This document shows positions 1 to 64,000 of a DNA stretch of 64,000 nucleotides, piece by piece. This DNA is from Nanohaloarchaea archaeon B1-Br10_U2g1 (lineage in GTDB: Archaea > Nanohalarchaeota > Nanosalinia > Nanosalinales > Nanosalinaceae), in contig LKMN01000001.1 of assembly GCA_001563875.1 (NCBI GenBank), positions 32,001 to 96,000 on the forward strand, read 5' to 3'. Each line of letters begins with the position of its first letter. Within the stretch, counting starts at the first letter, position 1. A program made the position numbers and the translations under genes. A model generated the notes under the pieces. It saw only the letters and a program-made list of their open reading frames with translations. It did not search any database and had not been told where the DNA came from.

Positions 1-269
1 GCTTTCTGAATACTTTTCACCGCCTCAGGGTTTGCGTCGTTCAAATGTAGCTCAGTGGATATTTTGGAGTATCTAAGACCTCTTATACCTGAGGCTGATA
101 AGGCGTCACATACCCGGAAGTCCTCGGTTTCTACCGCTTCTCTAAAAACCTTTCCGGCTATCTCTGATATATCTCTGTTGAGAACCATCTCTGAGTTGTA
201 AAATACTTCTGAGTCCTTTCCGGGCTCTTCTTCATTGGGCACGTACAGTATGTAGCCTCTCTCTTCCAT
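1..269 (-). CDS. trm1: tRNA (guanine-26 N2)-dimethyltransferase, 5' part (runs off window)
   Basis: Not in ORF track; manual translation MEERGYILYVP...VFYNSEMVLNRD...CDALSASGIRGLRY...LHLNDANP; GGAGGT SD upstream of ATG. Confidence 0.9.
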   Translation of the reverse strand, partial: MEERGYILYVPNEEEPGKDSEVFYNSEMVLNRDISEIAGKVFREAVETEDFRVCDALSASGIRGLRYSKISTELHLNDANPEAVKSIQK

Positions 270-361
270 GTTTAACCTCCTGAACCAAATCTTTTTAAAG
301 AAGCCATCGGCTAAAAAACAGTAACGTTTATTTAGTTTATCCCTAATCTTCAAACCGGACA

Positions 362-373
362 GGGTTTATAAGC
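362..373 (+). promoter_or_regulatory. TATA box of ATP synthase operon
   Basis: GGGTTTATAAGC about 40 nt upstream of first start, GCGGTG SD between. Confidence 0.55.
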
Positions 374-408
374 TTCTCTGTTTTAGAGCTTAATGCGGTG
401 GATTAAAA

Positions 409-726
409 GTGGTTAATGTAGTTCAGGAAGTAAAGAATGCGGAAAAAGACGCGGAATCAATAGTGGCCGAAGCCGAAGAGGACAAGAAAGAAATAATAAG
501 TTCTGCAAAGCAGGAAGCCAAAGAAATAGTTCAAGAGACAGAAGACAGTATCGAAAAAGAAAAACTTGAAGAAATGGACAGATTCAAGGAAAAAGTAAAT
601 CAAGAAAAAGAAGAAATAATTGAAGAAGGTAGAGAGGAAGCTAACAAGATTAGAGATAAAGCCGCAGATAACTTAGATGATGTAGAAAGTTTTCTCTGGA
701 ACAATTTTGAGTCAGAGTTCCTTTAG
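409..726 (+). CDS. atpH: A-type ATP synthase subunit H (G-like stalk)
   Basis: Charged coiled coil, first gene of operon, VKNAEKDAESIVAEA pattern. Confidence 0.8.
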   Translation: MVNVVQEVKNAEKDAESIVAEAEEDKKEIISSAKQEAKEIVQETEDSIEKEKLEEMDRFKEKVNQEKEEIIEEGREEANKIRDKAADNLDDVESFLWNNFESEFL

Positions 727-738
727 AGGTGTTTAGAA

Positions 739-2532
739 ATCAAACCTGCAGAAATGGATAAAATATCGGTTACAGGACCTAAAAAAGAGCTTGAAACAGT
801 TATAGAGAGGCTCTATGATTTACAGGTACTTGACATTGAACATTATGAAGGTGAACTAGATACAGGATCGCCTTTTGATGAATCAGAAGATCTATCCGAA
901 CTCTTAGTTGATATACGGTCCTTAATATCAAAACTTCCTAAAGTTGAGAACTCTGAAGAAAGGAACATTTCTATAGAAGAACTTCAGGAAAAGATACCTG
1001 AGATAAATGAAGTTATTGAGTCTTCCGAAGAAGAAAGAAGTAATATCGAAAGAAAGCTTTCAGAAACAAAGGAAAGACTCAAATATTATAGAAGACTCAA
1101 AGGAACAAATCTCAAGATAGAAGATCTAAAGGGGACAAAGAATCTTGATGTATATATAGGAAAAATAAAGGCTGAAAGATTTGAAGAAAGCTTAAAGGCA
1201 GATGACTATGAGTTGCTCAAAGGACAGAAAGCAACAGTAATAGTATACAAAAAAGGATCAGAAGAGATTGAAGATGCTATAAGAAAATATTCCAAAGAAG
1301 ATTATGGACTTACTGAGACAAGTTATGAAGGTAGTATAAGACAAGTAATAAGTGAGTTAGAAAGAGAAAGAGATGAACTCAAACAGGAATTAAACAGTAT
1401 TAAACAAAGGCTGGAAAAACTATCTAAGGAATGGTCAGCTGTACTCAGAAATAAAGAGAAATTCTTAATGGAGAAAGTAGAGAAAGCTGAGGCGCCAATA
1501 AACTTCGCCACCACCACAAATGCATTTATAGCACAAGGATGGGTGCCTTCCGAAAAATACAGAGAGGTCAAAGAAACCTTAGCTGAAGTTGCTGAAGGCA
1601 ACATCTACGTCCAGAAAGAGGAAACTGAAGAAGAACCTCCTGTCAAACACGAAAATAACAGATTAGTACAGCCCTTTGAGGATTTCACAGATCTAATAGC
1701 AGTACCAAGGTATAACGAGATAGATCCTTCATTTATGCTTTTGATCACGTTCCCACTTTTCTTCGGACTGATGATCGGAGACATAGGATACGGGCTAGGA
1801 AGCGCAGTAGTATTTCTAGCAGGTATGAAGATGGTTCCGGAGGCATCTGACATGTTCAAGGCACTGCTTTGGACCTCGGGAGCAACCGTTCTCTTCGGTG
1901 CAATATACGGAGAGATGTTTGGATTCCAGATATATGAGTCTCCGTTCTACAGAGCCGATTACTGGACAGAGATATTCTATATCTCATTGGGAATAGGTGT
2001 AGCCCATATCAATCTAGGACTCCTATTCGGAGCATACAACGAATATGTAAGCCATGGGATCATGGAGGCGGTCTACGCCAAACTATCATGGATAGTCTTA
2101 GAGATAGCTGCAGTCGGAGGCTACCTAGTATATGCAACATACGGCAGCACACCAGGAACAGCGGTCATAATGGGTCTAGGAATCCCGGCAGTAGCAATGA
2201 TCTTCAAGGGAGAAGGAGTTGAGGGTATAGTAGAGATACCAAGCCTAGTATCAAATATAATCTCTTACCTAAGACTGTTCGGAGTCTGTATGGCAGCATA
2301 CACACTTGCAGGTACAGCGAACGCAATCGCGGCTCCAGGACTAACCTCGGGAACAGTGATAGGTGTGGCTTCAGGGGTAGTAATCCTGATTGGAGCACAC
2401 ACAATGCTTACATTCATTAAAATCCTAGAAGGCGCTATTCAGGGCATCCGACTCCACTATGTGGAGATGTTTGGATGGTTCTATGAAGGCGGCGGAAGAA
2501 AATACGCTCCATTCGGAGCAAAATCCAAGTAA
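739..2532 (+). CDS. atpI: A-type ATP synthase subunit I (a); probable ATC start at 739, first ATG at 754
   Basis: QGWVP, PRYNEIDP, FFGLMIGDIGYG, SYLRL, RLHYVEMF, GGRKYAPF motifs. Confidence 0.95.
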   Translation: MKPAEMDKISVTGPKKELETVIERLYDLQVLDIEHYEGELDTGSPFDESEDLSELLVDIRSLISKLPKVENSEERNISIEELQEKIPEINEVIESSEEERSNIERKLSETKERLKYYRRLKGTNLKIEDLKGTKNLDVYIGKIKAERFEESLKADDYELLKGQKATVIVYKKGSEEIEDAIRKYSKEDYGLTETSYEGSIRQVISELERERDELKQELNSIKQRLEKLSKEWSAVLRNKEKFLMEKVEKAEAPINFATTTNAFIAQGWVPSEKYREVKETLAEVAEGNIYVQKEETEEEPPVKHENNRLVQPFEDFTDLIAVPRYNEIDPSFMLLITFPLFFGLMIGDIGYGLGSAVVFLAGMKMVPEASDMFKALLWTSGATVLFGAIYGEMFGFQIYESPFYRADYWTEIFYISLGIGVAHINLGLLFGAYNEYVSHGIMEAVYAKLSWIVLEIAAVGGYLVYATYGSTPGTAVIMGLGIPAVAMIFKGEGVEGIVEIPSLVSNIISYLRLFGVCMAAYTLAGTANAIAAPGLTSGTVIGVASGVVILIGAHTMLTFIKILEGAIQGIRLHYVEMFGWFYEGGGRKYAPFGAKSK

Positions 2533-2561
2533 AAACAATATTTGAGGTGAAAACCTAGAAA

Positions 2562-2780
2562 ATGGCAGTAGACGGACTAGTAGCAATCGGTGCAGCAGCA
2601 GCGATCAGCATTACAGCACTAGCAACAGCATGGGCGCAAGCAAAGATTGGAAGCGCAGGAATCGGAGCACTAGCAGAAGATGACGGCCTATTCGGAAAAG
2701 TATTCCTTTTAGCCGTTATCCCAGAGACCATGGTTATCTTCGGGCTGGTTGTTGCACTGGTTGTAACAGGATTCATTTAG
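2562..2780 (+). CDS. atpK: A-type ATP synthase subunit K (c, proteolipid)
   Basis: Two TM hairpin, WAQAKIG...IPETMVIFG with ion-binding Glu; GAGGTG SD. Confidence 0.95.
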   Translation: MAVDGLVAIGAAAAISITALATAWAQAKIGSAGIGALAEDDGLFGKVFLLAVIPETMVIFGLVVALVVTGFI

Positions 2781-2790
2781 AAAACCAAAA

Positions 2791-2810
2791 GAAGGGCCTC
2801 AAGGCCCTTC
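2791..2810 (+). terminator. Intra-operon hairpin after atpK (partial terminator or mRNA stabiliser)
   Basis: GAAGGGCC-TCAA-GGCCCTTC perfect 8 bp stem followed by AT-rich tract. Confidence 0.6.
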
Positions 2811-2861
2811 CAACCTATTATTTATTCAATAAAAGAAAGCAGACGGACGTGAAAAAATACT

Positions 2862-3398
2862 ATGGGACTTGAAGAAGTTAAATCCGAAATCTTGGACGAA
2901 GCGGAGGCAAAAGCCGATCACCTAGTTCAAGAAGCAGAGGAAGAAAAAGAAAAAATCTTGGATAAAGCAAAAGAAGAGGCAGAAGAGATAAGAGAAGAGC
3001 ACATGGAAGAGCTGGAAGACAAGAAAGATATCTATAAGAGAAAAGCAATATCCACAGCTCGGATGAAAGCAAAAGAGGAGAAACTACACGCAAGGGAAGA
3101 AAATATCTCTAAAGTGTTCGAAGAGTTTAGAAATAAATTAGGACAGATGTCTAAAAAAGAGAAAAAGAGCTATGTTGAAAGCTGCCTAGAAAAACCTAAA
3201 TTCGACATAGGTAAAGTGATCGGTTCTGAAGATTTTGAAGAGTTAGTAGATAAAGAGTTCGAAGAAGAAGACAGCATTGAAGGAATTGTTGTTGTTTCAG
3301 AAGACGGTAACCGAAGACAGAACTTCAGTTTCGACAAGATAGCCGAACAGTTCAAAAGCCAGTACAGAAGAGAAGTAGCTGAAAAACTCTTCGAGTGA
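2862..3398 (+). CDS. atpE: A-type ATP synthase subunit E
   Basis: MGLEEVKSEILDEA start, GIVVVSEDG..NFSF, operon position. Confidence 0.9.
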   Translation: MGLEEVKSEILDEAEAKADHLVQEAEEEKEKILDKAKEEAEEIREEHMEELEDKKDIYKRKAISTARMKAKEEKLHAREENISKVFEEFRNKLGQMSKKEKKSYVESCLEKPKFDIGKVIGSEDFEELVDKEFEEEDSIEGIVVVSEDGNRRQNFSFDKIAEQFKSQYRREVAEKLFE

Positions 3399-3405
3399 GT
3401 TGAAG

Positions 3406-4401
3406 ATGATGCTGAGCCGAGATTACCCTTATATGTATGCACGTGTAAGCGCCAAGAAAGCTAAACTTTTAGATGAAAGAGATTACCAGAATCTCTGGAA
3501 GATGCAGCCTAACGGGATAGCCCGGAACCTAGGTGAGAAAGACTATAAAAAGGATATAGATAGTCTTGGCTCGGAACATGAGGGAGTAGAACTTGTAGAA
3601 CTTGCCTTAATGAGGAACCTCTCTAGAACTATGAGAGATCTAGTCGAGATATCTCCTGAATCACTTCAACCGGTTATTGAAGGCTATCTAAGAAGATACG
3701 ATATAATAAGTATCAAAAGACTGCTGAGGTGGAAGAAGGGTGGAGAAGACGGCAATATTCACAGCTTCCTAGTGCCTGTGGGAGACTATGATCTTGAAAG
3801 ACTTGAGGAACTAGCAGAAAAAGATTTTGAAGAAATAGTGGAGTCCATAAATTTCCCTGAATCTAATATAGACTACCAAGAGGTTCTCACAAGCCAATCC
3901 GATATCAGAAAGATAGAAAGAGATCTTGACAGAGCCTACTACAAAGATCTAAAGGACATAAAGGGCACGGTTAGCAGTATATGGTTTGACGAGTTTATAG
4001 ACCGAGAAATTGAGTATGAAAATCTAAAAATTGCTTTAAGGCTAAAGAAACACTGTATAAAAGAAGATAAGATACGTGAATGGTTGATAACAGAGCAGCC
4101 TACGAAAGTAGTGGAGAAAGTTATAAAGGCTGAAAGCATAGAGCAAGCAGTAGAAGAGGTCTCCCAACACATAGATATTGATAACGGAGAGACTTTAGAG
4201 GAGATCGAGCACCAGCTTGAAATATATAGACTCAATAAAGCAATGAAAACTGCTCACGTAGAACCCTTAAGCGCTACATCAATCCTGGGCTACATCGTTG
4301 CGAAGATAGTTGAAGTCAAAAATCTCAGAATGCTTATACGGGCGAAGGAAACAGGAATACAAAATGAAGAAACAATCAAGAAGAAACTGGTGATAGCATG
4401 A
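3406..4401 (+). CDS. atpC: A-type ATP synthase subunit C
   Basis: YPYMYARVSAKKAKLL, EVKNLRMLIRAK. Confidence 0.9.
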   Translation: MMLSRDYPYMYARVSAKKAKLLDERDYQNLWKMQPNGIARNLGEKDYKKDIDSLGSEHEGVELVELALMRNLSRTMRDLVEISPESLQPVIEGYLRRYDIISIKRLLRWKKGGEDGNIHSFLVPVGDYDLERLEELAEKDFEEIVESINFPESNIDYQEVLTSQSDIRKIERDLDRAYYKDLKDIKGTVSSIWFDEFIDREIEYENLKIALRLKKHCIKEDKIREWLITEQPTKVVEKVIKAESIEQAVEEVSQHIDIDNGETLEEIEHQLEIYRLNKAMKTAHVEPLSATSILGYIVAKIVEVKNLRMLIRAKETGIQNEETIKKKLVIA

Positions 4402-4703
4402 AAAGAGACAAGAAAAGTATAGCAGTAATTGGAAGAGAGGAGTTCACTTTAGGATTCCAACTAGCGGGAATACAGAAAGTATATGAGAGAGAAAATTACA
4501 CAGAGAAAATCCAAGAAATTACAGATAGAGACGATATAGGTATCGTAATAGTGGAACAACAAGATCTTGAAGAACTGCCTTCACATATAAGACAGAGGAT
4601 TGAAGGATCAGTAGATCCTGTAGTAGTTCCGCTTACAGAAGAGGCAGAAGCAATGGGACTACAAGACAAAATCAGGAAGGTAATCGGAGTCGACTTATCG
4701 TAA
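4398..4703 (+). CDS. atpF: A-type ATP synthase subunit F
   Basis: [24 protein letters not shown]. Confidence 0.93.
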
Positions 4704-4734
4704 CAATACTATTTCAATAGGTGAATTATCAAAA

Positions 4735-6488
<1,754 letters not shown>

Positions 6489-6492
<4 letters not shown>

Positions 6493-6722
6493 CGGTCTAC
6501 AGTAGAGTCGAAGAAGTAGAGGAGTATCTGGAGTCAGAGGGCTGGGACAGCCTTCTTGACCAACTCTATGACTTTAATAATAAAGCAGGTCTAGGTGTAG
6601 AAGGACTACTGGAAAACAGCAGAGAAGAAGGTGCAAAGACTGTTGTAGCAAACCTTCTTGAGAATCATGACTACGAAATAGAAGAACCGGCGGAAACCTA
6701 TCTAACCGCTGAAGAGGTGTAA
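6489..6722 (+). CDS. Small acidic hypothetical protein between atpA and atpB
   Basis: GTGA overlap with atpA stop; acidic composition typical of this proteome. Confidence 0.7.
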
Positions 6723-6729
6723 AGATACT

Positions 6730-8121
6730 ATGACTCAACAAGAATACCAGACAATCAACCAAGTTAAAGGACCACTTGTATTTGTGGAGAAAACCGATGA
6801 AATTGCCTACGGAGATATTGTAGAAGTAGAGACTCCCAACGGCGAAGTCAAAAAAGGAGAAGTACTTGAAACAAGTAAAGACATCGTTGTTGTCCAAGTC
6901 TATGAAGAGACACAGGGAATTGGACAGGACGCACGGGTACGTTTCCTAGACCAAAACGTTAAGATGCCTGTAACAGATGATCTTCTAGGAAGAGTACTAG
7001 ACGGTACAGGAAACCCGATTGATGGCGGACCTGATATCGTGCCGGAGAAAGAAGAAGACATTCTAGGACAAGCAATCAATCCTTACAGCCGTGAACTACC
7101 TGAAGACTTCATACAGACAGGTATATCAAGTATCGACGTCATGAACACACTGGTTCGAGGACAGAAGCTACCGATCTTCTCCGGATCAGGGTTGCCGCAC
7201 AACGAACTGGCGATGCAAATTGCTAGACAGGCAGATGTACAGGGAGAAGACGACGAATTCGCAGTAGTATTCGCAGGAATGGGAATTACGGAAGAAGAGT
7301 CCCAAGACTTCATTGAAGAGTTCAGAGAGACAGGAGCACTAGAACGTTCCGTAGTATTCCTGAACAAAGCATCCGACCCTGCACCAGAAAGAATTATCAC
7401 GCCAAGAATGGCACTAACAACAGCAGAGTACCTGGCATACGAGAAAGGAATGGAAGTACTTGTTATCTTGACAGATATGACTAACTACTGTAACGCACTG
7501 AGAGAAGTATCTGCAGCAAGAGAAGAAGTGCCAGGAAGAAGAGGATACCCGGGATACATGTATACAGACTTAGCGAACATCTACGAAAGGGCAGGAATTA
7601 TCGACGGCAGAGAGGGATCAGTAACACAGATCCCTATCCTAACCATGGTTGGAGACGACATCACACATCCAATCCCGGACCTAACCGGATACATTACAGA
7701 AGGACAGATCGTGGTAGGAAGAGAGCTAGATAACCAAGGCTACGAACCACCGATCGACGTTCTACCAAGTCTATCTCGACTGATGGACAACGGAATAGGA
7801 GAAGGATTCACAAGAGAAGACCATGGAGACGTATCCGACCAAATATATGCAATGTATGCAGAAGGACAGTCACTTAGAGACTTGGTAGCGATTGTTGGTG
7901 AAGACGCGCTCTCAGATAAAGACGAAAAGATCCTGAAGTTCACCAACATGTTCGAGGAACACTTCGTAAGCCAAGGAAACCACGAAAATCGTTCAATAGA
8001 AGAATCCTTAGAGCTTTCATGGGATCTACTTTCAGTAATTCCGGAAGACGAGCTTACAAGAATCGATGCAGAGACACGACAAGAGTACCTTGAAAACCGT
8101 GAACCAAACTTTGAGGAATAA
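6730..8121 (+). CDS. atpB: A-type ATP synthase subunit B
   Basis: [44 protein letters not shown]. Confidence 0.98.
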
Positions 8122-8123
8122 GA

Positions 8124-8756
8124 ATGTCACAGGACGTAAAACCCACAAGATCTGAAGAACTGCGTTTGAAAGAACGTATAGAGCTAGCGGAGAACGGCCA
8201 CGGCATACTTGAAAAGAAGAGAGACGGATTGATCCACGAGTTCATGGAGATAGCAGGTGATGCCAAGGAGGTAAACCAAGAACTCGCAGAAACCTACTCG
8301 GAGGCAAAACTCAAACTGCTTCTTTCAAAGGTCTACGACGGAGAGGACAGCATAAGAGCAAATGCCTTCCCTGTAACTAAGGAGCCAAAGATTTACTCGG
8401 AGACAAGCAATATCATGGGCGTAGTCGTACCCGAAATAGAGTCAGAGGACATAAGAAAAGGAATTCTAGATAAAGAGTACGGCATAACATCTGCAACATC
8501 CAGGATCGACTCCACTGCAGACAAATTCGAAGAGCTCTTGGAGAAAGTGGTTGAGGCCGCCGAAACACAGACTAAGATCTTGAAACTTCTGGAAGAGATA
8601 GAGAAAACCAAGAGAAGAGTGAACGCATTAGAACACAAAGTAATACCCGAACAGAGAGCAGCTCTCGACAAGGTCTCCCAAATGCTTGAAGAAAGCGAAA
8701 GGGAAGAGACCTTCCGTATGAAGAAGATTAAGGAGATGCAGGAAGAGAAAGCCTAG
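8124..8756 (+). CDS. atpD: A-type ATP synthase subunit D
   Basis: VKPTRSE, LEKKRDGL, EIEKTKRRVNALE. Confidence 0.96.
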   Translation: MSQDVKPTRSEELRLKERIELAENGHGILEKKRDGLIHEFMEIAGDAKEVNQELAETYSEAKLKLLLSKVYDGEDSIRANAFPVTKEPKIYSETSNIMGVVVPEIESEDIRKGILDKEYGITSATSRIDSTADKFEELLEKVVEAAETQTKILKLLEEIEKTKRRVNALEHKVIPEQRAALDKVSQMLEESEREETFRMKKIKEMQEEKA

Positions 8757-8855
8757 AATCTTTTCTTTGAAATTCTATTTTTCTTGATTTCTAATTTAGC
8801 AACTAGGAAGATAGTAAAGTAAAATTAGGAAAAGGATCGTATTTTATCATAGTTA

Positions 8856-10103
8856 CTACTCCTTGCTTTCTTCTTCCTCTTTCTCTACTTCTTTCTCTGC
8901 CTTTTCTTCTAGGTTTGGAACCATCTCTTGTGTATCTGCTGCCTTTGCGATCGAGGAGGTATTCATCTTAGGAGTCATCTGCTCCGTCTTCCCCTCCTTC
9001 ATCTCTTTCAAATCCTTGCCAACTTCGGAGACAAACTCCTTGGTCTCTGTCTTGAGATCGTATATCTCCTTTTCGTTGACGTCTTCCATTTGCTTGTCTT
9101 TTATCTTCTCTATTACGTCTTCCCATCGGTCGAACATTTCTACATGTTCTTCTCCCAGGTCCAGATTATCTGCTACTACTTCTGGTAGTTCTTCTCTATC
9201 TTCTGGAGGCTCTATGTCTCGTGCTTTCAGTGCGGCGACGTTCGCTTTTAAGAACTGTTTATAGTCTTCGACAATATTTCTAACTTTCTTTTGTGCGCCT
9301 AGTTGAGAGACCAGCTGATGCATTCTTCTTACGAAGTCGTCTGCCTTTTCTAAATGCTTCTCTACAGCCTCTCCGGTAACCTTTTCAGGTTCCTTCTCTC
9401 CTAGGTCTCCGAAGTCGTATAATTCTTCAGCTATTTCTATGTATTCATCTTCTAGTAGCTCGTTTTCTACAAACATTTCGTCTAGGACTTCTGGAACTTT
9501 TTCTTTCGGTGGCGGTGTTTTTCCTTCAAGCATTATCGGTGCTTGTCCGGCGTTTGCCATTACTTGTTCGAGTTTGTGAGGTATTGAGGATTTGAAGTTT
9601 TTCTCGGCTTTCTTGTATCCTGCTGCAGCCAGTTTTAGTCTCTTACTTACGGATTCCTGTGTTGCTTCAATTTTACCTCTTTGGAGCAGTCTTTTTGCCG
9701 GCATGAATATTCCGGTGTCGTACACCGGTTCTCCGTTTCTTACGGCTTCTATTGCTAGTGGTTCTCCTTTTCTCAGTGAGTCCCAGAACTCTGTTAGGAA
9801 TGGGAAGTACTGTATTGTTATTCTATCATCTGTTTCCTTTGCTGCTTCTGTTACTTTTTGTTGTATCTTTTTCCGTGCGTCTTCTGGAACGTCCTCTCTC
9901 AGCTTTGTGTCGTCTAGTATTACAAGTGTATCGATATCACTGTCGTATCCGTGCTCGCCTTTTGGTACACTTCCCCATACTGCAACTACTTTTAGTTTGT
10001 CGCCTAGTTTTTCCTCTAGTTTGTCTGAGAACTCTTTTGCTGCTTCCATTCTTCTTTCTTGAGACTTCTTCCGCATCTCTTTCATCTTGTCTTTGGAACT
10101 CAT
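8856..10103 (-). CDS. Pol-beta family nucleotidyltransferase fused to HEPN-like helical domain(s)
   Basis: VWGSVPKG...SDIDTLVILDD (GS-x-DxD); downstream helical region resembling HEPN without RxxxxH. Confidence 0.75.
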   Translation of the reverse strand: MSSKDKMKEMRKKSQERRMEAAKEFSDKLEEKLGDKLKVVAVWGSVPKGEHGYDSDIDTLVILDDTKLREDVPEDARKKIQQKVTEAAKETDDRITIQYFPFLTEFWDSLRKGEPLAIEAVRNGEPVYDTGIFMPAKRLLQRGKIEATQESVSKRLKLAAAGYKKAEKNFKSSIPHKLEQVMANAGQAPIMLEGKTPPPKEKVPEVLDEMFVENELLEDEYIEIAEELYDFGDLGEKEPEKVTGEAVEKHLEKADDFVRRMHQLVSQLGAQKKVRNIVEDYKQFLKANVAALKARDIEPPEDREELPEVVADNLDLGEEHVEMFDRWEDVIEKIKDKQMEDVNEKEIYDLKTETKEFVSEVGKDLKEMKEGKTEQMTPKMNTSSIAKAADTQEMVPNLEEKAEKEVEKEEEESKE

Positions 10104-10164
10104 AGAACCACATTAAACCTTGTCAATATCCAATCTTAAAAGCTTTCCCTAATATTGTTACTAC

Positions 10165-10749
10165 ATGGTAGACAAAAAACGTATGGTGGAGTACCTTACT
10201 TTTGCGGATGTCCACGAAAATCTAGATGATAAAGGATCAGAACAGCTCTATGACTCGCTCTTTAATACTGCTGATTTGGAACCTGACTTCGGTCAGCCTG
10301 ACTATATCCTTCTACACGGAGGCCCTAGTGAGAAGAAAGAGAAACAACGTTTTAGAGCTTTTGAAGATCTATTGACAGATTTAAACAAAGATAAGCTCCC
10401 CTACTTGTTAACTACGCCGTCCTATAGAAGCAAGATTGAAGAATCAGATAAAGTTACGGAAAACGATTTTATTTACTGTCCTATAAGATCTGAAAGCACA
10501 TTCGGAGAAGTTAACACGCTTTCAGAACAGATAGAACCTGAAGAAACGGTTATATCGGTTACAAGCGACTACCATGTGCCACGCCTAGAGTCAATGATGA
10601 ACAAATTACTTGAAGAAGATATAGATTACTTAGTGGTCGGTCAGAAATACAGCTCTGAAGAGAAGAATTATAGAAGTAAATGGAGATCCGAATTCATAAG
10701 TACAGTACTTCCACAAAACATCAAGGATGTAGGAAAGGATATTCTCTAA
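10165..10749 (+). CDS. YdcF/DUF218-like protein
   Basis: ILLHGG, STFGEV, VTSDYHVPRL motifs. Confidence 0.6.
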   Translation: MVDKKRMVEYLTFADVHENLDDKGSEQLYDSLFNTADLEPDFGQPDYILLHGGPSEKKEKQRFRAFEDLLTDLNKDKLPYLLTTPSYRSKIEESDKVTENDFIYCPIRSESTFGEVNTLSEQIEPEETVISVTSDYHVPRLESMMNKLLEEDIDYLVVGQKYSSEEKNYRSKWRSEFISTVLPQNIKDVGKDIL

Positions 10750-13338
10750 CTACTTATACTCTTCCTGCATCCATTCTCCCGGCTGATTGTTGTTCTCCAT
10801 AGAAGCATTACTGGAGTAAGTATAGTCAAACTGTTCGGCCTCAAGCAGGCTCTGTAAAGGATCGAAAGCGTGTTGCTCGATCTTCGCCCATTCACGGTCA
10901 TAAGTAGGTCTATCCATACCGAAGAAACGTGCCATTAAGGCCTCTTTCTCGTCACGGTACTCTTCACCAGGATTAACCTTAGAAGGATCAAGTTCTTCAG
11001 GAGATACTCCTAACTCAATAAGGTTCATAGCGATACGTGCTGTGTATACCACTCCTCTATCGTCACCGCCGACCTCATACATTACATATGCTTTCTCGTT
11101 ATCTCGTCCGAAACCGGCTTTAACCATGTTCCACAGCCATTCGTAGAGCTGCTTATCACCTTTATCCCATGGACCGTGAAGTGTACGAGACTGAGAGGTT
11201 TCAAGACCAGGTTTCATCAGGTGCCACATCCTCATAATCTTGGCTAGAGGTTTTTCCTTTTCAACTCCTATATCGTACTTACTCGCTAATCCGCTTTTAA
11301 CCAAGTTTTCCTCCTGTTCAATCAGGTTTTCCATAGTCTTCCATGGATCTTCACCGAAGGTAGCAACGTGTTCCAAGTCTAAAGTAAATTTAGCAGGCAT
11401 ACCGTATAGGTCAGGATGGATGTCGTCTAGTTTGTCTCTAGCCCCTATATTTATAGCTCTTGCAGCCGCTACAGTATGTCGAGGTCTCCAGATCTTGTAA
11501 GGCTGTCTTGTATCTCCGGGCATAGCCTCCAGATTTACTCCTATACCGAACTCGTTCATCCACTCAATCCACGTAATATTACTGAATTTTTCCAGTACAT
11601 CTTCCTCTTCTTCGTACTCATGAACCAGATACTCTCTTATCGCCTTATCATCGATCATGAACTGGCCTTCTTGCTGGGTGAAGTGACCCCATACATAGCA
11701 TGCTGCTGAAGCTGCTGCAACATCTTCTTGGAACTCTCTGTTGTTTTCAAGTAAGTCTAGGAACCCCTTTCCATCATTTTTCCTCGGTTCCAAAAGATCG
11801 ATATCGTATTCGCTCCATTTTTGTTTGATTAGTAGCTCCCACAAGAACTTGGGGGCTTCCCTTTTCTTGTAGCCTTTATCACTGAAGTCTTCATCCGCAA
11901 CAGCCATCCATGCTGGGATAATTTTGTATATAACGTTTGACTCCATCCACATCTGGTTCTGTAGAGATCCTGTAAGTCGTTGTAGGAAGAGTAGATGTTG
12001 GTCTTCGGTACTGTTCTCATTGTCGAAGTAGCTATCATCTCCTGCTACCATGTTCTCAGCATGATTTCTTATTTTGTCTCTGTTACTAGTGAATGCCTCT
12101 TCAATTATTCTTTGCTGAGGGATTTCAAAGTTCCTAGAAACTGCCGCAAGTTTGTTTTGAATAGGGATTAGCGGTTCTCCTCCTTCCTTTTTGTATTCCC
12201 AAAGTTTTTCTATAGCTCTTTCTAGAGGCTCTTCTATAGCTTCAAGAATCTCTTCATCTTCGGTTATTAACTCTCCATTCTGTAGAACTCTGTTAAGCTC
12301 TAACTCTTCAGATTCAAGAAGTCTGTAGATTTCGGGAAGTCTCCTAATCATCGAAAGGTCATAGTTCACACTTAAACCTCGGATTACGGTGTCCAGGTCC
12401 TCTAAACTGTTAATTTCTACAGGTGACGTAATTTGTGGACTTCTGCTAGTTAACTCTATTGTTAGATCTTCGTCTACCGGTTCTTTTAGTAGGTCGTACC
12501 AAATAGTTGTTATCTCGGAGTCTCCTGCGGCACCGGTTCCTATCATAGTCACCTTCTCCTTAAGTCTGCTTTCACGAGATTTCGATCTTTCAAGGAATTC
12601 TTCGTTCGCTTTTTCGTCAATAGTTTTCCTCCATTCGCTGTCAAACCTGTCGGAAAAGTCAGAGAATATATCTTGGTAGTATCTGTACTCGTTCTGTTCT
12701 ATCGTATCTACTATGAAAACTCTGTAAAGTCTTCTTAGGAACTCCTCGTTACGGAATATGTTTTTATTCTCATCATCTTTTCCTTTCATTACTTCGTTTT
12801 TCAAGTCGGTCAGGCTATATCCGAAAGGATCAAGGCTTGTGTCCTGTGCTCTTTCCTCTTCTATTGCAGGTCTTGGGGAGGTACATATGTGGGGGTTAAT
12901 TCGGGAGATATTGAATCCGAAGTCTCTCTCCTTTTTACTCCGGTTTTCCGCTGTTTTTTTGAACGAAGCAAACTGTTCTAGATACTGTGTAAAATATTTA
13001 TGAGTCGGATCGTACTGAGCTCTATAAGGTGAGGTATAGCCTACATCCGGATTGCTGTGGAGAGATATGTCTATCTCTAATCCGTTAATAACGTCCAGCA
13101 TCTGGTCTCTATCAATCTGAAACGTCGCAGGATTGTTGATTATCACCTCCATCACACTTCCTCCTCTCATAGCCAGACTTCCTATCCTTTCATGCATGGC
13201 CGAAGGCACTCCTGGCGCCGCATCCATACCCGAAGTGTTTCCTACCTCGTAATTAAGGTCGGGAAAACCCTCTACCTCATACTTATCCTTTACCTGAAAG
13301 TTCTCTTTCACCGCGTTTAGAATGTATTTGAAACTCAT
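10750..13338 (-). CDS. Large AP-endonuclease-2/xylose-isomerase-like TIM barrel protein with long insertion
   Basis: Ordered motifs ISLH, INPH, VNLEAMP, TLDLEH, MWHL, LHGP, VMYE. Confidence 0.6.
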   Translation of the reverse strand: MSFKYILNAVKENFQVKDKYEVEGFPDLNYEVGNTSGMDAAPGVPSAMHERIGSLAMRGGSVMEVIINNPATFQIDRDQMLDVINGLEIDISLHSNPDVGYTSPYRAQYDPTHKYFTQYLEQFASFKKTAENRSKKERDFGFNISRINPHICTSPRPAIEEERAQDTSLDPFGYSLTDLKNEVMKGKDDENKNIFRNEEFLRRLYRVFIVDTIEQNEYRYYQDIFSDFSDRFDSEWRKTIDEKANEEFLERSKSRESRLKEKVTMIGTGAAGDSEITTIWYDLLKEPVDEDLTIELTSRSPQITSPVEINSLEDLDTVIRGLSVNYDLSMIRRLPEIYRLLESEELELNRVLQNGELITEDEEILEAIEEPLERAIEKLWEYKKEGGEPLIPIQNKLAAVSRNFEIPQQRIIEEAFTSNRDKIRNHAENMVAGDDSYFDNENSTEDQHLLFLQRLTGSLQNQMWMESNVIYKIIPAWMAVADEDFSDKGYKKREAPKFLWELLIKQKWSEYDIDLLEPRKNDGKGFLDLLENNREFQEDVAAASAACYVWGHFTQQEGQFMIDDKAIREYLVHEYEEEEDVLEKFSNITWIEWMNEFGIGVNLEAMPGDTRQPYKIWRPRHTVAAARAINIGARDKLDDIHPDLYGMPAKFTLDLEHVATFGEDPWKTMENLIEQEENLVKSGLASKYDIGVEKEKPLAKIMRMWHLMKPGLETSQSRTLHGPWDKGDKQLYEWLWNMVKAGFGRDNEKAYVMYEVGGDDRGVVYTARIAMNLIELGVSPEELDPSKVNPGEEYRDEKEALMARFFGMDRPTYDREWAKIEQHAFDPLQSLLEAEQFDYTYSSNASMENNNQPGEWMQEEYK

Positions 13339-14969
13339 TATTTCATCGTGTAGAGCCCTAAACCAATTTTAAGGTCATAGTAGTAGCTGAACTTTATTTC
13401 GTTCTTTAAATCAGCCAGAGGCGATTCGTTGTCAGGTATGTAGTACTTGTCGTAGTTTCCTGTAAACTTCCTGACAGCTATTTCGAAGTCTTTTCTTGCT
13501 CCGTTACTTTGTTCACTTTCCTCGCTGGTCGCGTAGTTGGTGTCCAGTATGTTATCCACTGCTTTCAGATAGTCCTTTGAGTATTTTTCAGCTATAGATT
13601 CCGGTGTCTCGAAACCGTCTTCAACCCTTCTTATGAACGATGAGAAATCCAGCGGAGGACTTTCATCTATTTTCTTACCAACTTCCTCTCTAAGCTCTCT
13701 TATAGCTAATCCTTTATCTACACGAGCGCTCTTGAACTCTTCACCTTCATCTGTTTCAAATTCCCCGGTATAATCTTCCATTAGCTGTTCATACAGTTCT
13801 TGACTCCTGTTGATCTTATCTCGGAATAGATTGTCAAAAACATGTTCGCAGACTACAGCAGGACGCCACTGGACTATTCCTGCGGTTGGACCTTTTGTAG
13901 GGCTGTTAGGATTGTCTCCTCCTGCAATATTGACGTGTACACAATGCATATGAACTAACTTGTAATGTGTGGCGTTATCTTCGCTTTCCACTTCAACCAG
14001 ACCTCCTTCCTCGTTCTCTAAGGGCTGGTATGCTATAAACTCCATCTGTTTGAACATCGTTGCGTAACCTGTGAACGTCATAAACCGGTTCAGGTCCTCA
14101 CCTATCTCCTCCTGACTTTTCTGATTGATCATTACCATGTCTCTGACGTATGGAGCTAGCCACTCTTTTGTCTCTTCTATAGCTCTCTCAATTCTTCTTA
14201 ATTCTTTTTTCAGATCTTTTAGTTTATTCTGTATCTCGCTTCCGTACATGTCTTTCCATTTCTCATACATGGTGTACTTCTTCTTTAGGATTGCCTTCTC
14301 ATTCGCTGGTAAGTTCGCCAGCTTCCCTGTACCTCCATCATCCTTAGGTTTTAGATCTTCTAAGGACTTCATCTCATTGAAGTCTGAGACTATAGTTGGA
14401 TAGATATTGTTGTCTCGCAGAAATCTCAGGGCTTGTTCGTCAGCCCCTTGTCCTCCGGCTCCAGCACCGTCTACCAGCTGTACAAAGTCGCCCTTAATCA
14501 CGTCTTCGTCGCCGGTACGTATATCTTCAATACGGGATCTCAGCTTGCGTATGTCATGTTGGAGTAGGTGTTTTGATTTCCTTAGCTGTTCAAGTCCTTG
14601 CATGTTTGTTTTAATATTCTGTTCGGCCTGCTGCTTTCTCTGTACCATCTCTTGGTGCATCGTGTTCTGAGGGCTAACAAAGATTTTCTCCTCTGTTTTC
14701 GCAACATTCCAGCCAAGATCTGTATCAAACTTATCTGCAGCTGAGAGTATGAATGTATAAGGCATTCCCTGGGTCCCTGAACTCACCTTAACATTTTTGT
14801 ATGGTTCTCCTAACACAGGAAGCAAGGAATAAGGGTCAGATGAATCCTTTTGAGCTTTCACTAGCTCTTTAAAACTATGTACGCCAGTCATCTCCGGACT
14901 ACCATTCACTTCGAAGGTATGTCCAAACTCACAAGTGTCTCCATCCTCTCCAGAGCTCATATATTTCAT
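13338..14969 (-). CDS. Hypothetical coiled-coil protein, coupled to TIM barrel gene
   Basis: 543 aa ORF, stop overlaps next start (TAATG), two coiled-coil segments. Confidence 0.8.
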   Translation of the reverse strand: MKYMSSGEDGDTCEFGHTFEVNGSPEMTGVHSFKELVKAQKDSSDPYSLLPVLGEPYKNVKVSSGTQGMPYTFILSAADKFDTDLGWNVAKTEEKIFVSPQNTMHQEMVQRKQQAEQNIKTNMQGLEQLRKSKHLLQHDIRKLRSRIEDIRTGDEDVIKGDFVQLVDGAGAGGQGADEQALRFLRDNNIYPTIVSDFNEMKSLEDLKPKDDGGTGKLANLPANEKAILKKKYTMYEKWKDMYGSEIQNKLKDLKKELRRIERAIEETKEWLAPYVRDMVMINQKSQEEIGEDLNRFMTFTGYATMFKQMEFIAYQPLENEEGGLVEVESEDNATHYKLVHMHCVHVNIAGGDNPNSPTKGPTAGIVQWRPAVVCEHVFDNLFRDKINRSQELYEQLMEDYTGEFETDEGEEFKSARVDKGLAIRELREEVGKKIDESPPLDFSSFIRRVEDGFETPESIAEKYSKDYLKAVDNILDTNYATSEESEQSNGARKDFEIAVRKFTGNYDKYYIPDNESPLADLKNEIKFSYYYDLKIGLGLYTMK

Positions 14970-15044
14970 TTATCTTGGATTCTACTTAAAGTTCTAGTTA
15001 TACTGTCCGAAAACTTATGAACAACAAGCTCGAATAGATTTCTA

Positions 15045-15536
15045 ATGAGTGTTTTTGATGACTTGAAAGATTCTCTACACGGATCAGAGAACTCTGAAAG
15101 TTTCTCGAACGATTTGGACTCCGATTTTGGTTCAAGAACAGATGGGAGTGGTTTGAACGGTTCAGAACCGGAGAGAAAGAATATTGGGCAAGACCGTTCA
15201 CAAAGTAGATCTGCTCAGAGAGGTCAAAACAGTCCGAACAGAAACCAAGATAAAAGGCAGCAAGGTAGAGCGAGAGGTCAAAGTATAGATTCTCCAAACG
15301 CGCAGGCAGGGAGACCTCAAGAAGGCTCTTCTAAGCCTCAGTTAAGCAGCCAGACCAGGAAAAAAATTGATCACGCTGGTTTAAACCAAGATTCTCAAAG
15401 AGACAGTAAACAGTCTGTTGCAGTACAGAGATCTGATATAGAGGACTTGAAGTCTCAGAACCAGCAGATAATAGAGCTCTTGAAAAGGATCAACCAAAGT
15501 CTTCAAAATAATAACTCTGGAAGACATAGACGTTGA
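15045..15536 (+). CDS. Hypothetical disordered protein with C-terminal coiled coil
   Basis: S/Q/R-rich middle, DIEDLKSQNQQIIELLKRINQSL. Confidence 0.75.
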   Translation: MSVFDDLKDSLHGSENSESFSNDLDSDFGSRTDGSGLNGSEPERKNIGQDRSQSRSAQRGQNSPNRNQDKRQQGRARGQSIDSPNAQAGRPQEGSSKPQLSSQTRKKIDHAGLNQDSQRDSKQSVAVQRSDIEDLKSQNQQIIELLKRINQSLQNNNSGRHRR

Positions 15537-15538
15537 AG

Positions 15539-15727
15539 ATGGATATAGAGTCGGAGCTACCTGAAAACTTTGAGGAGCTAACTGTTGAAGATAAAATTGG
15601 TGAGTTAGAACGTTTAGAAGATGTTTTTGATGCTGAAACAGACTCGGGAGCGATTAAGAGGCGAATGGTACAAGAGCTTATAAGACACTATAATAAGGAT
15701 TTAGAGGAAGGCAGAAAAAGTCCATAG
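15539..15727 (+). CDS. Small acidic hypothetical protein
   Basis: Follows previous gene directly; acidic composition. Confidence 0.65.
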   Translation: MDIESELPENFEELTVEDKIGELERLEDVFDAETDSGAIKRRMVQELIRHYNKDLEEGRKSP

Positions 15728-16018
15728 ACCTTTGGCAAATAGCAGTCCTGCTATTATCTCTTTATAGTCTACAAGTATTGGAGGTGTGCCTGTGAACAGC
15801 ATCATGGCCGATAGTATATCTGCAGCGCCTCCAACCAAAAATAAAGGGGTTAGAAAGGCTGGAGGATTAGCTCCAAAATCTATAAATCCTATAACTCCTT
15901 TTATGAATAGAAAAGCTGCGTGAGTATGCGCTAGCGGTTCTGGTACTGCGGAAACAGTGAAGTAAAGCATTAGTGCTGCTGTTATATCCACCCATCCAAG
16001 TAGGTTGAAGTTGAACAT
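15701..16018 (-). CDS. Small membrane protein with internal duplication
   Basis: Four hydrophobic segments; G-xx-D-I...KG motif occurs twice (GWVDI..FIKG, GAADI..FAKG). Confidence 0.75.
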   Translation of the reverse strand: MFNFNLLGWVDITAALMLYFTVSAVPEPLAHTHAAFLFIKGVIGFIDFGANPPAFLTPLFLVGGAADILSAMMLFTGTPPILVDYKEIIAGLLFAKGLWTFSAFL

Positions 16019-16028
16019 TTTCTTCCGA

Positions 16029-16493
16029 TTAGTCTATTTCTATCACTTTGTCGGCAGCGTTTTGGAGGGCTGTCGAGAAGCCAGGATCCATACCTATCAC
16101 TACTGTTTCTTTACCATGTTCTTTAGCTTTCTGTATAACAGGTAGAAAATCGGCGTCACGAGTCACCAATACTACTACGTCGATAGCTTCGTTATGGACT
16201 GCTTCCATGGCGTTTGTAGCCATATAAACATCCACATCGCTTTCTCTGTCTTTTTCTCCTCCTAATCCTAGAGAAGCCTCAAATCCTTGAGATACTATGG
16301 CCTCTATAAGCTTTTCTGAAGCATACTGGTTAAGGAAGACTTTACCAACCTTTATATTGCCAAACATCTCTATTTCTTCTCTCAATGCGTCCAAATCTAA
16401 GTCGAACTCTTTACGGATAACGTTCGGCCCATCTATAAAGACTGCGACACCTGGCTCTGAACTGACTTTGTCTTTGAACTTTTCTAGCACCAT
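16029..16493 (-). CDS. NYN domain protein (TIGR00288-like)
   Basis: [28 protein letters not shown]. Confidence 0.9.
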
Positions 16494-16539
16494 AAGAAAA
16501 GATTAAAGGTAAAGTATATAGTAATAAGCTTTTGGTTTC

Positions 16540-17280
16540 TCAGCCAAAAATTCTCTCTGCGTTTTTTGTAGTTTCTCGCACCACGTCTTCGTATTTCACA
16601 CCTTTTATATTGGCTATCTTCTCCGCAGACTCAGTAACATTTACAGGTTCATTTCTGCTTCCTCTATATAGAAATGGTGAATCAGTCTCAAGAACGATAT
16701 CCTTAAGCTCTAGGCTTTCTACAACTTTCTGAACTCTTTTGGAGTAAAGAACTTGTGTGGTTACCCCTATAGTCATTCCTTTCTGAGAAGCAGTTCTAGC
16801 CAGGCTTGATGAACCGTTGAAACAGTGTAAAAGAACCTCCGGTATATCATATCTTTCTATTAATTCTACAGTTTTCTGTTCAGCATCCCTAGAATGTACT
16901 ACTACGGGTTTCGAAAGTTCTTCTGCAAGTTTCAGCAGTTCATTAAAAACCTCCTCTTGTTCTCGCCTCTTTACACCTTCCTTTATGTGATAATGGTCGA
17001 GACCTATTTCTCCAATCGCAATAGGTTCATTGGCTCTTATCTGTTCTTTCACCTTTTCTACATCGTCGAAGCTGTCTTCGTAAGTTGGGTGTAGACCGAG
17101 GTTTGACTTAATTATGTCGGAGTTTTTATCTTCAAGTTTTAACGCCTCTCTATTGCTTTCGAGGTCTGTTCCTGCCGTAACAGCAAACTTGAGTTCGTTT
17201 CTACATCTTTCTATTACTTCTTCTCTATCAGAGTCGAATTTCTCGAATTCTAGATGGCAGTGGCAGTCAACAGGTCTCAT
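16540..17280 (-). CDS. tatD: TatD family nuclease
   Basis: DCHCH, GEIGLD, VHSR, LHCF, LETDSP. Confidence 0.95.
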   Translation of the reverse strand: MRPVDCHCHLEFEKFDSDREEVIERCRNELKFAVTAGTDLESNREALKLEDKNSDIIKSNLGLHPTYEDSFDDVEKVKEQIRANEPIAIGEIGLDHYHIKEGVKRREQEEVFNELLKLAEELSKPVVVHSRDAEQKTVELIERYDIPEVLLHCFNGSSSLARTASQKGMTIGVTTQVLYSKRVQKVVESLELKDIVLETDSPFLYRGSRNEPVNVTESAEKIANIKGVKYEDVVRETTKNAERIFG

Positions 17281-17318
17281 ACAGTGACATAATCGTTGGA
17301 AAGTCTTTAAACCGGTTT

Positions 17319-17645
17319 CTAGGGCTGCCCTATCTTAAAATCAGGTTCGAAGAGCTCAAAGTCTGTGAGGCTCTGATTATCACCGCATTCCACTAGTATG
17401 ACTTTTACTTCTTGTTCTGTTACTTCTGCCTTTAATACATAGTTTCCGTCATTACAGCTCATGAGTTTCCTGTCACTAATCCAGCTTATGTTGTTGTAAC
17501 CTGGTTCGAAGCCTAGATCCTCTAAATAAGATGTTGCAAGACTATCAGAATTTATTTCGGCTGAATATGTGTCTTTGGAAATTTTTTCCCAGTTGTAGTT
17601 AGCTTTTCCAGATTTTTCAAGAAGTTCCTCGAGCTCTTCCATCAC
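17319..17645 (-). CDS. Hypothetical protein
   Basis: Acidic ORF filling gap in same-strand run. Confidence 0.6.
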   Translation of the reverse strand: MMEELEELLEKSGKANYNWEKISKDTYSAEINSDSLATSYLEDLGFEPGYNNISWISDRKLMSCNDGNYVLKAEVTEQEVKVILVECGDNQSLTDFELFEPDFKIGQP

Positions 17646-17682
17646 ATATTCCTAAGTTTTGGGTGTCTAAATATTTTTCGTT

Positions 17683-18264
17683 TTATCTCTTTTCCTTGTT
17701 TAGACGTGAGCCTGTTGCACCGGTCTGTCCCATGTACTTAGTGTCTTTCTTGTCTCCATACGGCTTTCCTGCTTCAGAAGTCATGCTTTCAAACACTATC
17801 TGGCACACACGGTCTTCAGGATATATTTTAACCGGTGCGTTACCAAGGTTCTGTATTTCAAGTGTTATGTCCCCCTCAAAACCAGGATCTATGAATCCGG
17901 CGGTTGCATGAACTATAATACCTAATCTTCCGTAACTGCTTCGTCCCTCAACCCTTGCAACCTTGTCTTTAGGTACATTGATTGTTTCTAAAGTACTTCC
18001 GAGTATAAACTCGCCGGGGTGTATGACTACACCGTCTTCAGGAGTATGTTCCTCCTTTTTGATATAGTCATCGTATTTCTGCATATCTCTAGTGTCTATA
18101 AGCTCCAACTTCCGTGTATTAAGTATTCCAAACTCGTATCCCAGTCTCAGATCAAGTGATGAGGGACCTAGTTGTAGGTCGAGATCGAGATCTTTCTTAT
18201 CCGAGTAGACAGCATTTTCACTTTTTATCAGCTCTTTGAGATCCTTGTCTGATAGTATGGCCAT
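17683..18264 (-). CDS. dcd: dCTP deaminase
   Basis: ILSD, PSSLDLRLG, EGRSSYGRLG, TAGFIDPGFEG. Confidence 0.95.
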   Translation of the reverse strand: MAILSDKDLKELIKSENAVYSDKKDLDLDLQLGPSSLDLRLGYEFGILNTRKLELIDTRDMQKYDDYIKKEEHTPEDGVVIHPGEFILGSTLETINVPKDKVARVEGRSSYGRLGIIVHATAGFIDPGFEGDITLEIQNLGNAPVKIYPEDRVCQIVFESMTSEAGKPYGDKKDTKYMGQTGATGSRLNKEKR

Positions 18265-18320
18265 TAAACTCTATTTAATTTAGTAGGACTTTTATTGGTG
18301 TCTACATACTGAACCATTAT

Positions 18321-19751
18321 ATGAAAGTATTAGCCGTGGTTCTAGTTCTTTTAGTTACTCCTTTGGCGGCGTCTGATGTCCAGTACGAAATAGAGATGGA
18401 GAAGGAATCAGCGTCTATCAACACTTCCATCGTTTCAGACTGTGAGAGTAACTGTCCTGGTTTTCAATGGCAGCTGCCTGAAGGAGCTGAAGTACTGTCC
18501 GTCGAAGATGGTTCAGGAGATATCGACTATACTGTTAATGGAGAGATACTGGAAATACAGGGAGAGATAGCAAACCAAGATAAAAGGACTGTAAAAATAC
18601 AGACAGAACTAGAAAAAGCCGCTGAAGAAGTATATGAAGGGTTATACGCTAGGACCTTTTCTCTACCCTCATTCGAAGAAGAAACCACGTCGGGTACAAT
18701 TAAAAATCCCGACATGGTCTCCGGATCCGTTTATTCCGGCTTCGAGACCTCTTTTGCTGAGGGAAAAGCCGAGTTTAAAGGCAAAGGTCCTGGAAACGCT
18801 GAAATAAACTTTGGTCAAGGCGAAAAAACAGAATATTACGAGTTCTTTGGTGAAAAACCAGAGGACGCTGATAGAGCATTCCAAATCGCTATGGGTGTTA
18901 CCGGTATTGAACCGGGTTTTGAACGGTTCCCTGTAGCTGTGATGCCAGACCAGATGTATGATGAGAAATTTGAGCCTTGGAGCGGAGGAACATACAGCTC
19001 CGGCCTTATAGCAATAAGAAAGGATACAGAAAACGATGAACTTCCCGTGTTGGCTCACGAGACAGCTCACGGACTAAACCATGAGAGACTTGGTTGGGAC
19101 CAAACATCTTCTGCATACTTTGATGAGGGAGTAGCGGAGTATGCAGAGTTCTTAACGGTTAAGAAACTTTTCAACGAGGGAGAAAGAGATGTGGGTCCTC
19201 GAGAACTGTTTGGGGGTACAGCGGAGTATGACCATCCTGATGATCCAAATAGGTTCTACGAAGTACCTCCCAATGGTGAAAAGAAAGACTTATGGAATTA
19301 CTATCAGGAAAACGATAACTTCATGAAAGAGTGGAGTCCCTCGAGTACCTCTGTTGACAGAAGTTTCGGATATGCCTATTCTCAACTTCTGGTACGCTAC
19401 CATCTTATGGAGAACGGTAGTTTAACAGATATCTACGAGGATATGCCTGAAAAAGAGATAGACAGTTACGAAGAGAAATGGGGTTTCTTTTCAGAAAGAA
19501 TGGAGATGGACCCTTGCAACTACAGCGATCGAGAACGGTTCGAGAACTGTATAGAGGACGTCAACAGCTATGAACACAGTATAGATCTAGCAGACTACAA
19601 CTTTGAATCGGGGAATCTGGATATAGATACCGTCGAACTTTCTGAACAGGAACAAAATAGGTCTGTTCAAAAGGAGAACTACCAAGAGAGTTATGGACTA
19701 ATATTCAAACATCTCCAAAATCTTTTTCAAGACTTAATAGACTTCTTTTAG
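18321..19751 (+). CDS. Secreted gluzincin-type (clan MA) metallopeptidase
   Basis: Signal peptide, LAHETAH and FDEGVAEY. Confidence 0.8.
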   Translation: MKVLAVVLVLLVTPLAASDVQYEIEMEKESASINTSIVSDCESNCPGFQWQLPEGAEVLSVEDGSGDIDYTVNGEILEIQGEIANQDKRTVKIQTELEKAAEEVYEGLYARTFSLPSFEEETTSGTIKNPDMVSGSVYSGFETSFAEGKAEFKGKGPGNAEINFGQGEKTEYYEFFGEKPEDADRAFQIAMGVTGIEPGFERFPVAVMPDQMYDEKFEPWSGGTYSSGLIAIRKDTENDELPVLAHETAHGLNHERLGWDQTSSAYFDEGVAEYAEFLTVKKLFNEGERDVGPRELFGGTAEYDHPDDPNRFYEVPPNGEKKDLWNYYQENDNFMKEWSPSSTSVDRSFGYAYSQLLVRYHLMENGSLTDIYEDMPEKEIDSYEEKWGFFSERMEMDPCNYSDRERFENCIEDVNSYEHSIDLADYNFESGNLDIDTVELSEQEQNRSVQKENYQESYGLIFKHLQNLFQDLIDFF

Positions 19752-20106
19752 CCTCTTTACTGTATTTGTAGCCTCCTAGATTATTTTTTCCTGTTAAGCG
19801 GTGGCAGGGCACAATTACAGGTAAGGGGTTTCTGCCGCATGCCTGTCCAACTGCGATAGGAGCAGTTCCAATATTTGAGGCTATCTCGGTGTAGCTCTTG
19901 GTCTTTCCATAAGGTATTGCTAAGATCTCGTTTATTACTTCGCCCGTAAAACCTTCTGAGGTCTCAAGCTCCAGCTTGAAATCTCTTCTGTTTCTTCTGA
20001 AGTATTCCCTGAGCTGTTTTACTGCTTCCTCCTCGGATTCCTTGATTAAGGAGATATCGAGCTCAAACTCAGTACCTCCGTAAGAGTATATCATTCTTTC
20101 CGTCAT
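19705..20106 (-). CDS. ogt: O6-methylguanine-DNA methyltransferase
   Basis: IPYG..SY, AVGQACGRNP, PCHR active site. Confidence 0.92.
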   Translation of the reverse strand: MTERMIYSYGGTEFELDISLIKESEEEAVKQLREYFRRNRRDFKLELETSEGFTGEVINEILAIPYGKTKSYTEIASNIGTAPIAVGQACGRNPLPVIVPCHRLTGKNNLGGYKYSKEAKRSLLSLEKDFGDV

Positions 20107-20165
20107 GGAACTCTGTTTCGCCAGCATTTGTTTTAAACCCGTTTAGCACGGAAGAAGTAACTGTA

Positions 20166-21104
20166 ATGCAGGAAAGTCTACGTAAATGGCTGAGCCTATA
20201 CCTGAAAGGCTTTGCCATGGGAAGTGCAGATGCGGTTCCCGGGGTCTCAGGAGGCACTATAGCGTTAATACTAGGGATATATGAGAGAATGATAAATGCG
20301 GTTACATCGATCACCTCTCAAAGAGTTCTAGAGGCGTTGAACTTTGCTGAAATTTCGGAGGCCAAGAAATCATTCCGTGCCATGGATGGAGCTTTTCTTC
20401 TGGTGCTTGGTACAGGCATACTAACAGCAGTCGTATCTGTATTGAGATTGATGCAATTTCTTCTTACAAGCTATCCTGTACCGACTTACGGGTTTTTCTC
20501 CGGTCTTATAGCGTTCTCAGCTATTATTATGCTCTCCCAAGTAAATCTCTCTGGGTGGCGGCTAAAGTTGGTGGCCTTAACAGGTTTTTCTGTAGCATTT
20601 ATAGCTTCAGGTCTTTCTGCCGCAGATATGGGCCACTATCACCCTTTAATATTCTTTTCAGGTGTTTTGGCGGTGACAGCGATGGCTCTACCAGGAATTT
20701 CGGGTTCTCTTCTACTGATTGTTATAGGCCAGTATGAGTATATGTCGGGAGCTCTCACAGATTTTACAGATGCTTTCATACCGCTGATTTCAGGAGATTT
20801 CAGTCCTTTAATAGAAGCTTCTCCTCCTATAGCGTTCTTTATGCTCGGAGGTCTTGTCGGTCTTTTCACCGTAGCTCATTCTGTAAAGTGGTCCTTAGAA
20901 AGACATAGAGAAGCAACATATATTTTTCTGGTAGGCTTGATTGCGGGCGCTTTAAGAGCTCCTTTAGCTGAGGTAGAAAGAGTTATCACAGATACGAATC
21001 TTACTTGGATTCAGGTGCTCCCTGAGTTTACAGTAGCCGCTTCTTTAGGGGCTTTGATGATCTATGTAGTCTATTTCTTTTCGGATTCCGTTGATTATCT
21101 TTAG
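20166..21104 (+). CDS. DUF368 family membrane protein (polyprenyl phosphate translocase-like)
   Basis: MGSADAVPGVSGGTIALILGIY and second LPGISGS repeat. Confidence 0.9.
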   Translation: MQESLRKWLSLYLKGFAMGSADAVPGVSGGTIALILGIYERMINAVTSITSQRVLEALNFAEISEAKKSFRAMDGAFLLVLGTGILTAVVSVLRLMQFLLTSYPVPTYGFFSGLIAFSAIIMLSQVNLSGWRLKLVALTGFSVAFIASGLSAADMGHYHPLIFFSGVLAVTAMALPGISGSLLLIVIGQYEYMSGALTDFTDAFIPLISGDFSPLIEASPPIAFFMLGGLVGLFTVAHSVKWSLERHREATYIFLVGLIAGALRAPLAEVERVITDTNLTWIQVLPEFTVAASLGALMIYVVYFFSDSVDYL

Positions 21105-21676
21105 TATTTTTGCTCTCTTTCTCGTGCTTGTGCCAATGATCTCTTTATCTGTTCTTCAGCACCGCTTTCTACAGCATTTTCATGACCAGGATAGAAGCTC
21201 TCCACCTCTAGATTAGCTATTTCCTCTATAGATCTGATAAGGAGTTCTCTATCTCCTTCCTCTAGATCTGTCCTTCCGAAACTTCCTTTAGGAAAGATCA
21301 GGTCGCCCGTAAACAGGATTTTTGCTTCAGGGCTGTAAAGACAGATAGAGTCGTCTTTGTGGCCTGGTGTATGTATGACTTCGAACTCGAGGTCTGCGAT
21401 ATTTATATTTTCCTCGATTTTCTTGGCTTCTACGGGAAGATTCTCAGGTCTATAAGAATAGACTTCAGGACTGTACTTGTCCAGTATTTTTGGAAGATTG
21501 TCGACATGGTCGTAGTGTGAGTGTGTTACTACAACCTTGTCTATAGATTCCATCCTCTTTATCTGGTTCCAAACATCTCCTGTTCCCGCATCGACTAAAA
21601 CATTCTCTCCGTTTTGGATCATCCACACGTTACCAGTGAAGTCTTCAGCTCCCTCAGAAAGATTCTCTATATTCAT
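21101..21676 (-). CDS. MBL-fold metallo-hydrolase (glyoxalase II-like)
   Basis: THSHYDH, HTPGH, FTGD, PGH. Confidence 0.92.
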   Translation of the reverse strand: MNIENLSEGAEDFTGNVWMIQNGENVLVDAGTGDVWNQIKRMESIDKVVVTHSHYDHVDNLPKILDKYSPEVYSYRPENLPVEAKKIEENINIADLEFEVIHTPGHKDDSICLYSPEAKILFTGDLIFPKGSFGRTDLEEGDRELLIRSIEEIANLEVESFYPGHENAVESGAEEQIKRSLAQAREREQKY

Positions 21677-21712
21677 AATACTACGGTATTAAGTTTCAAG
21701 AGTAAAGTGTTT

Positions 21713-22954
21713 TTATCTTATCCTGTAACGCATGAGAGCGGCAATACCTCCCATATTCATGAGTCTCTGTCCTTCTTCATGGTCTGTTGAGATTATCTGG
21801 ATATCGCTAGACATTTCTTCAGCCTTCTCGGCCATGACGTCAATTATATCCTGCATCTCCTCTAGGTCCATATCTTCATTACACTCATCGCATTTGATGC
21901 TATCACTGATTTTTGGCTCCTTCTCATAAACCTGTTCTTCATGTCCGTTAGGACAGATATACTGTGCTTCATACATCTCTATATCTTCGGAAATCAGAAC
22001 GGTTTCGACCGCACCCATCTCCATAGCCTTCAAGACCTGTTTTAATCCGTATTCGGACTTTCCGTTCTCCTCTTTCAGGTTTTTCAGAAATTCGGTTACG
22101 TACTGTTTCTCTCTCACGGCTTCAGAGTCTTCTATTGCGTCTTCTGCTTTCTGAACGAGTTCGCTTAATGCTCCTTCTCCAGAGTGACCAAGTGATTCTG
22201 TAGTAATAATTCTGTCTTCTAGCTCTTGATGTAGGTATCCGTTGTCAACAAGCTTATCCTTAACAAATCCTGGGCCCCCAACAACTACACCAAGTAGTTT
22301 ATCTTCTCGGGCTTTATCTAGGAAAGCTTTCTTTGACTTGTCAGCAATCTCGTTGAGAAAAGTTTTCAACATCTGTTTACGTAGACGTGAGAAACGCTGA
22401 GCTGACTGTCCCCCTGCACGAGTTTTCCCCGGTACATTTGAATCCAGTGTATATGCCGTTTTAATACTAGAGCCTTGTAGATATCCTATTGCTGCCTCGC
22501 TTTTATCTGCGACGATTAAACCGTAGACACGGTCGTCCACAACCATGTTTTTCAGAGGTTCAAGTACGAACTCTTTGTCACACCTGTAACGTCGAGATTC
22601 AATGGGTTGAGGAGGTATTACCTGCCAGAGCTGGATGTCGGGCCGTCCTTCCTGTTCTGAAACGTTTCCTGAGAAAAATACTACTCCGTTCTCGGGTGTT
22701 ACAGGCTCTTCCTTCACTCTACGCCCAATCTTGTCTAAAGCAGCTTGAACGTTTTTCCGGGTATGTTTGGACTTAATGTTCTTGGCTTCTGAAGCCTCAG
22801 AAGTCACGAACTCGGATATTTTTGACATGTCGTAGCCCGCAGGAACGTAAAGACTGACCAACTCAGTATTCCTCCCTCTAATGTCATCAAGCTTCTTTAT
22901 CAGTCGTTTAAGCTGATATTTCGACATTTCTTGATGCTTTTCTTCTTGGCTCAT
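21713..22954 (-). CDS. prf1: Peptide chain release factor aRF1
   Basis: NIKS, YRCD, GGQSAQRF; ATG at 22954. Confidence 0.97.
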   Translation of the reverse strand: MSQEEKHQEMSKYQLKRLIKKLDDIRGRNTELVSLYVPAGYDMSKISEFVTSEASEAKNIKSKHTRKNVQAALDKIGRRVKEEPVTPENGVVFFSGNVSEQEGRPDIQLWQVIPPQPIESRRYRCDKEFVLEPLKNMVVDDRVYGLIVADKSEAAIGYLQGSSIKTAYTLDSNVPGKTRAGGQSAQRFSRLRKQMLKTFLNEIADKSKKAFLDKAREDKLLGVVVGGPGFVKDKLVDNGYLHQELEDRIITTESLGHSGEGALSELVQKAEDAIEDSEAVREKQYVTEFLKNLKEENGKSEYGLKQVLKAMEMGAVETVLISEDIEMYEAQYICPNGHEEQVYEKEPKISDSIKCDECNEDMDLEEMQDIIDVMAEKAEEMSSDIQIISTDHEEGQRLMNMGGIAALMRYRIR

Positions 22955-23061
22955 AAGGTATATTTGAATCAGGAATTCTTTTATTAACAAAGAAGATGTT
23001 TGGATCGCTTTTGAGGATTTGAGTTAAGGTGTATTTCTTCAGGAAACAAAGTTATTTATAG

Positions 23062-23086
23062 TGTCGCTACTATAAAGTAACATATG
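23062..23086 (+). promoter_or_regulatory. Palindromic motif between TATA and leaderless ATG, copy 1
   Basis: TGTCGCTACTATAAAGTAACATATG, 23/25 identical to 29620-29644. Confidence 0.6.
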
Positions 23087-23842
23087 AAAGATATTTGTCG
23101 TTATCTGGGTGATAAGGAAGCTGATCTCTCATCTCCGGCATTAGAGGAAGTTAAGGAGGGATCTTATAGACAACAGTCTAAACAGTTCTATGATTACGTT
23201 GATTCCAATAATATTTATATAACGGATGAGTCTTTTTACCAAGAAAAAGATATACTTGAAGTTGTTCTTGTAGCTGCTGAAGAGAAAAAGGGGGCCATGA
23301 TGCGTGCCACCCTGCCTGATAGAGAACCTTTAAACCAGCAAATTGAATCTATCAATTCGGTTGGTGGTGACTGTTATGTCATCCCGAATACCGTGATGGT
23401 TGAAGGAGAAGAATGGGACAACTCAATAGTATACCTTACTAAGGACTATGATTACAGAAGTTTCTCAGATAAAGAGCTTCCTTTTGACAATGGAGCGCAC
23501 AAAGACCATAGAGGTTTGGGGGAGTTTTTCGGATATCCTGAGGAAGAAATTGAGGCCTACGCTGAACATGGTATGTGGCCCCACGGTTTTACTCAGGAAG
23601 ATAACTCTTTCGTACCTTTAGACTATGTTTCTGGTACAGAGCATGTTTTCCCGCCGTATTCTGCCGCTAAACAATATGGGGAGGATGAGGAAACTGTAAA
23701 GAAGGTTGAAAAGTTGACAAGCTATTCAGTAAGAGATAGTCCTGACTCTGTTGAAAAATTAGTTGATACAGCCGAGGATAGATACCGCAAACTTCAAAAT
23801 TTAGAAGAAGAATACGGTGTTGAGCTCACCAGCATGATTTAA
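23084..23842 (+). CDS. Hypothetical protein (LGxxxGYP motif, DUF483-like)
   Basis: HRGLGEFFGYPEEEIEAY. Confidence 0.7.
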   Translation: MKDICRYLGDKEADLSSPALEEVKEGSYRQQSKQFYDYVDSNNIYITDESFYQEKDILEVVLVAAEEKKGAMMRATLPDREPLNQQIESINSVGGDCYVIPNTVMVEGEEWDNSIVYLTKDYDYRSFSDKELPFDNGAHKDHRGLGEFFGYPEEEIEAYAEHGMWPHGFTQEDNSFVPLDYVSGTEHVFPPYSAAKQYGEDEETVKKVEKLTSYSVRDSPDSVEKLVDTAEDRYRKLQNLEEEYGVELTSMI

Positions 23843-23846
23843 ATTT

Positions 23847-24599
23847 CTAATTTTCTATCCAGCCTTCCAGTTTTTCAAGTGATAAGAGCTGGTAGTCCGG
23901 GTCTTCTGTAAATATCTCCATACACCACGTACTGTTGAAGTCGTTCATCCGGTCTATTAGAGGTTGGAACTCGATCTCTGAGCTTCCTAAAGGTAGATGC
24001 ATGTCTCGTCCCTCACGCGTATCTGTAAGATGTAGGTGTGAGATTAAATGTGAGTATTCTTCTAGAAACTCTTCGGTTTCTTCCTGTCCTACTTCTGAGA
24101 AGGCATGTCCCGTGTCAAGACACATTGAGACTTCAAGTTCTTCCAGTAAAGGTCCTAGTTCAAACAGTTCAAGTCCTCTCCACTGTCCAAGATTTTCAAA
24201 ACAGACTTCTATACCGTGTTTCTCTCCTATCTCATCAAGTCTTTCTATCTGATCAGGAAGTCTTTCGATCTCATCTTCTGCGTCGTCGTAACGCATATCT
24301 GCGTGTGTAACAACTTTTTCTGCCCCTAGTTCCTTCGCGAATTTTATCATCCTTTCTTGGTACTCGAGTAAACCTTGGTTTATCTCAGGTACTGAAGTTG
24401 CTAAAGGCTGTTTAAAGGGAAGATGGATAGTTATTTCGAATTCTTTCTCTTCTAAAGCTTCTTTAACTTTTTCCGGTTGTATCTCCTCTACAGGTCTTTC
24501 ATGCTCTCCTATACCGAACTCAATGAAGTCGAACTCTTTAGGTGTGTTTTCTATGTGTTTTATGAGATCTCCTTCCGGCCCTAGACTTATTCCTTTCAT
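23847..24599 (-). CDS. Sugar phosphate isomerase/epimerase (AP endonuclease 2 TIM barrel)
   Basis: IHLP, THA, FENL, LDTGH, HLHLTD, HLPLG, MEI. Confidence 0.88.
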   Translation of the reverse strand: MKGISLGPEGDLIKHIENTPKEFDFIEFGIGEHERPVEEIQPEKVKEALEEKEFEITIHLPFKQPLATSVPEINQGLLEYQERMIKFAKELGAEKVVTHADMRYDDAEDEIERLPDQIERLDEIGEKHGIEVCFENLGQWRGLELFELGPLLEELEVSMCLDTGHAFSEVGQEETEEFLEEYSHLISHLHLTDTREGRDMHLPLGSSEIEFQPLIDRMNDFNSTWCMEIFTEDPDYQLLSLEKLEGWIEN

Positions 24600-27181
24600 T
24601 TGATGATCACTACTGTTTCCTCTGTTTCTACCATTTCTCCTTCACCTTTAAACACTCTCTCGCGTTCAACTTTGTACATCTCCGGCTTTAGGTGTTCGTC
24701 TGCGACTTCAAGTCTTCCATCTAGTAGATTCCACTCGTTGTTCTCAAGTGCTTCCTCAATCTCTCCTACCTTGTTACCGTACTCCGGCCCTGCCTTGGAG
24801 TAGTCCAGCTTTATCCTTGTTATCTTGTCCTCTGTTTCTGGCTCTCCTTCACAGACTTCAAGGTTTTCAACATGCATGACCTCTTCTACGGCTTCAGTGA
24901 ACTCTTCTATATCTCCGTACACCTCTACCTGTCCAAGTTTCTCTGTTGGAGCCATCTGGTTCTCTGATTTATAGCCTCTTAGTGCAGAGATAACTTCCAT
25001 AGCTCTCTCACCTTTCTCTAGGTCTGCGTCAACCTCTAAAGGTTCAGGCCATTCCGACCTGTGGATACTGACAGCCTCGTCGTACATATCGTACCATAAC
25101 TCTTCTGTTATATGTGATAGGAAAGGCGCAAACAGTTTTAGGAATACTTTGTGACATCTCTGAAGAGTGTACTCTGTTGAAGGATTTCCTTCCTCTTCAA
25201 GTCTCTGCTTCGCGATTTCCAGGTAGTTGTCGCAGAACGTGTTCCAGAACACGTATCTTAACCGGTCTCGGGCTTTTGCGAACTCGTAGTTCTCCATTTT
25301 CTCTGTTGTGAACTCTACTAGTTCGTCTAGTTCTCCGAGCATCCATCTGTCAAGTTCTTCAAGCTCGTCTTTCTCTACTGTCCCGGACTCTGGCACCAGC
25401 ATCTCTACAAGTTTTGATGCGTTCCAGAGCTTTCTCATCAGTTTCTCTCCAGCCCGTAGTTCTTTTTCCTTGAACGGGAAGTCGTCTCCGACGCTGGAAC
25501 CTGCTGCCCAGTAACGTGCTGCGTCAACAGGGAACTCCTCCAAAACTTCTGCAGGTGATACTACGTTTCCTTTTGATTTGCTCATCTTTTCACGGTTCTC
25601 GTCCAGTACGTGGCCGTGGTTCATAACCTGTCTGAATGGTACTTCTCCAGTATGTTCGTAACATTTGACAACGGTGTGGAACAGCCAGAACGTTATGATA
25701 TCATGACCTTCCGGTCTCAGGTCAAACGGGTATAGCTCCGGCCTTTCCATAGAGAAACCATCGTCATAGTCCCATTGAGCGTTTATTAAAGGTGTTAAGG
25801 AGCTTGTTGCCCATGTGTCGAACACGTCTTCTTCCGGTCTGAACTCGGTTGATCCGCATTCAGAACACTCTTCTACTGACGGCTCGTCCTCTATAGGGTC
25901 TACAGGTAACTTTTCTTTTTCTGCGATTACTTCTTTGTTACATTCTTCGCAGTACCATACAGGGAAAGGTATTCCGGAGTCTCTCTGCCGGGAGATACAC
26001 CAGTCCCACTGTAGTCCTTCAATCCAGTGTTTGTAGCGTGTAAACATTTTTTCCGGGTACCACTCCATCTGTTCTCCGGCTTTTAGGTACTCTTCTTTCT
26101 TATCCAGTAGTTTGATGTACCACTGCTCTTTAACCAAGAACTCTACAGGTGTATCACATCTTTCGTGTGCCTGTACAGTATGCTGGATCTGTCGGGAGTC
26201 AAGCAGTACTCCCTCTTGTTCTAAGTCTTCAATAATTTTCTCTCTGGCTTTTTCGGTGCTTAAGCCTTCGTAGTCTCCGGCTTCTTCTGTCATTGTTCCG
26301 GATTCGTCTATAGCAAGTTTCAGATCTAGGTCATGTGCTTGATACCATTCGATATCGTTTTGGTCTCCGAAGGTACAGCACATAACGATTCCGGAGCCTG
26401 TGTCCATGTCAACTCTTTCATCCTCGATTATCGGTACTTCCTGTCCAAACAGAGGTACTCTAGCTTTTTTACCGACTAGTTCCTGGTTTTCTTCGTCTTC
26501 TGGATGTACAAATACTGCTACACAAGCCGGTAGGAGCTCTGGCCGTGTTGTTGAGATAATGAAGCTGTCTCCGTCAACGACTTCGAATCTGATATCGTTA
26601 AAACGTCCTTGTTTATCTAAGTCTTCTGACTCAACCTGGCTTATAGCTGTCTCACATTCAGGACACCAGATTGCAGGTCCTTTTTCTCTGTATTCCCGGT
26701 CTTTCTCGTATAGGTCGATGAATGATAGCTGTGAAATTCTCTGTACTCGGGGCTCTATAGTCTTGTATGTGTTTTCCCAGTCATGGCTGATTCCTAGGCT
26801 TTGCATGTTTTCTGTGAACTGGTTTTCGTACTCCAGACATACTTTTCGGCATTTTTCCTGGAACTCTCTGCGTGTGTAGTCCTGATGTCTTATATCTAGC
26901 TCTGATTCGGTTAAACGTTCTGAGGCGATCCCGTTGTCGTCGTAGCCGAAAGGCTGGAACACTTTCTTTCCCCGCATTCTCTGGAATCGTGCCATAAAGT
27001 CTTGGAGCGTCTGCCCGTATAGATGACCCATATGGAGGCTTCCTGAAACTGTTGGTGGGGGCGTGTCTATAGAGAATACTTCGTCTCCTGTAAGGTTTTC
27101 GTATACATAAGTGTTGTTTTCAACCCAGCTCTGTTGCCATTTTTCTTCTACTTGTTCGGCTTTGTAATCTCCTTCCGGCAT
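24596..27181 (-). CDS. valS: Valine-tRNA ligase
   Basis: IDTPPPTVSG-LHMGH, WCISRQR, KMSKS. Confidence 0.97.
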   Translation of the reverse strand: MPEGDYKAEQVEEKWQQSWVENNTYVYENLTGDEVFSIDTPPPTVSGSLHMGHLYGQTLQDFMARFQRMRGKKVFQPFGYDDNGIASERLTESELDIRHQDYTRREFQEKCRKVCLEYENQFTENMQSLGISHDWENTYKTIEPRVQRISQLSFIDLYEKDREYREKGPAIWCPECETAISQVESEDLDKQGRFNDIRFEVVDGDSFIISTTRPELLPACVAVFVHPEDEENQELVGKKARVPLFGQEVPIIEDERVDMDTGSGIVMCCTFGDQNDIEWYQAHDLDLKLAIDESGTMTEEAGDYEGLSTEKAREKIIEDLEQEGVLLDSRQIQHTVQAHERCDTPVEFLVKEQWYIKLLDKKEEYLKAGEQMEWYPEKMFTRYKHWIEGLQWDWCISRQRDSGIPFPVWYCEECNKEVIAEKEKLPVDPIEDEPSVEECSECGSTEFRPEEDVFDTWATSSLTPLINAQWDYDDGFSMERPELYPFDLRPEGHDIITFWLFHTVVKCYEHTGEVPFRQVMNHGHVLDENREKMSKSKGNVVSPAEVLEEFPVDAARYWAAGSSVGDDFPFKEKELRAGEKLMRKLWNASKLVEMLVPESGTVEKDELEELDRWMLGELDELVEFTTEKMENYEFAKARDRLRYVFWNTFCDNYLEIAKQRLEEEGNPSTEYTLQRCHKVFLKLFAPFLSHITEELWYDMYDEAVSIHRSEWPEPLEVDADLEKGERAMEVISALRGYKSENQMAPTEKLGQVEVYGDIEEFTEAVEEVMHVENLEVCEGEPETEDKITRIKLDYSKAGPEYGNKVGEIEEALENNEWNLLDGRLEVADEHLKPEMYKVERERVFKGEGEMVETEETVVIIK

Positions 27182-27185
27182 AGTT

Positions 27186-27278
27186 TTAGTTCAGCTCCTG
27201 TTTTAAACCGGTCAAGGTATTCTTAAATGGGTTTTTCAAAGCTTGAAACCTGGTTCTGCTTGTTGTTTTTGTTTTCAT
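27186..27278 (-). CDS. Possible 30 aa upstream ORF of valS
   Basis: MKTKTTSRTRFQALKNPFKNTLTGLKQELN*, stop 4 nt before valS ATG. Confidence 0.25.
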   Translation of the reverse strand: MKTKTTSRTRFQALKNPFKNTLTGLKQELN

Positions 27279-27494
27279 AGAAAACCTTTGAGAGGTATAA
27301 ATTAGAGTTTTAGACTGAAGGCTGTGATAATCAGTTTCCGATTTTTGGGTGTACAAAGCGGCCACCCTTGATTGCCTTCAAAATCATGAATTGAAGTTGT
27401 TTGAGGATTGTTAAAAGTTCTTTGAAAAGACAAGATAAAGTTGTGATATATAAGTAACAAAACCTTTTTATGTATGGGCGCACCATTACTAAGT

Positions 27495-28772
27495 ATGACA
27501 GAAGAAAACCTTAACTTCGGCGAATACGAAACCAATATCGTACAACTAAGCGACACAGAGCTTGATGGAGTACCTTACGATGAAATCGCCGAGAATTATG
27601 GCGAAGGAGAAGCAGACGCTTTTGTCTACGCGGGAGACGCATCCAAGAAACAAGGTAATGACGTGATATCCCCCGAAGAGTATCTTGAGCAGTTCGAAGA
27701 GACATATGAAGATCTTTCCAAGATACAGGAAGAAACAGACACAGAAGTTCTTGTAGAACCAGGGAATCATGCTCCTATAGCGGGAGCTCACACCCCATGG
27801 AATGACGAGGAAGACATCGATACAAAATACGTCGAAGAAGTTGAAACTTTACTAGAAGACGAATATGAGGAGTTCGCTGACTACGATGGAAACTCATTTG
27901 AGTTCTTAGCAGAAGAATACAATTTAACTAATATTGAATATAATTCAGTGGAAGTCGGAGACCTAACCATTATTGGCGGAACACACCATGACGGAGAGAT
28001 GGAGAAAATAATTGAAAAAGAGTGGCTGGAAGAAACTCCGGGACTTGAAGAACTGGGATATGATACAGAGGAACTGGCTGAGGAAATTGAGGTAGATAAT
28101 AGCTATGATGGGATACTTTCAGACGTTCCTATTGTAGGAAACATACTAGACTACTTCTTGGGAGAGACCCGAAACCCTGAACCTGAAGAGATAACTTTAG
28201 AAGACGTCCCTGAAGATTATGGAATGACAGAAATTCACCAAAATTTAGAAGAAGCGCTTGAACTGAAGAATTATTTTGAAGAGTCCATAGAAAACGCAGA
28301 CACCGACATATACCTTACACACCACGGAGCACCAACATCAACAGCAGGAGAGTACGGCTCAGCAGTAGTAGACAACATAGTGGACAACTATTCTGATGAA
28401 ATAGCAATAGTTGGAGGAGGACATACAGGATCCGCAGGAATAGACGAATACCAAGAAACACCAGTGTTCAACACCAATTATGGAGCAGTAGCAGAAATAG
28501 GATATCAGAAAGGAGAGGTAGTATATAGCGATATCTACAACAAGTCAGAACAGGGCCAAGCCAGCATAGATGATCTAAGTGACGAAGAACTGATAAGACA
28601 AACGGTGCCATTAATGGCTCAAACAGGAGGTCCCGAAAAGTTCTATGAAAATATGGGCCAACTACCTGATGCAGCAAAAAATAGATTAGACGAACTTAGA
28701 CCTCAGATAGAGGAAGAGTGGGAAAATTTGCAGAACACTGTTCCGGAATCGATAGAGCCTCAAAGAGCCTAA
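27495..28772 (+). CDS. Acidic calcineurin-like metallophosphoesterase with insertion
   Basis: QLSD, YAGD, PGNH, LTHH, GGHT motifs in order. Confidence 0.7.
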   Translation: MTEENLNFGEYETNIVQLSDTELDGVPYDEIAENYGEGEADAFVYAGDASKKQGNDVISPEEYLEQFEETYEDLSKIQEETDTEVLVEPGNHAPIAGAHTPWNDEEDIDTKYVEEVETLLEDEYEEFADYDGNSFEFLAEEYNLTNIEYNSVEVGDLTIIGGTHHDGEMEKIIEKEWLEETPGLEELGYDTEELAEEIEVDNSYDGILSDVPIVGNILDYFLGETRNPEPEEITLEDVPEDYGMTEIHQNLEEALELKNYFEESIENADTDIYLTHHGAPTSTAGEYGSAVVDNIVDNYSDEIAIVGGGHTGSAGIDEYQETPVFNTNYGAVAEIGYQKGEVVYSDIYNKSEQGQASIDDLSDEELIRQTVPLMAQTGGPEKFYENMGQLPDAAKNRLDELRPQIEEEWENLQNTVPESIEPQRA

Positions 28773-28776
28773 TGAT

Positions 28777-28990
28777 CTAAAAATGTTCTAGGCTCTTGTT
28801 GCCAGGAAACTTCATACCGTCCTCGGCAAGTATTACTTTAAAGTCTTTTTCCTCTTTAAGTCGTTCTCCTTGTTTTTCCATATCGGAGTTGAGAAAACTA
28901 TGGTTGAAGTGTGTGAGTATTAATGTCTTCGGACTATTCTTCCTCCTACTGTTCCAGGATGTATAGCTTCATCTATAGTTAACCGTCTTA
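28777..28990 (-). pseudogene. Decayed C-terminal fragment of an MBL-fold hydrolase
   Basis: RLTIDEAI in one frame, then PKTLILTHFNH...VILAEDGMKF in another; N-terminus absent. Confidence 0.55.
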
Positions 28991-29063
28991 GATATCTTTA
29001 GTTTTTGAAGAAGATTTTTCCGGTCTAGTAATAAATCTCTTTGGATGTATTACCTATTTTGTT

Positions 29064-29573
29064 ATGAGTTTAAAGTATTTTGAAGAGGCTAAAAGGTTGG
29101 AAGACTTAAACGAGGACAGGTTTGATCTAGGTTTTGAATCCTTATTATCTGAGGAAAATGATGAAGGAATAGTTTATACCACCTCCTCCGGAGGCCGCAG
29201 TATGAAGGTAGTTTCTAGAGGAGAACAACTAGATTATGAAGAAACCTTTATGCTTGAGGATAGAATCGTGGGGTTAGAATCGGACGAAAGACTTAGACAA
29301 AGAACTATCTGGGATTCAGAAGGTTTTTTGTATGGTCATACAGCTAAGATTGTCAGAGATTCTTACGAAGATGTTAATGAAGCTCGTTTATTGGAACAGG
29401 GAGAGTATGGCGAGGATTTAGGTGTTGAGATTACTGATAGAGATGATGTTAAAGATTTGAAGACTAGGGAGGAATTCAACGAGTGCTGGAGATGGCTTGC
29501 TTATCCTGAGCCGGACACAGACATAAGTTTGAGAGATGTGTATACTGAAACAGCGGACTTTTACAGAGACTGA
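29064..29573 (+). CDS. Hypothetical protein
   Basis: 169 aa acidic ORF. Confidence 0.7.
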   Translation: MSLKYFEEAKRLEDLNEDRFDLGFESLLSEENDEGIVYTTSSGGRSMKVVSRGEQLDYEETFMLEDRIVGLESDERLRQRTIWDSEGFLYGHTAKIVRDSYEDVNEARLLEQGEYGEDLGVEITDRDDVKDLKTREEFNECWRWLAYPEPDTDISLRDVYTETADFYRD

Positions 29574-29619
29574 ATAGCGTCCATATCTTTGTCACTATAT
29601 AACCGCAACATTTATATGT

Positions 29620-29644
29620 TGTCGTTACTATATAGTAACATATG
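29620..29644 (+). promoter_or_regulatory. Palindromic motif between TATA and leaderless ATG, copy 2
   Basis: TGTCGTTACTATATAGTAACATATG with perfect palindrome GTTACTATATAGTAAC. Confidence 0.6.
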
Positions 29645-29764
29645 AGAGTGGTTCAAAAGATGTATGGTGATGTCGCGGACGAAAGCCTTAATGACCTGAG
29701 ACAACAGGTCGGGAATGGTAATATTGAACTCAAAAAAATGAGAATATACACAAAAAAGCCGTGA
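29642..29764 (+). CDS. Small 40 aa protein
   Basis: MRVVQKMYGDVADESLNDLRQQVGNGNIELKKMRIYTKKP*, ATG at leaderless distance from TATA. Confidence 0.45.
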   Translation: MRVVQKMYGDVADESLNDLRQQVGNGNIELKKMRIYTKKP

Positions 29765-29771
29765 TAAATAG

Positions 29772-30236
29772 ATGAAAAAAGCACTAGTTGTTGTTCACCC
29801 GCATGAAGAGTATGATCACGGGGTAGTGGGCGAACAGTTCGAGGAGTATGTACAATCATTTGAAGGAGACACCTATGTAGTTCCATCAGTAAAGTCGGAC
29901 AGGTGTGAAAGACCTTATGGTGACGCAGAGATCTATGATGAAGTGCTTGAAGAAGACTTTTATGGAAGCCTTAAAGAGGAAGATAATGAGTTTTTGGAGA
30001 CAAATTATGACGAAGTTATATTAGCAGGTGGATACGCTAGAGAATGTCTCCGCAACACTCACCAAGGAATATCCGGCAGAGATGTTCAAGTTAATATTGA
30101 ACCTGAGATAACCTATGACCAAACTTTCCGTAACACCGAAGGATTTACATTATCAGAGGTCATAGCTACAGGAGATAAAGAGATAATAGGAAAATTCTTG
30201 GAGCCCTTCAATAATGGAGAAACAGGACTAGTGTGA
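29772..30236 (+). CDS. Isochorismatase/cysteine hydrolase-like protein
   Basis: KALVVVH start, VILAGGYARECL. Confidence 0.55.
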   Translation: MKKALVVVHPHEEYDHGVVGEQFEEYVQSFEGDTYVVPSVKSDRCERPYGDAEIYDEVLEEDFYGSLKEEDNEFLETNYDEVILAGGYARECLRNTHQGISGRDVQVNIEPEITYDQTFRNTEGFTLSEVIATGDKEIIGKFLEPFNNGETGLV

Positions 30237-32303
30237 CTATCTTATCCTACTTCCTTTCTCTATATCCCCTTCTGATTTAAGCAGCGAAACATTTCCTTCT
30301 TCGTCTTCTGCCGCCAACATCATACACTCGCTTTTTTCTCCCCTAAGTTCTGCGGGCTCCAGATTTGCTAAAATTGTAACCTTCTTACCGTCAAGCTCGT
30401 CTGGTCTATAATGATTCTTCAGTCCGGCACAAGTCTGTAGAGTGGCCTCTCCAATATCTATCTTGACTTTGTAGAGCTTATCTGCGTTCGGATGTTCTTC
30501 TACAGAAACTACCTCTCCAACCCTGATATCCATGTCCTGAAAGTCTTCAAAACTAACTGTGTTGTCGTTAAAACTGTCTTCTTCTGACTCTTCCATAGCA
30601 TCTTTCTTCTCGTCAACCTCTATCTTTTCAAACAATATTTCTCGTTTACCAAGCCTGTGCCCGGACTCTATGCCTCCAAGTAACGGATCTACAAACTCGT
30701 TAAATCCCTCTTCTGTATGTATCTCGGTGTTCAGCATACCGCCAATTTTTTCGCTTGTTTCCGGTGTAAAAGGATAAAGTGTTACTCCAAGAGCTCTTAT
30801 TATCCTGACAGATACGTGTATTGTCTCATCTCTCCTGTCTTCGTTGTTCCATGGCTCCTCTTCAGACAAGTATCGGTCTCCTAGCCTTGCAAGCTCCACT
30901 GCTTTATCTAAAGCTTCTTTGGGTTTGTGTTCTTCGAAAAACTTCTCGTATTCTGAGATGATTCTTTCTGCCTCATCTACAACTTCCTCGTCTCTCTGTT
31001 CTAAATCTGCCGCAGGTGCTTTATTATCGAACCATTTTTCGGTTAGGCTCAAAGTCCTGTTGACAAAGTTTCCAATGGTATCGTTCAATACATTGTTTAT
31101 CTCGGATTCAAAGTCTTTCCAAGAGAACGTTGTATCGTGGTTTCTCGGTATCTTACGAGCTAAGTAGAATCTCCAGTAGTCTGCAGGATACATATCCAAT
31201 GCGTCCTCCGTTGAAAGACCTTTGCCTCTTGACTTCGAGAACTTCGTATCCTCTGCAAGCAAGTACTCTTGTATAAACTCGTAGTGTGGAAGCGAGTAGT
31301 CTGTTTCCTCTGTACTTGAACCTGTTAGCATCGAAGGCCACATAACGGCGTGGAATATAGTATTATCTTTTCCTATAGAGTAGTATGTCTCTGCATCTCC
31401 TGTCCAATAATCTTTCCATTCGTCGTTGTCCTGGAAAAGTTCTCTTGTAAAGCCTATATAACCTATAGGTGCATCAAACCATACGTAGAGAACTTTATTG
31501 CTGTAGGTGTCAGCGTCTAAGCTTTCAACTTCTAAACCTTCTTTCTCAATTCTCCTGTTTACCCTGTTCACAGGTATTTCGAATCCCCATTCTATATCTC
31601 GGGTTATACACCGTGGTTCAGTGTCGTCAATTGCGTTCAGTACTTCTTCAAACTTTGAGTCGGGGACAGGCTGAGGTTCCGCGTTTTTAATCCAGTCTCT
31701 TAATTCCTCTTTAAACTTGGTTAGATCGAAGAATAAGTGTGTAGTCTCTCTGAACTCTATATCCTCGCTTCCTGAGATGGTGGAGTAAGGCTCAGTCAGT
31801 TCTTCCGGCTCCACAAGTTTTCCACAGTCGTCACACTGGTCTCCTCGTGATAATCCTCCACAGTGTGGACATCCTCCTTCGACGTACCTGTCTGGAAGGA
31901 AACGGCCATCTTCTTTAGAGTAGGGGAGCGTCTGTTTCTTCTCTTTTATGTATCCGTTACAGTAAAGCTCAGTGAACATGTCATGGGTCTGTCTTTTATT
32001 GTACTCGCTGTGGGTATCACTGTAGATTGAGAAGTCCATAGCCATCTCTTCAAGAACTTCTTCAATCTTCTCATGTTGCTCGTCTTTAAGTTCTTCTACC
32101 GGAATATCTCTTTCGATAGCTTCAAGCTCTAGAGGTGTTCCGTGCACGTCGCTTCCGCATACGAAAATGTTGTCTACTCCTCTAAGATCCAGATATCTAT
32201 GAAATATGTCTGCCGGAAGGAAGCTTCCTACAATGTTTCCTAGATGCGGTACGCCGTGTATATATGGTAGTGCCGAGGTTACAGTGACCTTTCTTTCAGA
32301 GAT
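30237..32303 (-). CDS. metG: Methionine-tRNA ligase with C-terminal tRNA-binding domain; non-canonical start (ATC at 32303)
   Basis: In-frame upstream of track ORF: VTSALPYIHGVPHLGN; Zn knuckle, YVWFDA, KFSKS, Trbp-like tail. Confidence 0.96.
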   Translation of the reverse strand: MSERKVTVTSALPYIHGVPHLGNIVGSFLPADIFHRYLDLRGVDNIFVCGSDVHGTPLELEAIERDIPVEELKDEQHEKIEEVLEEMAMDFSIYSDTHSEYNKRQTHDMFTELYCNGYIKEKKQTLPYSKEDGRFLPDRYVEGGCPHCGGLSRGDQCDDCGKLVEPEELTEPYSTISGSEDIEFRETTHLFFDLTKFKEELRDWIKNAEPQPVPDSKFEEVLNAIDDTEPRCITRDIEWGFEIPVNRVNRRIEKEGLEVESLDADTYSNKVLYVWFDAPIGYIGFTRELFQDNDEWKDYWTGDAETYYSIGKDNTIFHAVMWPSMLTGSSTEETDYSLPHYEFIQEYLLAEDTKFSKSRGKGLSTEDALDMYPADYWRFYLARKIPRNHDTTFSWKDFESEINNVLNDTIGNFVNRTLSLTEKWFDNKAPAADLEQRDEEVVDEAERIISEYEKFFEEHKPKEALDKAVELARLGDRYLSEEEPWNNEDRRDETIHVSVRIIRALGVTLYPFTPETSEKIGGMLNTEIHTEEGFNEFVDPLLGGIESGHRLGKREILFEKIEVDEKKDAMEESEEDSFNDNTVSFEDFQDMDIRVGEVVSVEEHPNADKLYKVKIDIGEATLQTCAGLKNHYRPDELDGKKVTILANLEPAELRGEKSECMMLAAEDEEGNVSLLKSEGDIEKGSRIR

Positions 32304-32488
32304 AAATAATCCACCTAAAACTAAAGTTAAGAGATAAACTCTTTAAACTGACTATTCTTCATCAGGCATAACTTAGTATAGAGAAGACATCTAGCCCAAA
32401 ACTAAAACATTTAAACAACTCCAGACAGGCCTCCAGCATTCTTAACTAACTGGGTTAGGTTTTTGAAAGCTGGGAGATAGTTGATAAC

Positions 32489-33907
32489 ATGAAACAAAAA
32501 AAGACTAAGATTGTCGCTACTATAGGTCCAGCATCCAACTCTAAAAGAACGATAGAAGAACTCGTTGATGCAGGGGTCGATGTTTTTAGATTCAACTTCT
32601 CTCACAGTGACCATGAAACACATGAAGAGGTTTTCGATAGAGTTAGAGAGGTATCTGATGATATTGCCTTAATGCTGGACACCAAGGGTCCAGAAGTAAG
32701 ACTTAGAGAAGTAGAAGAAAGCACAGAGCTTCAAGGCGGCGAAACTGTCGAGATCACTTCTGAAAAAGTTATAGGAAACAGTAGAAAGCTTTCAATAAAT
32801 CATGTAGGTATAGAGAACAGGCTGGAAGAGGGAGACAGAATACTAATTGATGATGGTAAAGTAGCTCTAAAGGTCAAAGCCATCGGAGAAAACATAGAAT
32901 GTCTTGTACAGAATGGAGGAGAGATAGGTTCACGTAAATCCGTTAACGTACCGGGCAAAGACGTAGGTCTCTCAGCTCCTACAGAAAAAGACCTTAAAGA
33001 TCTGAAGTTCGGAGCCGAGAAAGGTTTTGACTTCGTGGCTCTATCGTTTGTGAAAGAAGCTTCAGACGTAGAAGAAGTAAGACAGTTCCTAGAAGAACAT
33101 GATGCAGATATTGATATCATATCTAAGATTGAGCATTTGAAAGCTGTAGAGAACTACAGCGAGATTTTGGAAGCATCAGATGGTGTTATGGTTGCACGAG
33201 GAGATCTTGGTGTGGAGGCAAGACCTGCAAGAGTCCCTCTGCTACAGAAAGAGCAGATCAGAGAGGCTAATAGAGCTTCTAAGCCTGTTATAACTGCAAC
33301 TCAGATGCTCGAATCAATGACTGAGAATCCTATGGCTACACGAGCCGAAGCCTCCGATGTTGCAAACGCTGTGATAGATGGTACGGATGCAGTTATGCTT
33401 TCCGGAGAATCGGCTGTGGGAGACTATCCTGTTAAGGCAGTAGAGTTCATGAAAAATATTGTTAAGGAAGTAGAGAAATCAAATGGAGACGATATACACC
33501 ATACAGTTAAACAAAGATCTAAGACTGTGACAGATGTAATATCCAAGAGTGTATGGCAGTCATCAAAAGATCTGGATACAGACCTTATAGTCGCTCACAC
33601 CTCTTCAGGCTCCACAGCAAAAAACATTGCCAGATACAGGCCAAATCAATCCATAATAGCATTCACTGATAAAAAAGAAGTGAAGAGGAAGCTTAATCTA
33701 GTATGGGGAGTGAAACCAATATATATAGAGTTTTCAGGATCTGTAGACGACTTAATCTACAGATCTGCTAAAACGCTCTATGATAGAGGTATTGTCGAAG
33801 AAGATAATCAGATTGTGCTGTCATCAGGCGTGCCTACAGCCGTACCAGGAGCAACTAACATGATGGAGATAAGAAATGTCGAAGATATTCTAGAGCACAA
33901 AAGCTAG
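32489..33907 (+). CDS. pyk: Pyruvate kinase
   Basis: TKIVATIGP, LDTKGPE, MVARGDLGVE, ATQMLESM. Confidence 0.98.
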   Translation: MKQKKTKIVATIGPASNSKRTIEELVDAGVDVFRFNFSHSDHETHEEVFDRVREVSDDIALMLDTKGPEVRLREVEESTELQGGETVEITSEKVIGNSRKLSINHVGIENRLEEGDRILIDDGKVALKVKAIGENIECLVQNGGEIGSRKSVNVPGKDVGLSAPTEKDLKDLKFGAEKGFDFVALSFVKEASDVEEVRQFLEEHDADIDIISKIEHLKAVENYSEILEASDGVMVARGDLGVEARPARVPLLQKEQIREANRASKPVITATQMLESMTENPMATRAEASDVANAVIDGTDAVMLSGESAVGDYPVKAVEFMKNIVKEVEKSNGDDIHHTVKQRSKTVTDVISKSVWQSSKDLDTDLIVAHTSSGSTAKNIARYRPNQSIIAFTDKKEVKRKLNLVWGVKPIYIEFSGSVDDLIYRSAKTLYDRGIVEEDNQIVLSSGVPTAVPGATNMMEIRNVEDILEHKS

Positions 33908-34674
33908 ATTATACGGCTTTTGAGTCTTGTAAGGCTTGAAAGCCCATAATCCGGCTTTCTGAAATCTTCTGCCTGTGAAAGCTGTTCTCTATCAATATCT
34001 CCTGACATGACAGCTGCGGTTGTCATTCCCAGTCTATTACCTGTTTCGATATCAGCAAAACGGTCTCCTATAAATGCTGAAGAGCTCGGGAAATAGCTGA
34101 AGTACCTTTTGAGAATTTTCCGGTACTCTATACTCGGTTTTCCTATAAGTACTGGCTCTGCAAAGCTTTCCAGCGCTTTATTGTATGTTCCCTGGTGCGG
34201 TTTTATCTTAGACATTGTTCTGAATGTGGACTCTCTACTACATAAGATAAGATCTCCGCCGTTTTGGAGGATTTGCTGCGCTTTCTCAAGTTTATCGTAG
34301 GAAAACTGTCTATCTAAACCTATTAGAACAGTGTCAGCGTTTTGATCTACTCTTATCTCCTGTTTATCCAACTCTTCCATAAGTCCTTGTTCTCCTATAG
34401 CGTAGACCTGGTTAATATTCCTCTCCGCCAAGTATTCTGCAGCCACATAACTAGAGGTAATTATATCGTCTTTTTCTGTAGGGATACCAAAACCTGTTAA
34501 CTTCTTCGCATACCCTTCACGTGAGAGAATACTGTTGTCGGTGTGGAAGTAGATTTTCTTACCGGCCTCGCGTAGACTGTCTATTGTATCCTCCGCTCCT
34601 ATAATGGTTTCATCCCAGTTCCATATGGTCTTATCTAGGTCGAAGAAAAAGTACTTGAGCTCATCGGTATCCAT
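33904..34674 (-). CDS. HAD-IIA (NagD-like) phosphatase
   Basis: FDLDKT, IGKP, IGDRFADI. Confidence 0.88.
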   Translation of the reverse strand: MDTDELKYFFFDLDKTIWNWDETIIGAEDTIDSLREAGKKIYFHTDNSILSREGYAKKLTGFGIPTEKDDIITSSYVAAEYLAERNINQVYAIGEQGLMEELDKQEIRVDQNADTVLIGLDRQFSYDKLEKAQQILQNGGDLILCSRESTFRTMSKIKPHQGTYNKALESFAEPVLIGKPSIEYRKILKRYFSYFPSSSAFIGDRFADIETGNRLGMTTAAVMSGDIDREQLSQAEDFRKPDYGLSSLTRLKSRII

Positions 34675-34813
34675 AAGGTTGTTCTGGTCTTTAAAACTCT
34701 TATACGTAATTATGTCAGGTTCAACAGAACCAGTGAAAGAACCTTTTCCCAGCGCGGAAAGGAGTTAGGAAAAGGATATTAACTTTATTTATAATCCTGA
34801 TCCAAGTTTCCCT

Positions 34814-37474
34814 ATGAAGATAATAAAAATCCTGTTGATCTTCTTGTTTCTGTCTATAAGCGCTGTATCTGCGGAACACGAACAGAGAACAAGCGTTCCT
34901 GAGATAAGTATTGAAAATGGTGAAAGCTTTGAGGTCTATTCGGACGAAATGGGTAGTATAGATTCCATAGAATTAGAAATAAGACACGATGATGAAACAG
35001 ATCCTTGGGGATCAGATGTTGAAATAGAGAATGAAGATTTACAGAATGTAGATGAAGAGACATTATCTGAAGAGGATGGTTTGATAGAAGCAGAGCTTGA
35101 TGGGTCTATGGAGCTTTTCGAATCAGATATAGATGTCTATGCGGAAGCTGATACAGACATACTGGTAAGCGGTATAACTCTTATAGGAAGTCAGAGATTC
35201 CAAGAGGTGGAGTATGCCGAAGAAGAGGGAACGGGTATTGCTGAGACATTTCATCCGGAGCTGGCTCTTTCAGTACAGCATCCTGACGATCAGGATCTAG
35301 AATATACTTTCTACAATATAGATGACGAATCAGAGCTTGGGGAGACATACTCTTTCACTACCTGCGGCCAAGATGGACGTCATGGTCCGGAGCAAGAAGA
35401 CTGTAATGAAGAGTATCAAGGTAGTAGTCTAGAAGGAAACGTAGAGATAGTTGGAGGTGACAGCGGGGTACAGGAGTGGGAGGTTCCCTTTACCGGAAGA
35501 TATAATCTGACTGCTGTAGGAGCACAAGGAGGAGGTCCGCATGGAGGAGAAGGCGCTTTAATAAATACAGAGTTGGCGCTGGAACAGGGAGACAGACTGA
35601 GGATTGTGAGCGCTCAACAGGGAAATCTGTTCGACCAGACCTTTACTGCCGGTAGTGGAGCCTCTTTTGTAGCTAGAGTAGTTGAAGATGGCTACCAGAT
35701 GTTCGATGGAGAGGAGGTAGAGCCAATACTCATAGCGGGAGGAGGAGCCGGATCTACACGAGCAAATGAGAACCAGGATGCGAATCTAGGGGAGTGTGGA
35801 CGAGACGCAACCCATCAGACAGGAGCCTCTGGAGAGACAGGAGATGGAGGCTGTGGTGGAGATGGAGGAGAAGGAGCCAACAGTGTCAGTTCTGGAGCAG
35901 GACTTCTAGGGGACGGACACCACTCAGGAACTGTTGAAGAAGATCCTCTCGCATATATTGGTAGTTCCAGGGGAGGGGTAGCGGACTCTCAAGGAGGCTT
36001 CGGAGGAGGCGGAGGCTCAAGAGAGGTAATATGGGACAGAGCCGGTGGAGGCGGAGGCTACTCCGGAGGAGGTGCTGCCCGTGGAGGTAACAATGAATGG
36101 GCTGCAGGAGGAGGCGGAGGCTCCTACATAACTAATGATCCGCGATACGATATAGAGGTCCTAAACGAAGAAGTCTCTTCTACAGGCCAAGGGATTGTTG
36201 AGATAGAGATCGAGGGCAGTCCAGAACGGATTATCGGAGATGATTCTGTAGAGTCAGGAGAAGCTGCGGAGGTAGAGTGGTCTGATAGAGACAACTTCGA
36301 GGAGTACAGCTGGGCTGTAGAGGTCTGTACTGAGGGTAGCGAGGAATGTGTCCTGAACACTAATCCCTGGAATTTCGCTGTGGAGATCGAGGACCCTGAA
36401 TTTGACCTAGAGTTCGAAGACTATACTACAGAGCATGCTTTTGATGTTGTGACGGAGATAGAGTTCGGAAGAGATGCTTATGAACCGAGATGCGACTTCA
36501 ACTTTACGAATACAAGAAACGGTGAGCACTATGAGATAGAGGATGTAGAAGTAGAGCCTATCTCTGGCACAGACCGGGAGGCAGTATGTGAAGCAAAAGT
36601 TTACGATGAGAGTCATGAGGACTTCGGCGGAGAACTATTCGAAAACTACGATGTCCTAGACGATATAGAGGTAGGTGTGAACGTTACAGATGAAGATGTT
36701 GGCCACAAATACTTAGAGGATGAAAGACAGATACCTAACCAACCACCTGAACTGGTCTCAGAAAGCCCTGCCGACGGTTCAATAGTGACTGAGGATGAAA
36801 TAGAGCTCTCTGTAACTCCAAGAGACCAGGACGATGAGGATATAACTGTTTACATCTATGAGACGGCCGAGGCAGGTCAAAACTCTGACACTCTGCTCTA
36901 CAGTGAGACGGTTAACGACTTCGACCAAGTAAGTTTTGACGATTGGGGGGATCTCGCCCCGGGAGAGGATTACACATGGTCAGTTGCGTTCGATGACACA
37001 CATGAGAACTCTACATTTGAGTTTGATTTTCTACGTTTAACCTCGGAGAGTTACAGGGTTGAGAAAACTTTGGAATATGACTATACTACACTTTTACTTA
37101 TGGAAGAAGAGAATACGGACTTCGTATTTAGTGTACAGAACAGGATAGATGCCACTCAAGAAAGTCTTAGAACCTATGTAGAAGGTCCGAACGCTAGATT
37201 CATGGACTCTGGTGAAGAAGTTAAGGAGTATGATATGGGTCCTGGTGAGGAAAGACAGTTCCATATAGAACTTGAGCCTGAGCAGACTGGTGATAAGGAA
37301 TTAAAATTAGTAACCGAAGATCAGGTGACAGGAGTTAACACTACAGAGTCTGTTCCTGTCACGGTTAGAGAGTTTCCCGAAGCATATGATCCTTACAGAG
37401 TTCCAGGAATAAGTGTGCTACAAGTATTATTTTTAGCTCTTGCAGCTACCGGTCTTTATTCTGTACGACTCTGA
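34814..37474 (+). CDS. Cell-surface protein with ALK/LTK-like glycine-rich domain, Ig-like modules and C-terminal PG-TM anchor
   Basis: Signal peptide; FTTCG..GP..C, GVQEWEVP, GGFGGGG, GGGGGYSGG; C-term VPGI + TM. Confidence 0.75.
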   Translation: MKIIKILLIFLFLSISAVSAEHEQRTSVPEISIENGESFEVYSDEMGSIDSIELEIRHDDETDPWGSDVEIENEDLQNVDEETLSEEDGLIEAELDGSMELFESDIDVYAEADTDILVSGITLIGSQRFQEVEYAEEEGTGIAETFHPELALSVQHPDDQDLEYTFYNIDDESELGETYSFTTCGQDGRHGPEQEDCNEEYQGSSLEGNVEIVGGDSGVQEWEVPFTGRYNLTAVGAQGGGPHGGEGALINTELALEQGDRLRIVSAQQGNLFDQTFTAGSGASFVARVVEDGYQMFDGEEVEPILIAGGGAGSTRANENQDANLGECGRDATHQTGASGETGDGGCGGDGGEGANSVSSGAGLLGDGHHSGTVEEDPLAYIGSSRGGVADSQGGFGGGGGSREVIWDRAGGGGGYSGGGAARGGNNEWAAGGGGGSYITNDPRYDIEVLNEEVSSTGQGIVEIEIEGSPERIIGDDSVESGEAAEVEWSDRDNFEEYSWAVEVCTEGSEECVLNTNPWNFAVEIEDPEFDLEFEDYTTEHAFDVVTEIEFGRDAYEPRCDFNFTNTRNGEHYEIEDVEVEPISGTDREAVCEAKVYDESHEDFGGELFENYDVLDDIEVGVNVTDEDVGHKYLEDERQIPNQPPELVSESPADGSIVTEDEIELSVTPRDQDDEDITVYIYETAEAGQNSDTLLYSETVNDFDQVSFDDWGDLAPGEDYTWSVAFDDTHENSTFEFDFLRLTSESYRVEKTLEYDYTTLLLMEEENTDFVFSVQNRIDATQESLRTYVEGPNARFMDSGEEVKEYDMGPGEERQFHIELEPEQTGDKELKLVTEDQVTGVNTTESVPVTVREFPEAYDPYRVPGISVLQVLFLALAATGLYSVRL

Positions 37475-37637
37475 CTATATATCCTGCGACACGGTTTCTA
37501 AGCTTCTTTGAGTTGAACTCGCCCATATCTTTGAGTTCTTCTTTGTTTTCATCGAAGTCTTCGCCGAATCTTTCCTCATCAGCGTCTACAAGATCTTTTG
37601 CTAGTCGTTTAATGTATGTTGGTCTTACGCGTCCCAT
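37446..37637 (-). CDS. rps17e: 30S ribosomal protein S17e
   Basis: MGRVRP..IKR, DFDENK, SKKLRNRVAGYI. Confidence 0.95.
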   Translation of the reverse strand: MGRVRPTYIKRLAKDLVDADEERFGEDFDENKEELKDMGEFNSKKLRNRVAGYIVRVVQNKDR

Positions 37638-37696
37638 CAACCTAAGAGTCGAAGACAACATTCTTAAACTACGGGGTCGCTGAAAACTTTATACGG

Positions 37697-37930
37697 ATGA
37701 GAAAGTACCGAGAGTTCCTTACTTCTGCATTTCCAGATGATATTGTAACGAAGGCAGTCCATTTATACAAAGTTGTGAAAATATTTACGTTCTTTTACAT
37801 ACTTTTGGCAGGTTTCTGGATAGCTTTTACTAGAAGTCTGATAGTAGGTATCTCTTTCATGTTCTTCAAGTTCGCGGCTTTTTGGCTTACCTCTATCTTT
37901 GTTGCTCCAGGAGGAAGACCAGCGGTATAA
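37697..37930 (+). CDS. Small membrane protein
   Basis: Two hydrophobic segments. Confidence 0.6.
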   Translation: MRKYREFLTSAFPDDIVTKAVHLYKVVKIFTFFYILLAGFWIAFTRSLIVGISFMFFKFAAFWLTSIFVAPGGRPAV

Positions 37931-37945
37931 ACGTTAAGAGCTGAA

Positions 37946-38671
37946 ATGCAAGATATGGCAGATCCTTTATATCTCCCTGATAGAGAGTACCGGAAGAAGT
38001 TTGAATCCTCAGTAGTGAAAGTAGAGTCTGATGGAAGCTACATAGTACTTCAAGAGACTCTTTTCTATAAGGAGGGAGGAGGACAACCCTCAGACAAGGG
38101 AAAAATTTACTGGAAAAACAAAGAATCTGAAGTAGTCGACGTTCAGAGAGAGGATGGAGAGGTAAGACATTACATTAAGGGACAGCTGCCTAAGCCTGGA
38201 GAGAAAGTCAAAGGAGAGATAGAATGGGATAGACGTTACAAACATATGAGAATGCATACTGCGCAACACTTAATATCTTGGATCGTTCTGAACATGTACG
38301 GAGCCTCAACAGCCGGAAATCAGATACATGAGGACTACTCTCGTATCGATTTCAAACCTGTAGAGTTCTCAGAAAGAGATGTAGAGAAGATTGAGAAAGC
38401 TGCAAATTCGCTTATAAAGAAAGAGCTTGGAGTCCAGAAGAAGATGATGGACAGAGAACAACTCGAACAGCAAGTAAAGGACGGAAGAACGAAACTTGAC
38501 ATAATACCGGATCATATCGATCCTTTAAGGATAGTAGTTATAGGAGGCGAAGATATCTGTCCTTGTGGAGGCACGCATGTGGATAACCTTGAAGAGATCG
38601 GAGAAATCGAGATAACAGATCGGAAGAGTAAAGGCTCAGATACTGAAAGAATAAAGTTCGAGCTGGCCTAG
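37946..38671 (+). CDS. alaX: Alanyl-tRNA editing protein AlaX-M
   Basis: GGGQPSD, HTAQH, CGGTH. Confidence 0.93.
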   Translation: MQDMADPLYLPDREYRKKFESSVVKVESDGSYIVLQETLFYKEGGGQPSDKGKIYWKNKESEVVDVQREDGEVRHYIKGQLPKPGEKVKGEIEWDRRYKHMRMHTAQHLISWIVLNMYGASTAGNQIHEDYSRIDFKPVEFSERDVEKIEKAANSLIKKELGVQKKMMDREQLEQQVKDGRTKLDIIPDHIDPLRIVVIGGEDICPCGGTHVDNLEEIGEIEITDRKSKGSDTERIKFELA

Positions 38672-39375
38672 TAAAGATAGCTGTCAGAGGTCTTTAATCT
38701 GTCTTCAATAAAGCTATCTTTGTACCATTCGTCTATATCTGTAGTGTTTGGTCTTTCTCCATATGCTTCAGTCCATTCCCAATAACAGTAACCATTATTG
38801 TTGAAGGTTATTTCCTCTTTTACTTTTTCTACAGGCAAAATTAGCTCTCCGATTAAGGCAGATTCAATTTCCGGACTTAGAGGCTCTAAAGGTACGCTGA
38901 AATCTTGTTCGAAATCTTTCTCAAAATCAGAACGAGGGTAATGGACTACAGTATGGAGTAGAGAATCTCTCTCAGCCAGTTTATTTATAGAGTTCTCTCT
39001 CATGTAGATTCCTCCTGGTCTGGAGTACCAGTTCCCAGTACCATCCTGGCCTTGGCTTACTAATACGGCAGCTCCTTTCGCCTGAACCTCTATATCTTCA
39101 AAGGCTCCGTCTTTGACTACGAGGTCTATACATCCATTGTTAACACGCTCCATGTTGTAGTTTTCCTCAAGATATCTCTCAACCATGTCACCTATACCTT
39201 CAGTATATCGGTCTAGATCTGGTCTACCCCACTCTTCCCTCTTATCTGCAGGCCTTTTCTCAAGAGGTCTGACAGAGTTTTTGGTTCTATTGTTCATGAC
39301 AAAGTAGGGATGCCAAGGTCTATAGGATCCGCCGAGCTCAGAATATAGCTTGTTTATCGTCTCTGTCCCTGTCAT
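38668..39375 (-). CDS. Hypothetical protein, possible PD-(D/E)xK nuclease fold
   Basis: E..IDL..EVQAKG pattern. Confidence 0.5.
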   Translation of the reverse strand: MTGTETINKLYSELGGSYRPWHPYFVMNNRTKNSVRPLEKRPADKREEWGRPDLDRYTEGIGDMVERYLEENYNMERVNNGCIDLVVKDGAFEDIEVQAKGAAVLVSQGQDGTGNWYSRPGGIYMRENSINKLAERDSLLHTVVHYPRSDFEKDFEQDFSVPLEPLSPEIESALIGELILPVEKVKEEITFNNNGYCYWEWTEAYGERPNTTDIDEWYKDSFIEDRLKTSDSYLY

Positions 39376-39402
39376 TTCACTATCCTTTATCGATATAGGT
39401 AT

Positions 39403-41187
39403 CTATTCTTCGTAGTACTCATCTCTCTTCCTCTGTTCCTTATCTTTCTGGCTGTCTGGCTTGTTCGCTCTTGGTCTGCCTGTCTCTGGGTCTTTCCGGA
39501 AGGTGACACCCACTTCTTTCAGGAAATCATTTACTGCTTCACCTATCTTCATTGGCTTGGTCGATTTCCCGTGTTCTCCGGACTCACCTTTGAATACTAT
39601 CCCTCTATCTGCCATATAGTCAAGCATTAGCAGATCGTGGTCAATAATCATCAATGGTTTCTCTGTTTTTCTTGCATAGTTTTTCAACATCTTGCCAAGT
39701 TTTACACGTGATTCAACATCCAAGTATGCTGAAGGCTCATCCAAGAGATACAGGTCCGCGTCTTTAGCTAGACAGATCGCTATTCCTACTTTCTGTAGTT
39801 CTCCACCTGAAAGTTCGTTAAGGTTTTTCTCGTATAGTTTTTCTAGTTCCAAAGGTTTTGCTATACGGTTCTCAAACCTTTTGTTATCAAGGGAGGTATG
39901 CTGTGATACTACATTCGCTACAGTTGTGTTAGAGGACTCTAGGTACTGTGGTTTGTACGAGATTGATAGGTCTAGAGCTTCTCCATTGTCCGGGCTTATT
40001 GCTCCGGCCAACATCTTTGCGAAAACCGTTTTTCCTAGCCCGTTTTCTCCAAAGATTGCAAGAATCTCTTCTTCATGTATACTGCCGGGAGCAGTCTCAA
40101 GTTCGAACTCGTTTTCTCCAAAGTCTTTCCTCATCTCTGGGAACTCGGCAACAGTTTCTTTCCTCTCAACTTGTGATCTTTTGGAACGGTCAAACTTTAT
40201 CTCGTCGGCTCTGAAACGGACGTTGTGGGTTGGAAGGTAGCCTTCTAAGTAACGGTTTACTCCTTCCTTACTTGACAGAGAGTCGGACACCATCCCGTAG
40301 CTGGCTTGATCTCCGTAGAAGATATGTATGTTGTCTGAGATCAGGTCCAGTGTAGCCAGATCGTGTTCTACAGCCATAACACTTTTCTTCTCTCCAAGCT
40401 TCCGAATTTCTCTACCGGTCTTAAGTCTCTGTTTAACGTCTAGGAAGGACGACGACTCGTCGAACATGTAGAGATCTGCGTCTTTAAGTATGGTCGAGGC
40501 TATTGCGACCCGCTGTAGTTCTCCGCCTGAGAGCTGTTCGAGCTTTCTATCCAGTAAATGAGCTATGTCAAGTTTTTCTGCAACTTCGTTGAGCTGTTCT
40601 TCATCGATATTTTCTAAAAGTTCTTGGACCTTACCGCTGTATACATCAGGTAGCTTTTCAACCTGTTGTGGCTTATAAGCCGATTTTACGTCTTCTTCAA
40701 GTTTCTCAAAATGTGTCTGTAGCCCTGTACCCCTGAACTCTTTAGTTACCTCTTCAAGTTTAGGAGGGTCTTCGTAATCTCCAAGGTTGGGTAGTATGTC
40801 GCCACTAAGTATCTTAAGTGAAACAGATTTTCCTATACCGTTTTTACCTATCATCCCTACTACTCGGCCACTGTCTGGCACAGGCAAGCCATAAAGTCTG
40901 AAACTGTTTTCGCCGAACTGATGGATTTTCTCCCCTTTTTCGTGAGGGAGCTGTATCATCTTTATAGCGTCATCGTAGGGATACTTGTTAATAGCCATCT
41001 TATGAGCTTCCATCACGTCTTCATCATCTATATGTAGCTCTCCTTCCTCTGTGAGGTAGAAACCTCCTTCTTTCCCCGCTCTATTTAAAGGATCAAAGTT
41101 GATTACGGTCTCTCTAGCTAAATCAGGCTCTATCTGTTCCTGATCGACTACTACAATAAATTTTTTCGAGTTTTTGTCAGTAGACAT
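39403..41187 (-). CDS. rli: Ribosome recycling factor ABCE1/RLI lacking Fe-S cysteines
   Basis: Twin ABC domains (GKNGIGKS, GENGLGKT, LSGGELQ x2), FRLYGLP, TFRKDPETGRPRANK. Confidence 0.95.
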   Translation of the reverse strand: MSTDKNSKKFIVVVDQEQIEPDLARETVINFDPLNRAGKEGGFYLTEEGELHIDDEDVMEAHKMAINKYPYDDAIKMIQLPHEKGEKIHQFGENSFRLYGLPVPDSGRVVGMIGKNGIGKSVSLKILSGDILPNLGDYEDPPKLEEVTKEFRGTGLQTHFEKLEEDVKSAYKPQQVEKLPDVYSGKVQELLENIDEEQLNEVAEKLDIAHLLDRKLEQLSGGELQRVAIASTILKDADLYMFDESSSFLDVKQRLKTGREIRKLGEKKSVMAVEHDLATLDLISDNIHIFYGDQASYGMVSDSLSSKEGVNRYLEGYLPTHNVRFRADEIKFDRSKRSQVERKETVAEFPEMRKDFGENEFELETAPGSIHEEEILAIFGENGLGKTVFAKMLAGAISPDNGEALDLSISYKPQYLESSNTTVANVVSQHTSLDNKRFENRIAKPLELEKLYEKNLNELSGGELQKVGIAICLAKDADLYLLDEPSAYLDVESRVKLGKMLKNYARKTEKPLMIIDHDLLMLDYMADRGIVFKGESGEHGKSTKPMKIGEAVNDFLKEVGVTFRKDPETGRPRANKPDSQKDKEQRKRDEYYEE

Positions 41188-41276
41188 ATTTAGAGGACGT
41201 GTAAGAAAGATTAATTAAACCATTTGAAGGATTTGGTTGGTAAGAAAGTTATAATGAAATAAAGGAAAGAAGGTTT

Positions 41277-41780
41277 TTACTCAAAGGCGAGCTGGTATTT
41301 CTCTCCTGTTACTTCGTCGATGATCTCTTCGAACTCTCCGACGGATAGGTTGATTTTTCCTTCGTAGTCGTCGTCTACAACGATCTTCTTACTCTGTCCT
41401 TCAGGTGAGAATACTGTGTTGACGGACTCTACTTCTGCCGGTGAGAGAAGTCCTTTAATGGTCTCTATATCTTCTGGAGCCTTCTCTACCACTCTTATTG
41501 ATTTATCGACCTGGTCTGCTATCTTCTTGACAATCTCTCCACTTCTGCCGACTACTTTAGCGCCGTCACCTTCCTCTGTAATGATTACGATGACGTTATC
41601 CATGTCGAAGATTTTAAGAATTTCTGAGTCTCTGAGAGATGCGTGTTCTTTGCTCAGATCTTGGAGTATACGAGATACCTCTACATCTGTCTCTGTTATC
41701 TCGCCATTTTCCAGTTTATCCTCGCACCCGCTACAGAGCACATCACTCTTTAGACATACATTACATATTGGAGCCTTCAT
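41277..41780 (-). CDS. NusA-like KH protein with N-terminal Zn finger
   Basis: PICNVC..LCSGC, KH loop VVGRSG. Confidence 0.8.
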   Translation of the reverse strand: MKAPICNVCLKSDVLCSGCEDKLENGEITETDVEVSRILQDLSKEHASLRDSEILKIFDMDNVIVIITEEGDGAKVVGRSGEIVKKIADQVDKSIRVVEKAPEDIETIKGLLSPAEVESVNTVFSPEGQSKKIVVDDDYEGKINLSVGEFEEIIDEVTGEKYQLAFE

Positions 41781-41874
41781 ACAACAGTTTGGCACTGTCA
41801 AGAATTAAATAGTTGAGGAGAGAGATCTTCCTTTCTCCAAGCTTTGCTCAAAGTCTACTTCTAACCTGTTGTAG

Positions 41875-42384
41875 CTAAAAATCTGTCTTTCTGTAAGTCA
41901 TGCTCACAATGTCGTACAATGATGCGGCAGTTAACGCTGCCAACCCGTAGAAAAGGAAATAGACGTTTACAGAATAAAGTATAAACCCTATAGAGAGCAT
42001 AACTAGTCGAGCCTCATGACCTATAACCGGTTGAACCGTCTCTCTCAACTCCTTAATGAAGCCGTTTCTAACAGTGTAAGTCATGAGAACTGCTGCTATA
42101 GATAAGGCTTTGAGGTAAGGAGGTATTATAGGTGAGAGAACTGCTCCAAAAATAAGGATTGATTCATAGAATGGAGGTAGTAAAACAAGCATTATACGCG
42201 TGTTTGATGTTTTACCAGTCTTCCTAGATTCTTTGAAACATAGACGGGATGAAAAGAGGACTCCGATAACAAGAAGCCCGCTCAGAGCCGAAGTATGTCT
42301 GCCAGGATGGTTTAACATCAGAGCTGAAAATATAGATAAAACCAGTGTCAAAACAGCATAGAGATGTAATCGGTTGTAATTCAC
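41875..42384 (-). CDS. Membrane protein (possibly degenerate CDP-alcohol phosphotransferase fold)
   Basis: Five to six TM segments; no DG-x-AR catalytic motif. Confidence 0.6.
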   Translation of the reverse strand: MNYNRLHLYAVLTLVLSIFSALMLNHPGRHTSALSGLLVIGVLFSSRLCFKESRKTGKTSNTRIMLVLLPPFYESILIFGAVLSPIIPPYLKALSIAAVLMTYTVRNGFIKELRETVQPVIGHEARLVMLSIGFILYSVNVYFLFYGLAALTAASLYDIVSMTYRKTDF

Positions 42385-42426
42385 GTGTTCAATTCTTTAG
42401 AACCAAAGTTTTACCGTTTTCGGTGC

Positions 42427-42448
42427 AGAGAAAAATAAAAAGAAAATA
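42427..42448 (-). terminator. U-rich terminator of ftsZ
   Basis: Minus strand TATTTTCTTTTTATTTTTCT directly after long stem. Confidence 0.6.
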
Positions 42449-42560
42449 CAGACCTCCGTTAAGGGGGGGAGGGGAGTGTTCTTTGAAGACCGACGGGGTT
42501 TAATGTTTTCCATCGGCCTCCAAGGGGACGGAGGTCTGAGGGGTATTAAAGGGGGAAATA
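42449..42560 (-). ncRNA. Structured C-rich ftsZ 3' element
   Basis: 11 bp outer stem CAGACCTCCGT/ACGGAGGTCTG, 14 bp inner stem with three G-U pairs on minus strand, unpaired C tracts. Confidence 0.6.
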
Positions 42561-42573
42561 TAAATTGTGAATA

Positions 42574-43635
42574 TTATTTCATAACCTCGAGACCGAGATC
42601 GTTTACGTCGCTTACCTCGGCTTCTTGTTCTTCTTCAACTTCTCCAAGCACGTAAGGAGATTTTACGCCGGTTATAATCGATATTACCTGAAGTTTGCCT
42701 TCCAGTTCTTCTCTAACTCTTGCGCCCCAGATTACTTGTGCTTGAGGGTCAAGGTTGTTTTGAACTGTTTGGCCTACTGCGTTGATTTCATTCAGTGTTA
42801 GGTCTTGTCCGCCCGCTACGTGTAGGAGGGCTCCGTTTGCACCGTCGAACTCTACGTCGAGCAGAGGGTTTGATAGTGCTTCATGGATTGCTTCTTCTCC
42901 TTTGTTGTTTGTGTCGCTTTCTCCGTATCCTACTACTGCGACGCCTCCTTCGTTCATGATTGCTTTGACGTCTGCGTAATCTAGGTTGACCAGTGAAGGT
43001 TTGCTGATTGTTTCTGTTACTCCTTTGATCATGGTTGTGATCAGTTCATCTGCAACTCCGAATGCTTGGTCTAGCGGCATATCTCCAGCGATATCGAGTA
43101 GTTTGTCGTTTTCGATTACGATTGCTGTGTCTACGTGCTGTCTTAGTTTGTATAGCCCTTCTTCTGCTTTGCTCATTCTTGCGCCTTCTATTTCGAAAGG
43201 CATGGTTACTGTTCCGATTACGATACAGTCTTCTTTTTTAGCGATTTCTGCTAGAACTGGTGTAACTCCTGTTCCTGTTCCTCCTCCTAGTCCGCATGTC
43301 AGGAAGACCATGTCTGCGTCTTTGAACAGGTTTCTTAGCTCTGCACGGTTTTCTTCTGCTGCTCGTGCTCCTTTTTCTGGATGTCCTCCTGCGCCAAGTC
43401 CTTTTGTCAGGTCTCGTCCTACTAGGATTTTTCTGTCTGCTGAGGACATTTCTAGGTGCTGTTTATCTGTGTTGATTACAACTGTCTCTGCACCTTCTAC
43501 ATCTTTCTTTTGGATACGTGTGACTTGGTTGTTGCCTGCGCCTCCGGCACCGACTACCAAGATTTTAGCATCTTTTACGTCGTCCAGATTTTGAACGTCT
43601 TTTTCCGACTTCGTATTATTGATTATTGATTCCAT
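42574..43635 (-). CDS. ftsZ: Cell division protein FtsZ (FtsZ2-like)
   Basis: GAGGAGNN, NTDKQHL, GGGTGTG, NLDYAD. Confidence 0.97.
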   Translation of the reverse strand: MESIINNTKSEKDVQNLDDVKDAKILVVGAGGAGNNQVTRIQKKDVEGAETVVINTDKQHLEMSSADRKILVGRDLTKGLGAGGHPEKGARAAEENRAELRNLFKDADMVFLTCGLGGGTGTGVTPVLAEIAKKEDCIVIGTVTMPFEIEGARMSKAEEGLYKLRQHVDTAIVIENDKLLDIAGDMPLDQAFGVADELITTMIKGVTETISKPSLVNLDYADVKAIMNEGGVAVVGYGESDTNNKGEEAIHEALSNPLLDVEFDGANGALLHVAGGQDLTLNEINAVGQTVQNNLDPQAQVIWGARVREELEGKLQVISIITGVKSPYVLGEVEEEQEAEVSDVNDLGLEVMK

Positions 43636-43685
43636 TTGAACACCACGGCATCAGTATGCCTAACTTTTTTAAAGCGGCATATCTA

Positions 43686-43842
43686 ATTCTACCTTAGAAT
43701 AAGTCAAATTCAAGCCCAACTTGAATGCCCAAATGTGATTTCGGATTCAACGCCCAAATCGAATCCGGTTCGATCATACTCGCGCCCAAACGAGTGTTGA
43801 TCAGTAGTCTCGAGTTCGTGGCCCAACACGAACACAAGATTA
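43686..43842 (-). ncRNA. Array of UUGGGC-loop hairpins upstream of ftsZ (5' leader or sRNA)
   Basis: Five TTGGGC motifs; four cap stems of unrelated sequence; G-U pairs valid only on minus strand. Confidence 0.7.
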
Positions 43843-43870
43843 ATGTTATATTCTAACCTTTAGTTGCCTA

Positions 43871-43884
43871 GTTTATAAAAGTTT
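43871..43884 (-). promoter_or_regulatory. TATA box for ftsZ leader RNA
   Basis: Minus strand AAACTTTTATAAAC about 30 nt before first hairpin. Confidence 0.6.
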
Positions 43885-44022
43885 GTCTTACTTCGTACAA
43901 TCCAAGCTGTTCAATGTCTTTGAACAGTTACTGTTCATAACCGTTCATAGAACCCATATTTTTGCACTATGCTGTTTCCACTTATGGTTACAAAAAGCTT
44001 TATTACACCAAACATTCTTAGG

Positions 44023-44301
44023 ATGGTAGAAAAGACTGAGGTAAAAAAGGTTTCGGAAAACGCACGTATCAACCTGTCTGAAGAAGAGACAGAAAAGTTC
44101 TCAAAAGAGTTTGAAACTATTCTTGAAGTATTCAATAAACTTGAAGAGATAGATACAGAGAACGTAGAGCCGGCATTCCATCCTATAGACGTAGAACCGG
44201 AGAAAAGAGAAGACAACGAAGAAGAAACTCTAACTGAAGAGGAAGTCTTCCAAAACACTGAAAATGAAGAAGAAGGATGGTTTAAAGGCCCTAGCGCATA
44301 A
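44023..44301 (+). CDS. gatC: Amidotransferase subunit GatC
   Basis: ARINLSEEE, IDTENVEP, REDN, GWFKGP. Confidence 0.92.
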   Translation: MVEKTEVKKVSENARINLSEEETEKFSKEFETILEVFNKLEEIDTENVEPAFHPIDVEPEKREDNEEETLTEEEVFQNTENEEEGWFKGPSA

Positions 44302-44310
44302 ATACACGTT

Positions 44311-44799
44311 ATGAAGATAGGAGTAATATCTGATACACACGACAATATTGAAGTAACTAAAAATGCTTTAGAACACTTCTCAGACAAAGAGGTGGACGTT
44401 GTCATCCACTGTGGAGACATGGTAGCTCCTTTTACAGCTGAACTTTTCGATAAAGACTTCGATTTCTATGCAGTGAAAGGAAACAACGACGGCGAATGGA
44501 GTCTAAGAGAAACTGTTGAAGAGTTCGGAACCTGGCTAGGGGATATAGGAGAACTTGAATTCGAGGGATACAGTATCGCGGTCTACCACGGAACAGAACA
44601 GGCAATAGTCGAATCACTGGTCTCTTCTGGAAAGTACGACTACGTTCTGAGAGGTCATACCCATACGAAAACTATACGTGAACAAGACGGCACAATCGAA
44701 CTCAATCCTGGAGGTATAAAGCTCCCTGAGAGCTCAGAAGAGTTCCATATAGCTGTTCTAGATCTTGATACAGGCAATATAAGGCTTCACAAAGTCTGA
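44311..44799 (+). CDS. YfcE/MJ0936-type metallophosphoesterase
   Basis: SDTH, HCGD, GNND, HG, GHTH, NPG. Confidence 0.92.
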   Translation: MKIGVISDTHDNIEVTKNALEHFSDKEVDVVIHCGDMVAPFTAELFDKDFDFYAVKGNNDGEWSLRETVEEFGTWLGDIGELEFEGYSIAVYHGTEQAIVESLVSSGKYDYVLRGHTHTKTIREQDGTIELNPGGIKLPESSEEFHIAVLDLDTGNIRLHKV

Positions 44800-44872
44800 T
44801 CGGCACTAGTTTGAAGAGTTCTGATACTTCACAAAGAACCACGGGCTTTAACGGTAAGACTTATTTCAGTAT

Positions 44873-45049
44873 ATGGAGAAGAGTCTAAACAAGAGTATGG
44901 AAAAAAGAACAGTGCTTCAATGTCCCAAATGCGGAGGAAAGATGGAGTTTAAAGGTTACAGGCCGTTGTTTCCTGACTGTGAGAGATGCGGTTTAAGCCT
45001 CCATGTAGATGAATGTGATGAGCAGCAGTTTAAGACGCAATTAGATTAA
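44873..45049 (+). CDS. Small CPxCG zinc-finger protein (alt. start 44897)
   Basis: Not in track; ...LQCPKCGGKM...DCERCG... Confidence 0.7.
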   Translation: MEKSLNKSMEKRTVLQCPKCGGKMEFKGYRPLFPDCERCGLSLHVDECDEQQFKTQLD

Positions 45050-45079
45050 TTTTTAAGATTCGCTAGTGAAATCGACTCT

Positions 45080-46456
45080 ATGGGTATAAAGCAGATAGTA
45101 GAAGAGAACAAAGAGTTTGAACATTCAAAGTTCTTGGATGAACTGAGATCAAAAGACTCTAAGCTAAACTTCATGAGGGAGACAGTCGAACCTGAAGAGA
45201 ACAACGGTGATCTGAATGGAGTACCATTTGTCGTAAAAGACGCTATCTGCACAGAAAATGTTGTAACATCTGCAGGCTCAAAAATAATCGAAGACTACAA
45301 ACCAGTTTTTGATGCAACAGTTGTCAAAAAACTGAAAAAGGAAGGAGCAACCTTCTACGGTAAAACAAATCAAGACGAATTTGGATTTGGAACATTCTCA
45401 ACCAACTGCGCGTTCGAAACTCCAAAAAACCCTCACGACTCTGAAAGAGTTGTTGGAGGTAGCAGTGGAGGCGCAGGGGCAGTAGTAGCCGCAACAGATT
45501 ACCCAATAATCTCGATAGGAGAGTCTACAGGAGGTTCGATAACAAATCCTGCAGCATACAACGGGGTTATAGGGATAACACCTACCTATGGAAGAGTATC
45601 ACGTCAAGGACTAATAGACTATGGAAACTCGCTGGACAAGATAGGAGTACTCACGAAAACAGTTTATGGTGCAGCTAAAGGGCTGGAAGTAATATCTGGC
45701 CACGATAAAAACGATCAGACAACAGTGAAAGGCGCAGTGCCTGCGTTTTCAAACAATCTTGAAGAGAGAGAGGACCTGAAGATTGGTGTACCAAAACAGT
45801 ATATAGAGTTAGAGGGTATGGAAGAAGGAGTAAGAAAAAATTTTGAAGAGTCACTAGAGTTCTTTAAAGATCAAGGCTTCACAGTTGAGGAAGTTGACGT
45901 GCCACTGCTTGATGCAGATTACTCTGTAGCAGCATACTATGTTATAGCAATGGCTGAAGCTTCAACTAACTTAGCAAGATTTTCAGGGATTCGTTACGGA
46001 ATGGAGTTTGATACAGAGGAATACTCAGACTTCAATGAATACTTTTCAAAAGTTAGAACGGAAGGGTTTGGAGAAGAAGCTAAAAGAAGAATACTACTGG
46101 GAACATACACTAGACAGGCTGGTTACAGAGATCAGTATTATGTCAAAGCTGCGAAAGTTCGACGTAAGATAATCAACCAGCTAAAGGAAATATTCCAGGA
46201 TTATGATGTACTAATATCTCCTTCAATGCCTAATATAGCACCAAAGATAGAGGAAGCAGAATCAATGAGTCCTGAAGAAGTGTACGCAATGGACACACTT
46301 ACAGTAGGCCCGAACCTTGCCGGTATGCCTATGATATCAGTACCCAACGGAACCTCTGAAGGTATGCCAACCGGTTTACACGTAATAGGAGATCACTTCG
46401 AAGAACAAAAGATACTTGACGTTGCGTACACTTTTGAGAGAGGTGAGAAGAAGTGA
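45080..46456 (+). CDS. gatA: Amidotransferase subunit GatA
   Basis: VKD, GKTNQDEF, GGSSGG, GFGEEAKRRILLG. Confidence 0.95.
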   Translation: MGIKQIVEENKEFEHSKFLDELRSKDSKLNFMRETVEPEENNGDLNGVPFVVKDAICTENVVTSAGSKIIEDYKPVFDATVVKKLKKEGATFYGKTNQDEFGFGTFSTNCAFETPKNPHDSERVVGGSSGGAGAVVAATDYPIISIGESTGGSITNPAAYNGVIGITPTYGRVSRQGLIDYGNSLDKIGVLTKTVYGAAKGLEVISGHDKNDQTTVKGAVPAFSNNLEEREDLKIGVPKQYIELEGMEEGVRKNFEESLEFFKDQGFTVEEVDVPLLDADYSVAAYYVIAMAEASTNLARFSGIRYGMEFDTEEYSDFNEYFSKVRTEGFGEEAKRRILLGTYTRQAGYRDQYYVKAAKVRRKIINQLKEIFQDYDVLISPSMPNIAPKIEEAESMSPEEVYAMDTLTVGPNLAGMPMISVPNGTSEGMPTGLHVIGDHFEEQKILDVAYTFERGEKK

Positions 46457-47871
46457 GCGAGGAAACCGATGTAATGATAGGGCTGGAAACACATATACAG
46501 CTGGATACGGACACGAAACTGCTATGCGGCTGTCCAAACAAAGAAGCTGAAGAACCTAACAGTCACGTCTGTCCAACATGTCTAGGCCATCCGGGAAGCA
46601 AGCCAAGACTGAACAAAGCAGTACTGGACAAAGCAGTGAAAACCAGTCTAGCACTAGGCTGTGAAGTCAATAAAGATATCTTCTTCTCACGTAAGACATA
46701 CTTCTACCCGGATATGTCTAAAAACTATCAGATAACACAGTATGAAATCCCTGTGGGAGAGAAAGGCGAGCTAGAAGTAAAAATAGAGGATGAGAAAAAA
46801 CAAATCGGTATCACAAGACTTCATATAGAAGAAGATCCGGCAAAAATGAAACACGTTGGCGGAGACATAGGAAACTCTAAATACACACTTGTAGATTACA
46901 ATAGGGCCGGTACTCCTTTACTAGAAATTGTTACCGAACCTGACTTTGAGTCGCCGGAAGAGGCAAGAGCATACCTTCAGCAGCTAGCACAGATATTTGA
47001 GTATCTTGGACTTTACAGCCCGGATTCAGACTACGCAATTAAAAGCGACGCCAATATCTCAATCGAGGGTGGAGAAAAAGTTGAAGTCAAAAACATTACA
47101 GGAACATCTGAGGTAGAGAAAGCGTTAAGCTACGAAATCTCACGTCAGAAACAGATGACACGTAGGGGCCGAGAAATCAGACAACATACGAGAAGCTACA
47201 ACGCAGACATGGCTTCGACAAAGAAAATGAGAGACAAAGAAACCGAAGAAGACTACGGATACATCTTCGATCCGGATCTGACAAGACAGGAACTAGACAA
47301 AGAGTACCGGGAAAAAATTAAGTCTGATATTCCGGAACTCCCTCATGAGAAATTTGAACGTTTCCAAGATGAGTACGGCCTAACAGATAAACTTGTGGAG
47401 TCGCTTATAACTGAGCCTGAAATGGCTGAAGATTTTGAAGCTTTGGTTGGCAAACATGGACCAGAACTGCCGGCTTCATGGATGGCAGGAGAGTTAAAGA
47501 AAACACTTAACTATAATGAAACATCTTACTCTGAATCGGATATCCAGAGAGGCTGGCTCTCTGAACTTTTCAGGCTTTTAGAACAAGACGAAATATCAGA
47601 TAGAAACGCAGAACAAGTTCTGAGAGAGATTGTCGACGATCCAAGAAGTACTGAGAAAATTGTTCAAGAAAAGGATTTATTGAAAGCTGAAGAGTCAGAG
47701 ATAGACTCTATTGTAATAGAGGTTGTTGAACAAAACTCCGACGCTGTTGAAGACTACAGGTCAGGAGAAGAAGGAGCAATTAACTTCCTAGTAGGACAGG
47801 TTATGCAGAAAAGCCAAGGAAAAGCTGATCCTAAAACAGCACGTGAGAAAATAACTGAAGAGATAGAATGA
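46453..47871 (+). CDS. gatB: Amidotransferase subunit GatB
   Basis: IGLETH, RKTYFYPD, HIEED, DYNRAGTPLLEIVTEPD. Confidence 0.97.
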   Translation: MSEETDVMIGLETHIQLDTDTKLLCGCPNKEAEEPNSHVCPTCLGHPGSKPRLNKAVLDKAVKTSLALGCEVNKDIFFSRKTYFYPDMSKNYQITQYEIPVGEKGELEVKIEDEKKQIGITRLHIEEDPAKMKHVGGDIGNSKYTLVDYNRAGTPLLEIVTEPDFESPEEARAYLQQLAQIFEYLGLYSPDSDYAIKSDANISIEGGEKVEVKNITGTSEVEKALSYEISRQKQMTRRGREIRQHTRSYNADMASTKKMRDKETEEDYGYIFDPDLTRQELDKEYREKIKSDIPELPHEKFERFQDEYGLTDKLVESLITEPEMAEDFEALVGKHGPELPASWMAGELKKTLNYNETSYSESDIQRGWLSELFRLLEQDEISDRNAEQVLREIVDDPRSTEKIVQEKDLLKAEESEIDSIVIEVVEQNSDAVEDYRSGEEGAINFLVGQVMQKSQGKADPKTAREKITEEIE

Positions 47872-48776
47872 AGGCTCACAAAGTCCTAGATCAGATTGGT
47901 ATAGAGTACGAACTTGTAGAACAAGATAATCCTACAAAGGACTGTGATGCTGCAGCTAAAGAACGTGGAATTAAGACATGTCAGATTGTAAAAAGTCTTT
48001 TGGTCGAGAGAGACGGTGAAAAACTCCATCTCTGTATTCCTGGAGATAGGAAGCTGTCGGAGAAAAAATTTGGAGAGTACAGACTTCTACCTTCTGAGGA
48101 GTCGGAGAGGATTACAGGGTTTGAATCAGGTACTATACATCCACTTTCTTCAGATCTTAAACATTTTGTAGATGAAAGGGTTTTCGAAAACGATAAAGTC
48201 TCCTTTACTATAGGCGAGACACTTAGAGGATTGATAGTAAGCTCTAAGGGCTTCAAAAAGGCTTTACAAGACCAAGACTTCAAATCGGTTGTACAGGACA
48301 TAGTTTCCGTTGAAGAGAGGGAGATTGAGCAGATTAAAGAGAAAGGGCTCTCTGAGGAAGAAGCAAGCTTTATTGTCAAGAACGGTTACAGAAAAAGGTT
48401 CCTAGAGTTAGAAAATATTTATACTGCTCAAGAGATATTTACGGTTACAAAGAAACTTCACAGAGATATACCGGATTTTTCTAGGGATCAGGCGTCCAAA
48501 ATACTTGATAAAGCGGAGAATGAAACCCATATACAGAAACTTGTTGAACATCTATTTACCGACGGAGAACTTCCTGAAGAAAACAGTTTCTTGCTGGAAG
48601 AGACTGTAGAAAAAACAGTTGAGGAAAACCCTGAAGCTGTAAAAGACTACAGAGACGGCAACACATCCTCTCTAAACTATCTTATTGGACAGATAATGCA
48701 GAAAACTCAAGGACGCGCAGACGGTGAGAAAACCAGAAAACTACTTCTAAGTAGACTTGATAATAATGAATACTAA
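47868..48776 (+). CDS. YbaK/ProX editing domain fused to GatB-type C-terminal (Yqey) domain
   Basis: IVKSLLV, TGFESGTIHP; C-term YRDG..LNYLIGQIMQKTQGRAD. Confidence 0.8.
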   Translation: MKAHKVLDQIGIEYELVEQDNPTKDCDAAAKERGIKTCQIVKSLLVERDGEKLHLCIPGDRKLSEKKFGEYRLLPSEESERITGFESGTIHPLSSDLKHFVDERVFENDKVSFTIGETLRGLIVSSKGFKKALQDQDFKSVVQDIVSVEEREIEQIKEKGLSEEEASFIVKNGYRKRFLELENIYTAQEIFTVTKKLHRDIPDFSRDQASKILDKAENETHIQKLVEHLFTDGELPEENSFLLEETVEKTVEENPEAVKDYRDGNTSSLNYLIGQIMQKTQGRADGEKTRKLLLSRLDNNEY

Positions 48777-49017
48777 AGAGATCTACGAGAAAATAGAAGG
48801 GGAAGATGTTGGACAAAAAAGGTACTTGATGTCGAAGATAATTGACAAACTTCTAGAAGAGAAATATCCTCAGATAACTGTCGAAAAAAGGCTGGATAGA
48901 CTTAAACAGGATGAAGGATATCTTTACAAGCTTGTCCAAGATTTCTTCTTATCTTCAAGTACTATAGAGAAGGAGAGAAAACTAGAGAAGATAAGAGAAC
49001 ATACAGATTTATTTTAG
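48766..49017 (+). CDS. Hypothetical protein
   Basis: Overlaps previous stop, helical. Confidence 0.65.
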   Translation: MNTKEIYEKIEGEDVGQKRYLMSKIIDKLLEEKYPQITVEKRLDRLKQDEGYLYKLVQDFFLSSSTIEKERKLEKIREHTDLF

Positions 49018-49022
49018 TTAGC

Positions 49023-49253
49023 TTAGGCCTGGTTGCCGCTGGAATCAATCAGCTTAAACCCGACTTCAAAGCCTTTACTGTCAGAGTGTACTCTCAAAGG
49101 TATTATGTTCTCAAAAGGCTGAAAGACCTTCCAGCCATCTCCCTCCATAGAAATGTTTTCTCCATCTTCTAATGAGTCCGCAAGATCTCTCAGAAATTCC
49201 GCGGCATCTTCTCTTTCAAGCCGGAACTCTTTTTCGAAGTCCTCGCTGCTCAT
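49023..49253 (-). CDS. Amphi-Trp domain protein
   Basis: REDAAEFLRDLADSLEDG. Confidence 0.75.
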   Translation of the reverse strand: MSSEDFEKEFRLEREDAAEFLRDLADSLEDGENISMEGDGWKVFQPFENIIPLRVHSDSKGFEVGFKLIDSSGNQA

Positions 49254-49255
49254 TT

Positions 49256-50455
49256 TTATGCGAACATCTCGTTTGGATGGATACCTTCCTCTGCAAGGAA
49301 ATCTTTCTGTTTTCCAATATTTCCTTCCTCAAGGTCTTTGATGGCTTCTTGGAAGTCTTTCATTCCTACTTTGGCCTTTGATATATCCTCTGATGCATCT
49401 AGAGCTGTTATAGCGGCTTGTTTAACTATCTGTTTGATGTCACGTCCTGTAAACTCCTTTCTAAGTTCGTCGGCCAGGAGGTCATGGTCAACGTTGTCAT
49501 CTAGGTCAAGTTTACGGGTATGTACCTGGAGTATTTCTTTCTTGGATTCTTGGTCAGGTACAGGAACCTCTATAGCTGAACAGCGGTTCAGCAGTGCTGG
49601 GTCCATTACATCTGGTTTGTTTGTTGCGAACACAGATATTACGTTAGAGTTCTCTGAGTCGAGTCCGTCGAGTTCGGAAAGTAGTTGACTCATAGTTCTT
49701 TCTACCTCTTCTCCTCCGTGTCTTCTGTCGTCAAGTCTCTTCTTTGCTATTGCATCTATTTCATCTATAAATATTATTGATGGCTTATCGCTTGCACGTG
49801 CTTGTTCGTATAGCCTCTTTACTTTTTTCGCGCCTTCGCCTATAAATTTCTCAACAAGCTGTGGTCCGTTGATCATGAACATGTCGGCTTCGTATTCTTT
49901 ACTCAGTGCCTTTACTAGATGAGTCTTACCTGTTCCTGGTCTACCTACGAGTAACATTGATTTGTCTAGGTCCATACCCCATTCCTGTATCTTCTGTTGC
50001 TTCTCAGGATCTAGCTGTGCGCCTACATTAGATTTCAGTGATCTAATCACGTGGTCTAGTCCTCCCACATCTTGGAATGTTACATCTGTCCTGATGGAGT
50101 CGAACTCTCCGTCTTTTCCTTTTTCAACTATATCTGTTATCTTGAAGCTGTTAGGATCCAAAGCTACTTCTGTTCCGGGGGTCAGGTCTTCCGGGCTGTA
50201 GCCGTTTGGCACCTCGACTCCGTAACGTCCTTTCATGTTTCCGGATGCTTCTACCCAGATTCTCTCTCCGTCGTACTCGGATACGATTACTCCTCTCAGT
50301 ACAGGTGTTTTCAGGTTGGTTCCATGAGGATTAGAGTCTGTCTGTGCTTTCTGTTTCTGAAAGTACTGTGGGAACTGAATCTTCTGCTCCTTCTCTTGTT
50401 GCTTGGTTTTCTGTTTTTTCTCTGACTTCTCCGTATCCTTGTTTTCATCAACCAT
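49256..50455 (-). CDS. PAN-like AAA+ ATPase
   Basis: OB-like N-domain, GRPGTGKT, KFIGEG pore loop, FIDEID, EVERTM, C-term MFA; AGGTG SD before ATG 50455. Confidence 0.8.
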   Translation of the reverse strand: MVDENKDTEKSEKKQKTKQQEKEQKIQFPQYFQKQKAQTDSNPHGTNLKTPVLRGVIVSEYDGERIWVEASGNMKGRYGVEVPNGYSPEDLTPGTEVALDPNSFKITDIVEKGKDGEFDSIRTDVTFQDVGGLDHVIRSLKSNVGAQLDPEKQQKIQEWGMDLDKSMLLVGRPGTGKTHLVKALSKEYEADMFMINGPQLVEKFIGEGAKKVKRLYEQARASDKPSIIFIDEIDAIAKKRLDDRRHGGEEVERTMSQLLSELDGLDSENSNVISVFATNKPDVMDPALLNRCSAIEVPVPDQESKKEILQVHTRKLDLDDNVDHDLLADELRKEFTGRDIKQIVKQAAITALDASEDISKAKVGMKDFQEAIKDLEEGNIGKQKDFLAEEGIHPNEMFA

Positions 50456-50643
50456 GTACTCCACCTTTTCAACTAACCTTTTTAACGGGTTACTGAATCG
50501 GAAAGATATCTTTCTTATCCGTTTCACCCAGTTTTTCATTATATTTGAGTGACTGTTTCAGCTTTATAAAACAAATCTTGACATCGGATATAATGCTAAT
50601 CTAAACATATTTTTTATACCAATCATAGATATCCGTTAAAATA

Positions 50644-50994
50644 ATGGATATAGAGGAAGAAACAGAAAGAGCAATAGAAGTAATGCATGATGAAGTATCT
50701 AGATATATTATCAATAGCTTAGAACCGGATAGAAAGCCGGTAAAGAGTATATCTGAAAATATAAGTAAAGAGGTCGAGGTCTCCAAGTCTACAGTTTATA
50801 GACGTATGAACTATCTGGAGGAAGAAAACGTCGTAGAGGAGGTCAGTCTGGTAGGTGATGTAAACAAAAACTACTATCAGCTAACAGACTACGGCGAAAG
50901 TATACACAGAACTCTTGAGCTTATATCTAGCATCCTAGAATCCGATGAATATGGGCCTTTAAAAGATCTAGAGAACGAGCCCGCAGGGATTTGA
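50644..50994 (+). CDS. Winged helix-turn-helix regulator
   Basis: VSKSTVYRRMNYLEE..YQLTDYG. Confidence 0.8.
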   Translation: MDIEEETERAIEVMHDEVSRYIINSLEPDRKPVKSISENISKEVEVSKSTVYRRMNYLEEENVVEEVSLVGDVNKNYYQLTDYGESIHRTLELISSILESDEYGPLKDLENEPAGI

Positions 50995-51050
50995 ACCCTG
51001 GGCCTTTCGGTCCGAAGCCGAACGCTCTGTCCGGGCTGAGCTACGGGCTC
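50976..51050 (-). tRNA. tRNA-Arg (TCG)
   Basis: GAGCCCG acceptor, TTCGG-CT-TCG-GA-CCGAA anticodon arm, TTCAAAT T loop; no intron, no encoded CCA. Confidence 0.95.
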
Positions 51051-51093
51051 CTGTTAACGTGTTTCAGATAGAAGTCTTATAACTGTTGATTTC

Positions 51094-52320
51094 CTACATC
51101 CACAAGATAAAGTCAACAAGTCTGTACCAGATATTTCTCAGGACGGCGAGAAATCCTTTCTGCTCAGTACTAGTTTGCCCCATTGAGGTGAAGTTGCCTT
51201 CCAGAGATTCGTATACATCAATCTTTCCTGAACCTTGGTAGTTCTCCGGATAATCAAGATCATGTGAGGTACCCATTATTTTCTTCTTTACTTCTCCCGG
51301 CTCTTTGTCTGTCTCTGACAGTATAACTGCTGCCTGTCCGGAGACGTGAGGAGCAGCCATGGAGGTGCCTGAAGAATATCTCCATCTGTTTTCAGGCCAT
51401 GTTGACACTATATCGGATCCTGGAGCCACAACATCGGGTTTGACTCTGTTGTCATACGTAGGGCCTCTACTGCTGTAGGGAGCCATTTTATCTTCTTTAT
51501 CTACAGACCCTACCGTAAGCGTATTTGAGGCGCATCCTGGCGCAGTAATTGTTGAATTATCTGGCCCACTGTTCCCTGCAGCGGTAACTGTTAATGTCCC
51601 TGAGTTTGTTGCTTTATTTGTTGCTCTAGAAAGCATGTCTCTCCCGTTACATCTCTCTACCTCGGCACCGATACTAATTGAAGCGATATCTACCTCTTCC
51701 TCTACTACCCATTCCAAGCCCTGTATAATCTGTGATGAGGAGCCTCTACCGGTTTCATTGAGAACCTTTGCATCGTAAAGATCTATTTTGGGGGAAATGC
51801 CGGTGTAGGTAGGATGTTGCGAACCTATAATTCCGGCTACATGTGTTCCATGGCCGTTCAGATCTCCTGTGCCTTCTTCGGTAAAGTTTTCAGCCTTGTA
51901 GATGTCCAAGTAATCGTGGTCGTAAATCCCTGTATCAAGAACAGCTACAGAGCTGTTTGATCCCATGTATCCATTGTTGTGTAGGTCGGGCATCCGGAAA
52001 CTTTCACCTGTGTCTGAGACTAGAGTCTCTACAGGATAGTCTGGTTCTATACGTTCTACAGGCTGTCTTGAACTTAAGTTTTCTATCTCAGAACTGGTAA
52101 GATTCATCTTGGCTCCTTCAATAAGACCGAATTCATGTTCGATCGAGTATCGGTCATCTATACCTTCAACCGTACTGTCGTCTATATCTCCTTCAAACGT
52201 AACAAGTACTTCGGTATATTCTTCTTGCTTCATCTGGTCTTCAAGTTGCTGTGTAACAGAAGATGCTGCGAGAGCTGAGAAAACAACTAAAATCAGAGTT
52301 AAGAACAAATAACGGGACAT
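51094..52320 (-). CDS. Secreted subtilisin-like S8 protease with propeptide
   Basis: AVLDTG, HGTHVAG, AAGN, GTSMAAPHV. Confidence 0.95.
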   Translation of the reverse strand: MSRYLFLTLILVVFSALAASSVTQQLEDQMKQEEYTEVLVTFEGDIDDSTVEGIDDRYSIEHEFGLIEGAKMNLTSSEIENLSSRQPVERIEPDYPVETLVSDTGESFRMPDLHNNGYMGSNSSVAVLDTGIYDHDYLDIYKAENFTEEGTGDLNGHGTHVAGIIGSQHPTYTGISPKIDLYDAKVLNETGRGSSSQIIQGLEWVVEEEVDIASISIGAEVERCNGRDMLSRATNKATNSGTLTVTAAGNSGPDNSTITAPGCASNTLTVGSVDKEDKMAPYSSRGPTYDNRVKPDVVAPGSDIVSTWPENRWRYSSGTSMAAPHVSGQAAVILSETDKEPGEVKKKIMGTSHDLDYPENYQGSGKIDVYESLEGNFTSMGQTSTEQKGFLAVLRNIWYRLVDFILWM

Positions 52321-52364
52321 AAAGATGTATTTAGGGAACAGGAATTTTTAACTCTTTCTTCCTT

Positions 52365-52916
52365 CTAAATAACCGTTAAACCGTTCAGATAGCCGTGGTC
52401 GTACAGATAATGTGTGCCATCGCAGGTAGGAAGGTCTTGGATTATCTCTTTCCTGTTGAACCATCTAACCTCGTCTGCATCCTTGCCTATCCTTAACATT
52501 TCTCTTTCGGTCTCTATCTTGAAAAAAATCCATTTATGTTCTTCACAGCTTCTCCAACAACGACTAGCTAAGACTACTTCCCCAAACTGTTTTGGTTTGT
52601 CAACTTCTAAGCCCGTCTGGCGTTCGACCATCTCTTTAACCGCACTGTCTAGGTTTTCATCTTTCTTTAGGTGTCTGAACGGTAGAGAGTATAGATAAGG
52701 AAATTTTTTTCTCTTAACCATTACTATCTCTTCTCCAGTGTATATAACAGAGGCTATCTTTACAGGAACTCTCTTAGAATTAAACTTGACAGTTTCAAGG
52801 TCCTCCTTATCTCTCTTCACTGTTGGTCTTTCATGTCCGTTAGAGCACTGGAAGAGAATACGGCCGGTTCTTTCCACCTCTACCACTTTACTGCTGTCAC
52901 ATATGCTGCATCTCAT
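52365..52916 (-). CDS. Zn-ribbon plus degenerate NUDIX domain protein
   Basis: CSIC..CSNGH; eroded Nudix box (PFRHL..ENLDSAVKEMVERQTGL). Confidence 0.65.
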   Translation of the reverse strand: MRCSICDSSKVVEVERTGRILFQCSNGHERPTVKRDKEDLETVKFNSKRVPVKIASVIYTGEEIVMVKRKKFPYLYSLPFRHLKKDENLDSAVKEMVERQTGLEVDKPKQFGEVVLASRCWRSCEEHKWIFFKIETEREMLRIGKDADEVRWFNRKEIIQDLPTCDGTHYLYDHGYLNGLTVI

Positions 52917-53044
52917 ATCTACAGTTTTGAAATCTGTCTGTTCTAATTAGAAGATTGTTGCAGATAAAAAACAGTTTTTTATCCGTATTATTGTTATTGA
53001 TGTTTATAGGAAGTCTTTTTACAAACCTAAAAGAAATTGGAATC

Positions 53045-54640
53045 ATGGAGTTGAAGACGGCATACTTCTCAATGGAGATAGCATTAGAGAATGATATCAA
53101 GACCTATAGCGGCGGATTAGGCGTCCTGGCAGGAGACACCTTACGGAGTGCTGCAGATTTGGACTATCCAATTTTAGGAGTCACTCTTCTATACCGAAAC
53201 GGTTTCATAAAGCAGGTTTTAGAGGACGGCGAACAGAAAGAGGAGCCAGATAAATGGGACATCGACCGATTACAGCATTTAGACGTATACACCAGTATTG
53301 AAATCTTCGGTAGAACCGTCGACATTACTGCTTATCAGTACACTATTCAAGGCGAAAATGGGGAAGTACCGGTTATACTACTAGATACAGATCTTGATTC
53401 AAACGAAGATTACGACAGATCTCTTACGGAGAGACTATATCTTGGAGACGATGAGTACAGACTTGCCCAAGAAGCGGTGTTAGGTATAGGAGGGTTCAGA
53501 ATACTTGAAGAACTGGGATACAGACCTAAGCACTACCATATGAACGAAGGACACTCATGTCTTTTAACAACAGAGTTGTTTGGAAGAGAAGACATACAGG
53601 AGAAATGTATCTTTACAACCCACACGCCTGTAAAGGCAGGTCACGACGTTTTTGATAAAGATACTGTCCGGAAAGTCTTGACAACAACTTCAAAGAAGCT
53701 AGAGGAAAGAGGGTTTGAAAGTCTAAACACAACAGAACTAGCTTTAGAGTATAGCGGCTTCGTAAATGCAGTGTCTGAGAAACATGAAAACGTGTCAAGC
53801 CAGATGTTTCCGGATTATGACTTTGATTCAGTTACAAATGGCGTTCACAGTACAACTTGGACGAACCCTTACTTAAGAGAGGTTCTTGACTCAGAGATAG
53901 GTGCTTGGAGATGTCAGCCAGGTATGCTGTCGAGAGCATTTAAGATAGATGATAGAAAGCTCTGGAACGCAAAAATGGAGGCTAAAAAGGAATTAATAGA
54001 CTATATCAGGGAAGAGACAGGAGAAGAATTTGAGCAAGATGTTTTCACTATCGGTTTTGCAAGACGTGCCACAGGTTACAAACGCCCTACACTTCTATTC
54101 AAGGATATTGAAAGGCTGGAAAGTCTTGGAGAGTTACAGATAGTATACGCAGGAAAAGCGCATCCGGATGACACACAAGGCAAACATTTCATAAAGAAGA
54201 TAAACAGATACGCAGATATACTTGAAAACGTCAAGCTAGTCTTCTTAGAAGACTATGACATGAATGTTACCAAGAAAATGGTTTCTGGAACAGACTTGTG
54301 GTTAAATACTCCTTTAAGAGGCAAAGAAGCATCAGGCACCTCCGGCATGAAAGCCGCTCTAAACGGTGTTCCCCAGCTTTCGGTTCTTGACGGATGGTGG
54401 ATCGAAGGACATATAGAGGACGTCACGGGGTGGAGCATAGGAGAGAATTATGTTGAAGGCGAGAACCAAGACGAAATAGACAGCGCCTCAATCTATCAAA
54501 AACTTGAACATGCCCAGTCGTTGTATTTTGATGATAGAAAAAAATGGATAGAGATAATGAAGAGCTGTATAGCTATAAACGGTTCTTACTTTACCACGGA
54601 TAGGATGTTTAAAGAGTATGTTACAAAAGCTTATCGTTAA
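53045..54640 (+). CDS. glgP: Alpha-glucan (glycogen/maltodextrin) phosphorylase
   Basis: AYFSME, YSGGLGVLAGD, HMNEGH, EASGTSGMK PLP motif. Confidence 0.95.
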   Translation: MELKTAYFSMEIALENDIKTYSGGLGVLAGDTLRSAADLDYPILGVTLLYRNGFIKQVLEDGEQKEEPDKWDIDRLQHLDVYTSIEIFGRTVDITAYQYTIQGENGEVPVILLDTDLDSNEDYDRSLTERLYLGDDEYRLAQEAVLGIGGFRILEELGYRPKHYHMNEGHSCLLTTELFGREDIQEKCIFTTHTPVKAGHDVFDKDTVRKVLTTTSKKLEERGFESLNTTELALEYSGFVNAVSEKHENVSSQMFPDYDFDSVTNGVHSTTWTNPYLREVLDSEIGAWRCQPGMLSRAFKIDDRKLWNAKMEAKKELIDYIREETGEEFEQDVFTIGFARRATGYKRPTLLFKDIERLESLGELQIVYAGKAHPDDTQGKHFIKKINRYADILENVKLVFLEDYDMNVTKKMVSGTDLWLNTPLRGKEASGTSGMKAALNGVPQLSVLDGWWIEGHIEDVTGWSIGENYVEGENQDEIDSASIYQKLEHAQSLYFDDRKKWIEIMKSCIAINGSYFTTDRMFKEYVTKAYR

Positions 54641-54697
54641 ATAAAGAATAAAAGAAAAAGGTTCGCCTGTGGGAGGAGAATATAGTTTAGGAAGTTT

Positions 54698-54814
54698 TCA
54701 AGATTCTATGCTTGCTTTGACAGGTAATTCGTTGTTTTTTGTACCTAAACGGTTCTTGAAATTTCTATCAGACGCTACCTTCTCCAAAAACTCGTCCAGC
54801 TCTTCATCAGTCAT
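54698..54814 (-). CDS. Small 38 aa protein
   Basis: MTDEELDEFLEKVASDRNFKNRLGTKNNELPVKASIES*, GAGGTG upstream. Confidence 0.5.
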   Translation of the reverse strand: MTDEELDEFLEKVASDRNFKNRLGTKNNELPVKASIES

Positions 54815-54957
54815 CTTGCAGATTGGAGACCACCTCGACAGGAAAATACTATGGTTGCCGGTTTAAAATCGTCATTACAGTCGAGAACAATAGAAAAAAC
54901 CGTTTAAACATGTCTAAGAACGATTATATCGCCGACAAATTTCTATAAAATATCTAT

Positions 54958-55209
54958 CTAGCTCTCTTCTTCATCTTCAACAAGAGCTTTAATCTGAAAA
55001 GTTTTCTGACATTGAGGATAACCTTCACAACCCCAAAAATAGCCGTAACGCCCCTCTTTAAGCTTCATTGGCATCCCGCATTCCGGACAACCAACCTCTT
55101 TAGGCTTCTTGTCCTTGTGTTTCCTACATACTGGCTGTCCCTTAGAGTTTTTCTTTGTAGCATTCCTACCACAAAAAACACAGGGAGTCATAACGGTTTC
55201 AGAGGTCAT
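54958..55209 (-). CDS. Small zinc-finger protein with topoisomerase-type C4 finger
   Basis: CVFC..CRKH and CPECG..GRYGYFWGCEGYPQC. Confidence 0.85.
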   Translation of the reverse strand: MTSETVMTPCVFCGRNATKKNSKGQPVCRKHKDKKPKEVGCPECGMPMKLKEGRYGYFWGCEGYPQCQKTFQIKALVEDEEES

Positions 55210-55369
55210 ACTCTTCCTTGAGAGGGCTAGAAATATAACGGTAAGTTATGTTTGTTAAAAAGGGCTTCAAGTCAAAACTTTGTAAGAGCGGTAAAAGCGA
55301 AAATAGTCTATAATAGTTCTGTGAGGAACAGTTTACGTATTAAGCTTTGGAGATGTGTTATAGAAATAA

Positions 55370-55822
55370 ATGAAAGGAACCGCAGCAGAAAAAGTTATCG
55401 GAAACGAGTACAGTATTGCCACACATTCCTTTAATCTAACAGGTCTACTAGAGGTGGAAAAGAACAATATATTCGACTACACCTTACAGTCTAGGGTTTC
55501 CGAAGAATTTCTGAACTCAAAGTCGTCAGCAAGCTCTCTAGCTTCTATAGTCAGGGCTTTAGACGATTCAAGAAGTGAAGACTATCAACACCGTTACGGT
55601 ACCACATTGTGGACAGGCACAGTTGATACAGATAATAGAGAACTATGCATTGCGGCTGAATACTCAGTTAGCTCTTCCAGAGAAGATCTGCCTGAAAGAT
55701 ACAGATTCCAAAGAGATCTGAAGTACGGTGAAGACCCATACGATATTCTCGAAGAGCCTCTACAATTTAAAATTGAAGGAGAGCCAGATCTAGCGCCTAG
55801 AACAGTAAAAGAAACGCTTTAA
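55370..55822 (+). CDS. Hypothetical protein
   Basis: 150 aa ORF. Confidence 0.6.
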   Translation: MKGTAAEKVIGNEYSIATHSFNLTGLLEVEKNNIFDYTLQSRVSEEFLNSKSSASSLASIVRALDDSRSEDYQHRYGTTLWTGTVDTDNRELCIAAEYSVSSSREDLPERYRFQRDLKYGEDPYDILEEPLQFKIEGEPDLAPRTVKETL

Positions 55823-55827
55823 ACGAA

Positions 55828-56751
55828 CTATTCTGATTTCTGGGATTTAACATACTCTGAAGCATTTAGAGCTGCCTGACAGCCTTGTCCGGCGGACACG
55901 ACTAGTTGTTGAGCGCCTTTATTTGTTACATCTCCTGCAGCGTACAGACCGGTTGTAGATGTCTCTCTATTCTCATCTACTTTGATGTATCCGGAGTCGT
56001 TGGTTTCAACAAGATTTGTGATATCCGAGTTGGGTACCGTTCCAATTTCTATGAAAGCTCCTTCAACTTCTAAATCTCTAATCTCTCCTTTGTGATTGAT
56101 CTTTACTCCTTCCAAGAGATTGTCTCCATAAAACTCTTTAACAGTTGCTTCTCTCACTACTTCTACGTTTTCTGCCTCTAGAACTTCGTTTATTGTGATT
56201 TCTTCTCCTTTTAGTTTTCCTGACCTACTTAGAACGTATACTTTTTCCGCTATATCTGAAAGATATACAGCGGCTTCAGTACCGGCATATCCACCTCCTA
56301 CGACAGCTACTTCTCTTCCTTGGTACAAAGGCCCGTCACATACAGCGCAGTAAGCTACACCTTTATTCGAGAACTGTTCCTCGCCTTCAACACCTAACTT
56401 TCTGCGTGAGCCTCCTGTAGCTATTACTACGGAGTAGCTTTTGAAGACAGAGCCATCCTCAAGTTCGGTCTCGAAGACACCGTCCTCCTTTCTTATATCG
56501 ACAGCTTTCTGTCCTACCTCTTCATCAACATCGTATTCGCGCATATGTTCAAGATATCTCTCCGCTAGCTCCGGCCCTGAAACGGATTTGATACCAAGAT
56601 AGTTCTCTACGACATCAGTATTGTTTATCTGTCCACCGTACTCATCAGCGATAACGAGCACGTCCATACCGCTTCTTACAGCATATATCGCAGCACTCTG
56701 TGCTGCACAAGCACCTCCAATAACTATTAGATCCTGAATCCCAGAACTCAT
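55828..56751 (-). CDS. trxB: Thioredoxin reductase
   Basis: GGQ, CAVCDG, GGGYAG, YAAGD. Confidence 0.92.
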   Translation of the reverse strand: MSSGIQDLIVIGGACAAQSAAIYAVRSGMDVLVIADEYGGQINNTDVVENYLGIKSVSGPELAERYLEHMREYDVDEEVGQKAVDIRKEDGVFETELEDGSVFKSYSVVIATGGSRRKLGVEGEEQFSNKGVAYCAVCDGPLYQGREVAVVGGGYAGTEAAVYLSDIAEKVYVLSRSGKLKGEEITINEVLEAENVEVVREATVKEFYGDNLLEGVKINHKGEIRDLEVEGAFIEIGTVPNSDITNLVETNDSGYIKVDENRETSTTGLYAAGDVTNKGAQQLVVSAGQGCQAALNASEYVKSQKSE

Positions 56752-56842
56752 ATACTAAGGAACATAGAACATTGGTATTCAAAAATCCAACTCACCGGGT
56801 AAGTTTAAAACAGTAAACACACTCAACAAGATATACGTAGAA

Positions 56843-56913
56843 GCGGCATTGGTCCAGTGGCACGACGTCACGTTGCCAACGTGGAGACCCGGGTTCAAAT
56901 CCCGGATGCCGCA
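56843..56913 (+). tRNA. tRNA-Gly (GCC)
   Basis: GCGGCAT/ATGCCGC acceptor, TT-GCC-AA loop, CCGGG-TTCAAAT-CCCGG. Confidence 0.95.
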
Positions 56914-56988
56914 AAATCCGCCGACTCTAAGGTAAAACTTATTTTACGAACAGTGAGAGATTATTTTCACAGAGCGGCAGACTGTGTT

Positions 56989-57957
56989 ATGAAGGAACGT
57001 TTTTTTGGATTGGTCGAAAAAGAACTTGGAGATGAACTTATTGCTGTAGAAGAAATTGATGAAGGCCTCAATACAGTGTACAGGCTGGAATCTGAAGATA
57101 AAGAGTATATCGTTAAGGTCCACACTAACGAACAGAACGAAATAACATGGTTTAAAGCCGAGCCCAGAATATATGAACTGATTTCTGATAACGAAGACGT
57201 CCCTTCCCCCGAAATCATCTTTAAGGATTTCTCTGAAGAGAGGTACGAAGACTCTTTTTACGTAATGGAAAGATTGCCTGGACGAAACCCTGATAAGATA
57301 AAACATGATCTTTCTAAGAAAGAACTTCTTAATATTGTCCGCAGATACGGTCAGATACTAGGTAAGATCCATAATATAACCTCTTTCGACAACTACGGAA
57401 TGCTTTCTGGTGAAGGCGACAGCCTTCAAACTATCAACGATGCTGAGAAATGGACTTGGTCTCTTAAAGGAACAATTGATGCATGGGCAGATATTGTGAA
57501 AGATAAGTGGGATGAACCGGTGAAGATAGATACTCCTGAGACAGAGATAAGGGAAAGACTGCCTGAAGAACCAGATTCTGTACTTATACACTCTGATAAC
57601 CGTTTAGACAATCTGCTTGTTGATGAAGAAACTATCACGGGTTTTCTAGACTGGAGTCATCCAAGGACCGGTCATAACGAATATGACTTGGTAAGAGCAG
57701 AGTATCTATTGATAGACTGGGATTTAGATTTCAAAGATGATCAGTTAAAAGAAGTATTGAGAGAAAGGCTTTACCAGGGTTACAAAGAATTCAACTCGCT
57801 CAAAGAAGATTTTGATGATAGAAGAGAGGTCTATAGATTCGCTACTACGGCTTGGCTTGCAGCAGGATTCGCTAATTGGGGATCAAAACTTAATGAAAAA
57901 GAACACAGAGAAATGAGAGAAGAGATAATAAAGAGAATTAGAGAAGAGTCTCTGTAA
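56989..57957 (+). CDS. APH/choline kinase family phosphotransferase
   Basis: YIVKV, VMERLPG, IHSDNRLDN, FLDW; true ATG after the tRNA. Confidence 0.88.
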   Translation: MKERFFGLVEKELGDELIAVEEIDEGLNTVYRLESEDKEYIVKVHTNEQNEITWFKAEPRIYELISDNEDVPSPEIIFKDFSEERYEDSFYVMERLPGRNPDKIKHDLSKKELLNIVRRYGQILGKIHNITSFDNYGMLSGEGDSLQTINDAEKWTWSLKGTIDAWADIVKDKWDEPVKIDTPETEIRERLPEEPDSVLIHSDNRLDNLLVDEETITGFLDWSHPRTGHNEYDLVRAEYLLIDWDLDFKDDQLKEVLRERLYQGYKEFNSLKEDFDDRREVYRFATTAWLAAGFANWGSKLNEKEHREMREEIIKRIREESL

Positions 57958-58013
57958 ACCGGTTAGTCGCACAGGCTGATATCTGTTTAAGTCCTCATTG
58001 TTAATATCCAGTT

Positions 58014-58505
58014 ATGGAGACAGCGGTTTTTGGTGGAGGATGTTTCTGGTGTACTGAAGCAGTTTTCCAAAGGGTTGAAGGTGTTGAGAAGGTTGTATCA
58101 GGTTATGCCGGAGGGGATACTGATAACCCGAGCTATGACGAGGTGAAGAAAGGACTTACAGGTCATGCTGAAGTAGTCCAGATAAGTTTTGATCCGGAAA
58201 AAGTTAGCTACTCTAAACTTCTGGATATCTTCTTCGATATCCATGATCCTACACAGCTTAACAGACAGGGTCCTGATACAGGCAGTCAGTACAGATCAAT
58301 TATCTTGTATCGTAACGAACAACAGAAGTGTCAGGCTGAAAAGGCTGTCGAGAGGGTGGAAAAGGATATCCAGAAAACTGTGGTTACAGAGGTTGAAGCT
58401 CTTAAAGATTTCTACTCTGCTGAGGAGTATCATCAAGACTTCTACAGTAAGAATCCGGAACATCCTTACTGTAGAATTAATATTGAGCCCAAGCTTGAGA
58501 AGTAG
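58014..58505 (+). CDS. msrA: Peptide methionine sulfoxide reductase A
   Basis: GGCFWC, GHAE, HDPT, AEEYHQ. Confidence 0.97.
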   Translation: METAVFGGGCFWCTEAVFQRVEGVEKVVSGYAGGDTDNPSYDEVKKGLTGHAEVVQISFDPEKVSYSKLLDIFFDIHDPTQLNRQGPDTGSQYRSIILYRNEQQKCQAEKAVERVEKDIQKTVVTEVEALKDFYSAEEYHQDFYSKNPEHPYCRINIEPKLEK

Positions 58506-58564
58506 GGTTTCAGAAAGGTTCCTGTTTGTAAGGTTATAAAGAAATTCTGTTACAAGTTTCGGAT

Positions 58565-60220
58565 ATGAAGCTTGAAGAGGTCGCAAGAAAGTATGCTTTA
58601 AAGAACGCTGTGGAGTACGGCGGTGAATCAAACCCGGGAGCAGTTATAGGTAAGGTGATAAACGAGACAGGGGAAGCGCCTGACAAGGTAGGTAAAATCG
58701 CTGGAAAAATCTGCGGCGAAGTGAATCAGCTTTCATTAGAGGATCAGGAAGAAGAGCTTGAAAACTACGAGTTTGAGGAAGAAGAACATGAACACGACCC
58801 TTTACCGGATCTAAAGAATGCGGAGGATGGTGAAGTTGTTGTACGTTTTGCACCGAATCCGAACGGACCGCCACATATAGGTTCAGCAAGAGGAATGTTC
58901 GTTAACGGAGAACTGAAGAATAAGTATGACGGTAAACTGGTTTTACGTTTCGATGACACTGATCCAAGGAACAAACGGCCTCTACCTGAAGCATATGATA
59001 TGTATCAGGAGGATTATGAATGGATGGGCTACGAGGTTGATGAGGTTGTACGTAGCTCAGAACAGTTCGACAAGTATATCGAACATGCTGAACAGCTGAT
59101 TGAAATAGGTAAAGCCTATGTCTCCAAGACCTCTCCTGAAGAGATGCAGAAGCACAGAAAAGAAGGAACAGCGTCAGAATACAGGAAACAGAGTCCTGAG
59201 GAGAACATGGAACTCTGGGAACAGATGAAGAATGGAGGAATAGAAGAAGGAGAGGCAGTACTGAAAATTAAGACAGATCTTGACCATAAGAATCCGGCTG
59301 TAAGAGACTTTGTAGCATTCCGTATAATAGAGAATCCTGATCATCCGATAACAGGAGACAAGTACCGTGTATGGCCATTACTTGACTTCGCAGGGGCTAT
59401 AGAGGACCATTATACAGAGACTACGCATATTGTAAGAGGAAAAGATCTACGTGCCTCTACTAAAAGACAGAAATACATCTACAACTACCTAGACTGGGAG
59501 TATCCTGAGGTACGTTACTGGGGAACCATTAAAGTATCAGGCTTTGACGCTCCTATGAGCACTTCAACTCTGGGCGAGATGATTGATAACGGCGAACTTA
59601 ACGGCTGGGACGACCCACGCGTCGGAACGGTTAGAGCGTTGAGACGTAGAGGTTTTCAGCCAGACGCCTTGAAAGAGTTCTTCCTGGAGATGGGTGTTAC
59701 CGAAAACACTGTTGAGGCAAGTCTTGAAACACTGGAATCATACAACCGGGATATAGTCGAGGATTCTGACCGCTACTTCTACGTAAGAGATCCTGTGAAA
59801 CTTGAGATAGGGAATATCCCAGAAGATCTTGAGCCAGAGATTGATAGACATCCTGATTATCCTGAAAGAGGTGTGAGGAAACCTGGTCTAAAACGTGAAG
59901 ACGGTAAAACAGTTGTGTACGTTGAATCGGATGACCTAGAAGACGGTTTCATGAGACTGAAAGGTTTATGCAACGTCAAGGTAGAGGATGGAGAAGCAAC
60001 GTATATTGAGGGAGATCACAAAGTAGCTATCGAAAAGGACGCGGATATAGTTCACTGGGTGTCAGAACATGACGAAGCCAGAGTCTTGATGCCTGATGGG
60101 AAGGAGTACGAAGGTTATGTTGAGCCTTTCGATGTGGAAGAAGGCGATATTGTCCAGTTTGAGCGTTTCGGTTTCACACGGTGTGAATCTGGAGACTTGT
60201 TTGTCTATACACATGAGTAA
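58565..60220 (+). CDS. gltX: Glutamate-tRNA ligase (archaeal type)
   Basis: RFAPNPNGP-HIG, RFDDTDP, THIVRGKD, QFERFGF. Confidence 0.96.
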   Translation: MKLEEVARKYALKNAVEYGGESNPGAVIGKVINETGEAPDKVGKIAGKICGEVNQLSLEDQEEELENYEFEEEEHEHDPLPDLKNAEDGEVVVRFAPNPNGPPHIGSARGMFVNGELKNKYDGKLVLRFDDTDPRNKRPLPEAYDMYQEDYEWMGYEVDEVVRSSEQFDKYIEHAEQLIEIGKAYVSKTSPEEMQKHRKEGTASEYRKQSPEENMELWEQMKNGGIEEGEAVLKIKTDLDHKNPAVRDFVAFRIIENPDHPITGDKYRVWPLLDFAGAIEDHYTETTHIVRGKDLRASTKRQKYIYNYLDWEYPEVRYWGTIKVSGFDAPMSTSTLGEMIDNGELNGWDDPRVGTVRALRRRGFQPDALKEFFLEMGVTENTVEASLETLESYNRDIVEDSDRYFYVRDPVKLEIGNIPEDLEPEIDRHPDYPERGVRKPGLKREDGKTVVYVESDDLEDGFMRLKGLCNVKVEDGEATYIEGDHKVAIEKDADIVHWVSEHDEARVLMPDGKEYEGYVEPFDVEEGDIVQFERFGFTRCESGDLFVYTHE

Positions 60221-60221
60221 C

Positions 60222-60608
60222 TTAGAGGGTGGTGACCTCTACTTTGTCACCGTCTTCTAAACCCAGTTTCTCTCTTAACTTTATAGGCGCTATAATCTCT
60301 ACTACGTTGTCTTCATAGTCTGTAACATCTATATCTATGTAGTATGCGTTAAAGCCTTCTATTTTTACAGGGTATAGGTCTAGTCCGCTGTAGCCGGTAT
60401 TGTTCTTTCTAAATCCAGGAATTCTTGCTTTTTCAGTTGTTTCTGCAAGTTTCTGAGTCTTTTTATCGTCTACGTTGAGGTTCAGTGTTCCTGGGAACGG
60501 TCTGAAACCGGTTTTATCTTTAATTCTTTCTTGATACTCTTCCATGGAGAGATATTCCTTTGCAACCTCCATTCCCGAGAAAAGTCTCCCTTCTAGCCTC
60601 ACTGTCAT
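60222..60608 (-). CDS. ribK: CTP-dependent riboflavin kinase
   Basis: PFPGTLN, EIIAP..LR..L.DGD. Confidence 0.9.
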   Translation of the reverse strand: MTVRLEGRLFSGMEVAKEYLSMEEYQERIKDKTGFRPFPGTLNLNVDDKKTQKLAETTEKARIPGFRKNNTGYSGLDLYPVKIEGFNAYYIDIDVTDYEDNVVEIIAPIKLREKLGLEDGDKVEVTTL

Positions 60609-60647
60609 TCTATACTCAGAGTGAGAATTTTAATTATAGTGTTTTAA

Positions 60648-61001
60648 TCACGGATCCTGTCCCTTGAAGTCGTCTATCTCGTAGTTTTCTCTCAACAGTT
60701 TTTCAACTTTCTCTAGCCGGTTCATGTCAACCTCTTTGGGCAGATAACGGTTTGGCGAACTAGACTCGGTTCTCACCTTTACAATATCTAGTTCATTTAA
60801 GATGCTTAGAGATGATCCTGCTGCCGGTATGCTCAAGGGAAAGTTTTCTGAGATCTTGTTGGCTGTAAAGGACATATTTTTCTTGACTGTATAATATCTT
60901 ACAGCGGACTTCACCAGATAGAAATTGTTGGTGAATACTTTGAACTTTCTAGGATATACGTCCTTAAGCTTTACAGTATCCTGTTTCAGTTTCTCATCCA
61001 T
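60648..61001 (-). CDS. Putative winged-helix protein
   Basis: FTANKIS..AGSSLSILNEL..V..PNRY pattern. Confidence 0.55.
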   Translation of the reverse strand: MDEKLKQDTVKLKDVYPRKFKVFTNNFYLVKSAVRYYTVKKNMSFTANKISENFPLSIPAAGSSLSILNELDIVKVRTESSSPNRYLPKEVDMNRLEKVEKLLRENYEIDDFKGQDP

Positions 61002-61281
61002 CTATACAACTTCATTTTACAACCTAACATAGATAAAGATCAGAGATGTTTGTTTTTGAGAAAAATCTGGTATAAAAATAAGAAGTAAAAAGATAAGTTC
61101 TGGTAGGTGTAGAGGTTTTTAGGCTGGTTCTTCTTTTTTCTTTGGTGTTTATTTTATTTTAGTTTTGTTCTCAACGGTTTTGCCGTTTTTTATGGAACTT
61201 TTTGTAGTTTTTTATGTTTCTTTGTTATTTTTCGAGGTATTGGATGGTTGTATCAGGGTTTTAATCTGATGTGAAGTGTTT

Positions 61282-61530
61282 CTCCTCTTTTTTGGAGGAG
61301 TTGAGAATTATTTTGTTTCGGTCAAGTCCTTGACGTCAAACCCGCTTAGTTGCGGGTTAAATCAGGGGATCCTGACCTACTCCTTCATTATCCTGCAATA
61401 TTGTGCAGGATAAAGCTATATGAGTTATAGAAGTAGCTCACTTCGTCCTTAGACTTCTTGGACTGATTCGTAAATGCGCCGGGACGTGTGTGAGCCATTC
61501 GCATATACCTTACTTGTAGCGACGCATTTA
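61282..61530. ncRNA. Hairpin-rich intergenic RNA candidate
   Basis: At least six inverted repeats in 250 nt, including a perfect 10 bp stem. Confidence 0.4.
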
Positions 61531-61670
61531 AAAAAGTTTCTGAGAATGGTAAATAGTTTTTCTCTTATTAGTATCATGGCGATAAGCACCCTATATTGAG
61601 GAGATATTTCTAGAAACTGTTGCCAAACAAAGCGCTTTATATTAAAAGCTGGCCGCTTAACACGATACTC

Positions 61671-61931
61671 ATGGTACAGTTTGAGACAATTGAGAGAGAA
61701 CGTAAAGACTACGGAAACTTTCCTGGAGAGAAGTTTATCGAGGTAAGCAGAAACAAAGTAATCAAAGACAACGGTGATGAGAATACTTTCTTGCAGGTTG
61801 CGACAGGTTACTACAACAACGATGAAGAACCTCAGTACAAGAAACGTTTTACGGTCCCTACGGATGAGAAAGCAGTAGACCACGTAGTTGAAGAACTGCC
61901 AAAGATGTTTGAAAAAGAAGTCTCAGAGTAA
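61671..61931 (+). CDS. Small protein, possible PC4/Pur-like single-strand nucleic acid binding fold
   Basis: Beta-rich FIEVSR..FLQVATGYY..YKKRFTVP then helix; TATA 61635-61644, leaderless ATG. Confidence 0.55.
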   Translation: MVQFETIERERKDYGNFPGEKFIEVSRNKVIKDNGDENTFLQVATGYYNNDEEPQYKKRFTVPTDEKAVDHVVEELPKMFEKEVSE

Positions 61932-61964
61932 TCTGACTCTATACTGTTCCGTCATTTATTTTCT

Positions 61965-62720
61965 TTATTGGGTTCTACATCTTGCTAGGAATTTAACGAA
62001 AACCAGCCATGAGAGAGCTGCCAAAACAAAGCTGTATACAGAGAAAACATGGCTGGATATTTCCGAGTAAACTGTTGAAGTTATAAGAACTAATAGGCCA
62101 ACAGCTGTAAGGTATTTTAGAAAAAATCTCTGATACCTAGTGTTCTCAGGTCGAGCATTAGTTATCAGATTCCCTCTTACTTTCAGATCTGAGTAAGGAT
62201 GAAGCCATTTGACGCCTGACCTAGTACAGCTGTCCTGAACAAGGTGAAGAAATGCACCAAGTAAATATCCTGACAGGAATATACTCAGAAAGTGTATAGA
62301 GAAGAGATCAAAGAAGATTAGGAAAGGCGTAATATATATACCAGTAACCAGTGTTGAAGTAGATATACCGAGTATAGAATGCATAAAACCTCTATGTTTC
62401 ATCTTTAAACTATTTTCTGAAAAAATAAGTGTGTTGAAGACTATTACTGAAGGTTTGTAGATACAGTACTTTGTTAAATAACCGAATAAAGGGAAAATCA
62501 ATGCAAAAGTGTTTAAGGCTGATAGAGGACCGCTATTTCGGAACTCTTTAACCTCTGTATGGAATATAACGGCGTCACGACTATCAATATCTGGTATTAA
62601 AGATCCTATAATACATCCTGCTATTGAAATTAGTACAGCTTCTGGAAAAATACTAAATAAAGGTATTATTACCATTAGGAACGTTAAAGTAGAAAGTAGA
62701 AGGTGATGGCGCCCTAACAT
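61965..62720 (-). CDS. YdjM-like membrane metal-dependent hydrolase
   Basis: H at N-term, GSLIPDID, HRGFMHS, HLVQD. Confidence 0.85.
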   Translation of the reverse strand: MLGRHHLLLSTLTFLMVIIPLFSIFPEAVLISIAGCIIGSLIPDIDSRDAVIFHTEVKEFRNSGPLSALNTFALIFPLFGYLTKYCIYKPSVIVFNTLIFSENSLKMKHRGFMHSILGISTSTLVTGIYITPFLIFFDLFSIHFLSIFLSGYLLGAFLHLVQDSCTRSGVKWLHPYSDLKVRGNLITNARPENTRYQRFFLKYLTAVGLLVLITSTVYSEISSHVFSVYSFVLAALSWLVFVKFLARCRTQ

Positions 62721-62840
62721 ACTAAAGCTTGCCGTGGCGCTGGCTTATAAAATCGAGACGGTTTCTAAGCTGTAGCTTAACCATGTTTGAAACTGGTGAG
62801 AAGGGACAAATTAATATTAACTAAGGAAAATTTTCTGAAT

Positions 62841-63752
62841 ATGAGACTAAACAACGCGGTAATCTTCATGGCTATTCTGGCTTTTTCAATAAACTCGGTA
62901 GCAGCTTCGGACATGTGCGAGGAAAGGATAACGGAGCTTGAGATGGATTTAGAACATAGTTTAGCTGAGGCAGAGTCCCAGGAAGAACAGGAGGAGATAA
63001 CTGACGAGTACGAGATGATGATAAATCAAGTAGAGGAAGAATGCGGGGCACAGGATGATAGCTCTGATACTGTAGAGGAGGTTAGAGATGATATAGATCA
63101 CGAAGATCATCAGGCTTCAACCTCTCTAAGCTTTGAAGAGAGAAAGGAGGAGGTTCTTGAGAGTCTGAATGAGTCCGGCGATTATCTGTATGAGGAGATG
63201 CATGAAGAATGTGGGGAGCTTGGAAGATCTCCTGAAGAGTATATGGAGAGGGTAGAAAATGCTGAGGATGAGCGCGAACTGGAAGAGGTAATGGGTCAGA
63301 TGGATGAAGTAGGTCTAGCTGTACAGGACTGTATTAGACAGTTAGGAGATCATGAAGATTCTGACCAACCCTCTTTCGAAGAAGCCGTTGAAGATGATAT
63401 TTCGGATCAAGACTCACCTAATCATGAAGAAGTAACTCCTGAAGACCTTGAAGATATTGAAAAATCCTTCACGGGCCTTAAAGAAGAGCTGGAGAGAAAG
63501 AATGAAAGGATTGAAGATCTAGAGCAAAGAGTCGAAGAGCTTGAAAATCAGTTGCAGGGAACTAGCCAAGAAACAGATGAACAACAAGAATCTATAGAAG
63601 ACTCTCTAGAGAAACAGAGCTCCACGGGCACTGATGAAGAGGTAGATGATAGGAATCAAAGCAGTGAACAAGATGGCCTAGATGCTGAGCCTACAGAAAA
63701 TAGGTCTCAGGCGGAAGGACTAGCTAGAAACCTTGCCAACAGGCTGTTTTAG
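62841..63752 (+). CDS. Secreted highly acidic helical/coiled-coil protein
   Basis: Signal peptide from ATG 62841, four Cys, coiled coil, amphipathic tail. Confidence 0.75.
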   Translation: MRLNNAVIFMAILAFSINSVAASDMCEERITELEMDLEHSLAEAESQEEQEEITDEYEMMINQVEEECGAQDDSSDTVEEVRDDIDHEDHQASTSLSFEERKEEVLESLNESGDYLYEEMHEECGELGRSPEEYMERVENAEDERELEEVMGQMDEVGLAVQDCIRQLGDHEDSDQPSFEEAVEDDISDQDSPNHEEVTPEDLEDIEKSFTGLKEELERKNERIEDLEQRVEELENQLQGTSQETDEQQESIEDSLEKQSSTGTDEEVDDRNQSSEQDGLDAEPTENRSQAEGLARNLANRLF

Positions 63753-63849
63753 AGGTCTTTACAAAATCTTATTTTCTTCTTTAATTCGCAGTATTAAAAC
63801 TTAAAGTAAGATTTACCAAAAATAGAAACAGCTTTATAGAGGTTTCAAC

Positions 63850-64000
63850 TTGAACTACCAGCTAAGAAATCTTTATCCAGATAATTTCTACATAAATGCT
63901 CTAGAAATCCTAGAGTCTGTCTCTCAGAAGGACTATCCTCCGCTTTATCACAGGATGTCTGTAAAGGCCGTGAGAGGTTTTTATGGTATCAACAGGCGCA
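63850..64000 (+). CDS. Partial hypothetical ORF running off the window
   Basis: GAGGT then TTG, open to window end (MNYQLRNLYPDNF...). Confidence 0.4.
   Translation, partial: MNYQLRNLYPDNFYINALEILESVSQKDYPPLYHRMSVKAVRGFYGINRR

Follow-up and report, generated by a model that had tools for sequence, protein, structure and literature searches.

The window, a stretch of 64 000 nucleotides from the genome of Nanohaloarchaea archaeon B1-Br10_U2g1, carries on its minus strand a gene for ABCE1/RLI, the universal ATPase that splits ribosomes, of 594 amino acids (39403..41187; all coordinates within this gene refer to the minus strand). The product matches the NCBIfam equivalog profile NF009945 with 704.3 bits, for a cut-off of 469, over model positions 4-589 of 592, and it aligns over its full length with 3bk7, 6tmf and human ABCE1 (for 3bk7, residues 8-592 with an E of 6e-161). 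Its full-length AF2 model superposes on solved ABCE1 structures with Z scores of 37.7-48.0 (for 6tmf_d, residues 9-593 and Z 45.7). Two ABC_tran domains were matched with Pfam in this protein and there was no match to Fer4_RLI (PF04068) or Fer4 (PF00037). A second, canonical copy was looked for and none was found: the source genome (G000), a 26-contig draft that is 96.75% complete, contains one ABCE1 over the cut-off. The gene is a genuine ABCE1 orthologue, present in one copy, and since none of the eight cysteines that are the cofactor hallmark of the family is present (0/8), we file it as a variant one. Canonical archaeal ABCE1 is a single essential copy per genome that works with aRF1 and Pelota. 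The gene for aRF1, the A-site partner, is found in the window as a 436-codon open frame with GGQ and NIKS motifs (21716..23023, minus strand), and a Pelota gene lies beyond it (G000:C24:17301-18275; profile score of 223.9 bits for a cut-off of 177.65).

The unusual part of the protein is its N-terminal domain (residues 1-81, 40945..41187), the counterpart of the domain that carries two [4Fe-4S] clusters in other ABCE1 proteins. As the initial annotation had it, the translated frame has no cysteine in these 81 residues; the whole protein has a single one, C472. The spacing of the two cysteine motifs is kept, again as first proposed (I19-x4-A24-x3-V28-x3-D32-P33, followed by A65-x3-Y69-P70-Y-D-D-A-I), and alignment with 3bk7 (Pyrococcus abyssi) and 6tmf (S. 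solfataricus) places these residues at the ligand positions of CX4CX3CX3CP and CX2CX2CX3CP. The ligand sets, given in a table of PMC13255074, are C16, C21, C25 and C65 (human numbering) for the ABCE1-type cluster and C29, C55, C58 and C61 for the ferredoxin-like cluster. At the former, the alignments put I19, A24 and V28 (41104..41133) in place of C16, C21 and C25, and Y69 (40981-40983) in place of C65. At the latter, D32 (41092..41094), which is invariant in cysteine-free sequences, takes the position of C29, and V58-M59, H62 and A65 (40993..41016) stand in place of C55, C58 and C61; because a one-residue insertion precedes H62, the first cysteine of the second motif falls on either V58 or M59. 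All eight ligand cysteines are replaced and therefore neither [4Fe-4S] cluster could be bound in the known way. By composition alone, the lack of cysteine would be unremarkable, since cysteine makes up only 0.65% of the proteome; it is the loss of a nearly universal motif that stands out. The pattern CxxCxxCxxxC is absent from every ORF of at least 100 amino acids in the genome.

Other elements of the domain are retained. The segments PLNRAG (P33-G38) and IQLP (I78-P81), both noted at the outset, are present. The first is part of D32-P-L-N-R-A-G38 (41074..41094), which corresponds by alignment to 6tmf_d to the motif in contact with uS12, P33, R36 and A37 being aligned with P25, R28 and S29 of S. 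solfataricus ABCE1. The second ends A74-I-K-M-I-Q-L-P81 (40945..40968), the cantilever strand that links the domain to NBD1; it is predicted as a strand over residues 75-79 and aligns with A65-P72 of the S. solfataricus protein, with I68 on M77 and N70 on Q79. Three residues that contact rRNA in S. solfataricus ABCE1 are changed (K15 to L23, K59 to N67 and R2 to F10); the uS12 and rRNA contacts are those described in sections of PMC7196836. The twin-ATPase body is complete, each NBD having its Walker A, signature, Walker B and H-loop. In NBD1 these are GKNGIGKS (40825..40848), LSGGELQ (40513-40533), LYMFDE (40456-40473) and H275 (40363-40365); in NBD2 they are GENGLGKT (40027..40050), LSGGELQ (39793-39813), LYLLDE (39736-39753) and H517 (39637-39639). 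Hinge 2 (RPRANKPDSQKD, residues 571-582, 39442..39477) has the R-P-R-A-N-K ... S motif; it is treated in the relevant parts of PMC7196836 as the constant anchor on the small subunit in solved complexes, and the role of S580 is described there too.

Conservation was evaluated in two alignments of cysteine-free sequences, A1 (n = 57) and A2 (n = 41). In the N-terminal domain, D32, P33, L34, R36, G42, F43, V58, M59 and H62 are invariant in both, and N35 does not vary in A2 and reaches at least 90% conservation in A1. Invariant positions in A1 also include K120, S220-E223, Q225, D243, E244 and H275 in NBD1, K386, T387, S460-G462, D483, E484 and H517 in NBD2, and R571, N575, S579, Q580 and D582 in hinge 2. 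Over 47 cysteine-free orthologues, mean identity is 72.5% in the N-terminal domain versus 65.3% in the rest of the protein, and median pN is 0.134 versus 0.223, with pS at about 0.78 in both; for the 73 usable pairs out of 1081, dN/dS is 0.19 in the domain versus 0.18 elsewhere. The cysteine-free domain is conserved and under purifying selection. This bears directly on the idea that the sequence was misassembled, that the gene is a decaying pseudogene or that cysteine is recoded. Nothing was found in its support beyond the draft state of the genome, and it would have to accommodate an open reading frame, clear purifying selection, and recurrence of the same state in 120 homologue clusters, which are independent and come from several sources, as well as in 49 species genomes, some of them single-contig. 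Moreover, the eight positions are occupied by eight different ordinary codons, and cysteine is used elsewhere in the proteome. Runs of salt-lake DNA contain 85-90% of the words sampled from the gene, which also speaks against an artefact; no RNA run was listed among those that contain it. We consider such an artefact extremely improbable.

The invariant residues raise a second question, namely whether another cofactor might have taken over: D32, M59 and H62, possibly together with E60, could form a mononuclear Zn, Fe or Cu site that staples the domain in place of the ferredoxin-like cluster. Asp, His and Met are all possible metal ligands, and D32, V58, M59 and H62 never change in the cysteine-free sequences (57 of 57 and 41 of 41), amid neighbours that vary. 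There is also a precedent of a sort in P. furiosus ferredoxin, the cluster of which has an Asp ligand; its D14C variant, 2z8q, is among the fold matches of the domain. However, the fourth former ligand position is variable (A, I, C or S), and a three-ligand arrangement of this mixed type with a variable fourth position is not known as a metal site. The same invariance would follow, without metal, from a pairing of Asp with His against which Met packs, and the other former cluster site is wholly aliphatic or aromatic. A replacement metal is therefore in our opinion unlikely, and we favour a domain held together by protein side chains only.

Structure prediction was compatible with such a domain. 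In the full-length model (pLDDT 86.0) it is the least confident part, at 62-78, and the predicted order of secondary structures is strand-helix-strand-strand-helix-strand. Among models of the domain alone, one reached a pLDDT of 85.8 and the other four 48-63. With the domain-only model, Foldseek returned ABCE1 FeS domains first (TM 0.61-0.66) and then ferredoxins, the E values being weak (1.9e-3 at best); superposition on 3bk7 gave a TM of 0.64 and an rmsd of 2.4 over 76 columns. In a search independent of Foldseek, most of the matches listed, including the seven best, were Fe-S ferredoxin-type subunits or domains; the top one had a Z of 8.2 and an rmsd of 2.0 over 68 residues, Z values of 7-8 being in the 'middling' range. 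The domain is predicted to retain a ferredoxin-like fold, and it would do so without metal.

Comparison with known systems helps to situate the protein. It has the same length as canonical ABCE1/Rli1 (3BK7, 6TMF, yeast Rli1 and human ABCE1), with 39-47% identity, and the same order of parts: N-terminal domain, NBD1 with its insertion, hinge 1, NBD2 and hinge 2. It shares with them intact ATPase and hinge-2 motifs, the P-x-x-R motif for uS12 and the cantilever strand, and differs by the lack of all eight ligand cysteines and by some of the rRNA-contact residues. The engineered ABCE1 proteins deprived of their FeS domain (1YQT, 3OZX and 5YV5) are also cluster-free and the twin-ATPase body of our model superposes on them with Z 44.8-44.9; but there the domain was deleted, whereas the window protein keeps a conserved domain and loses only the ligands. 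ABCE1 without the FeS domain reportedly fails to split ribosomes (Barthelme et al. 2011). An earlier example of a 2x[4Fe-4S]-type fold that serves a structural purpose whether or not it binds clusters is the ferredoxin-like domain of RNA polymerase D/Rpb3/AC40, an unrelated protein with an unrelated function (fold matches to 2pa8_D, 4c2m_C and 7eu0_C, weak at Z 4.7-5.6), whose clusters are present in some archaea and missing in other archaea and in eukaryotes. The ABC-F proteins (EttA, Lsa and VmlR), which gave the second-best family matches, are likewise cofactor-free soluble twin-NBD proteins acting on ribosomes, but the window protein scores 163 bits for their cut-off of 380, and ABC-F proteins have no N-terminal wedge domain, bind the E site and do another job.

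The cysteine-free state is not peculiar to one genome. All of the 120 closest homologues listed (63-100% identity) have no cysteine in the domain. Among Nanohalarchaeota, 55 genomes had an ABCE1 match and the N-terminus could be read in 51: 49 have no cysteine, one has five and one has nine. The state is clade-wide in Nanohalarchaeota and concerns two families, f1 and f5, the genome of the window being among their members. A wider survey took the best 150 representatives, at 50% identity, from 1.84 billion proteins; 90 of them were full length, 80 of which have at least eight cysteines in the stretch and three none, these three being all of the nanohaloarchaeal type. Halobacteriota genomes were reached through the archaeal loci of a contig pattern scan, which matched mostly bacterial ABC genes. 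ABCE1 is present in 296 of the 301 sampled genomes of this group. N-termini were read at 42 loci (30 top scorers, 3 seed genomes and 9 of 10 fetched low scorers), with 8-10 cysteines in 40 and 4 in two; about 255 other matches were judged by score only, and nearly all of them are far above the scores of the cysteine-free forms. Among the 40, haloarchaeal-type (high-GC, acidic) genes had nine cysteines in 16 out of 16 cases, and at the loci read we therefore reject the idea that haloarchaea share the cysteine-free state.

Three proteins occupy a middle position. The ABCE1 of G035, a genome of the same family as the window, keeps C16, C21, C25, C61 and C65, and those of G102 and G268, from a Halobacteria-related lineage, keep C16, C21, C25 and C65. 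Like the cysteine-free forms, all three have lost the ligands of the ferredoxin-like cluster, and they share with them an Asp at position 29 and a His at position 58; unlike the window protein, which has I, A, V and Y there, they retain the four ligands of the ABCE1-type cluster. A tree based on the NBDs alone places them in the same gene clade as the cysteine-free ABCE1. From their sequences, they may be one-cluster intermediates. At the two ends of the range, the sister family f2 (one genome) has a canonical ABCE1 with nine cysteines, and in family f4 no ABCE1 was found in 10 of 10 genomes, while aEF-2 (10/10) and Pelota (9/10) are kept. Candidate ABCE1 remnants of 600 codons in f4 turned out to be transmembrane-plus-NBD exporters, and the best 242-amino-acid candidate a ZnuC-type ATPase encoded between its binding protein and permease.

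Because family f4 lives without ABCE1, the order may have less need of ABCE1 activity, and one may ask whether the job of the protein has changed or narrowed, e.g. to that of a small-subunit-bound anti-association, initiation or biogenesis factor, with recycling done otherwise. That the order can dispense with ABCE1-driven splitting, as f4 shows, and that some rRNA contacts of the N-terminal domain are not conserved would fit such a change. Yet the domain is constrained at least as much as the ATPase body, and there is little or no variation in the cantilever, the uS12 motif, the two ATP sites or hinge 2; constraint of this kind is hard to explain if the domain has no mechanical role. Bacterial RRF as a substitute was over the cut-off in 0 of 70 genomes. 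A change of function thus appears quite improbable, and we retain ribosome splitting as the more probable role.

The initial annotation went one step further and supposed that cysteine loss freed the symbiont from Fe-S assembly. Here the data give no support: the source genome keeps SufB, SufD, SufS, a SufU/IscU-like gene and SufC, all located on contig C9, and encodes a radical-SAM protein of 538 amino acids. The case for continued use of Fe-S assembly rests on these genes, the search for PriL having given a 17.5-bit match only, in a 454-codon primase-looking frame with 4 cysteines, three of which are grouped near the C-terminus as in a zinc finger. Nor did the proposed co-occurrence with SUF loss emerge. 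SufBD is present in 47 of 49 f1 genomes and 6 of 8 f5 genomes, i.e. in the cysteine-free families; it is found in 1 of 10 genomes of the ABCE1-less family f4 and is absent from the one genome with a canonical nine-cysteine ABCE1. Cysteine loss does not go along with a loss of Fe-S biogenesis. What stands of the original proposal, on computational grounds, is a single-copy ABCE1 orthologue with a cysteine-free domain that is conserved, selected and predicted to be ferredoxin-like; the release from Fe-S assembly does not. Relief from oxidative sensitivity would be a plausible benefit.

Taken together, we find it likely that the gene encodes a working ABCE1 with a protein-only version of the iron-sulfur domain, which would fold without metal and split ribosomes. 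As the conserved domain has none of the eight cysteines, the only ABCE1 of the genome most likely works without a cofactor held to be essential. The aliphatic and aromatic side chains of I19, A24, V28 and Y69 would fill the site of the ABCE1-type cluster, and the invariant set of D32, V58/M59 and H62 that of the ferredoxin-like cluster. Since the domain keeps the cantilever strand and the P-x-x-R motif for uS12, and would keep the fold, ATP-driven closure of the two intact nucleotide sites could still swing it against an A-site partner, aRF1 or Pelota, and then into the pocket of h44 and uS12, and so split the ribosome. A likely benefit would be a translation independent of Fe-S supply and of oxidative damage.

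As to how this state arose, the clusters were probably lost stepwise in this lineage. The ferredoxin-like cluster (C29, C55, C58 and C61) would have gone first, and once; the ABCE1-type cluster would have followed, and the different replacement residues of f1 and f5 make it probable that this happened at least twice. There is, in our estimate, an even chance that Nanohalarchaeota display a dismantling series, from two clusters (f2) to one (G035, and G102/G268 after lateral transfer), to none (f1 and f5), and finally to no ABCE1 (f4).

In the textbook view, it is because of ABCE1/Rli1 that cytosolic translation cannot do without Fe-S biogenesis. In a literature search whose reach ended at subscription journals and supplements, we found no paper on an ABCE1 that lacks its cysteines, or is missing altogether, in nanohaloarchaea, haloarchaea or DPANN. 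In the portions of PMC8153317 that deal with this point, the clusters are thought to be structural rather than redox-catalytic, and it is asked if a cell short of the cofactor can 'optimize or replace' the function of ABCE1. A clade with a conserved and selected cysteine-free domain would be a natural answer to that question and makes it testable: the sequences allow one to ask if the domain holds its fold in the absence of metal, and if an ABCE1 independent of oxygen and iron can sustain translation in a model organism. The putative one-cluster intermediates would provide a second handle, on which residues substitute for each cluster. If confirmed, both a family without ABCE1 and a lateral replacement of ABCE1 in the Halobacteria-related lineage would revise textbook statements; and if the dismantling series is true, the clusters of ABCE1 would be replaceable structural staples, and ABCE1 itself would not be universal in archaea.

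The open reading frame at 39403-41187 on the minus strand (594 codons) encodes an ABCE1 orthologue that fails the cofactor hallmark of its family. The protein matches the NCBIfam equivalog NF009945 (ABCE1/RLI) at 704.3 bits (cut-off 469), over model positions 4-589 of 592; its residues 8-592 align to 3bk7, the solved ABCE1 of P. abyssi, with an E-value of 6e-161, and alignments to the ABCE1 structures solved for P. abyssi, S. solfataricus, yeast and mammals span its full length. The Pfam domains detected are two ABC_tran, and neither Fer4_RLI (PF04068) nor Fer4 was found in that search. As the initial annotation had claimed, residues 1-81 (40945-41187) contain no cysteine; the sole cysteine of the entire protein is C472. 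The kept motif spacing, PLNRAG and IQLP also proved to be exactly as described: in the alignments to 3bk7 and to 6tmf (solved ABCE1 of S. solfataricus), the CX4CX3CX3CP positions are occupied by I19, A24, V28 and D32-P33, and those of CX2CX2CX3CP by V58/M59, H62, A65 and Y69-P70, with a one-residue insertion preceding H62. A second, canonical ABCE1 was looked for in the same genome and is not there: the gene is single, and the six further matches (at most 82 bits) are ordinary ABC ATPases. This genome amounts to 709,831 bases in 26 contigs (96.75% complete, 0.28% contaminated, 42.6% G+C) and its proteome is acidic (D+E 18.8%, Cys 0.65%). The ABCE1 gene is present in salt-lake and soda-lake DNA runs and is adjoined by housekeeping genes, for an AlaX-like editing protein, a KH-domain protein, FtsZ and GatC. 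For three ORFs beside it, Pfam gave no match at E <= 0.001: 34814-37474 on the plus strand (886 aa), 38668-39375 on the minus strand (235 aa) and 41875-42384 on the minus strand (169 aa).

The N-terminal stretch has no cysteine in any of the 120 best homologues (63-100% identity) from a collection of 5.8 billion proteins, and the chance that we are dealing with an artefact is negligible. The named closest homologues are all from Nanohaloarchaea (Nanosalina, Nanohalobium, Nanohalococcus). In the phylum, an ABCE1 match at E <= 1e-50 was obtained in 55 of 70 species genomes: in family f1, 45 of 49 plus the genome of the window; in f2, the only one; in f3, none of one (61% complete); in f4, none of ten; in f5, all eight. 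The N-terminus was read in 51 of the 55, leaving out G016 and three genomes with matches devoid of N-terminus (G020, G047, G060), and 49 have no cysteine, i.e. 43 in f1, window included, and six in f5. The exceptions are G035 of f1, with five cysteines, and G001 of f2, with nine, the canonical set plus one. Outside the phylum, 90 of the 150 best representatives of a library of 1.84 billion proteins were full length; 80 of these have at least eight cysteines and ten have fewer, including three with none (P0080, P0121, P0132), all of nanohaloarchaeal type. P0122, a non-acidic relative, has one. Five ABCE-like proteins of 626-921 aa (P0171, P0192, P0194, P0204, P0232) have five or six cysteines in another arrangement (CKPK ... 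C..C ... AC..C ... CP), and P0136, an ABCE1 of 874 aa, carries a big insertion ahead of the last CP motif. Among 301 Halobacteriota genomes scanned, a sample entered via a Methanocorpusculaceae locus, 296 have ABCE1. Of the 42 N-termini read there (30 top scorers, three seed genomes and nine of ten low scorers), all have 8-10 cysteines except those of G102 and G268. The 16 ABCE1 of haloarchaeal type (60-68% G+C, D+E 18-20%) all have nine, as CX4CX3CX3CP plus CX4CX2CX3CP. Haloarchaeal-type ABCE1 (loci L195-L220) has two extra residues within the ferredoxin-like motif (C-L-G-E-T/S-C-G-I-C), the additional ninth cysteine and an acidic insertion of 7-10 residues in the FeS-domain loop.

The exceptions suggest an order of events. 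In human ABCE1 the ligand sets are C16-C21-C25-C65 for the ABCE1-type cluster and C29-C55-C58-C61 for the ferredoxin-like one, as given in a table of a 2026 JBC review (PMC13255074). In this numbering, the G035 protein (L012, G035:C20:5140-6894) retains C16, C21, C25, C61 and C65, and those of G102 (L226, G102:C1:1175014-1176765) and G268 (L225, G268:C40:8300-10054) retain C16, C21, C25 and C65; in both cases the only complete ligand set is that of the ABCE1-type cluster. Like the cysteine-free forms, these three proteins have D at position 29 and H at position 58. According to the search table, the G268 gene contains a single in-frame TGA. In a quick IQ-TREE phylogeny of the nucleotide-binding domains (NBDs; 67 rows), one 22-row clade (support 94) holds all forms without ferredoxin-like cluster ligands, with the f2 gene and two metagenomic proteins, all canonical, as deeper branches of a 25-row clade (support 95). 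Given this clade structure, the ferredoxin-like cluster was lost once, and before the ABCE1-type cluster. The site of the latter reads I/A/V/Y in f1 and P0122 and has other residues in f5, which suggests that complete loss happened at least twice. G035 nests inside f1 in both the NBD and aEF-2 trees. Its gene is a mosaic: the N-terminal domain is 67% identical to that of G102 and 47% to f1, the NBDs 73% to f1 and 56% to G102, which points either to an exchanged domain or to a retained cluster that strongly constrains it. As for G102 and G268, their aEF-2 is sister to that of Halobacteria (support 99), within a clade including a methanogen (96), and Nanohalarchaeota stand apart, grouped with a Woesearchaeote (97). 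The sole ABCE1 of each falls among the nanohaloarchaeal genes, with f1 as its sister group (84), and a tree forced to place the two with the 14 Halobacteriota genes is worse by 75.4 log-likelihood units (p-AU 0.0035), a test weakened by the group having been named after the tree was seen. The simplest reading is that a nanohaloarchaeal gene probably replaced ABCE1, a core translation factor, by lateral transfer in a Halobacteria-related lineage.

Several observations bear on whether the domain is still used. Among 47 cysteine-free orthologues, mean identity is 72.5% for the 70 N-terminal aligned residues against 65.3% for the other 513, and non-synonymous differences have medians of 0.134 and 0.223, respectively; synonymous differences, at about 0.78, approach saturation in either part. 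A usable dS was obtained for 73 of the 1081 pairs, which give a dN/dS of 0.19 for the N-terminal stretch and 0.18 for the rest. Residues invariant in both the full-length (57 sequences) and domain-only (41 sequences) alignments include D32, P33, L34, R36, G42, F43, V58, M59 and H62. Three of them (D32, M59 or V58, and H62) occupy former ligand positions of one cluster, so that a substitute metal site at D32/M59/H62 can be imagined; we consider it unlikely. Aligned to S. solfataricus ABCE1, for which Nürenberg-Goloub et al. 2020 (PMC7196836) list the ribosome contacts, the window protein retains those to uS12 (P25, R28 and S29, here P33, R36 and A37), shows conservative changes in the cantilever (I68 and N70, here M77 and Q79) and does not retain those to rRNA (R2, K15 and K59, here F10, L23 and N67). 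The motifs of the two ATP sites and of hinge 2 are all in place and do not vary, and the genome has genes for Pelota (223.9 bits; cut-off 177.65) and for an aRF1 that carries GGQ and NIKS. That the protein has a narrowed function seems to us quite improbable.

The initial annotation had also proposed a cluster-free ferredoxin-like fold. The absence of ligand cysteines stands; predictions, made by a program that already knows ABCE1, are consistent with a ferredoxin-like fold having been kept. The full-length AlphaFold2 model, built from an alignment of cysteine-poor sequences only, has a pLDDT of 86.0 (62-78 in the N-terminal domain, ordered strand-helix-strand-strand-helix-strand) and superposes on solved ABCE1 with Z 37.7-48.0, covering residues 9-593 on 6tmf_d. 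From the 41 cysteine-free sequences, one of the domain-only models (90 residues) is confident (85.8, with residues 1-70 above 93) and the other four are at 48-63. Foldseek ranks ABCE1 FeS domains first (6tmf, 7a1g, 3bk7; TM 0.61-0.66; rmsd 2.4 over 76 columns for 3bk7) and ferredoxins next, all with weak E-values (1.9e-3 or worse). In a search independent of Foldseek, most of the 50 matches listed, and all of the seven best, are subunits or domains of the Fe-S ferredoxin type (top match: Z 8.2, rmsd 2.0 over 68 residues).

It had further been suggested that cluster loss frees the symbiont from Fe-S assembly, to be checked by its co-occurrence with loss of SUF; the distribution seen is the reverse of such a co-occurrence. 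Contig C9 of the genome encodes SufB, SufD, a cysteine desulfurase and SufC, plus a 125-codon frame resembling a SufU/IscU-type scaffold (named by eye, without family search). SufBD was found in 47 of 49 f1 and six of eight f5 genomes, both families with cysteine-free ABCE1, in one of ten f4 genomes, which have no ABCE1, and not in the single genome of f2, with its canonical nine-cysteine ABCE1 (L013, G001:C11:87530-89248; non-acidic, 93% complete). The Fe-S proteome nevertheless looks small: the ferredoxin motif CxxCxxCxxxC was not found in any ORF of at least 100 aa, and 247 of 717 crude ORFs are entirely without cysteine. A radical-SAM protein of 538 aa with CX3CX2C lies upstream on C16. 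Beyond the window, a primase-looking frame of 454 codons (G000:C9:12417-13778) scores only 17.5 bits to the PriL family and has four cysteines, three in a zinc-finger-like C-terminal cluster; a clear PriL Fe-S domain was looked for in the genome and not found. Nanohaloarchaea inhabit brines that are oxic and strongly lit, and their genomes are tiny. Habitat alone does not explain the loss, since haloarchaeal neighbours keep all cysteines, and any reason for the change is something we infer. Alhebshi et al. 2012 describe the Fe-S cofactor of Rli1 as a main target of oxidative stress.

Family f4 (G003-G012; loci L062-L071, L234, L235) is possibly a lineage of archaea that has no ABCE1. Its ten draft genomes come from five genera and are 80-93% complete, one of them in eight contigs; even a search that read through stop codons and accepted matches at E <= 1e-3 detected no ABCE1 in them. 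The best matches (at most 104 bits) are ordinary ABC ATPases; a ZnuC-type gene sits between its binding protein and permease, and matches of 600 codons are exporters. Incompleteness is hard to blame because the control gene, aEF-2, is present in all ten, although drafts fall short of proof. Pelota is present in nine, and bacterial RRF was found in none of the ten. Open frames of 1234-1291 codons surround some aEF-2 matches beginning at model positions 23-74 (G001:C11:168321-170267, G061:C3:901837-903786, G067:C10:80850-82937 and G007:C9:15154-17232); inteins or fusions may be present there, in the N-terminal part of aEF-2.

According to PMC8153317, PMC7196836 and PMC13255074, the ABCE1 clusters are diamagnetic and have a structural role; the domain acts as a wedge, which swings into the h44/uS12 pocket and against the A-site factor when ATP drives closure. 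A cysteine-free domain that retains its fold, together with the cantilever and uS12 motif, and has side chains in the former cluster cavities could perform the same wedge work. That a protein-only domain does the mechanical work of the cluster domain in the window ABCE1 is the reading we hold to be probable. Cysteine-free, one-cluster or missing ABCE1 in nanohaloarchaea, haloarchaea or DPANN was not found in the literature searched, which excluded supplements and most subscription journals. The cysteine-free ABCE1 turns the old question of what the clusters are for into direct experiments using natural sequences.

Follow-up and report, generated by a model that had tools for sequence, protein, structure and literature searches.

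The locus described here raises the question of how expression of a cell division gene, ftsZ, is controlled in a nanohaloarchaeon in which the gene is flanked by G-rich motifs on its 5' side and by C-rich tracts on its 3' side. Nanohaloarchaea, like other DPANN archaea, are tiny cells with genomes of 0.7–1.3 Mb that live attached to hosts, and to our knowledge no archaeal regulator other than CdrS is dedicated to ftsZ2. Co-cultures with a host exist for Ca. Nanohalobium and Ca. Nanohaloarchaeum. The analyses of the window (the whole stretch of 64 kb), of the 710-kb genome and of related genomes indicate that the hairpin arrays around ftsZ2 are likely an undescribed form of RNA-level control of division. 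A structured RNA that is phylum-wide, backed by covariation and specific to one gene would provide a concrete, testable handle on the timing of division in DPANN.

The gene at the centre of the locus is the following:

42574–43635, minus strand: ftsZ, 353 amino acids, from the ORF listing and TIGR00065.

Its product scored 396.3 bits against TIGR00065 (E 1.4e-118), passing the curated cut-off of 295 bits. Because the gene is on the minus strand, its 5' end lies at 43636 and above and its 3' end at 42573 and below, which agrees with where the original prediction had placed the two ends. A second ftsZ paralogue with 49% identity was found on another contig (C4), upstream of secE, nusG and rpl11-like ORFs. 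Compared with FtsZ1 of M. jannaschii (PDB), this paralogue scored 364 bits over 274 residues and the array-flanked ftsZ 356 bits over 310 residues, the former being the closer one per residue. We infer that the array-flanked gene is the FtsZ2-type paralogue; according to the accessible part of the Liao preprint, both FtsZ families are encoded in DPANN. A protein search with the ftsZ product matched nanohaloarchaeal proteins carrying either a generic FtsZ name or no name. One locus from a Methanosarcinales MAG (L076) proved to be FtsZ1-like. Downstream of ftsZ, a membrane protein (41875–42384) matched no Pfam or NCBIfam family, its Atlas matches being below 0.9. Two genes downstream of ftsZ lies a KH/zinc-ribbon gene (41277–41801), the family of which was found in all four archaeal control genomes and is therefore not specific.

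It had been claimed that the cdrS gene is missing from this locus and that the array takes its place. The absence holds for the whole phylum: the NF058555 cut-off of 100 bits was passed in none of its 70 genomes, the best score being 38.8 bits and no match adjoining ftsZ2, and the Haloferax volcanii control passed. The present genome contained only a ribbon-helix-helix ORF of 46 amino acids on contig C9, with 20.4 bits against NF058555. This agrees with the available part of Darnell 2020 (PMC7439475), which reports CdrS from all major archaeal groups except DPANN. As described in the available parts of PMC7439475 and PMC8406309, the cdrS–ftsZ2 operon of Halobacteria and other Euryarchaeota likewise has a dedicated control element immediately upstream of an FtsZ2-type gene. 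There, however, ftsZ2 shares its transcript with the gene for a small ribbon-helix-helix protein, which acts on transcription, whereas nanohaloarchaeal ftsZ2 has no cdrS and non-coding, covarying hairpins fill the space upstream. That the array stands in place of cdrS can thus be said as a positional analogy only.

Five GGG-containing motifs had been predicted 5' of ftsZ, and five TTGGGC motifs were present there within 113 nt on the gene strand (43714–43719, 43727–43732, 43752–43757, 43784–43789 and 43821–43826). Counted on both strands of the 64-kb window, the motif occurred 12 times against 14 expected from shuffles, and five of the 12 occurrences lay within these 113 nt on one strand. Three of the UUGGGC motifs are placed in 6-nt loops of hairpins with stems of 6–10 bp, one tips a 7-bp hairpin and one has a 2-bp stem:

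43814–43833, minus strand: hairpin H1, 7-bp stem with loop UUGGGC.
43778–43795, minus strand: hairpin H2, 6-bp stem with a U-G closing pair and loop UUGGGC.
43742–43767, minus strand: hairpin H3, 10-bp stem with two G-U pairs and loop UUGGGC.
43727–43732, minus strand: fourth UUGGGC motif, flanked in this genome by no more than 2 base pairs.
43708–43726, minus strand: hairpin H5, 7-bp stem with loop UUGGG.

Across the 710-kb genome, hairpins with a TTGGGC loop and a stem of at least 5 bp were confined to the region upstream of ftsZ. The stem of H1 covaries across loci, with compensatory change in three of the four modelled pairs, and H3 showed such change in eight of nine. The two G-U pairs of H3 would become A-C mismatches on the opposite strand. 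For H2 an extension by GAUC/GAUC is possible; its inner stem ACUCG/CGAGU is nearly invariant and the outer pairs covary. The orthologues of H5 elsewhere have other stems, for example of the type GAGUCUU-GGGC-AAGACUC.

Upstream of the orthologous ftsZ, at least one GGG-tipped hairpin of at least 5 bp was found in 58 of 59 loci and at least two in 56, counts that overstate independence because the loci are related. The 59 loci span five families of the phylum, and two of them (L068 and L124) turned out to be one and the same stretch. The region from −300 to −50 contained 296 GGG runs and 4 CCC runs. In a motif-anchored test, made without selecting for pairing, 65% of the GGG runs tipped a hairpin of at least 5 bp, compared with 16% (maximum 22%) when the partners were shuffled. 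Among the 193 hairpin tips, GGGC was present in 176, GGGA in 15 and GGGU in 2. The GGGA variant belongs to one genus group, and the family of locus L110 has UUGGCG loops without GGG.

RNAalifold analysis of 21 loci gave compensatory change in 10 of 20 pairs. In a model-based alignment of 33 matches, 96.1% of the cells were paired and 15 of 20 pairs were compensatory; none of 500 shuffles reached these values of pairing and covariation, and slid partners gave 21–47%. Interior pairs in 114 distinct hairpins included 39 G-U against 8 A-C, which favours sense-strand RNA, in a set whose initial selection had permitted G-U only on the sense strand. All 33 covariance-model matches were on the gene strand. 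The observations support that the 5' array behaves as sense-strand RNA.

The array was also specific to one gene. The covariance model (R1) gave exactly one match in 35 of the 70 genomes, always directly upstream of the ftsZ orthologue, and chained TTGGGC pairs were found upstream of ftsZ in each genome, the lone other cluster of three motifs lying on contig C103 of genome G051. Viral contigs yielded at least 120 pattern matches, and none of the 80 viral loci with three spaced TTGGGC motifs scored with the covariance model. At gathering scores, Rfam 15 found two tRNAs only in the 64-kb window and no family for the array or the 3' element. A permissive Rfam search of 42350–44000 (E up to 10) gave three chance-level matches of at most 17 bits, against gathering scores of 39–80. 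Density of G3/C3 runs was tried as a genome-wide ranking and was not discriminating: the array was one of many windows with 5 runs, and the 3' element was among nine windows with at least 6.

A similar number of C-tracts had been claimed for the 3' side, and six C-runs of at least four nucleotides do follow ftsZ on the gene strand, seen as plus-strand G-runs at 42463–42469, 42471–42474, 42495–42498, 42524–42527, 42540–42543 and 42551–42555. The features of this region, in the order of transcription, are:

42540–42555, minus strand: two further C-tracts, CCCC and CCCCC, which follow the stop codon and precede the closing helix.
42449–42538, minus strand: 3' structured element, an 11-bp closing helix with an inner 14-bp hairpin and an unpaired tract.
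42428–42448, minus strand: U-rich tract directly after the closing helix.

The closing helix is perfect over its 11 bp (42449–42459 with 42528–42538) and encloses the inner hairpin at 42483–42523 and the unpaired tract CCCCUCCCCCCC at 42463–42474 (z = −4.1). RNAalifold recovered the closing helix, with five of nine pairs compensatory, and many relatives have a second C-loop hairpin at the position of the CCCC and CCCCC tracts. The U-rich tract at 42428–42448 has the coding-strand T-run of at least five that marks an archaeal oligo-T terminator and is probably the transcription end of ftsZ; in the family alignment, too, T-rich stretches follow the 3' element.

The 150 nt past the ftsZ stop contained 6 C4+ runs; among 692 crudely called genes the next best had 2 and 633 had none. 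By this count per gene, which does discriminate, the ftsZ 3' region is the extreme C-tract outlier of the genome. Per locus, the 3' region had 3.8 C4+ and 0.28 G4+ runs (means of 53 loci), and in minimum-energy folds 87% of the C-run bases were unpaired, compared with 47% of bases overall. The 13-mer CTCCCCTCCCCCC had 27 exact matches in 24 genomes, all of them just downstream of the ftsZ orthologue. A test for helices enclosing the C-tracts, with the reach set at 45 nt, gave 83% compared with 55% for shuffles and is weak because GGAGG/CCUCC arms are shared. Other C-rich tracts of the genome, near an nrdR-like ORF, a large ORF upstream and a dnaK/dnaJ-like pair (the nrdR-like and dnaK/dnaJ-like labels being our own reading of the ORF translations), were short and unrelated. 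Both the 5' array and the 3' C-tracts are far beyond chance and conserved in relatives. Co-occurrence of the two elements across genomes, proposed earlier as a check on their connection, was also found: both are restricted to the ftsZ orthologue and stand together in nearly all loci.

Whether the array belongs to the ftsZ2 mRNA depends on where transcription begins and ends. Four further features lie upstream of the gene:

43905–43937, no strand assigned: overlapping TGTTCA/TGAACA palindromes (inverted repeats I6 and I12), upstream of the distal box.
43872–43879, minus strand: distal TATA-like box TTTATAAA, a palindrome and candidate promoter of the array-containing transcript.
43687–43699, no strand assigned: palindrome TTCTA-N3-TAGAA, adjoining the proximal box and near-invariant in the family alignment.
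43665–43673, minus strand: proximal TATA-like A-box TTTAAAAAA, 30–38 nt before the ATG, between the array and the start codon.

Blocks of GTGAAC-AG and TGTTCA are found repeatedly when 30 loci of the family are aligned, and the TGTTCA/TGAACA palindromes, like TTCTA-N3-TAGAA, may be transcription-factor sites. A distal TATA-type box, searched for as TTTATA[AT], TTTATAT or ATTAATAA, was present in 54 of the 59 loci, mostly 50–60 nt before the first GGG loop, and the exact octamer TTTATAAA in 49. Orientation of the distal box by its flanks, using a promoter matrix from this genome, was not successful: the sense direction was better in only 16 of 49 loci (mean score −1.03, antisense −0.15), and by this measure the box is not oriented towards ftsZ. 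The proximal A-box was kept in 55 of 59 loci, being as conserved as the distal box. Relative to the leaderless starts of this genome, the first T of TTTAWA boxes is most frequent at −32 to −28, and with this spacing the proximal A-box could serve as the core promoter of a short ftsZ mRNA, predicted to start about 6–14 nt before the ATG. Since a conserved box lies between the array and the ATG, a short ftsZ mRNA without the array is possible, and since the spacing is that of a nearly leaderless promoter, the main mRNA may lack the array. The A-box was also considered as an RNA loop. Of 55 loci, 55% had a stem of at least 5 bp there, and shuffling of the partners gave 43% (maximum 55%); as the difference was not significant, the idea was abandoned.

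Runs of five or more T between the distal box and the ATG were present in 4 of 54 loci, whereas 500 shuffles gave 14.0 on average and never fewer than 5. The avoidance concerns the sense strand only, A5+ runs being present in 51 of the 54 loci. Because runs that stop the polymerase are avoided, the array RNA most likely continues into ftsZ2. Its start would most likely be at the distal box, about 240 nt before the ATG, giving a long-leader isoform beside a possible short one from the proximal box. One run labelled as metatranscriptomic (X9) was judged to be probably DNA; the contigs of relatives in it covered the ftsZ coding region only, and a single low-depth contig of 431 nt, too thin to serve as evidence, ended 17 nt upstream of the ATG.

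The explanation that best accommodates these results, and to which we give about an even chance of being right, is that ftsZ2 carries a long structured leader with multivalent factor-binding hairpins and, at its other end, a 3' C-loop element. The region upstream of ftsZ2 would encode, in the same direction as the gene, a structured RNA of three to six hairpins in a row, with stems free to vary as long as pairing is kept and with GGGC, usually UUGGGC, at the tips. The tips would offer multivalent sites for a trans-acting factor, most likely a protein, that sets the translation or stability of the ftsZ2 mRNA; iron-responsive elements and CsrA-binding leaders would be formal analogues. At the 3' end, at least one hairpin, its large C-rich loop unpaired, precedes the U-tract and may form a second binding platform as well as the end structure of the transcript.

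Other explanations were weighed against this one. According to the original prediction, the G-rich tips of the leader pair with the C-rich 3' loops of the same mRNA, by loop–loop or loop–tract contacts that join its ends and set translation or decay. Part of this stands, as the G motifs lie in loops and most C-run bases are unpaired, so that both are presented for binding. The asymmetry of the strands (296 GGG against 4 CCC runs upstream, 3.8 C4+ against 0.28 G4+ downstream) and the joint confinement of the two elements to one gene also suit such pairing, and molar intracellular salt would in our view favour short G-C contacts. However, the two ends are complementary only in GGG against CCC. 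The 3' region does not feature GCCCAA, the exact complement, and the base after its C-runs is T in 136 cases, A in 44 and G in 19; a crude duplex calculation put the gene's own 3' region at rank 384 of 692 potential partners for the array and showed no extended complementarity; and the loop variants GGGC, GGGA and GGCG (L110) are not mirrored by changes in the C-tracts. The 3' helices moreover carry no strand signal (8 G-U against 10 A-C), and one shared transcript for both elements is an assumption, so we regard direct pairing as rather unlikely. The tie to host attachment that the original prediction also suggested is speculative. There is also a small chance of a wider scheme in which CdrS has been replaced by a two-ended riboregulator in the ftsZ2 mRNA: the G-tips would contact the C-loops, either directly by salt-stabilised G-C kissing or through a bridging protein, and the closed mRNA would gate FtsZ2 synthesis and division. 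The bridge could be a single protein that binds G-loops with one module and C-loops with another, for which the zinc-ribbon/KH protein would be the obvious candidate. The accessible part of PMC2636863 states for haloarchaeal translational control that the 5' and 3' UTRs must functionally interact, which speaks for pairing; there both mRNA ends are needed together, with no defined structural motifs known to us, whereas an end-to-end contact is here hypothetical. If the two ends do communicate, this would be the first defined structural basis of archaeal 5'/3' UTR interplay.

The array might also be a separate small RNA gene upstream of the true, proximal ftsZ2 promoter, and the 3' element either a structured terminator or a 3' UTR-derived small RNA, the effect being exerted in trans or by interference with the ftsZ2 promoter. 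The conservation of two promoter-like boxes, the near-leaderless spacing of the proximal one and the U-tract that ends the 3' element would all fit this, but in 50 of 54 loci neither a T5+ run nor any other visible stop separates the array from ftsZ2. Neither element ever leaves ftsZ2, and no second copy or trans target was found in the genome, which elsewhere contains no cluster of GCCCA and no row of GCCC-tipped hairpins; we consider this explanation unlikely. Still less probable is that the elements act as DNA, upstream as an array of palindromic operators or cruciforms and downstream through a G-rich template strand forming a quadruplex or protein-bound transcription stop. True palindromes with conserved arms do occur nearby (TGTTCA/TGAACA and TTCTA-N3-TAGAA), and the 3' helices lack a G-U bias. 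In the array, however, the arms vary and covary and the centre is fixed, the reverse of protein operators; G-U pairs outnumber A-C by 39 to 8, and the avoidance of T-runs is confined to the sense strand, with A5+ runs in 51 of 54 loci. That the GGG tips of at least four hairpins join in a potassium-dependent G-quadruplex, making the leader a sensor of intracellular salt, we find highly improbable. The array region of 53 of the 59 loci does have at least four GGG runs, and the acidic proteins among the ORF translations suggest to us a salt-in organism. Yet GGG is missing from the UUGGCG loops of the L110 family, only three GGG runs were counted in five loci, and the G-runs are 25–40 nt apart and fixed at hairpin tips, with no computed support for a quadruplex.

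The preferred explanation, a leader with factor-binding hairpins and a 3' C-loop element, has counterparts among known RNA systems. RsaE/RoxS of Firmicutes are trans-acting small RNAs with unpaired C-rich (UCCC) loops that target Shine-Dalgarno sequences. The nanohaloarchaeal loops resemble them in being unpaired, C-rich and able to pair with G-rich sequence, and differ in belonging to the 3' region of a single archaeal mRNA and in having no Rfam match. CsrA/RsmA-binding leaders and the sponge RNAs CsrB/RsmZ carry many G-rich A(N)GGA motifs at hairpin tips of one RNA. The array is similar in its many G-rich tips, implying multivalent binding, but the tips are GGGC in 176 of 193 cases and not A(N)GGA. 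No CsrA (PF02599) was found in the genome at E up to 0.1, the controls being positive. Iron-responsive elements have several hexaloop hairpins per UTR, with a CAGUGN loop and a C bulge, bound by one protein, IRP. They share with the present elements the repetition of hairpins in several copies, the fixed six-base loop, the free stems and the occurrence at either mRNA end; they differ in loop sequence (CAGUGN instead of UUGGGC), in the conserved bulge, which is absent here, in the organism, which is here an archaeon, and in having a known binding protein, the factor of the array being hypothetical. The Rfam models of iron-responsive elements gave no match in 42350–44000 at E up to 10. The literature searched, on nanohaloarchaeal ftsZ UTRs or non-coding RNA and on stem-loops in archaeal ftsZ leaders, contained no description of the elements. 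The array would add a rare long regulatory leader to a lineage in which most mRNAs look leaderless.

The genome that carries the window comprises 710 kb in 26 contigs and is 97% complete. Its ftsZ gene lies on the minus strand at 42574–43635 (TIGR00065 match, E 1.4e-118), and both arrays flank this single gene, the 5' UUGGGC hairpins on one side and the C-tracts on the other. The gene-order neighbours of ftsZ were as follows.

gatC: divergent neighbour of ftsZ
Membrane protein, 169 aa: next after ftsZ, no known family
Zinc-ribbon/KH protein (NusA-like): after the membrane protein, PF13184; NF005013 scores 142 bits, short of its cut-off
594-aa ORF: downstream of the KH gene, ABCE1-like ATPase as read from the translation alone

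This order was conserved in nearly all relatives. The membrane protein and zinc-ribbon/KH genes occupy 41277–42384, 3' of ftsZ, while in two relatives (loci L061 and L069) the KH gene follows ftsZ directly. The membrane gene has a box of its own, of GAAAA-N-GTAAAAC type, at 42408–42424 (minus strand), about 30 nt 5' of the GTG start; this type of box was found again in relatives, and its position would fit a leaderless mRNA for the membrane gene.

The original prediction placed five GGG-containing motifs 5' of ftsZ, and these were confirmed as five UUGGGC copies on the ftsZ strand within 113 nt. UUGGGC occurs 12 times on the two strands of the whole 64-kb window, against 14 expected by chance, and no further TTGGGC-loop hairpin with a stem of at least 5 bp was found elsewhere in the 710-kb genome. 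The array consists of the following members.

43814–43833, minus (ftsZ) strand: H1, 7 bp stem, loop UUGGGC
43778–43795, minus (ftsZ) strand: H2, 6 bp stem, loop UUGGGC
43742–43767, minus (ftsZ) strand: H3, 10 bp stem, loop UUGGGC
43727–43732, minus (ftsZ) strand: motif 4, UUGGGC with a stem of only 2 bp
43708–43726, minus (ftsZ) strand: H5, 7 bp stem, loop UUGGG

Loci for comparison, each comprising the orthologous gene and its flanks, came from three sources, 30 loci of the family, further named contigs and 16 genomes of the phylum's four other families, giving 59 loci after removal of duplicates (L068 and L124 were later recognised as the same stretch). The hairpins were present in all 59 loci, with stems varying by lineage. 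The tips were GGGC, most commonly as UUGGGC and in some lineages as CGGGCA or as a GGGC tetraloop with U-A closing pairs, apart from GUGGGA in one genus group and UUGGCG in the sole genome of family f2. Between positions -300 and -50 the 59 loci included 296 GGG runs and only four CCC runs. When GGG runs were taken without selecting for pairing, 65% of them capped a hairpin of at least 5 bp, compared to 16% (maximum 22%) after shuffling of the 3' flanks among the occurrences. Most loci had three (19 loci) or four (25) GGG-tipped hairpins, the others having none (1), one (2), two (9), five (2) or six (1).

RNAalifold recovered H1–H3 from a MAFFT alignment of 21 loci, with compensatory changes in 10 of the 20 pairs. 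The covariance model made from this result, R1, found matches in 33 of 59 loci with E values of 0.01 or less, all 33 on the ftsZ strand. In the R1 alignment, which is biased towards structure because it was fitted to the model, 96.1% of the cells were paired and 15 of the 20 pairs had changed on both sides. None of 500 shuffles matched these values, and sliding the partners by 1–3 columns left pairing at only 21–47%. The unfitted evidence, i.e. the motif-anchored test and the 21-locus RNAalifold result, agreed with the R1 alignment. Among the interior pairs of 114 distinct hairpins, a set initially chosen with G-U permitted on the ftsZ sense strand only, those other than Watson-Crick were G-U in 39 cases and A-C in eight, which points to the ftsZ sense strand as the folded one. 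It is very likely that the array functions as a structured RNA of the sense strand.

The structure was also specific to this gene. An R1 scan of all 70 genomes of the phylum found a single match in each of 35 genomes, all directly 5' of this ftsZ, and the genomes lacking a match belonged to lineages with variant loops or architecture. Chained TTGGGC pairs mapped to the ftsZ upstream region in each genome, the remaining matches being singletons at the control frequency. The sole chained match away from ftsZ2 was a three-motif TTGGGC cluster in a genome of family f3 (G051, contig C103:2523–2605, minus strand). R1 fitted none of 80 viral contigs with three spaced TTGGGC by chance. No Rfam family matched the 5' array or the 3' element, and neither was found described in Rfam or in the literature searched.

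A similar number of C-tracts had been proposed at the 3' end, and the window indeed has six C-runs of at least 4 nt after the ftsZ stop codon. Both elements are confirmed and extended from one locus to the whole phylum. In the window the unpaired tract CCCCUCCCCCCC and an inner hairpin of 14 bp lie within a perfect 11-bp helix, which is followed 3' by a U-rich tract and then the promoter-like box of the next gene. The tract with its ACAC prefix was nearly invariant across the family while the surrounding helices varied in sequence, and many genomes had two tandem C-loop hairpins. RNAalifold recovered the closing helix, with five of its nine pairs compensatory. In family f4, missed by the initial pattern, the 3' region instead has a number of small hairpins whose loops are of UUCCCCC(C)ACA type. 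The C-rich 13-mer had 27 exact matches in 24 of the 70 genomes, all within at most a few hundred bases 3' of ftsZ on the same strand. Across 53 loci, C-runs of at least 4 nt averaged 3.8 per locus and corresponding G-runs 0.28, and 87% of the C-run bases were unpaired in minimum-energy folds, compared to 47% of all bases. With its six C-runs ftsZ was the sole outlier in the window's genome, the 691 other genes having at most two. G-U counts (8 against 10) gave no strand signal for the 3' element. Two other hairpins with short C-rich loops (CCCCCUCCCCC and CCCCUCCCC), at C16:114069 (minus) and C16:23481 (plus), fall beyond the window or at its edge, in the vicinity of an nrdR-like ORF and following a 463-aa ORF.

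Two conserved TATA-like boxes were detected 5' of ftsZ.

43872–43879: distal TATA-type box, palindromic
43665–43673: proximal A-rich box, in 55 of 59 loci

The distal box was present in 54 of 59 loci, 49 of them with the exact sequence TTTATAAA, mostly 50–60 nt 5' of the first GGG tip and with looser spacing to gatC; promoter-flank scoring did not resolve the orientation of this palindromic box. The proximal box lies 30–60 nt 5' of the ATG across loci and adjoins a near-invariant TTCTA-N3-TAGAA palindrome; a hairpin around it was not significant. The first T of the TTTAWA boxes in this genome peaks 28–32 nt 5' of start codons, and most genes therefore appear leaderless. By the same spacing the proximal box would give a leader of 6–14 nt, and the distal box one of about 215 nt with the array inside. 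Runs of at least five T were depleted, occurring in four of 54 loci where 500 shuffles averaged 14.0 and never gave fewer than 5, and this depletion together with the G-U bias is evidence for sense transcription through the array and onward. Overlapping TGTTCA/TGAACA palindromes at 43905–43937, 5' of the distal box, look like a transcription-factor operator, and their GTGAAC-AG and TGTTCA blocks are kept in family relatives. The TTCTA-N3-TAGAA palindrome (43687–43699) is a second candidate operator.

The best-supported mechanism is that the array is an ftsZ2 leader bound by a trans factor, a statement that as a whole has about an even chance of being right. Direct pairing of the G-tips with the 3' C-loops would agree with their complementary composition and display in loops, their confinement to the same gene and their near-universal co-occurrence, and the available text of PMC2636863 gives a haloarchaeal precedent for functional interplay between 5' and 3' UTRs. 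Such pairing is nevertheless unlikely: its potential is restricted to GGG against CCC, the 3' region lacks an exact complement of the UUGGGC loop, U mostly follows the C-runs, and the loop variants of the array are not accompanied by matching changes in the 3' tract. Also a crude duplex calculation for the array ranked its own 3' region only 384th of 692. No partner RNA with GCCC tips was found elsewhere in the window's genome, and CsrA is absent from it. The nearby KH protein is only a lead, because its family was found in all four archaeal control genomes.

The predicted absence of cdrS held throughout the phylum: the CdrS model (NF058555) did not exceed its cut-off in any of the 70 genomes (top score 38.8 bits), while the Haloferax volcanii control did. 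According to the available text of Darnell 2020 (PMC7439475), CdrS occurs in every major archaeal group apart from DPANN. The closest candidate in the window's own genome was a 46-aa ribbon-helix-helix ORF on contig C9 (L035:1492–1632, plus strand), whose best NCBIfam match was the CdrS model, with a score of only 20.4 bits where the cut-off is 100. The ORF lies away from both ftsZ genes and may be a distant small regulator.

The second FtsZ of this genome, on contig C4, has 49% identity to that of the window. It precedes ORFs that, by their translations alone, resemble secE, nusG and rpl11, a neighbourhood typical of FtsZ1, and M. jannaschii FtsZ1 scored higher per residue against it than against the window's FtsZ. 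Since the C4 paralogue looks FtsZ1-type, the window's gene is provisionally assigned as FtsZ2-type by elimination. The C4 paralogue contains an in-frame TAA after '...GIEGC' (L002:2404–2406, minus strand) that splits it into ORFs of 65 and 301 aa; the sister genome G001 lacks this stop. A genuine nonsense mutation, variation within the population or an error in assembly could each account for it.

What the first reader, a model, noticed from the sequence alone, without database searches (positions are those of the whole stretch)
43700..43842. Array of hairpins with identical UUGGGC loops and unrelated stems upstream of ftsZ
GCCCAA occurs at 43714, 43727, 43752, 43784 and 43821. On the minus strand: GTTCGTG-TTGGGC-CACGAAC, ACTCGT-TTGGGC-GCGAGT, GGATTCGAT-TTGGGC-GTTGAATCC, ATTCAAG-TTGGG-CTTGAAT, plus one motif in a bulge or linker. 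Stems differ in sequence but all pair, and G-U pairs work only on the ftsZ strand; the array starts about 30 nt after a TATA box. This is the architecture of multivalent protein-binding RNAs such as CsrB/RsmZ, but with a different loop and in an archaeon. I recognise no known family.
Basis: partly seen in the sequence, partly recalled or inferred. Interest (0 to 1): 0.9.

Follow-up and report, generated by a model that had tools for sequence, protein, structure and literature searches.

The report
Conserved hairpin-array leader of archaeal ftsZ
Just upstream of the cell-division gene ftsZ, this tiny salt-loving archaeon and nearly all its known relatives carry a transcribed array of RNA hairpins that all display the same short loop sequence, which looks like an undescribed docking platform for a regulator of cell division.

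Summary
Five UUGGGC motifs lie in 113 nt on the ftsZ strand, four of them capping hairpins with unrelated stems. This is the only such cluster in the 710-kb genome. Rfam has no match.

The element is real and old. A covariance model finds one copy per genome in 38 of 70 genomes of the phylum, and relatives' record titles read Nanohaloarchaea. Every copy sits directly 5' of the same ftsZ paralogue. Of 65 ftsZ upstream regions examined, 62 carry at least two hairpins with GGG in the loop.

The stems covary strongly: 96% of cells are paired and 18 of 23 pairs show changes on both sides. G·U pairs fit only the ftsZ strand.

The loop motif changes in all hairpins of a lineage together (UUGGGC, UGGGA, CGGGCA, UUGGCG). 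That pattern points to one co-evolving trans-acting partner.

An invariant TATA box precedes the array by about 40 nt. No oligo-T terminator separates the array from ftsZ. I therefore read it as a roughly 210-nt 5' leader of ftsZ mRNA that acts as a multivalent binding platform, probably for a protein.

The binder is unknown. CsrA is not found in any of the 70 genomes. Pairing with rRNA or with the ftsZ mRNA itself found no support. No RNA-seq data were available.

The parts
43872..43879 (-). Promoter P1 TATA box (TTTATAAA), preceded by AAAC. Predicted transcription start about 43848 (inferred from the usual archaeal TATA-to-start spacing, not measured).
   Evidence: TTTATAAA is invariant in 23 of 23 family-f1 sequences. 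It lies 44-66 nt (mostly 49-55) before the first loop motif in those 23.
43808..43839 (-). Hairpin H1. Core 43814-43833: GUUCGUG / loop UUGGGC (43821-43826) / CACGAAC. Outer helix UCUUG...CGAGA.
   Evidence: All 7 aligned pairs show changes on both sides, and up to 4 pair types occur per column.
43771..43803 (-). Hairpin H2. Core 43778-43795: ACUCGU / loop UUGGGC (43784-43789) / GCGAGU. Outer helix UGAUCA...UGAUCG.
   Evidence: This is the most sequence-conserved hairpin; 3 of 7 pairs show changes on both sides, and the closing pair is U·G in 23 sequences and U-A in 5.
43742..43767 (-). Hairpin H3: CGGAUUCGAU / loop UUGGGC (43752-43757) / GUUGAAUCCG. It has two G·U pairs.
   Evidence: 8 of 9 aligned pairs show changes on both sides.
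43727..43732 (-). Fourth UUGGGC motif, not in a stable hairpin (flanking stem only 2 bp).
   Evidence: Relatives also carry 1-3 extra motif copies 3' of H3, often unpaired.
43708..43726 (-). Hairpin H4: AUUCAAG / loop UUGGG (43715-43719; the C at 43714 pairs) / CUUGAAU.
   Evidence: The same hairpin is seen in G011, G025 and G073.
43684..43699 (-). Conserved box UUCUAAGGUAGAAUUA (small inverted repeat UUCUA/UAGAA). Role unknown: an RNA hairpin or a DNA operator.
   Evidence: Near-invariant in family f1. 91% of cells are paired, but variation is one-sided only.
43655..43681 (-). Hairpin P6: UAUGCC / loop GCUUUAAAAAAGUUA / GGCAUA. The loop holds a second TATA-like box (43665-43673), a possible promoter P2.
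   Evidence: TTAAAAA is invariant in 23 of 23 sequences. Stem support is moderate: 79.7% of cells paired and 4 of 7 pairs changed on both sides. Stems of different sequence flank the same A-rich motif in other families; mean stem 5.55 bp against 4.22 bp in shuffled flanks, n = 60.
43641..43646 (-). Shine-Dalgarno-like GUGGUG, 5 nt before the ftsZ AUG.
   Evidence: Read. The 16S 3' ends of relatives read ...GGATCACCTCCA. That this is a functional Shine-Dalgarno element is inferred.
42574..43635 (-). ftsZ (353 aa), the gene served by the leader.
   Evidence: Pfam Tubulin and FtsZ_C domains. NCBIfam TIGR00065 ftsZ, 396 bits.

Best explanation
The array is the 5' part of a roughly 210-nt structured leader of ftsZ mRNA.

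Transcription starts about 25 nt downstream of the conserved TATA box at 43872-43879. It runs through hairpins H1-H4 and the downstream conserved module into ftsZ.

Each hairpin holds out the same short motif in its loop: UUGGGC here, with a phylum-wide core of Y-GGG-C/A. The stems serve only as scaffolds, so they are free to vary as long as they pair.

The 3-6 identical loops form a multivalent docking platform for one trans-acting factor. That factor is most likely a dimeric or oligomeric sequence-specific RNA-binding protein. Its occupancy would set ftsZ translation, mRNA stability or transcript elongation.

What is shown: the structure, its conservation, its strand, its strict linkage to ftsZ, and the concerted change of the loops.

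What is inferred: the transcription start, read-through into ftsZ, and above all the existence and nature of the binder.

Candidate binders, none supported yet:
- The Zn-ribbon/NusA-like KH protein encoded two genes downstream (41277-41801).
- A protein that reads the tRNA-Pro anticodon loop.
For: **Uniqueness.** This is the only cluster of the motif and holds the only four hairpins with a stem of 6 bp or more among 86 motif instances in the genome.

**Conservation.**
- The strict three-motif pattern is found in 29 of 61 related genomes. The reversed-pattern control matches in 3 of 61.
- Covariance model R1 gives 39 hits in 38 of 70 genomes of the phylum. Each hit abuts the ftsZ coordinates.
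- In all 30 of 30 pattern loci, ftsZ lies directly downstream on the same strand, including 2 loci with no gatC match upstream.
- Of 65 ftsZ upstream regions examined, 64 have at least one and 62 at least two hairpins with GGG in the loop. The mean is 3.43, against 0.49 in shuffles and 0.11 on the antisense strand.
- The second FtsZ paralogue has no array.

**RNA structure.**
- 96.2% of 706 stem cells are paired, against 77.3% in shuffles and 18-43% with slid partners.
- 18 of 23 pairs change on both sides.
- RNAalifold recovers the same three helices.
- 55 cells are G·U and would be A·C mismatches on the other strand.

**Concerted loop change.** All hairpins of a genome switch together:
- GUGGGA/UUGGGA in genera g2, g18 and g13.
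- CGGGCA/UGGGCA in g19.
- UUGGCG in family f5.

**Leader rather than a separate gene.**
- TTTATAAA is invariant at a near-fixed distance.
- In 30 family-f1 leaders there are no T runs of 5 or more (8.2 expected) and only 5 runs of 4 or more (29.6 expected) between the array and ftsZ.
- The P6 hairpin further downstream also shows sense-strand G·U pairs.

**No known family.** Rfam has no match at gathering score and nothing better than E = 2.8. Five literature searches found no description.
Against: - No transcript data exist. The start site, the read-through and even transcription itself are inferred (one search listed no RNA holder).
- A second, invariant TATA-like box (TTTAAAAAGG) lies 29-80 nt before the AUG. 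It could be the real ftsZ promoter, which would make the array a separate transcript.
- No binder was identified.
- The KH protein's GXXG loop does not track the loop type. Genus g18, which has UGGGA loops, keeps the same GRSG as UUGGGC genomes. Its synteny with ftsZ is seen in 18 of 18 family-f1 loci but in neither of the 2 loci from families f3 and f4.
- No other multi-site target exists in the genome. The 14 other single hairpins with a TGGGC loop lie mostly inside ORFs (12 of 14). A dedicated regulator would therefore have a regulon of one.
- Alignment A3 was fitted to the model's structure, which favours pairing.
- The genomes are related, so the counts overstate independent support.
Confidence: 0.55

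Rival explanations
1. The array is a stand-alone small RNA of about 150-200 nt made from P1. It acts in trans as a CsrB-like sponge for the loop-binding factor, and ftsZ is transcribed from its own promoter P2 (TTTAAAAAGG).
For: Both TATA-like boxes are invariant in 23 of 23 family-f1 sequences. P2 lies at a plausible promoter distance from the AUG, with 29-80 nt between the box and the AUG.
Against: There is no oligo-T terminator between the array and ftsZ: 0 T runs of 5 or more against 8.2 expected in 30 leaders. The array is never found away from ftsZ. The stems flanking the P2 box covary and use G·U pairs, as expected if that stretch is itself transcribed. CsrA was found in 0 of 70 genomes.
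Confidence: 0.2
2. No protein partner is needed. The GGG runs displayed in four or more loops come together into an inter-loop RNA G-quadruplex or another tertiary fold. Its stability would depend on K+ or a small ligand and would gate ftsZ expression, like a riboswitch or ion sensor in an organism that may keep high salt inside the cell.
For: The invariant core of every loop variant is GGG. 62 of 65 upstream regions contain at least four GGG runs. In G000 all five GGG runs of the leader are the five loop motifs.
Against: G013 and G068 have only 3 GGG runs, and G040 has none and uses UUGGCG instead. The U's before and the C/A after the GGG are conserved as strongly as the G's (89 of the loops tallied read exactly TTGGGC), which a quadruplex does not require. 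The gaps between successive motifs are 7-31 nt, longer than the loops of 7 nt or less that I recall as the usual rule. High internal K+ in these organisms is recalled, not tested here.
Confidence: 0.1
3. The loops mimic the tRNA-Pro anticodon loop, and the binder is a protein that reads that loop, such as prolyl-tRNA synthetase or the m1G37 methyltransferase. That would couple division to translational status, by analogy with the thrS operator.
For: The G000 tRNA-Pro(UGG) anticodon loop reads UUUGGGA. Loop variants elsewhere read as 7-nt loops with a U followed by a proline anticodon: CUUGGGA in G013, GUGGGAC and UUGGGAC in g18 and g2, CUGGGCA in f3. GG is the invariant part. That G35/G36 are the identity elements of tRNA-Pro is recalled knowledge.
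Against: Almost any U-NNN-purine loop would match some tRNA, so the resemblance has little statistical weight. The loops in G000 are 6 nt, not 7, and have C where the tRNA has A38. CGGGCA loops lack the U before the anticodon-like triplet, and UUGGCG in G040 breaks the GGG.
Confidence: 0.07
4. The loops base-pair with a trans RNA carrying GCCCAA (an sRNA, tRNA or rRNA), or with a complementary stretch of the ftsZ mRNA itself.
For: Six identical accessible loop nucleotides would suit kissing interactions. The tRNA-Asp D-loop region contains GCCCA.
Against: There is no other cluster of the motif or its complement in the genome. GCCCAA is not conserved in the 16S of 5 complete relatives (1 of 5). 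The 23S site at position 104 is present in 3 of the 4 extracted 23S sequences and does not change in genomes whose loops are UGGGA. No conserved GCCCAA or UCCCA occurs in the ftsZ transcription unit of 20 genomes.
Confidence: 0.05
5. It is a DNA-level element: repeated transcription-factor sites or cruciforms in the promoter-proximal region, not an RNA.
For: It lies in a divergent promoter region that also holds clear DNA-type repeats (TGAACAG copies). In Haloferax, CdrS binds DNA upstream of ftsZ1 (bioRxiv 10.1101/2021.05.11.443588; passages and section 8 read).
Against: Stem sequences are free to change as long as they pair: 18 of 23 pairs show changes on both sides. G·U pairs, 55 cells, work on one strand only. 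The motif always has one orientation relative to ftsZ. The array lies downstream of the TATA box, inside the predicted transcript.
Confidence: 0.03

Closest known systems
CsrB/RsmZ-type sponge RNAs (bacterial Csr/Rsm system)
   Same: Several hairpins with unrelated stems all present one short G-rich motif in the loop, plus extra unpaired copies. The arrangement is a multivalent platform.
   Different: The loop is UUGGGC, not A(N)GGA. There is no Rfam match. CsrA was found in 0 of 70 genomes. The organism is an archaeon. The array is physically tied to one gene and has no terminator, so it probably acts in cis as an mRNA leader.
Iron-responsive elements, especially the five-IRE array of transferrin-receptor mRNA (recalled knowledge)
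   Same: Identical hexaloops sit on hairpins with different stems, repeated within an untranslated region of one mRNA, and are read by one protein.
   Different: The loop sequence differs (CAGUGN against UUGGGC) and there is no C-bulge. The domain of life differs. The position is a 5' leader rather than a 3' UTR. No binder is known.
Protein-binding mRNA leaders used for feedback control, such as the E. coli thrS operator, ribosomal-protein leaders and the archaeal L7Ae k-turn 5' UTRs (PMC5539422 seen in a search listing only)
   Same: A structured 5' leader whose hairpins are recognised by a protein to control the downstream gene.
   Different: Those leaders mimic a known RNA ligand of the protein (tRNA, rRNA or a k-turn). 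No such mimicry could be established here. The copy number of 3-6 identical sites is unusually high.
Phage lambda nut/boxB and other promoter-proximal RNA hairpins that load factors onto RNA polymerase (recalled knowledge)
   Same: Hairpins lie within the first roughly 150 nt of the transcript, and a NusA-like KH protein is encoded in the same gene cluster.
   Different: No sequence similarity. Nothing shows that the KH protein binds the array. An effect on elongation is pure conjecture.
Transcriptional control of ftsZ1 by CdrS in Haloferax volcanii (10.1101/2021.05.11.443588)
   Same: A dedicated regulatory input into an archaeal ftsZ gene.
   Different: CdrS acts on DNA upstream of the promoter. 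The array here is an RNA structure downstream of the promoter. The TGAACAG repeats further upstream, not the array, are the better candidates for a CdrS-like site.

Membership tests
CsrB/RsmZ (Csr/Rsm sponge RNAs) | GGA / A(N)GGA motif in the hairpin loops | tested here: not met
   The loops read UUGGGC (UUGGG in H4) and contain no GGA.
CsrB/RsmZ (Csr/Rsm sponge RNAs) | A CsrA/RsmA partner protein encoded in the genome | tested here: not met
   Pfam PF02599 was found in 0 of 70 genomes of the phylum. The control search matched E. coli, B. subtilis and T. maritima.
CsrB/RsmZ (Csr/Rsm sponge RNAs) | A match to a curated Rfam model of the family | tested here: not met
   The only gathering-score hits in the window are two tRNAs. 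In the 501-nt region the best E-value is 2.8, to plant-virus pseudoknot models.
CsrB/RsmZ (Csr/Rsm sponge RNAs) | A free-standing sRNA gene with its own terminator | tested here: inconclusive
   No T run of 5 or more occurs between the array and ftsZ in 30 leaders, which argues against a terminator. Transcript ends were not measured.
Iron-responsive element | CAGUGN hexaloop with a bulged C in the 5' stem | tested here: not met
   The loop is UUGGGC and the stems have no conserved bulge. Rfam has no match. The definition of the IRE is recalled.
RNA G-quadruplex | At least four G runs of three | tested here: inconclusive
   Met in 62 of 65 upstream regions. Not met in G013 (3 runs), G068 (3 runs) and G040 (0 runs).
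RNA G-quadruplex | K+-dependent folding | not testable with these tools
   This needs structure probing in K+ against Li+.
Anticodon-arm mimic operators (thrS type) | A 7-nt loop with U33, an anticodon triplet and a purine at position 37, matching a cognate tRNA | tested here: not met
   In G000 the loops are 6 nt and end in C, whereas the tRNA-Pro loop is UUUGGGA. Some relatives do have 7-nt loops of that form.
Archaeal TATA-box promoter (P1) | A conserved TATA octamer at a fixed distance from the transcribed element | tested here: met
   TTTATAAA is invariant in 23 of 23 sequences, 44-66 nt before the first motif. The start site itself was not measured.

The most novel reading that the evidence does not exclude
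Nanohaloarchaea control their central division gene after transcription starts. They would do so through a phylum-wide ftsZ leader of 3-6 identical-loop hairpins, read by a still unknown RNA-binding factor that has co-evolved with the loop sequence. As far as I know, this would be the first multivalent hairpin-array regulator, of the Csr or IRE type, described in Archaea. In these host-dependent cells it could be the point at which division is tied to an external or host-derived signal.
Probability: 0.45. Interest if true: 0.85.

Novelty: new variant of a known kind. Interest (0 to 1): 0.75.

Why it matters
Very few cis-regulatory RNAs are known in Archaea, and none for cell division. Known archaeal control of ftsZ is transcriptional (CdrS).

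This element is conserved across a whole phylum of tiny, host-dependent archaea and is tied to a single essential gene. Its covariation is clean and its anatomy is simple enough to test directly.

The concerted switches of the loop sequence between lineages offer a natural experiment. They could be used to find the binding factor by co-evolution analysis, and to test binding specificity with swapped loops.

If the binder is a protein, this opens a route to understanding how nanohaloarchaea time division. If the GGG loops fold on their own in high K+, it would be an unusual ion-dependent RNA switch.

Tried and rejected
**Rfam.** The whole window at gathering score gave only two tRNAs. The 501-nt region at E up to 10 gave only two chance hits to plant-virus pseudoknots.

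**Expression.** No RNA holder was listed for the stretch. One run held a small share and was kept as contigs. I did not lay reads on it. This says nothing about expression.

**Hexamer avoidance.** UUGGGC is rare (86 observed against about 240 expected from base composition), but observed/Markov expectation is 1.00. There is no specific avoidance.

**rRNA as partner or model.**
- The window's own assembly has no rRNA genes.
- In 5 complete relatives the 16S has no conserved GCCCAA.
- A 23S GCCCAA at position 104 does not change with loop type.
- The UUGGGC found in 16S at about position 504 is the conserved AUUGGGC-UAAAG stretch and is present in only 3 of 5.

**Complement within the ftsZ unit.** No conserved GCCCAA or UCCCA was found in the ftsZ unit of 20 genomes.

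**Alternative pairing in G000.** A pairing of the fourth motif (GGCAU) with the AUGCC copies near the Shine-Dalgarno region appears in the minimum-free-energy fold. By eye it is not conserved in relatives, so I dropped it.

**The KH protein as specificity partner.** An alignment of 30 orthologues showed no residue that tracks C-type against A-type loops. This is neither support nor refutation.

**Independent origins of A-type loops.** I tried an FtsZ tree. The backbone is unresolved, and my automatic labels misfiled two A-type genomes (L146, L148) whose hairpins have bulged stems. No conclusion beyond one or two origins is possible.

**A regulon.** The 14 other single hairpins with a TGGGC loop in G000 lie mostly inside ORFs (12 of 14).

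**Relaxed pattern.** TGGGM repeated three times is non-specific; the control matched as often.

**Metagenome scan.** None of the 80 loci it returned matched model R1. The one brine contig I inspected is an unrelated tandem repeat.

**Another archaeal phylum.** 0 of 38 genomes matched R1. An empty answer of this kind shows little.

**Literature.** Searches for 'UUGGGC', for Nanohaloarchaeota with ftsZ and non-coding RNA, for nanohaloarchae with RNA motif, riboswitch, UTR or structured RNA, for ftsZ1 with archaea, UTR and post-transcriptional, and for nanohaloarchae with ftsZ found no description of this element (listings and abstracts seen). The CdrS motif is shown only in a figure of the preprint, so I could not compare it. 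Supplementary files were not consulted.

Full report
**The observation**

On the minus strand, which is the ftsZ strand, the window carries five UUGGGC motifs between 43714 and 43826. The window has 12 matches in all. The whole 709,831-bp assembly has 86 on both strands, and this is the only place where two same-strand copies lie within 80 nt of each other.

Only four of the 86 motif instances are flanked by a stem of 6 bp or more, and all four are here. No other instance has a stem above 4 bp.

The hairpins are:
- H1, 43814-43833.
- H2, 43778-43795.
- H3, 43742-43767.
- H4, 43708-43726.
- One unpaired motif at 43727-43732.

The rarity of the hexamer genome-wide is a matter of base composition (observed/Markov expectation 1.00). 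The clustering is not. Both strands fold better than shuffles, so the strand has to be decided from other evidence.

**Context**

- ftsZ is at 42574-43635 on the minus strand (Pfam Tubulin and FtsZ_C; TIGR00065).
- gatC, a metallophosphoesterase gene and gatA run divergently on the plus strand.
- A TATA box, TTTATAAA, lies at 43872-43879, 38 nt before H1.
- Downstream of the array come a conserved box at 43684-43699, a hairpin whose loop is a second TATA-like box (43655-43681), a Shine-Dalgarno-like GUGGUG, and the AUG.
- Rfam has no match.

**Relatives**

Record titles of close FtsZ relatives read Nanohaloarchaea, Nanosalina or Nanohalobium. The genome library holds 70 species of this phylum, all in one order.

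- The strict pattern of three UUGGGC motifs 10-40 nt apart occurs in 29 of 61 relatives sampled. The reversed-pattern control occurs in 3 of 61.
- In all 30 loci returned (29 genomes), ftsZ lies directly downstream on the motif strand.
- gatC is upstream in 28 of the 30 loci. The element therefore stays with ftsZ where the upstream neighbour differs.
- A covariance model of H1-H3 finds 39 hits in 38 of the 70 genomes. Each hit abuts the ftsZ orthologue located.
- Genomes missed by the model are not empty. Their ftsZ upstream regions hold the same kind of array with a different loop.

I examined 65 upstream regions. Five of the 70 genomes were not examined because no usable ftsZ orthologue locus was recovered for them: G003, G028, G046, G050 and G063.

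- 64 of the 65 have at least one hairpin with GGG in the loop, and 62 have at least two.
- The mean is 3.43 per region, against 0.49 in shuffles and 0.11 on the antisense strand.
- G040 has none by that rule, but it carries three hairpins with UUGGCG loops.
- G068 and G070 score only one each because their other hairpins have bulged stems, which my ungapped finder misses.
- The second FtsZ paralogue (49% identical) has no array in four genomes.
- Model R1 found nothing in 38 genomes of another archaeal phylum. That is weak evidence.

**Structure and strand**

I counted pairs on the model-fitted alignment of 32 sequences.

- 96.2% of 706 stem cells are paired.
- The comparison values are 77.3% in column shuffles and 18-43% when partners are slid by 1-3 columns.
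- 18 of 23 pairs show changes on both sides.
- In H1, single columns show G-C, A-U, C-G and U-A.

RNAalifold predicts the same three helices.

The alignment was fitted to the structure and the genomes are related, so these figures lean towards the structure. Against that, the hairpins are also found genome by genome without any alignment.

By my sum of the pair types, 55 cells are G·U. On the opposite strand these would be A·C mismatches. The structure therefore belongs to the ftsZ-sense RNA.

**Loops change in concert**

- Most of family f1, and parts of f3 and f4, use UUGGGC in every hairpin.
- Genera g2, g18 and g13 use GUGGGA or UUGGGA in every hairpin.
- g19 uses CGGGCA and UGGGCA.
- g7, g20 and g21 are mixed.
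- f2 uses UGGGCG, and f5 uses UUGGCG.

Several hairpins of one genome thus carry the same substitution while their stems differ. This is what is expected if all loops are read by one partner that changed with them.

An FtsZ tree could not settle how many times the switch to A happened.

**Leader or separate RNA**

- TTTATAAA is invariant in 23 of 23 family-f1 sequences, at a near-constant distance from H1. The array is therefore very probably transcribed from it.
- Between the array and the AUG, 30 family-f1 leaders contain no T run of 5 or more (8.2 expected from shuffles) and only 5 runs of 4 or more (29.6 expected).
- That archaeal terminators are oligo-T tracts is established knowledge, recalled here. 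Their absence argues that the transcript continues into ftsZ.
- The hairpin around the second TATA-like box has moderate comparative support, with sense-strand G·U pairs and different stems in other families. This again suggests the stretch is part of an RNA.
- Against this, the second box is invariant and well placed to be a promoter. A two-transcript arrangement therefore remains possible.
- No RNA data could be found.

**Who binds**

- CsrA was not found in any of the 70 genomes.
- No RNA with repeated GCCCAA exists in the genome.
- rRNA and the ftsZ mRNA offer no conserved or co-varying complement.
- A Zn-ribbon plus NusA-like KH protein (PF13184; NF005013 at 141.8 bits, below its cut-off of 175) is encoded two genes downstream.
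- The order ftsZ, a small membrane protein, the KH protein and RLI holds in 18 of 18 family-f1 loci, with the membrane-protein match seen in 13 of them. The KH protein was not seen downstream of ftsZ in the two f3 and f4 loci checked.
- The KH protein's GXXG loop does not follow the loop type.
- The tRNA-Pro(UGG) anticodon loop (UUUGGGA) resembles the motif, and several variants read as proline-anticodon loops. The resemblance is statistically weak and fails in G000, g19 and G040.
- The GGG core allows a quadruplex reading in 62 of 65 regions but not in three. That reading also does not explain the conserved flanking bases.

**Comparison with known systems**

The architecture works like CsrB/RsmZ or like the IRE array of transferrin-receptor mRNA: identical loops on different stems, in several copies.

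It is a member of neither. The defining loop motifs, the partner protein and the Rfam models were tested and not met.

It differs from known control of archaeal ftsZ, which is transcriptional (CdrS in Haloferax).

Five literature searches found no description of it.

**Verdict**

This is a real, phylum-wide, strongly covarying RNA structure tied to ftsZ, of a kind not previously catalogued. The most likely working is a cis-acting 5' leader that offers 3-6 identical loops to one trans-acting factor, probably a protein.

My rough confidences, which are judgements and not computed values:
- About 0.95 that it is a conserved structured RNA.
- About 0.7 that it is a leader rather than a separate sRNA.
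- About 0.5 that a protein reads the loops.

Noticed in passing
window 43907-43948 (between the gatC and ftsZ promoters): There are four copies of (A/T)TGAAC(A/G)G in both orientations. In most family-f1 relatives I saw 3-5 similar copies at the same place, upstream of TTTATAAA (by eye). They are probably binding sites for a transcription factor; CdrS-like regulators bind upstream of ftsZ1 in Haloferax.
   Followed up: partly
window 43655-43699: The box TTCTAAGGTAGAATTA and a hairpin enclosing TTTAAAAAGG are conserved more strongly than the hairpin stems of the array. They are recognisable across families. Whether they form a second promoter with an operator, or an RNA module, is unresolved.
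   Followed up: partly
window 43969-44301 (+), gatC: Relatives' GatC alignments mostly start at residue 16-19 of this ORF. The true start is therefore probably the ATG near 44023, and the intergenic region would be about 387 nt.
   Followed up: no
window 39403-43635 (-): The gene order ftsZ, small membrane protein, Zn-ribbon/NusA-like KH protein, RLI ATPase is conserved in 18 of 18 family-f1 loci, with the membrane protein detected in 13.
   Followed up: partly
whole assembly G000: No 16S or 23S rRNA gene was found in this 96.75%-complete assembly. ARAGORN found only 27 tRNAs.
   Followed up: no
L130 (record JBLGBK010000009.1): A contig carrying a nanohaloarchaeal ftsZ (88% identical) and a CGGGCA-type leader is filed under a MAG titled Colwellia polaris. 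This is probably a mis-binned contig.
   Followed up: no
G035 contigs C63 and C12: The leader and the 5' part of ftsZ occur on two contigs of one assembly. This could be a duplication, strain heterogeneity or an assembly artefact.
   Followed up: no
L274:980-1200 (brine metagenome contig): An unrelated tandem repeat of about 30-45 nt, each unit containing CCTTGGGCC, was picked up by the pattern scan.
   Followed up: no
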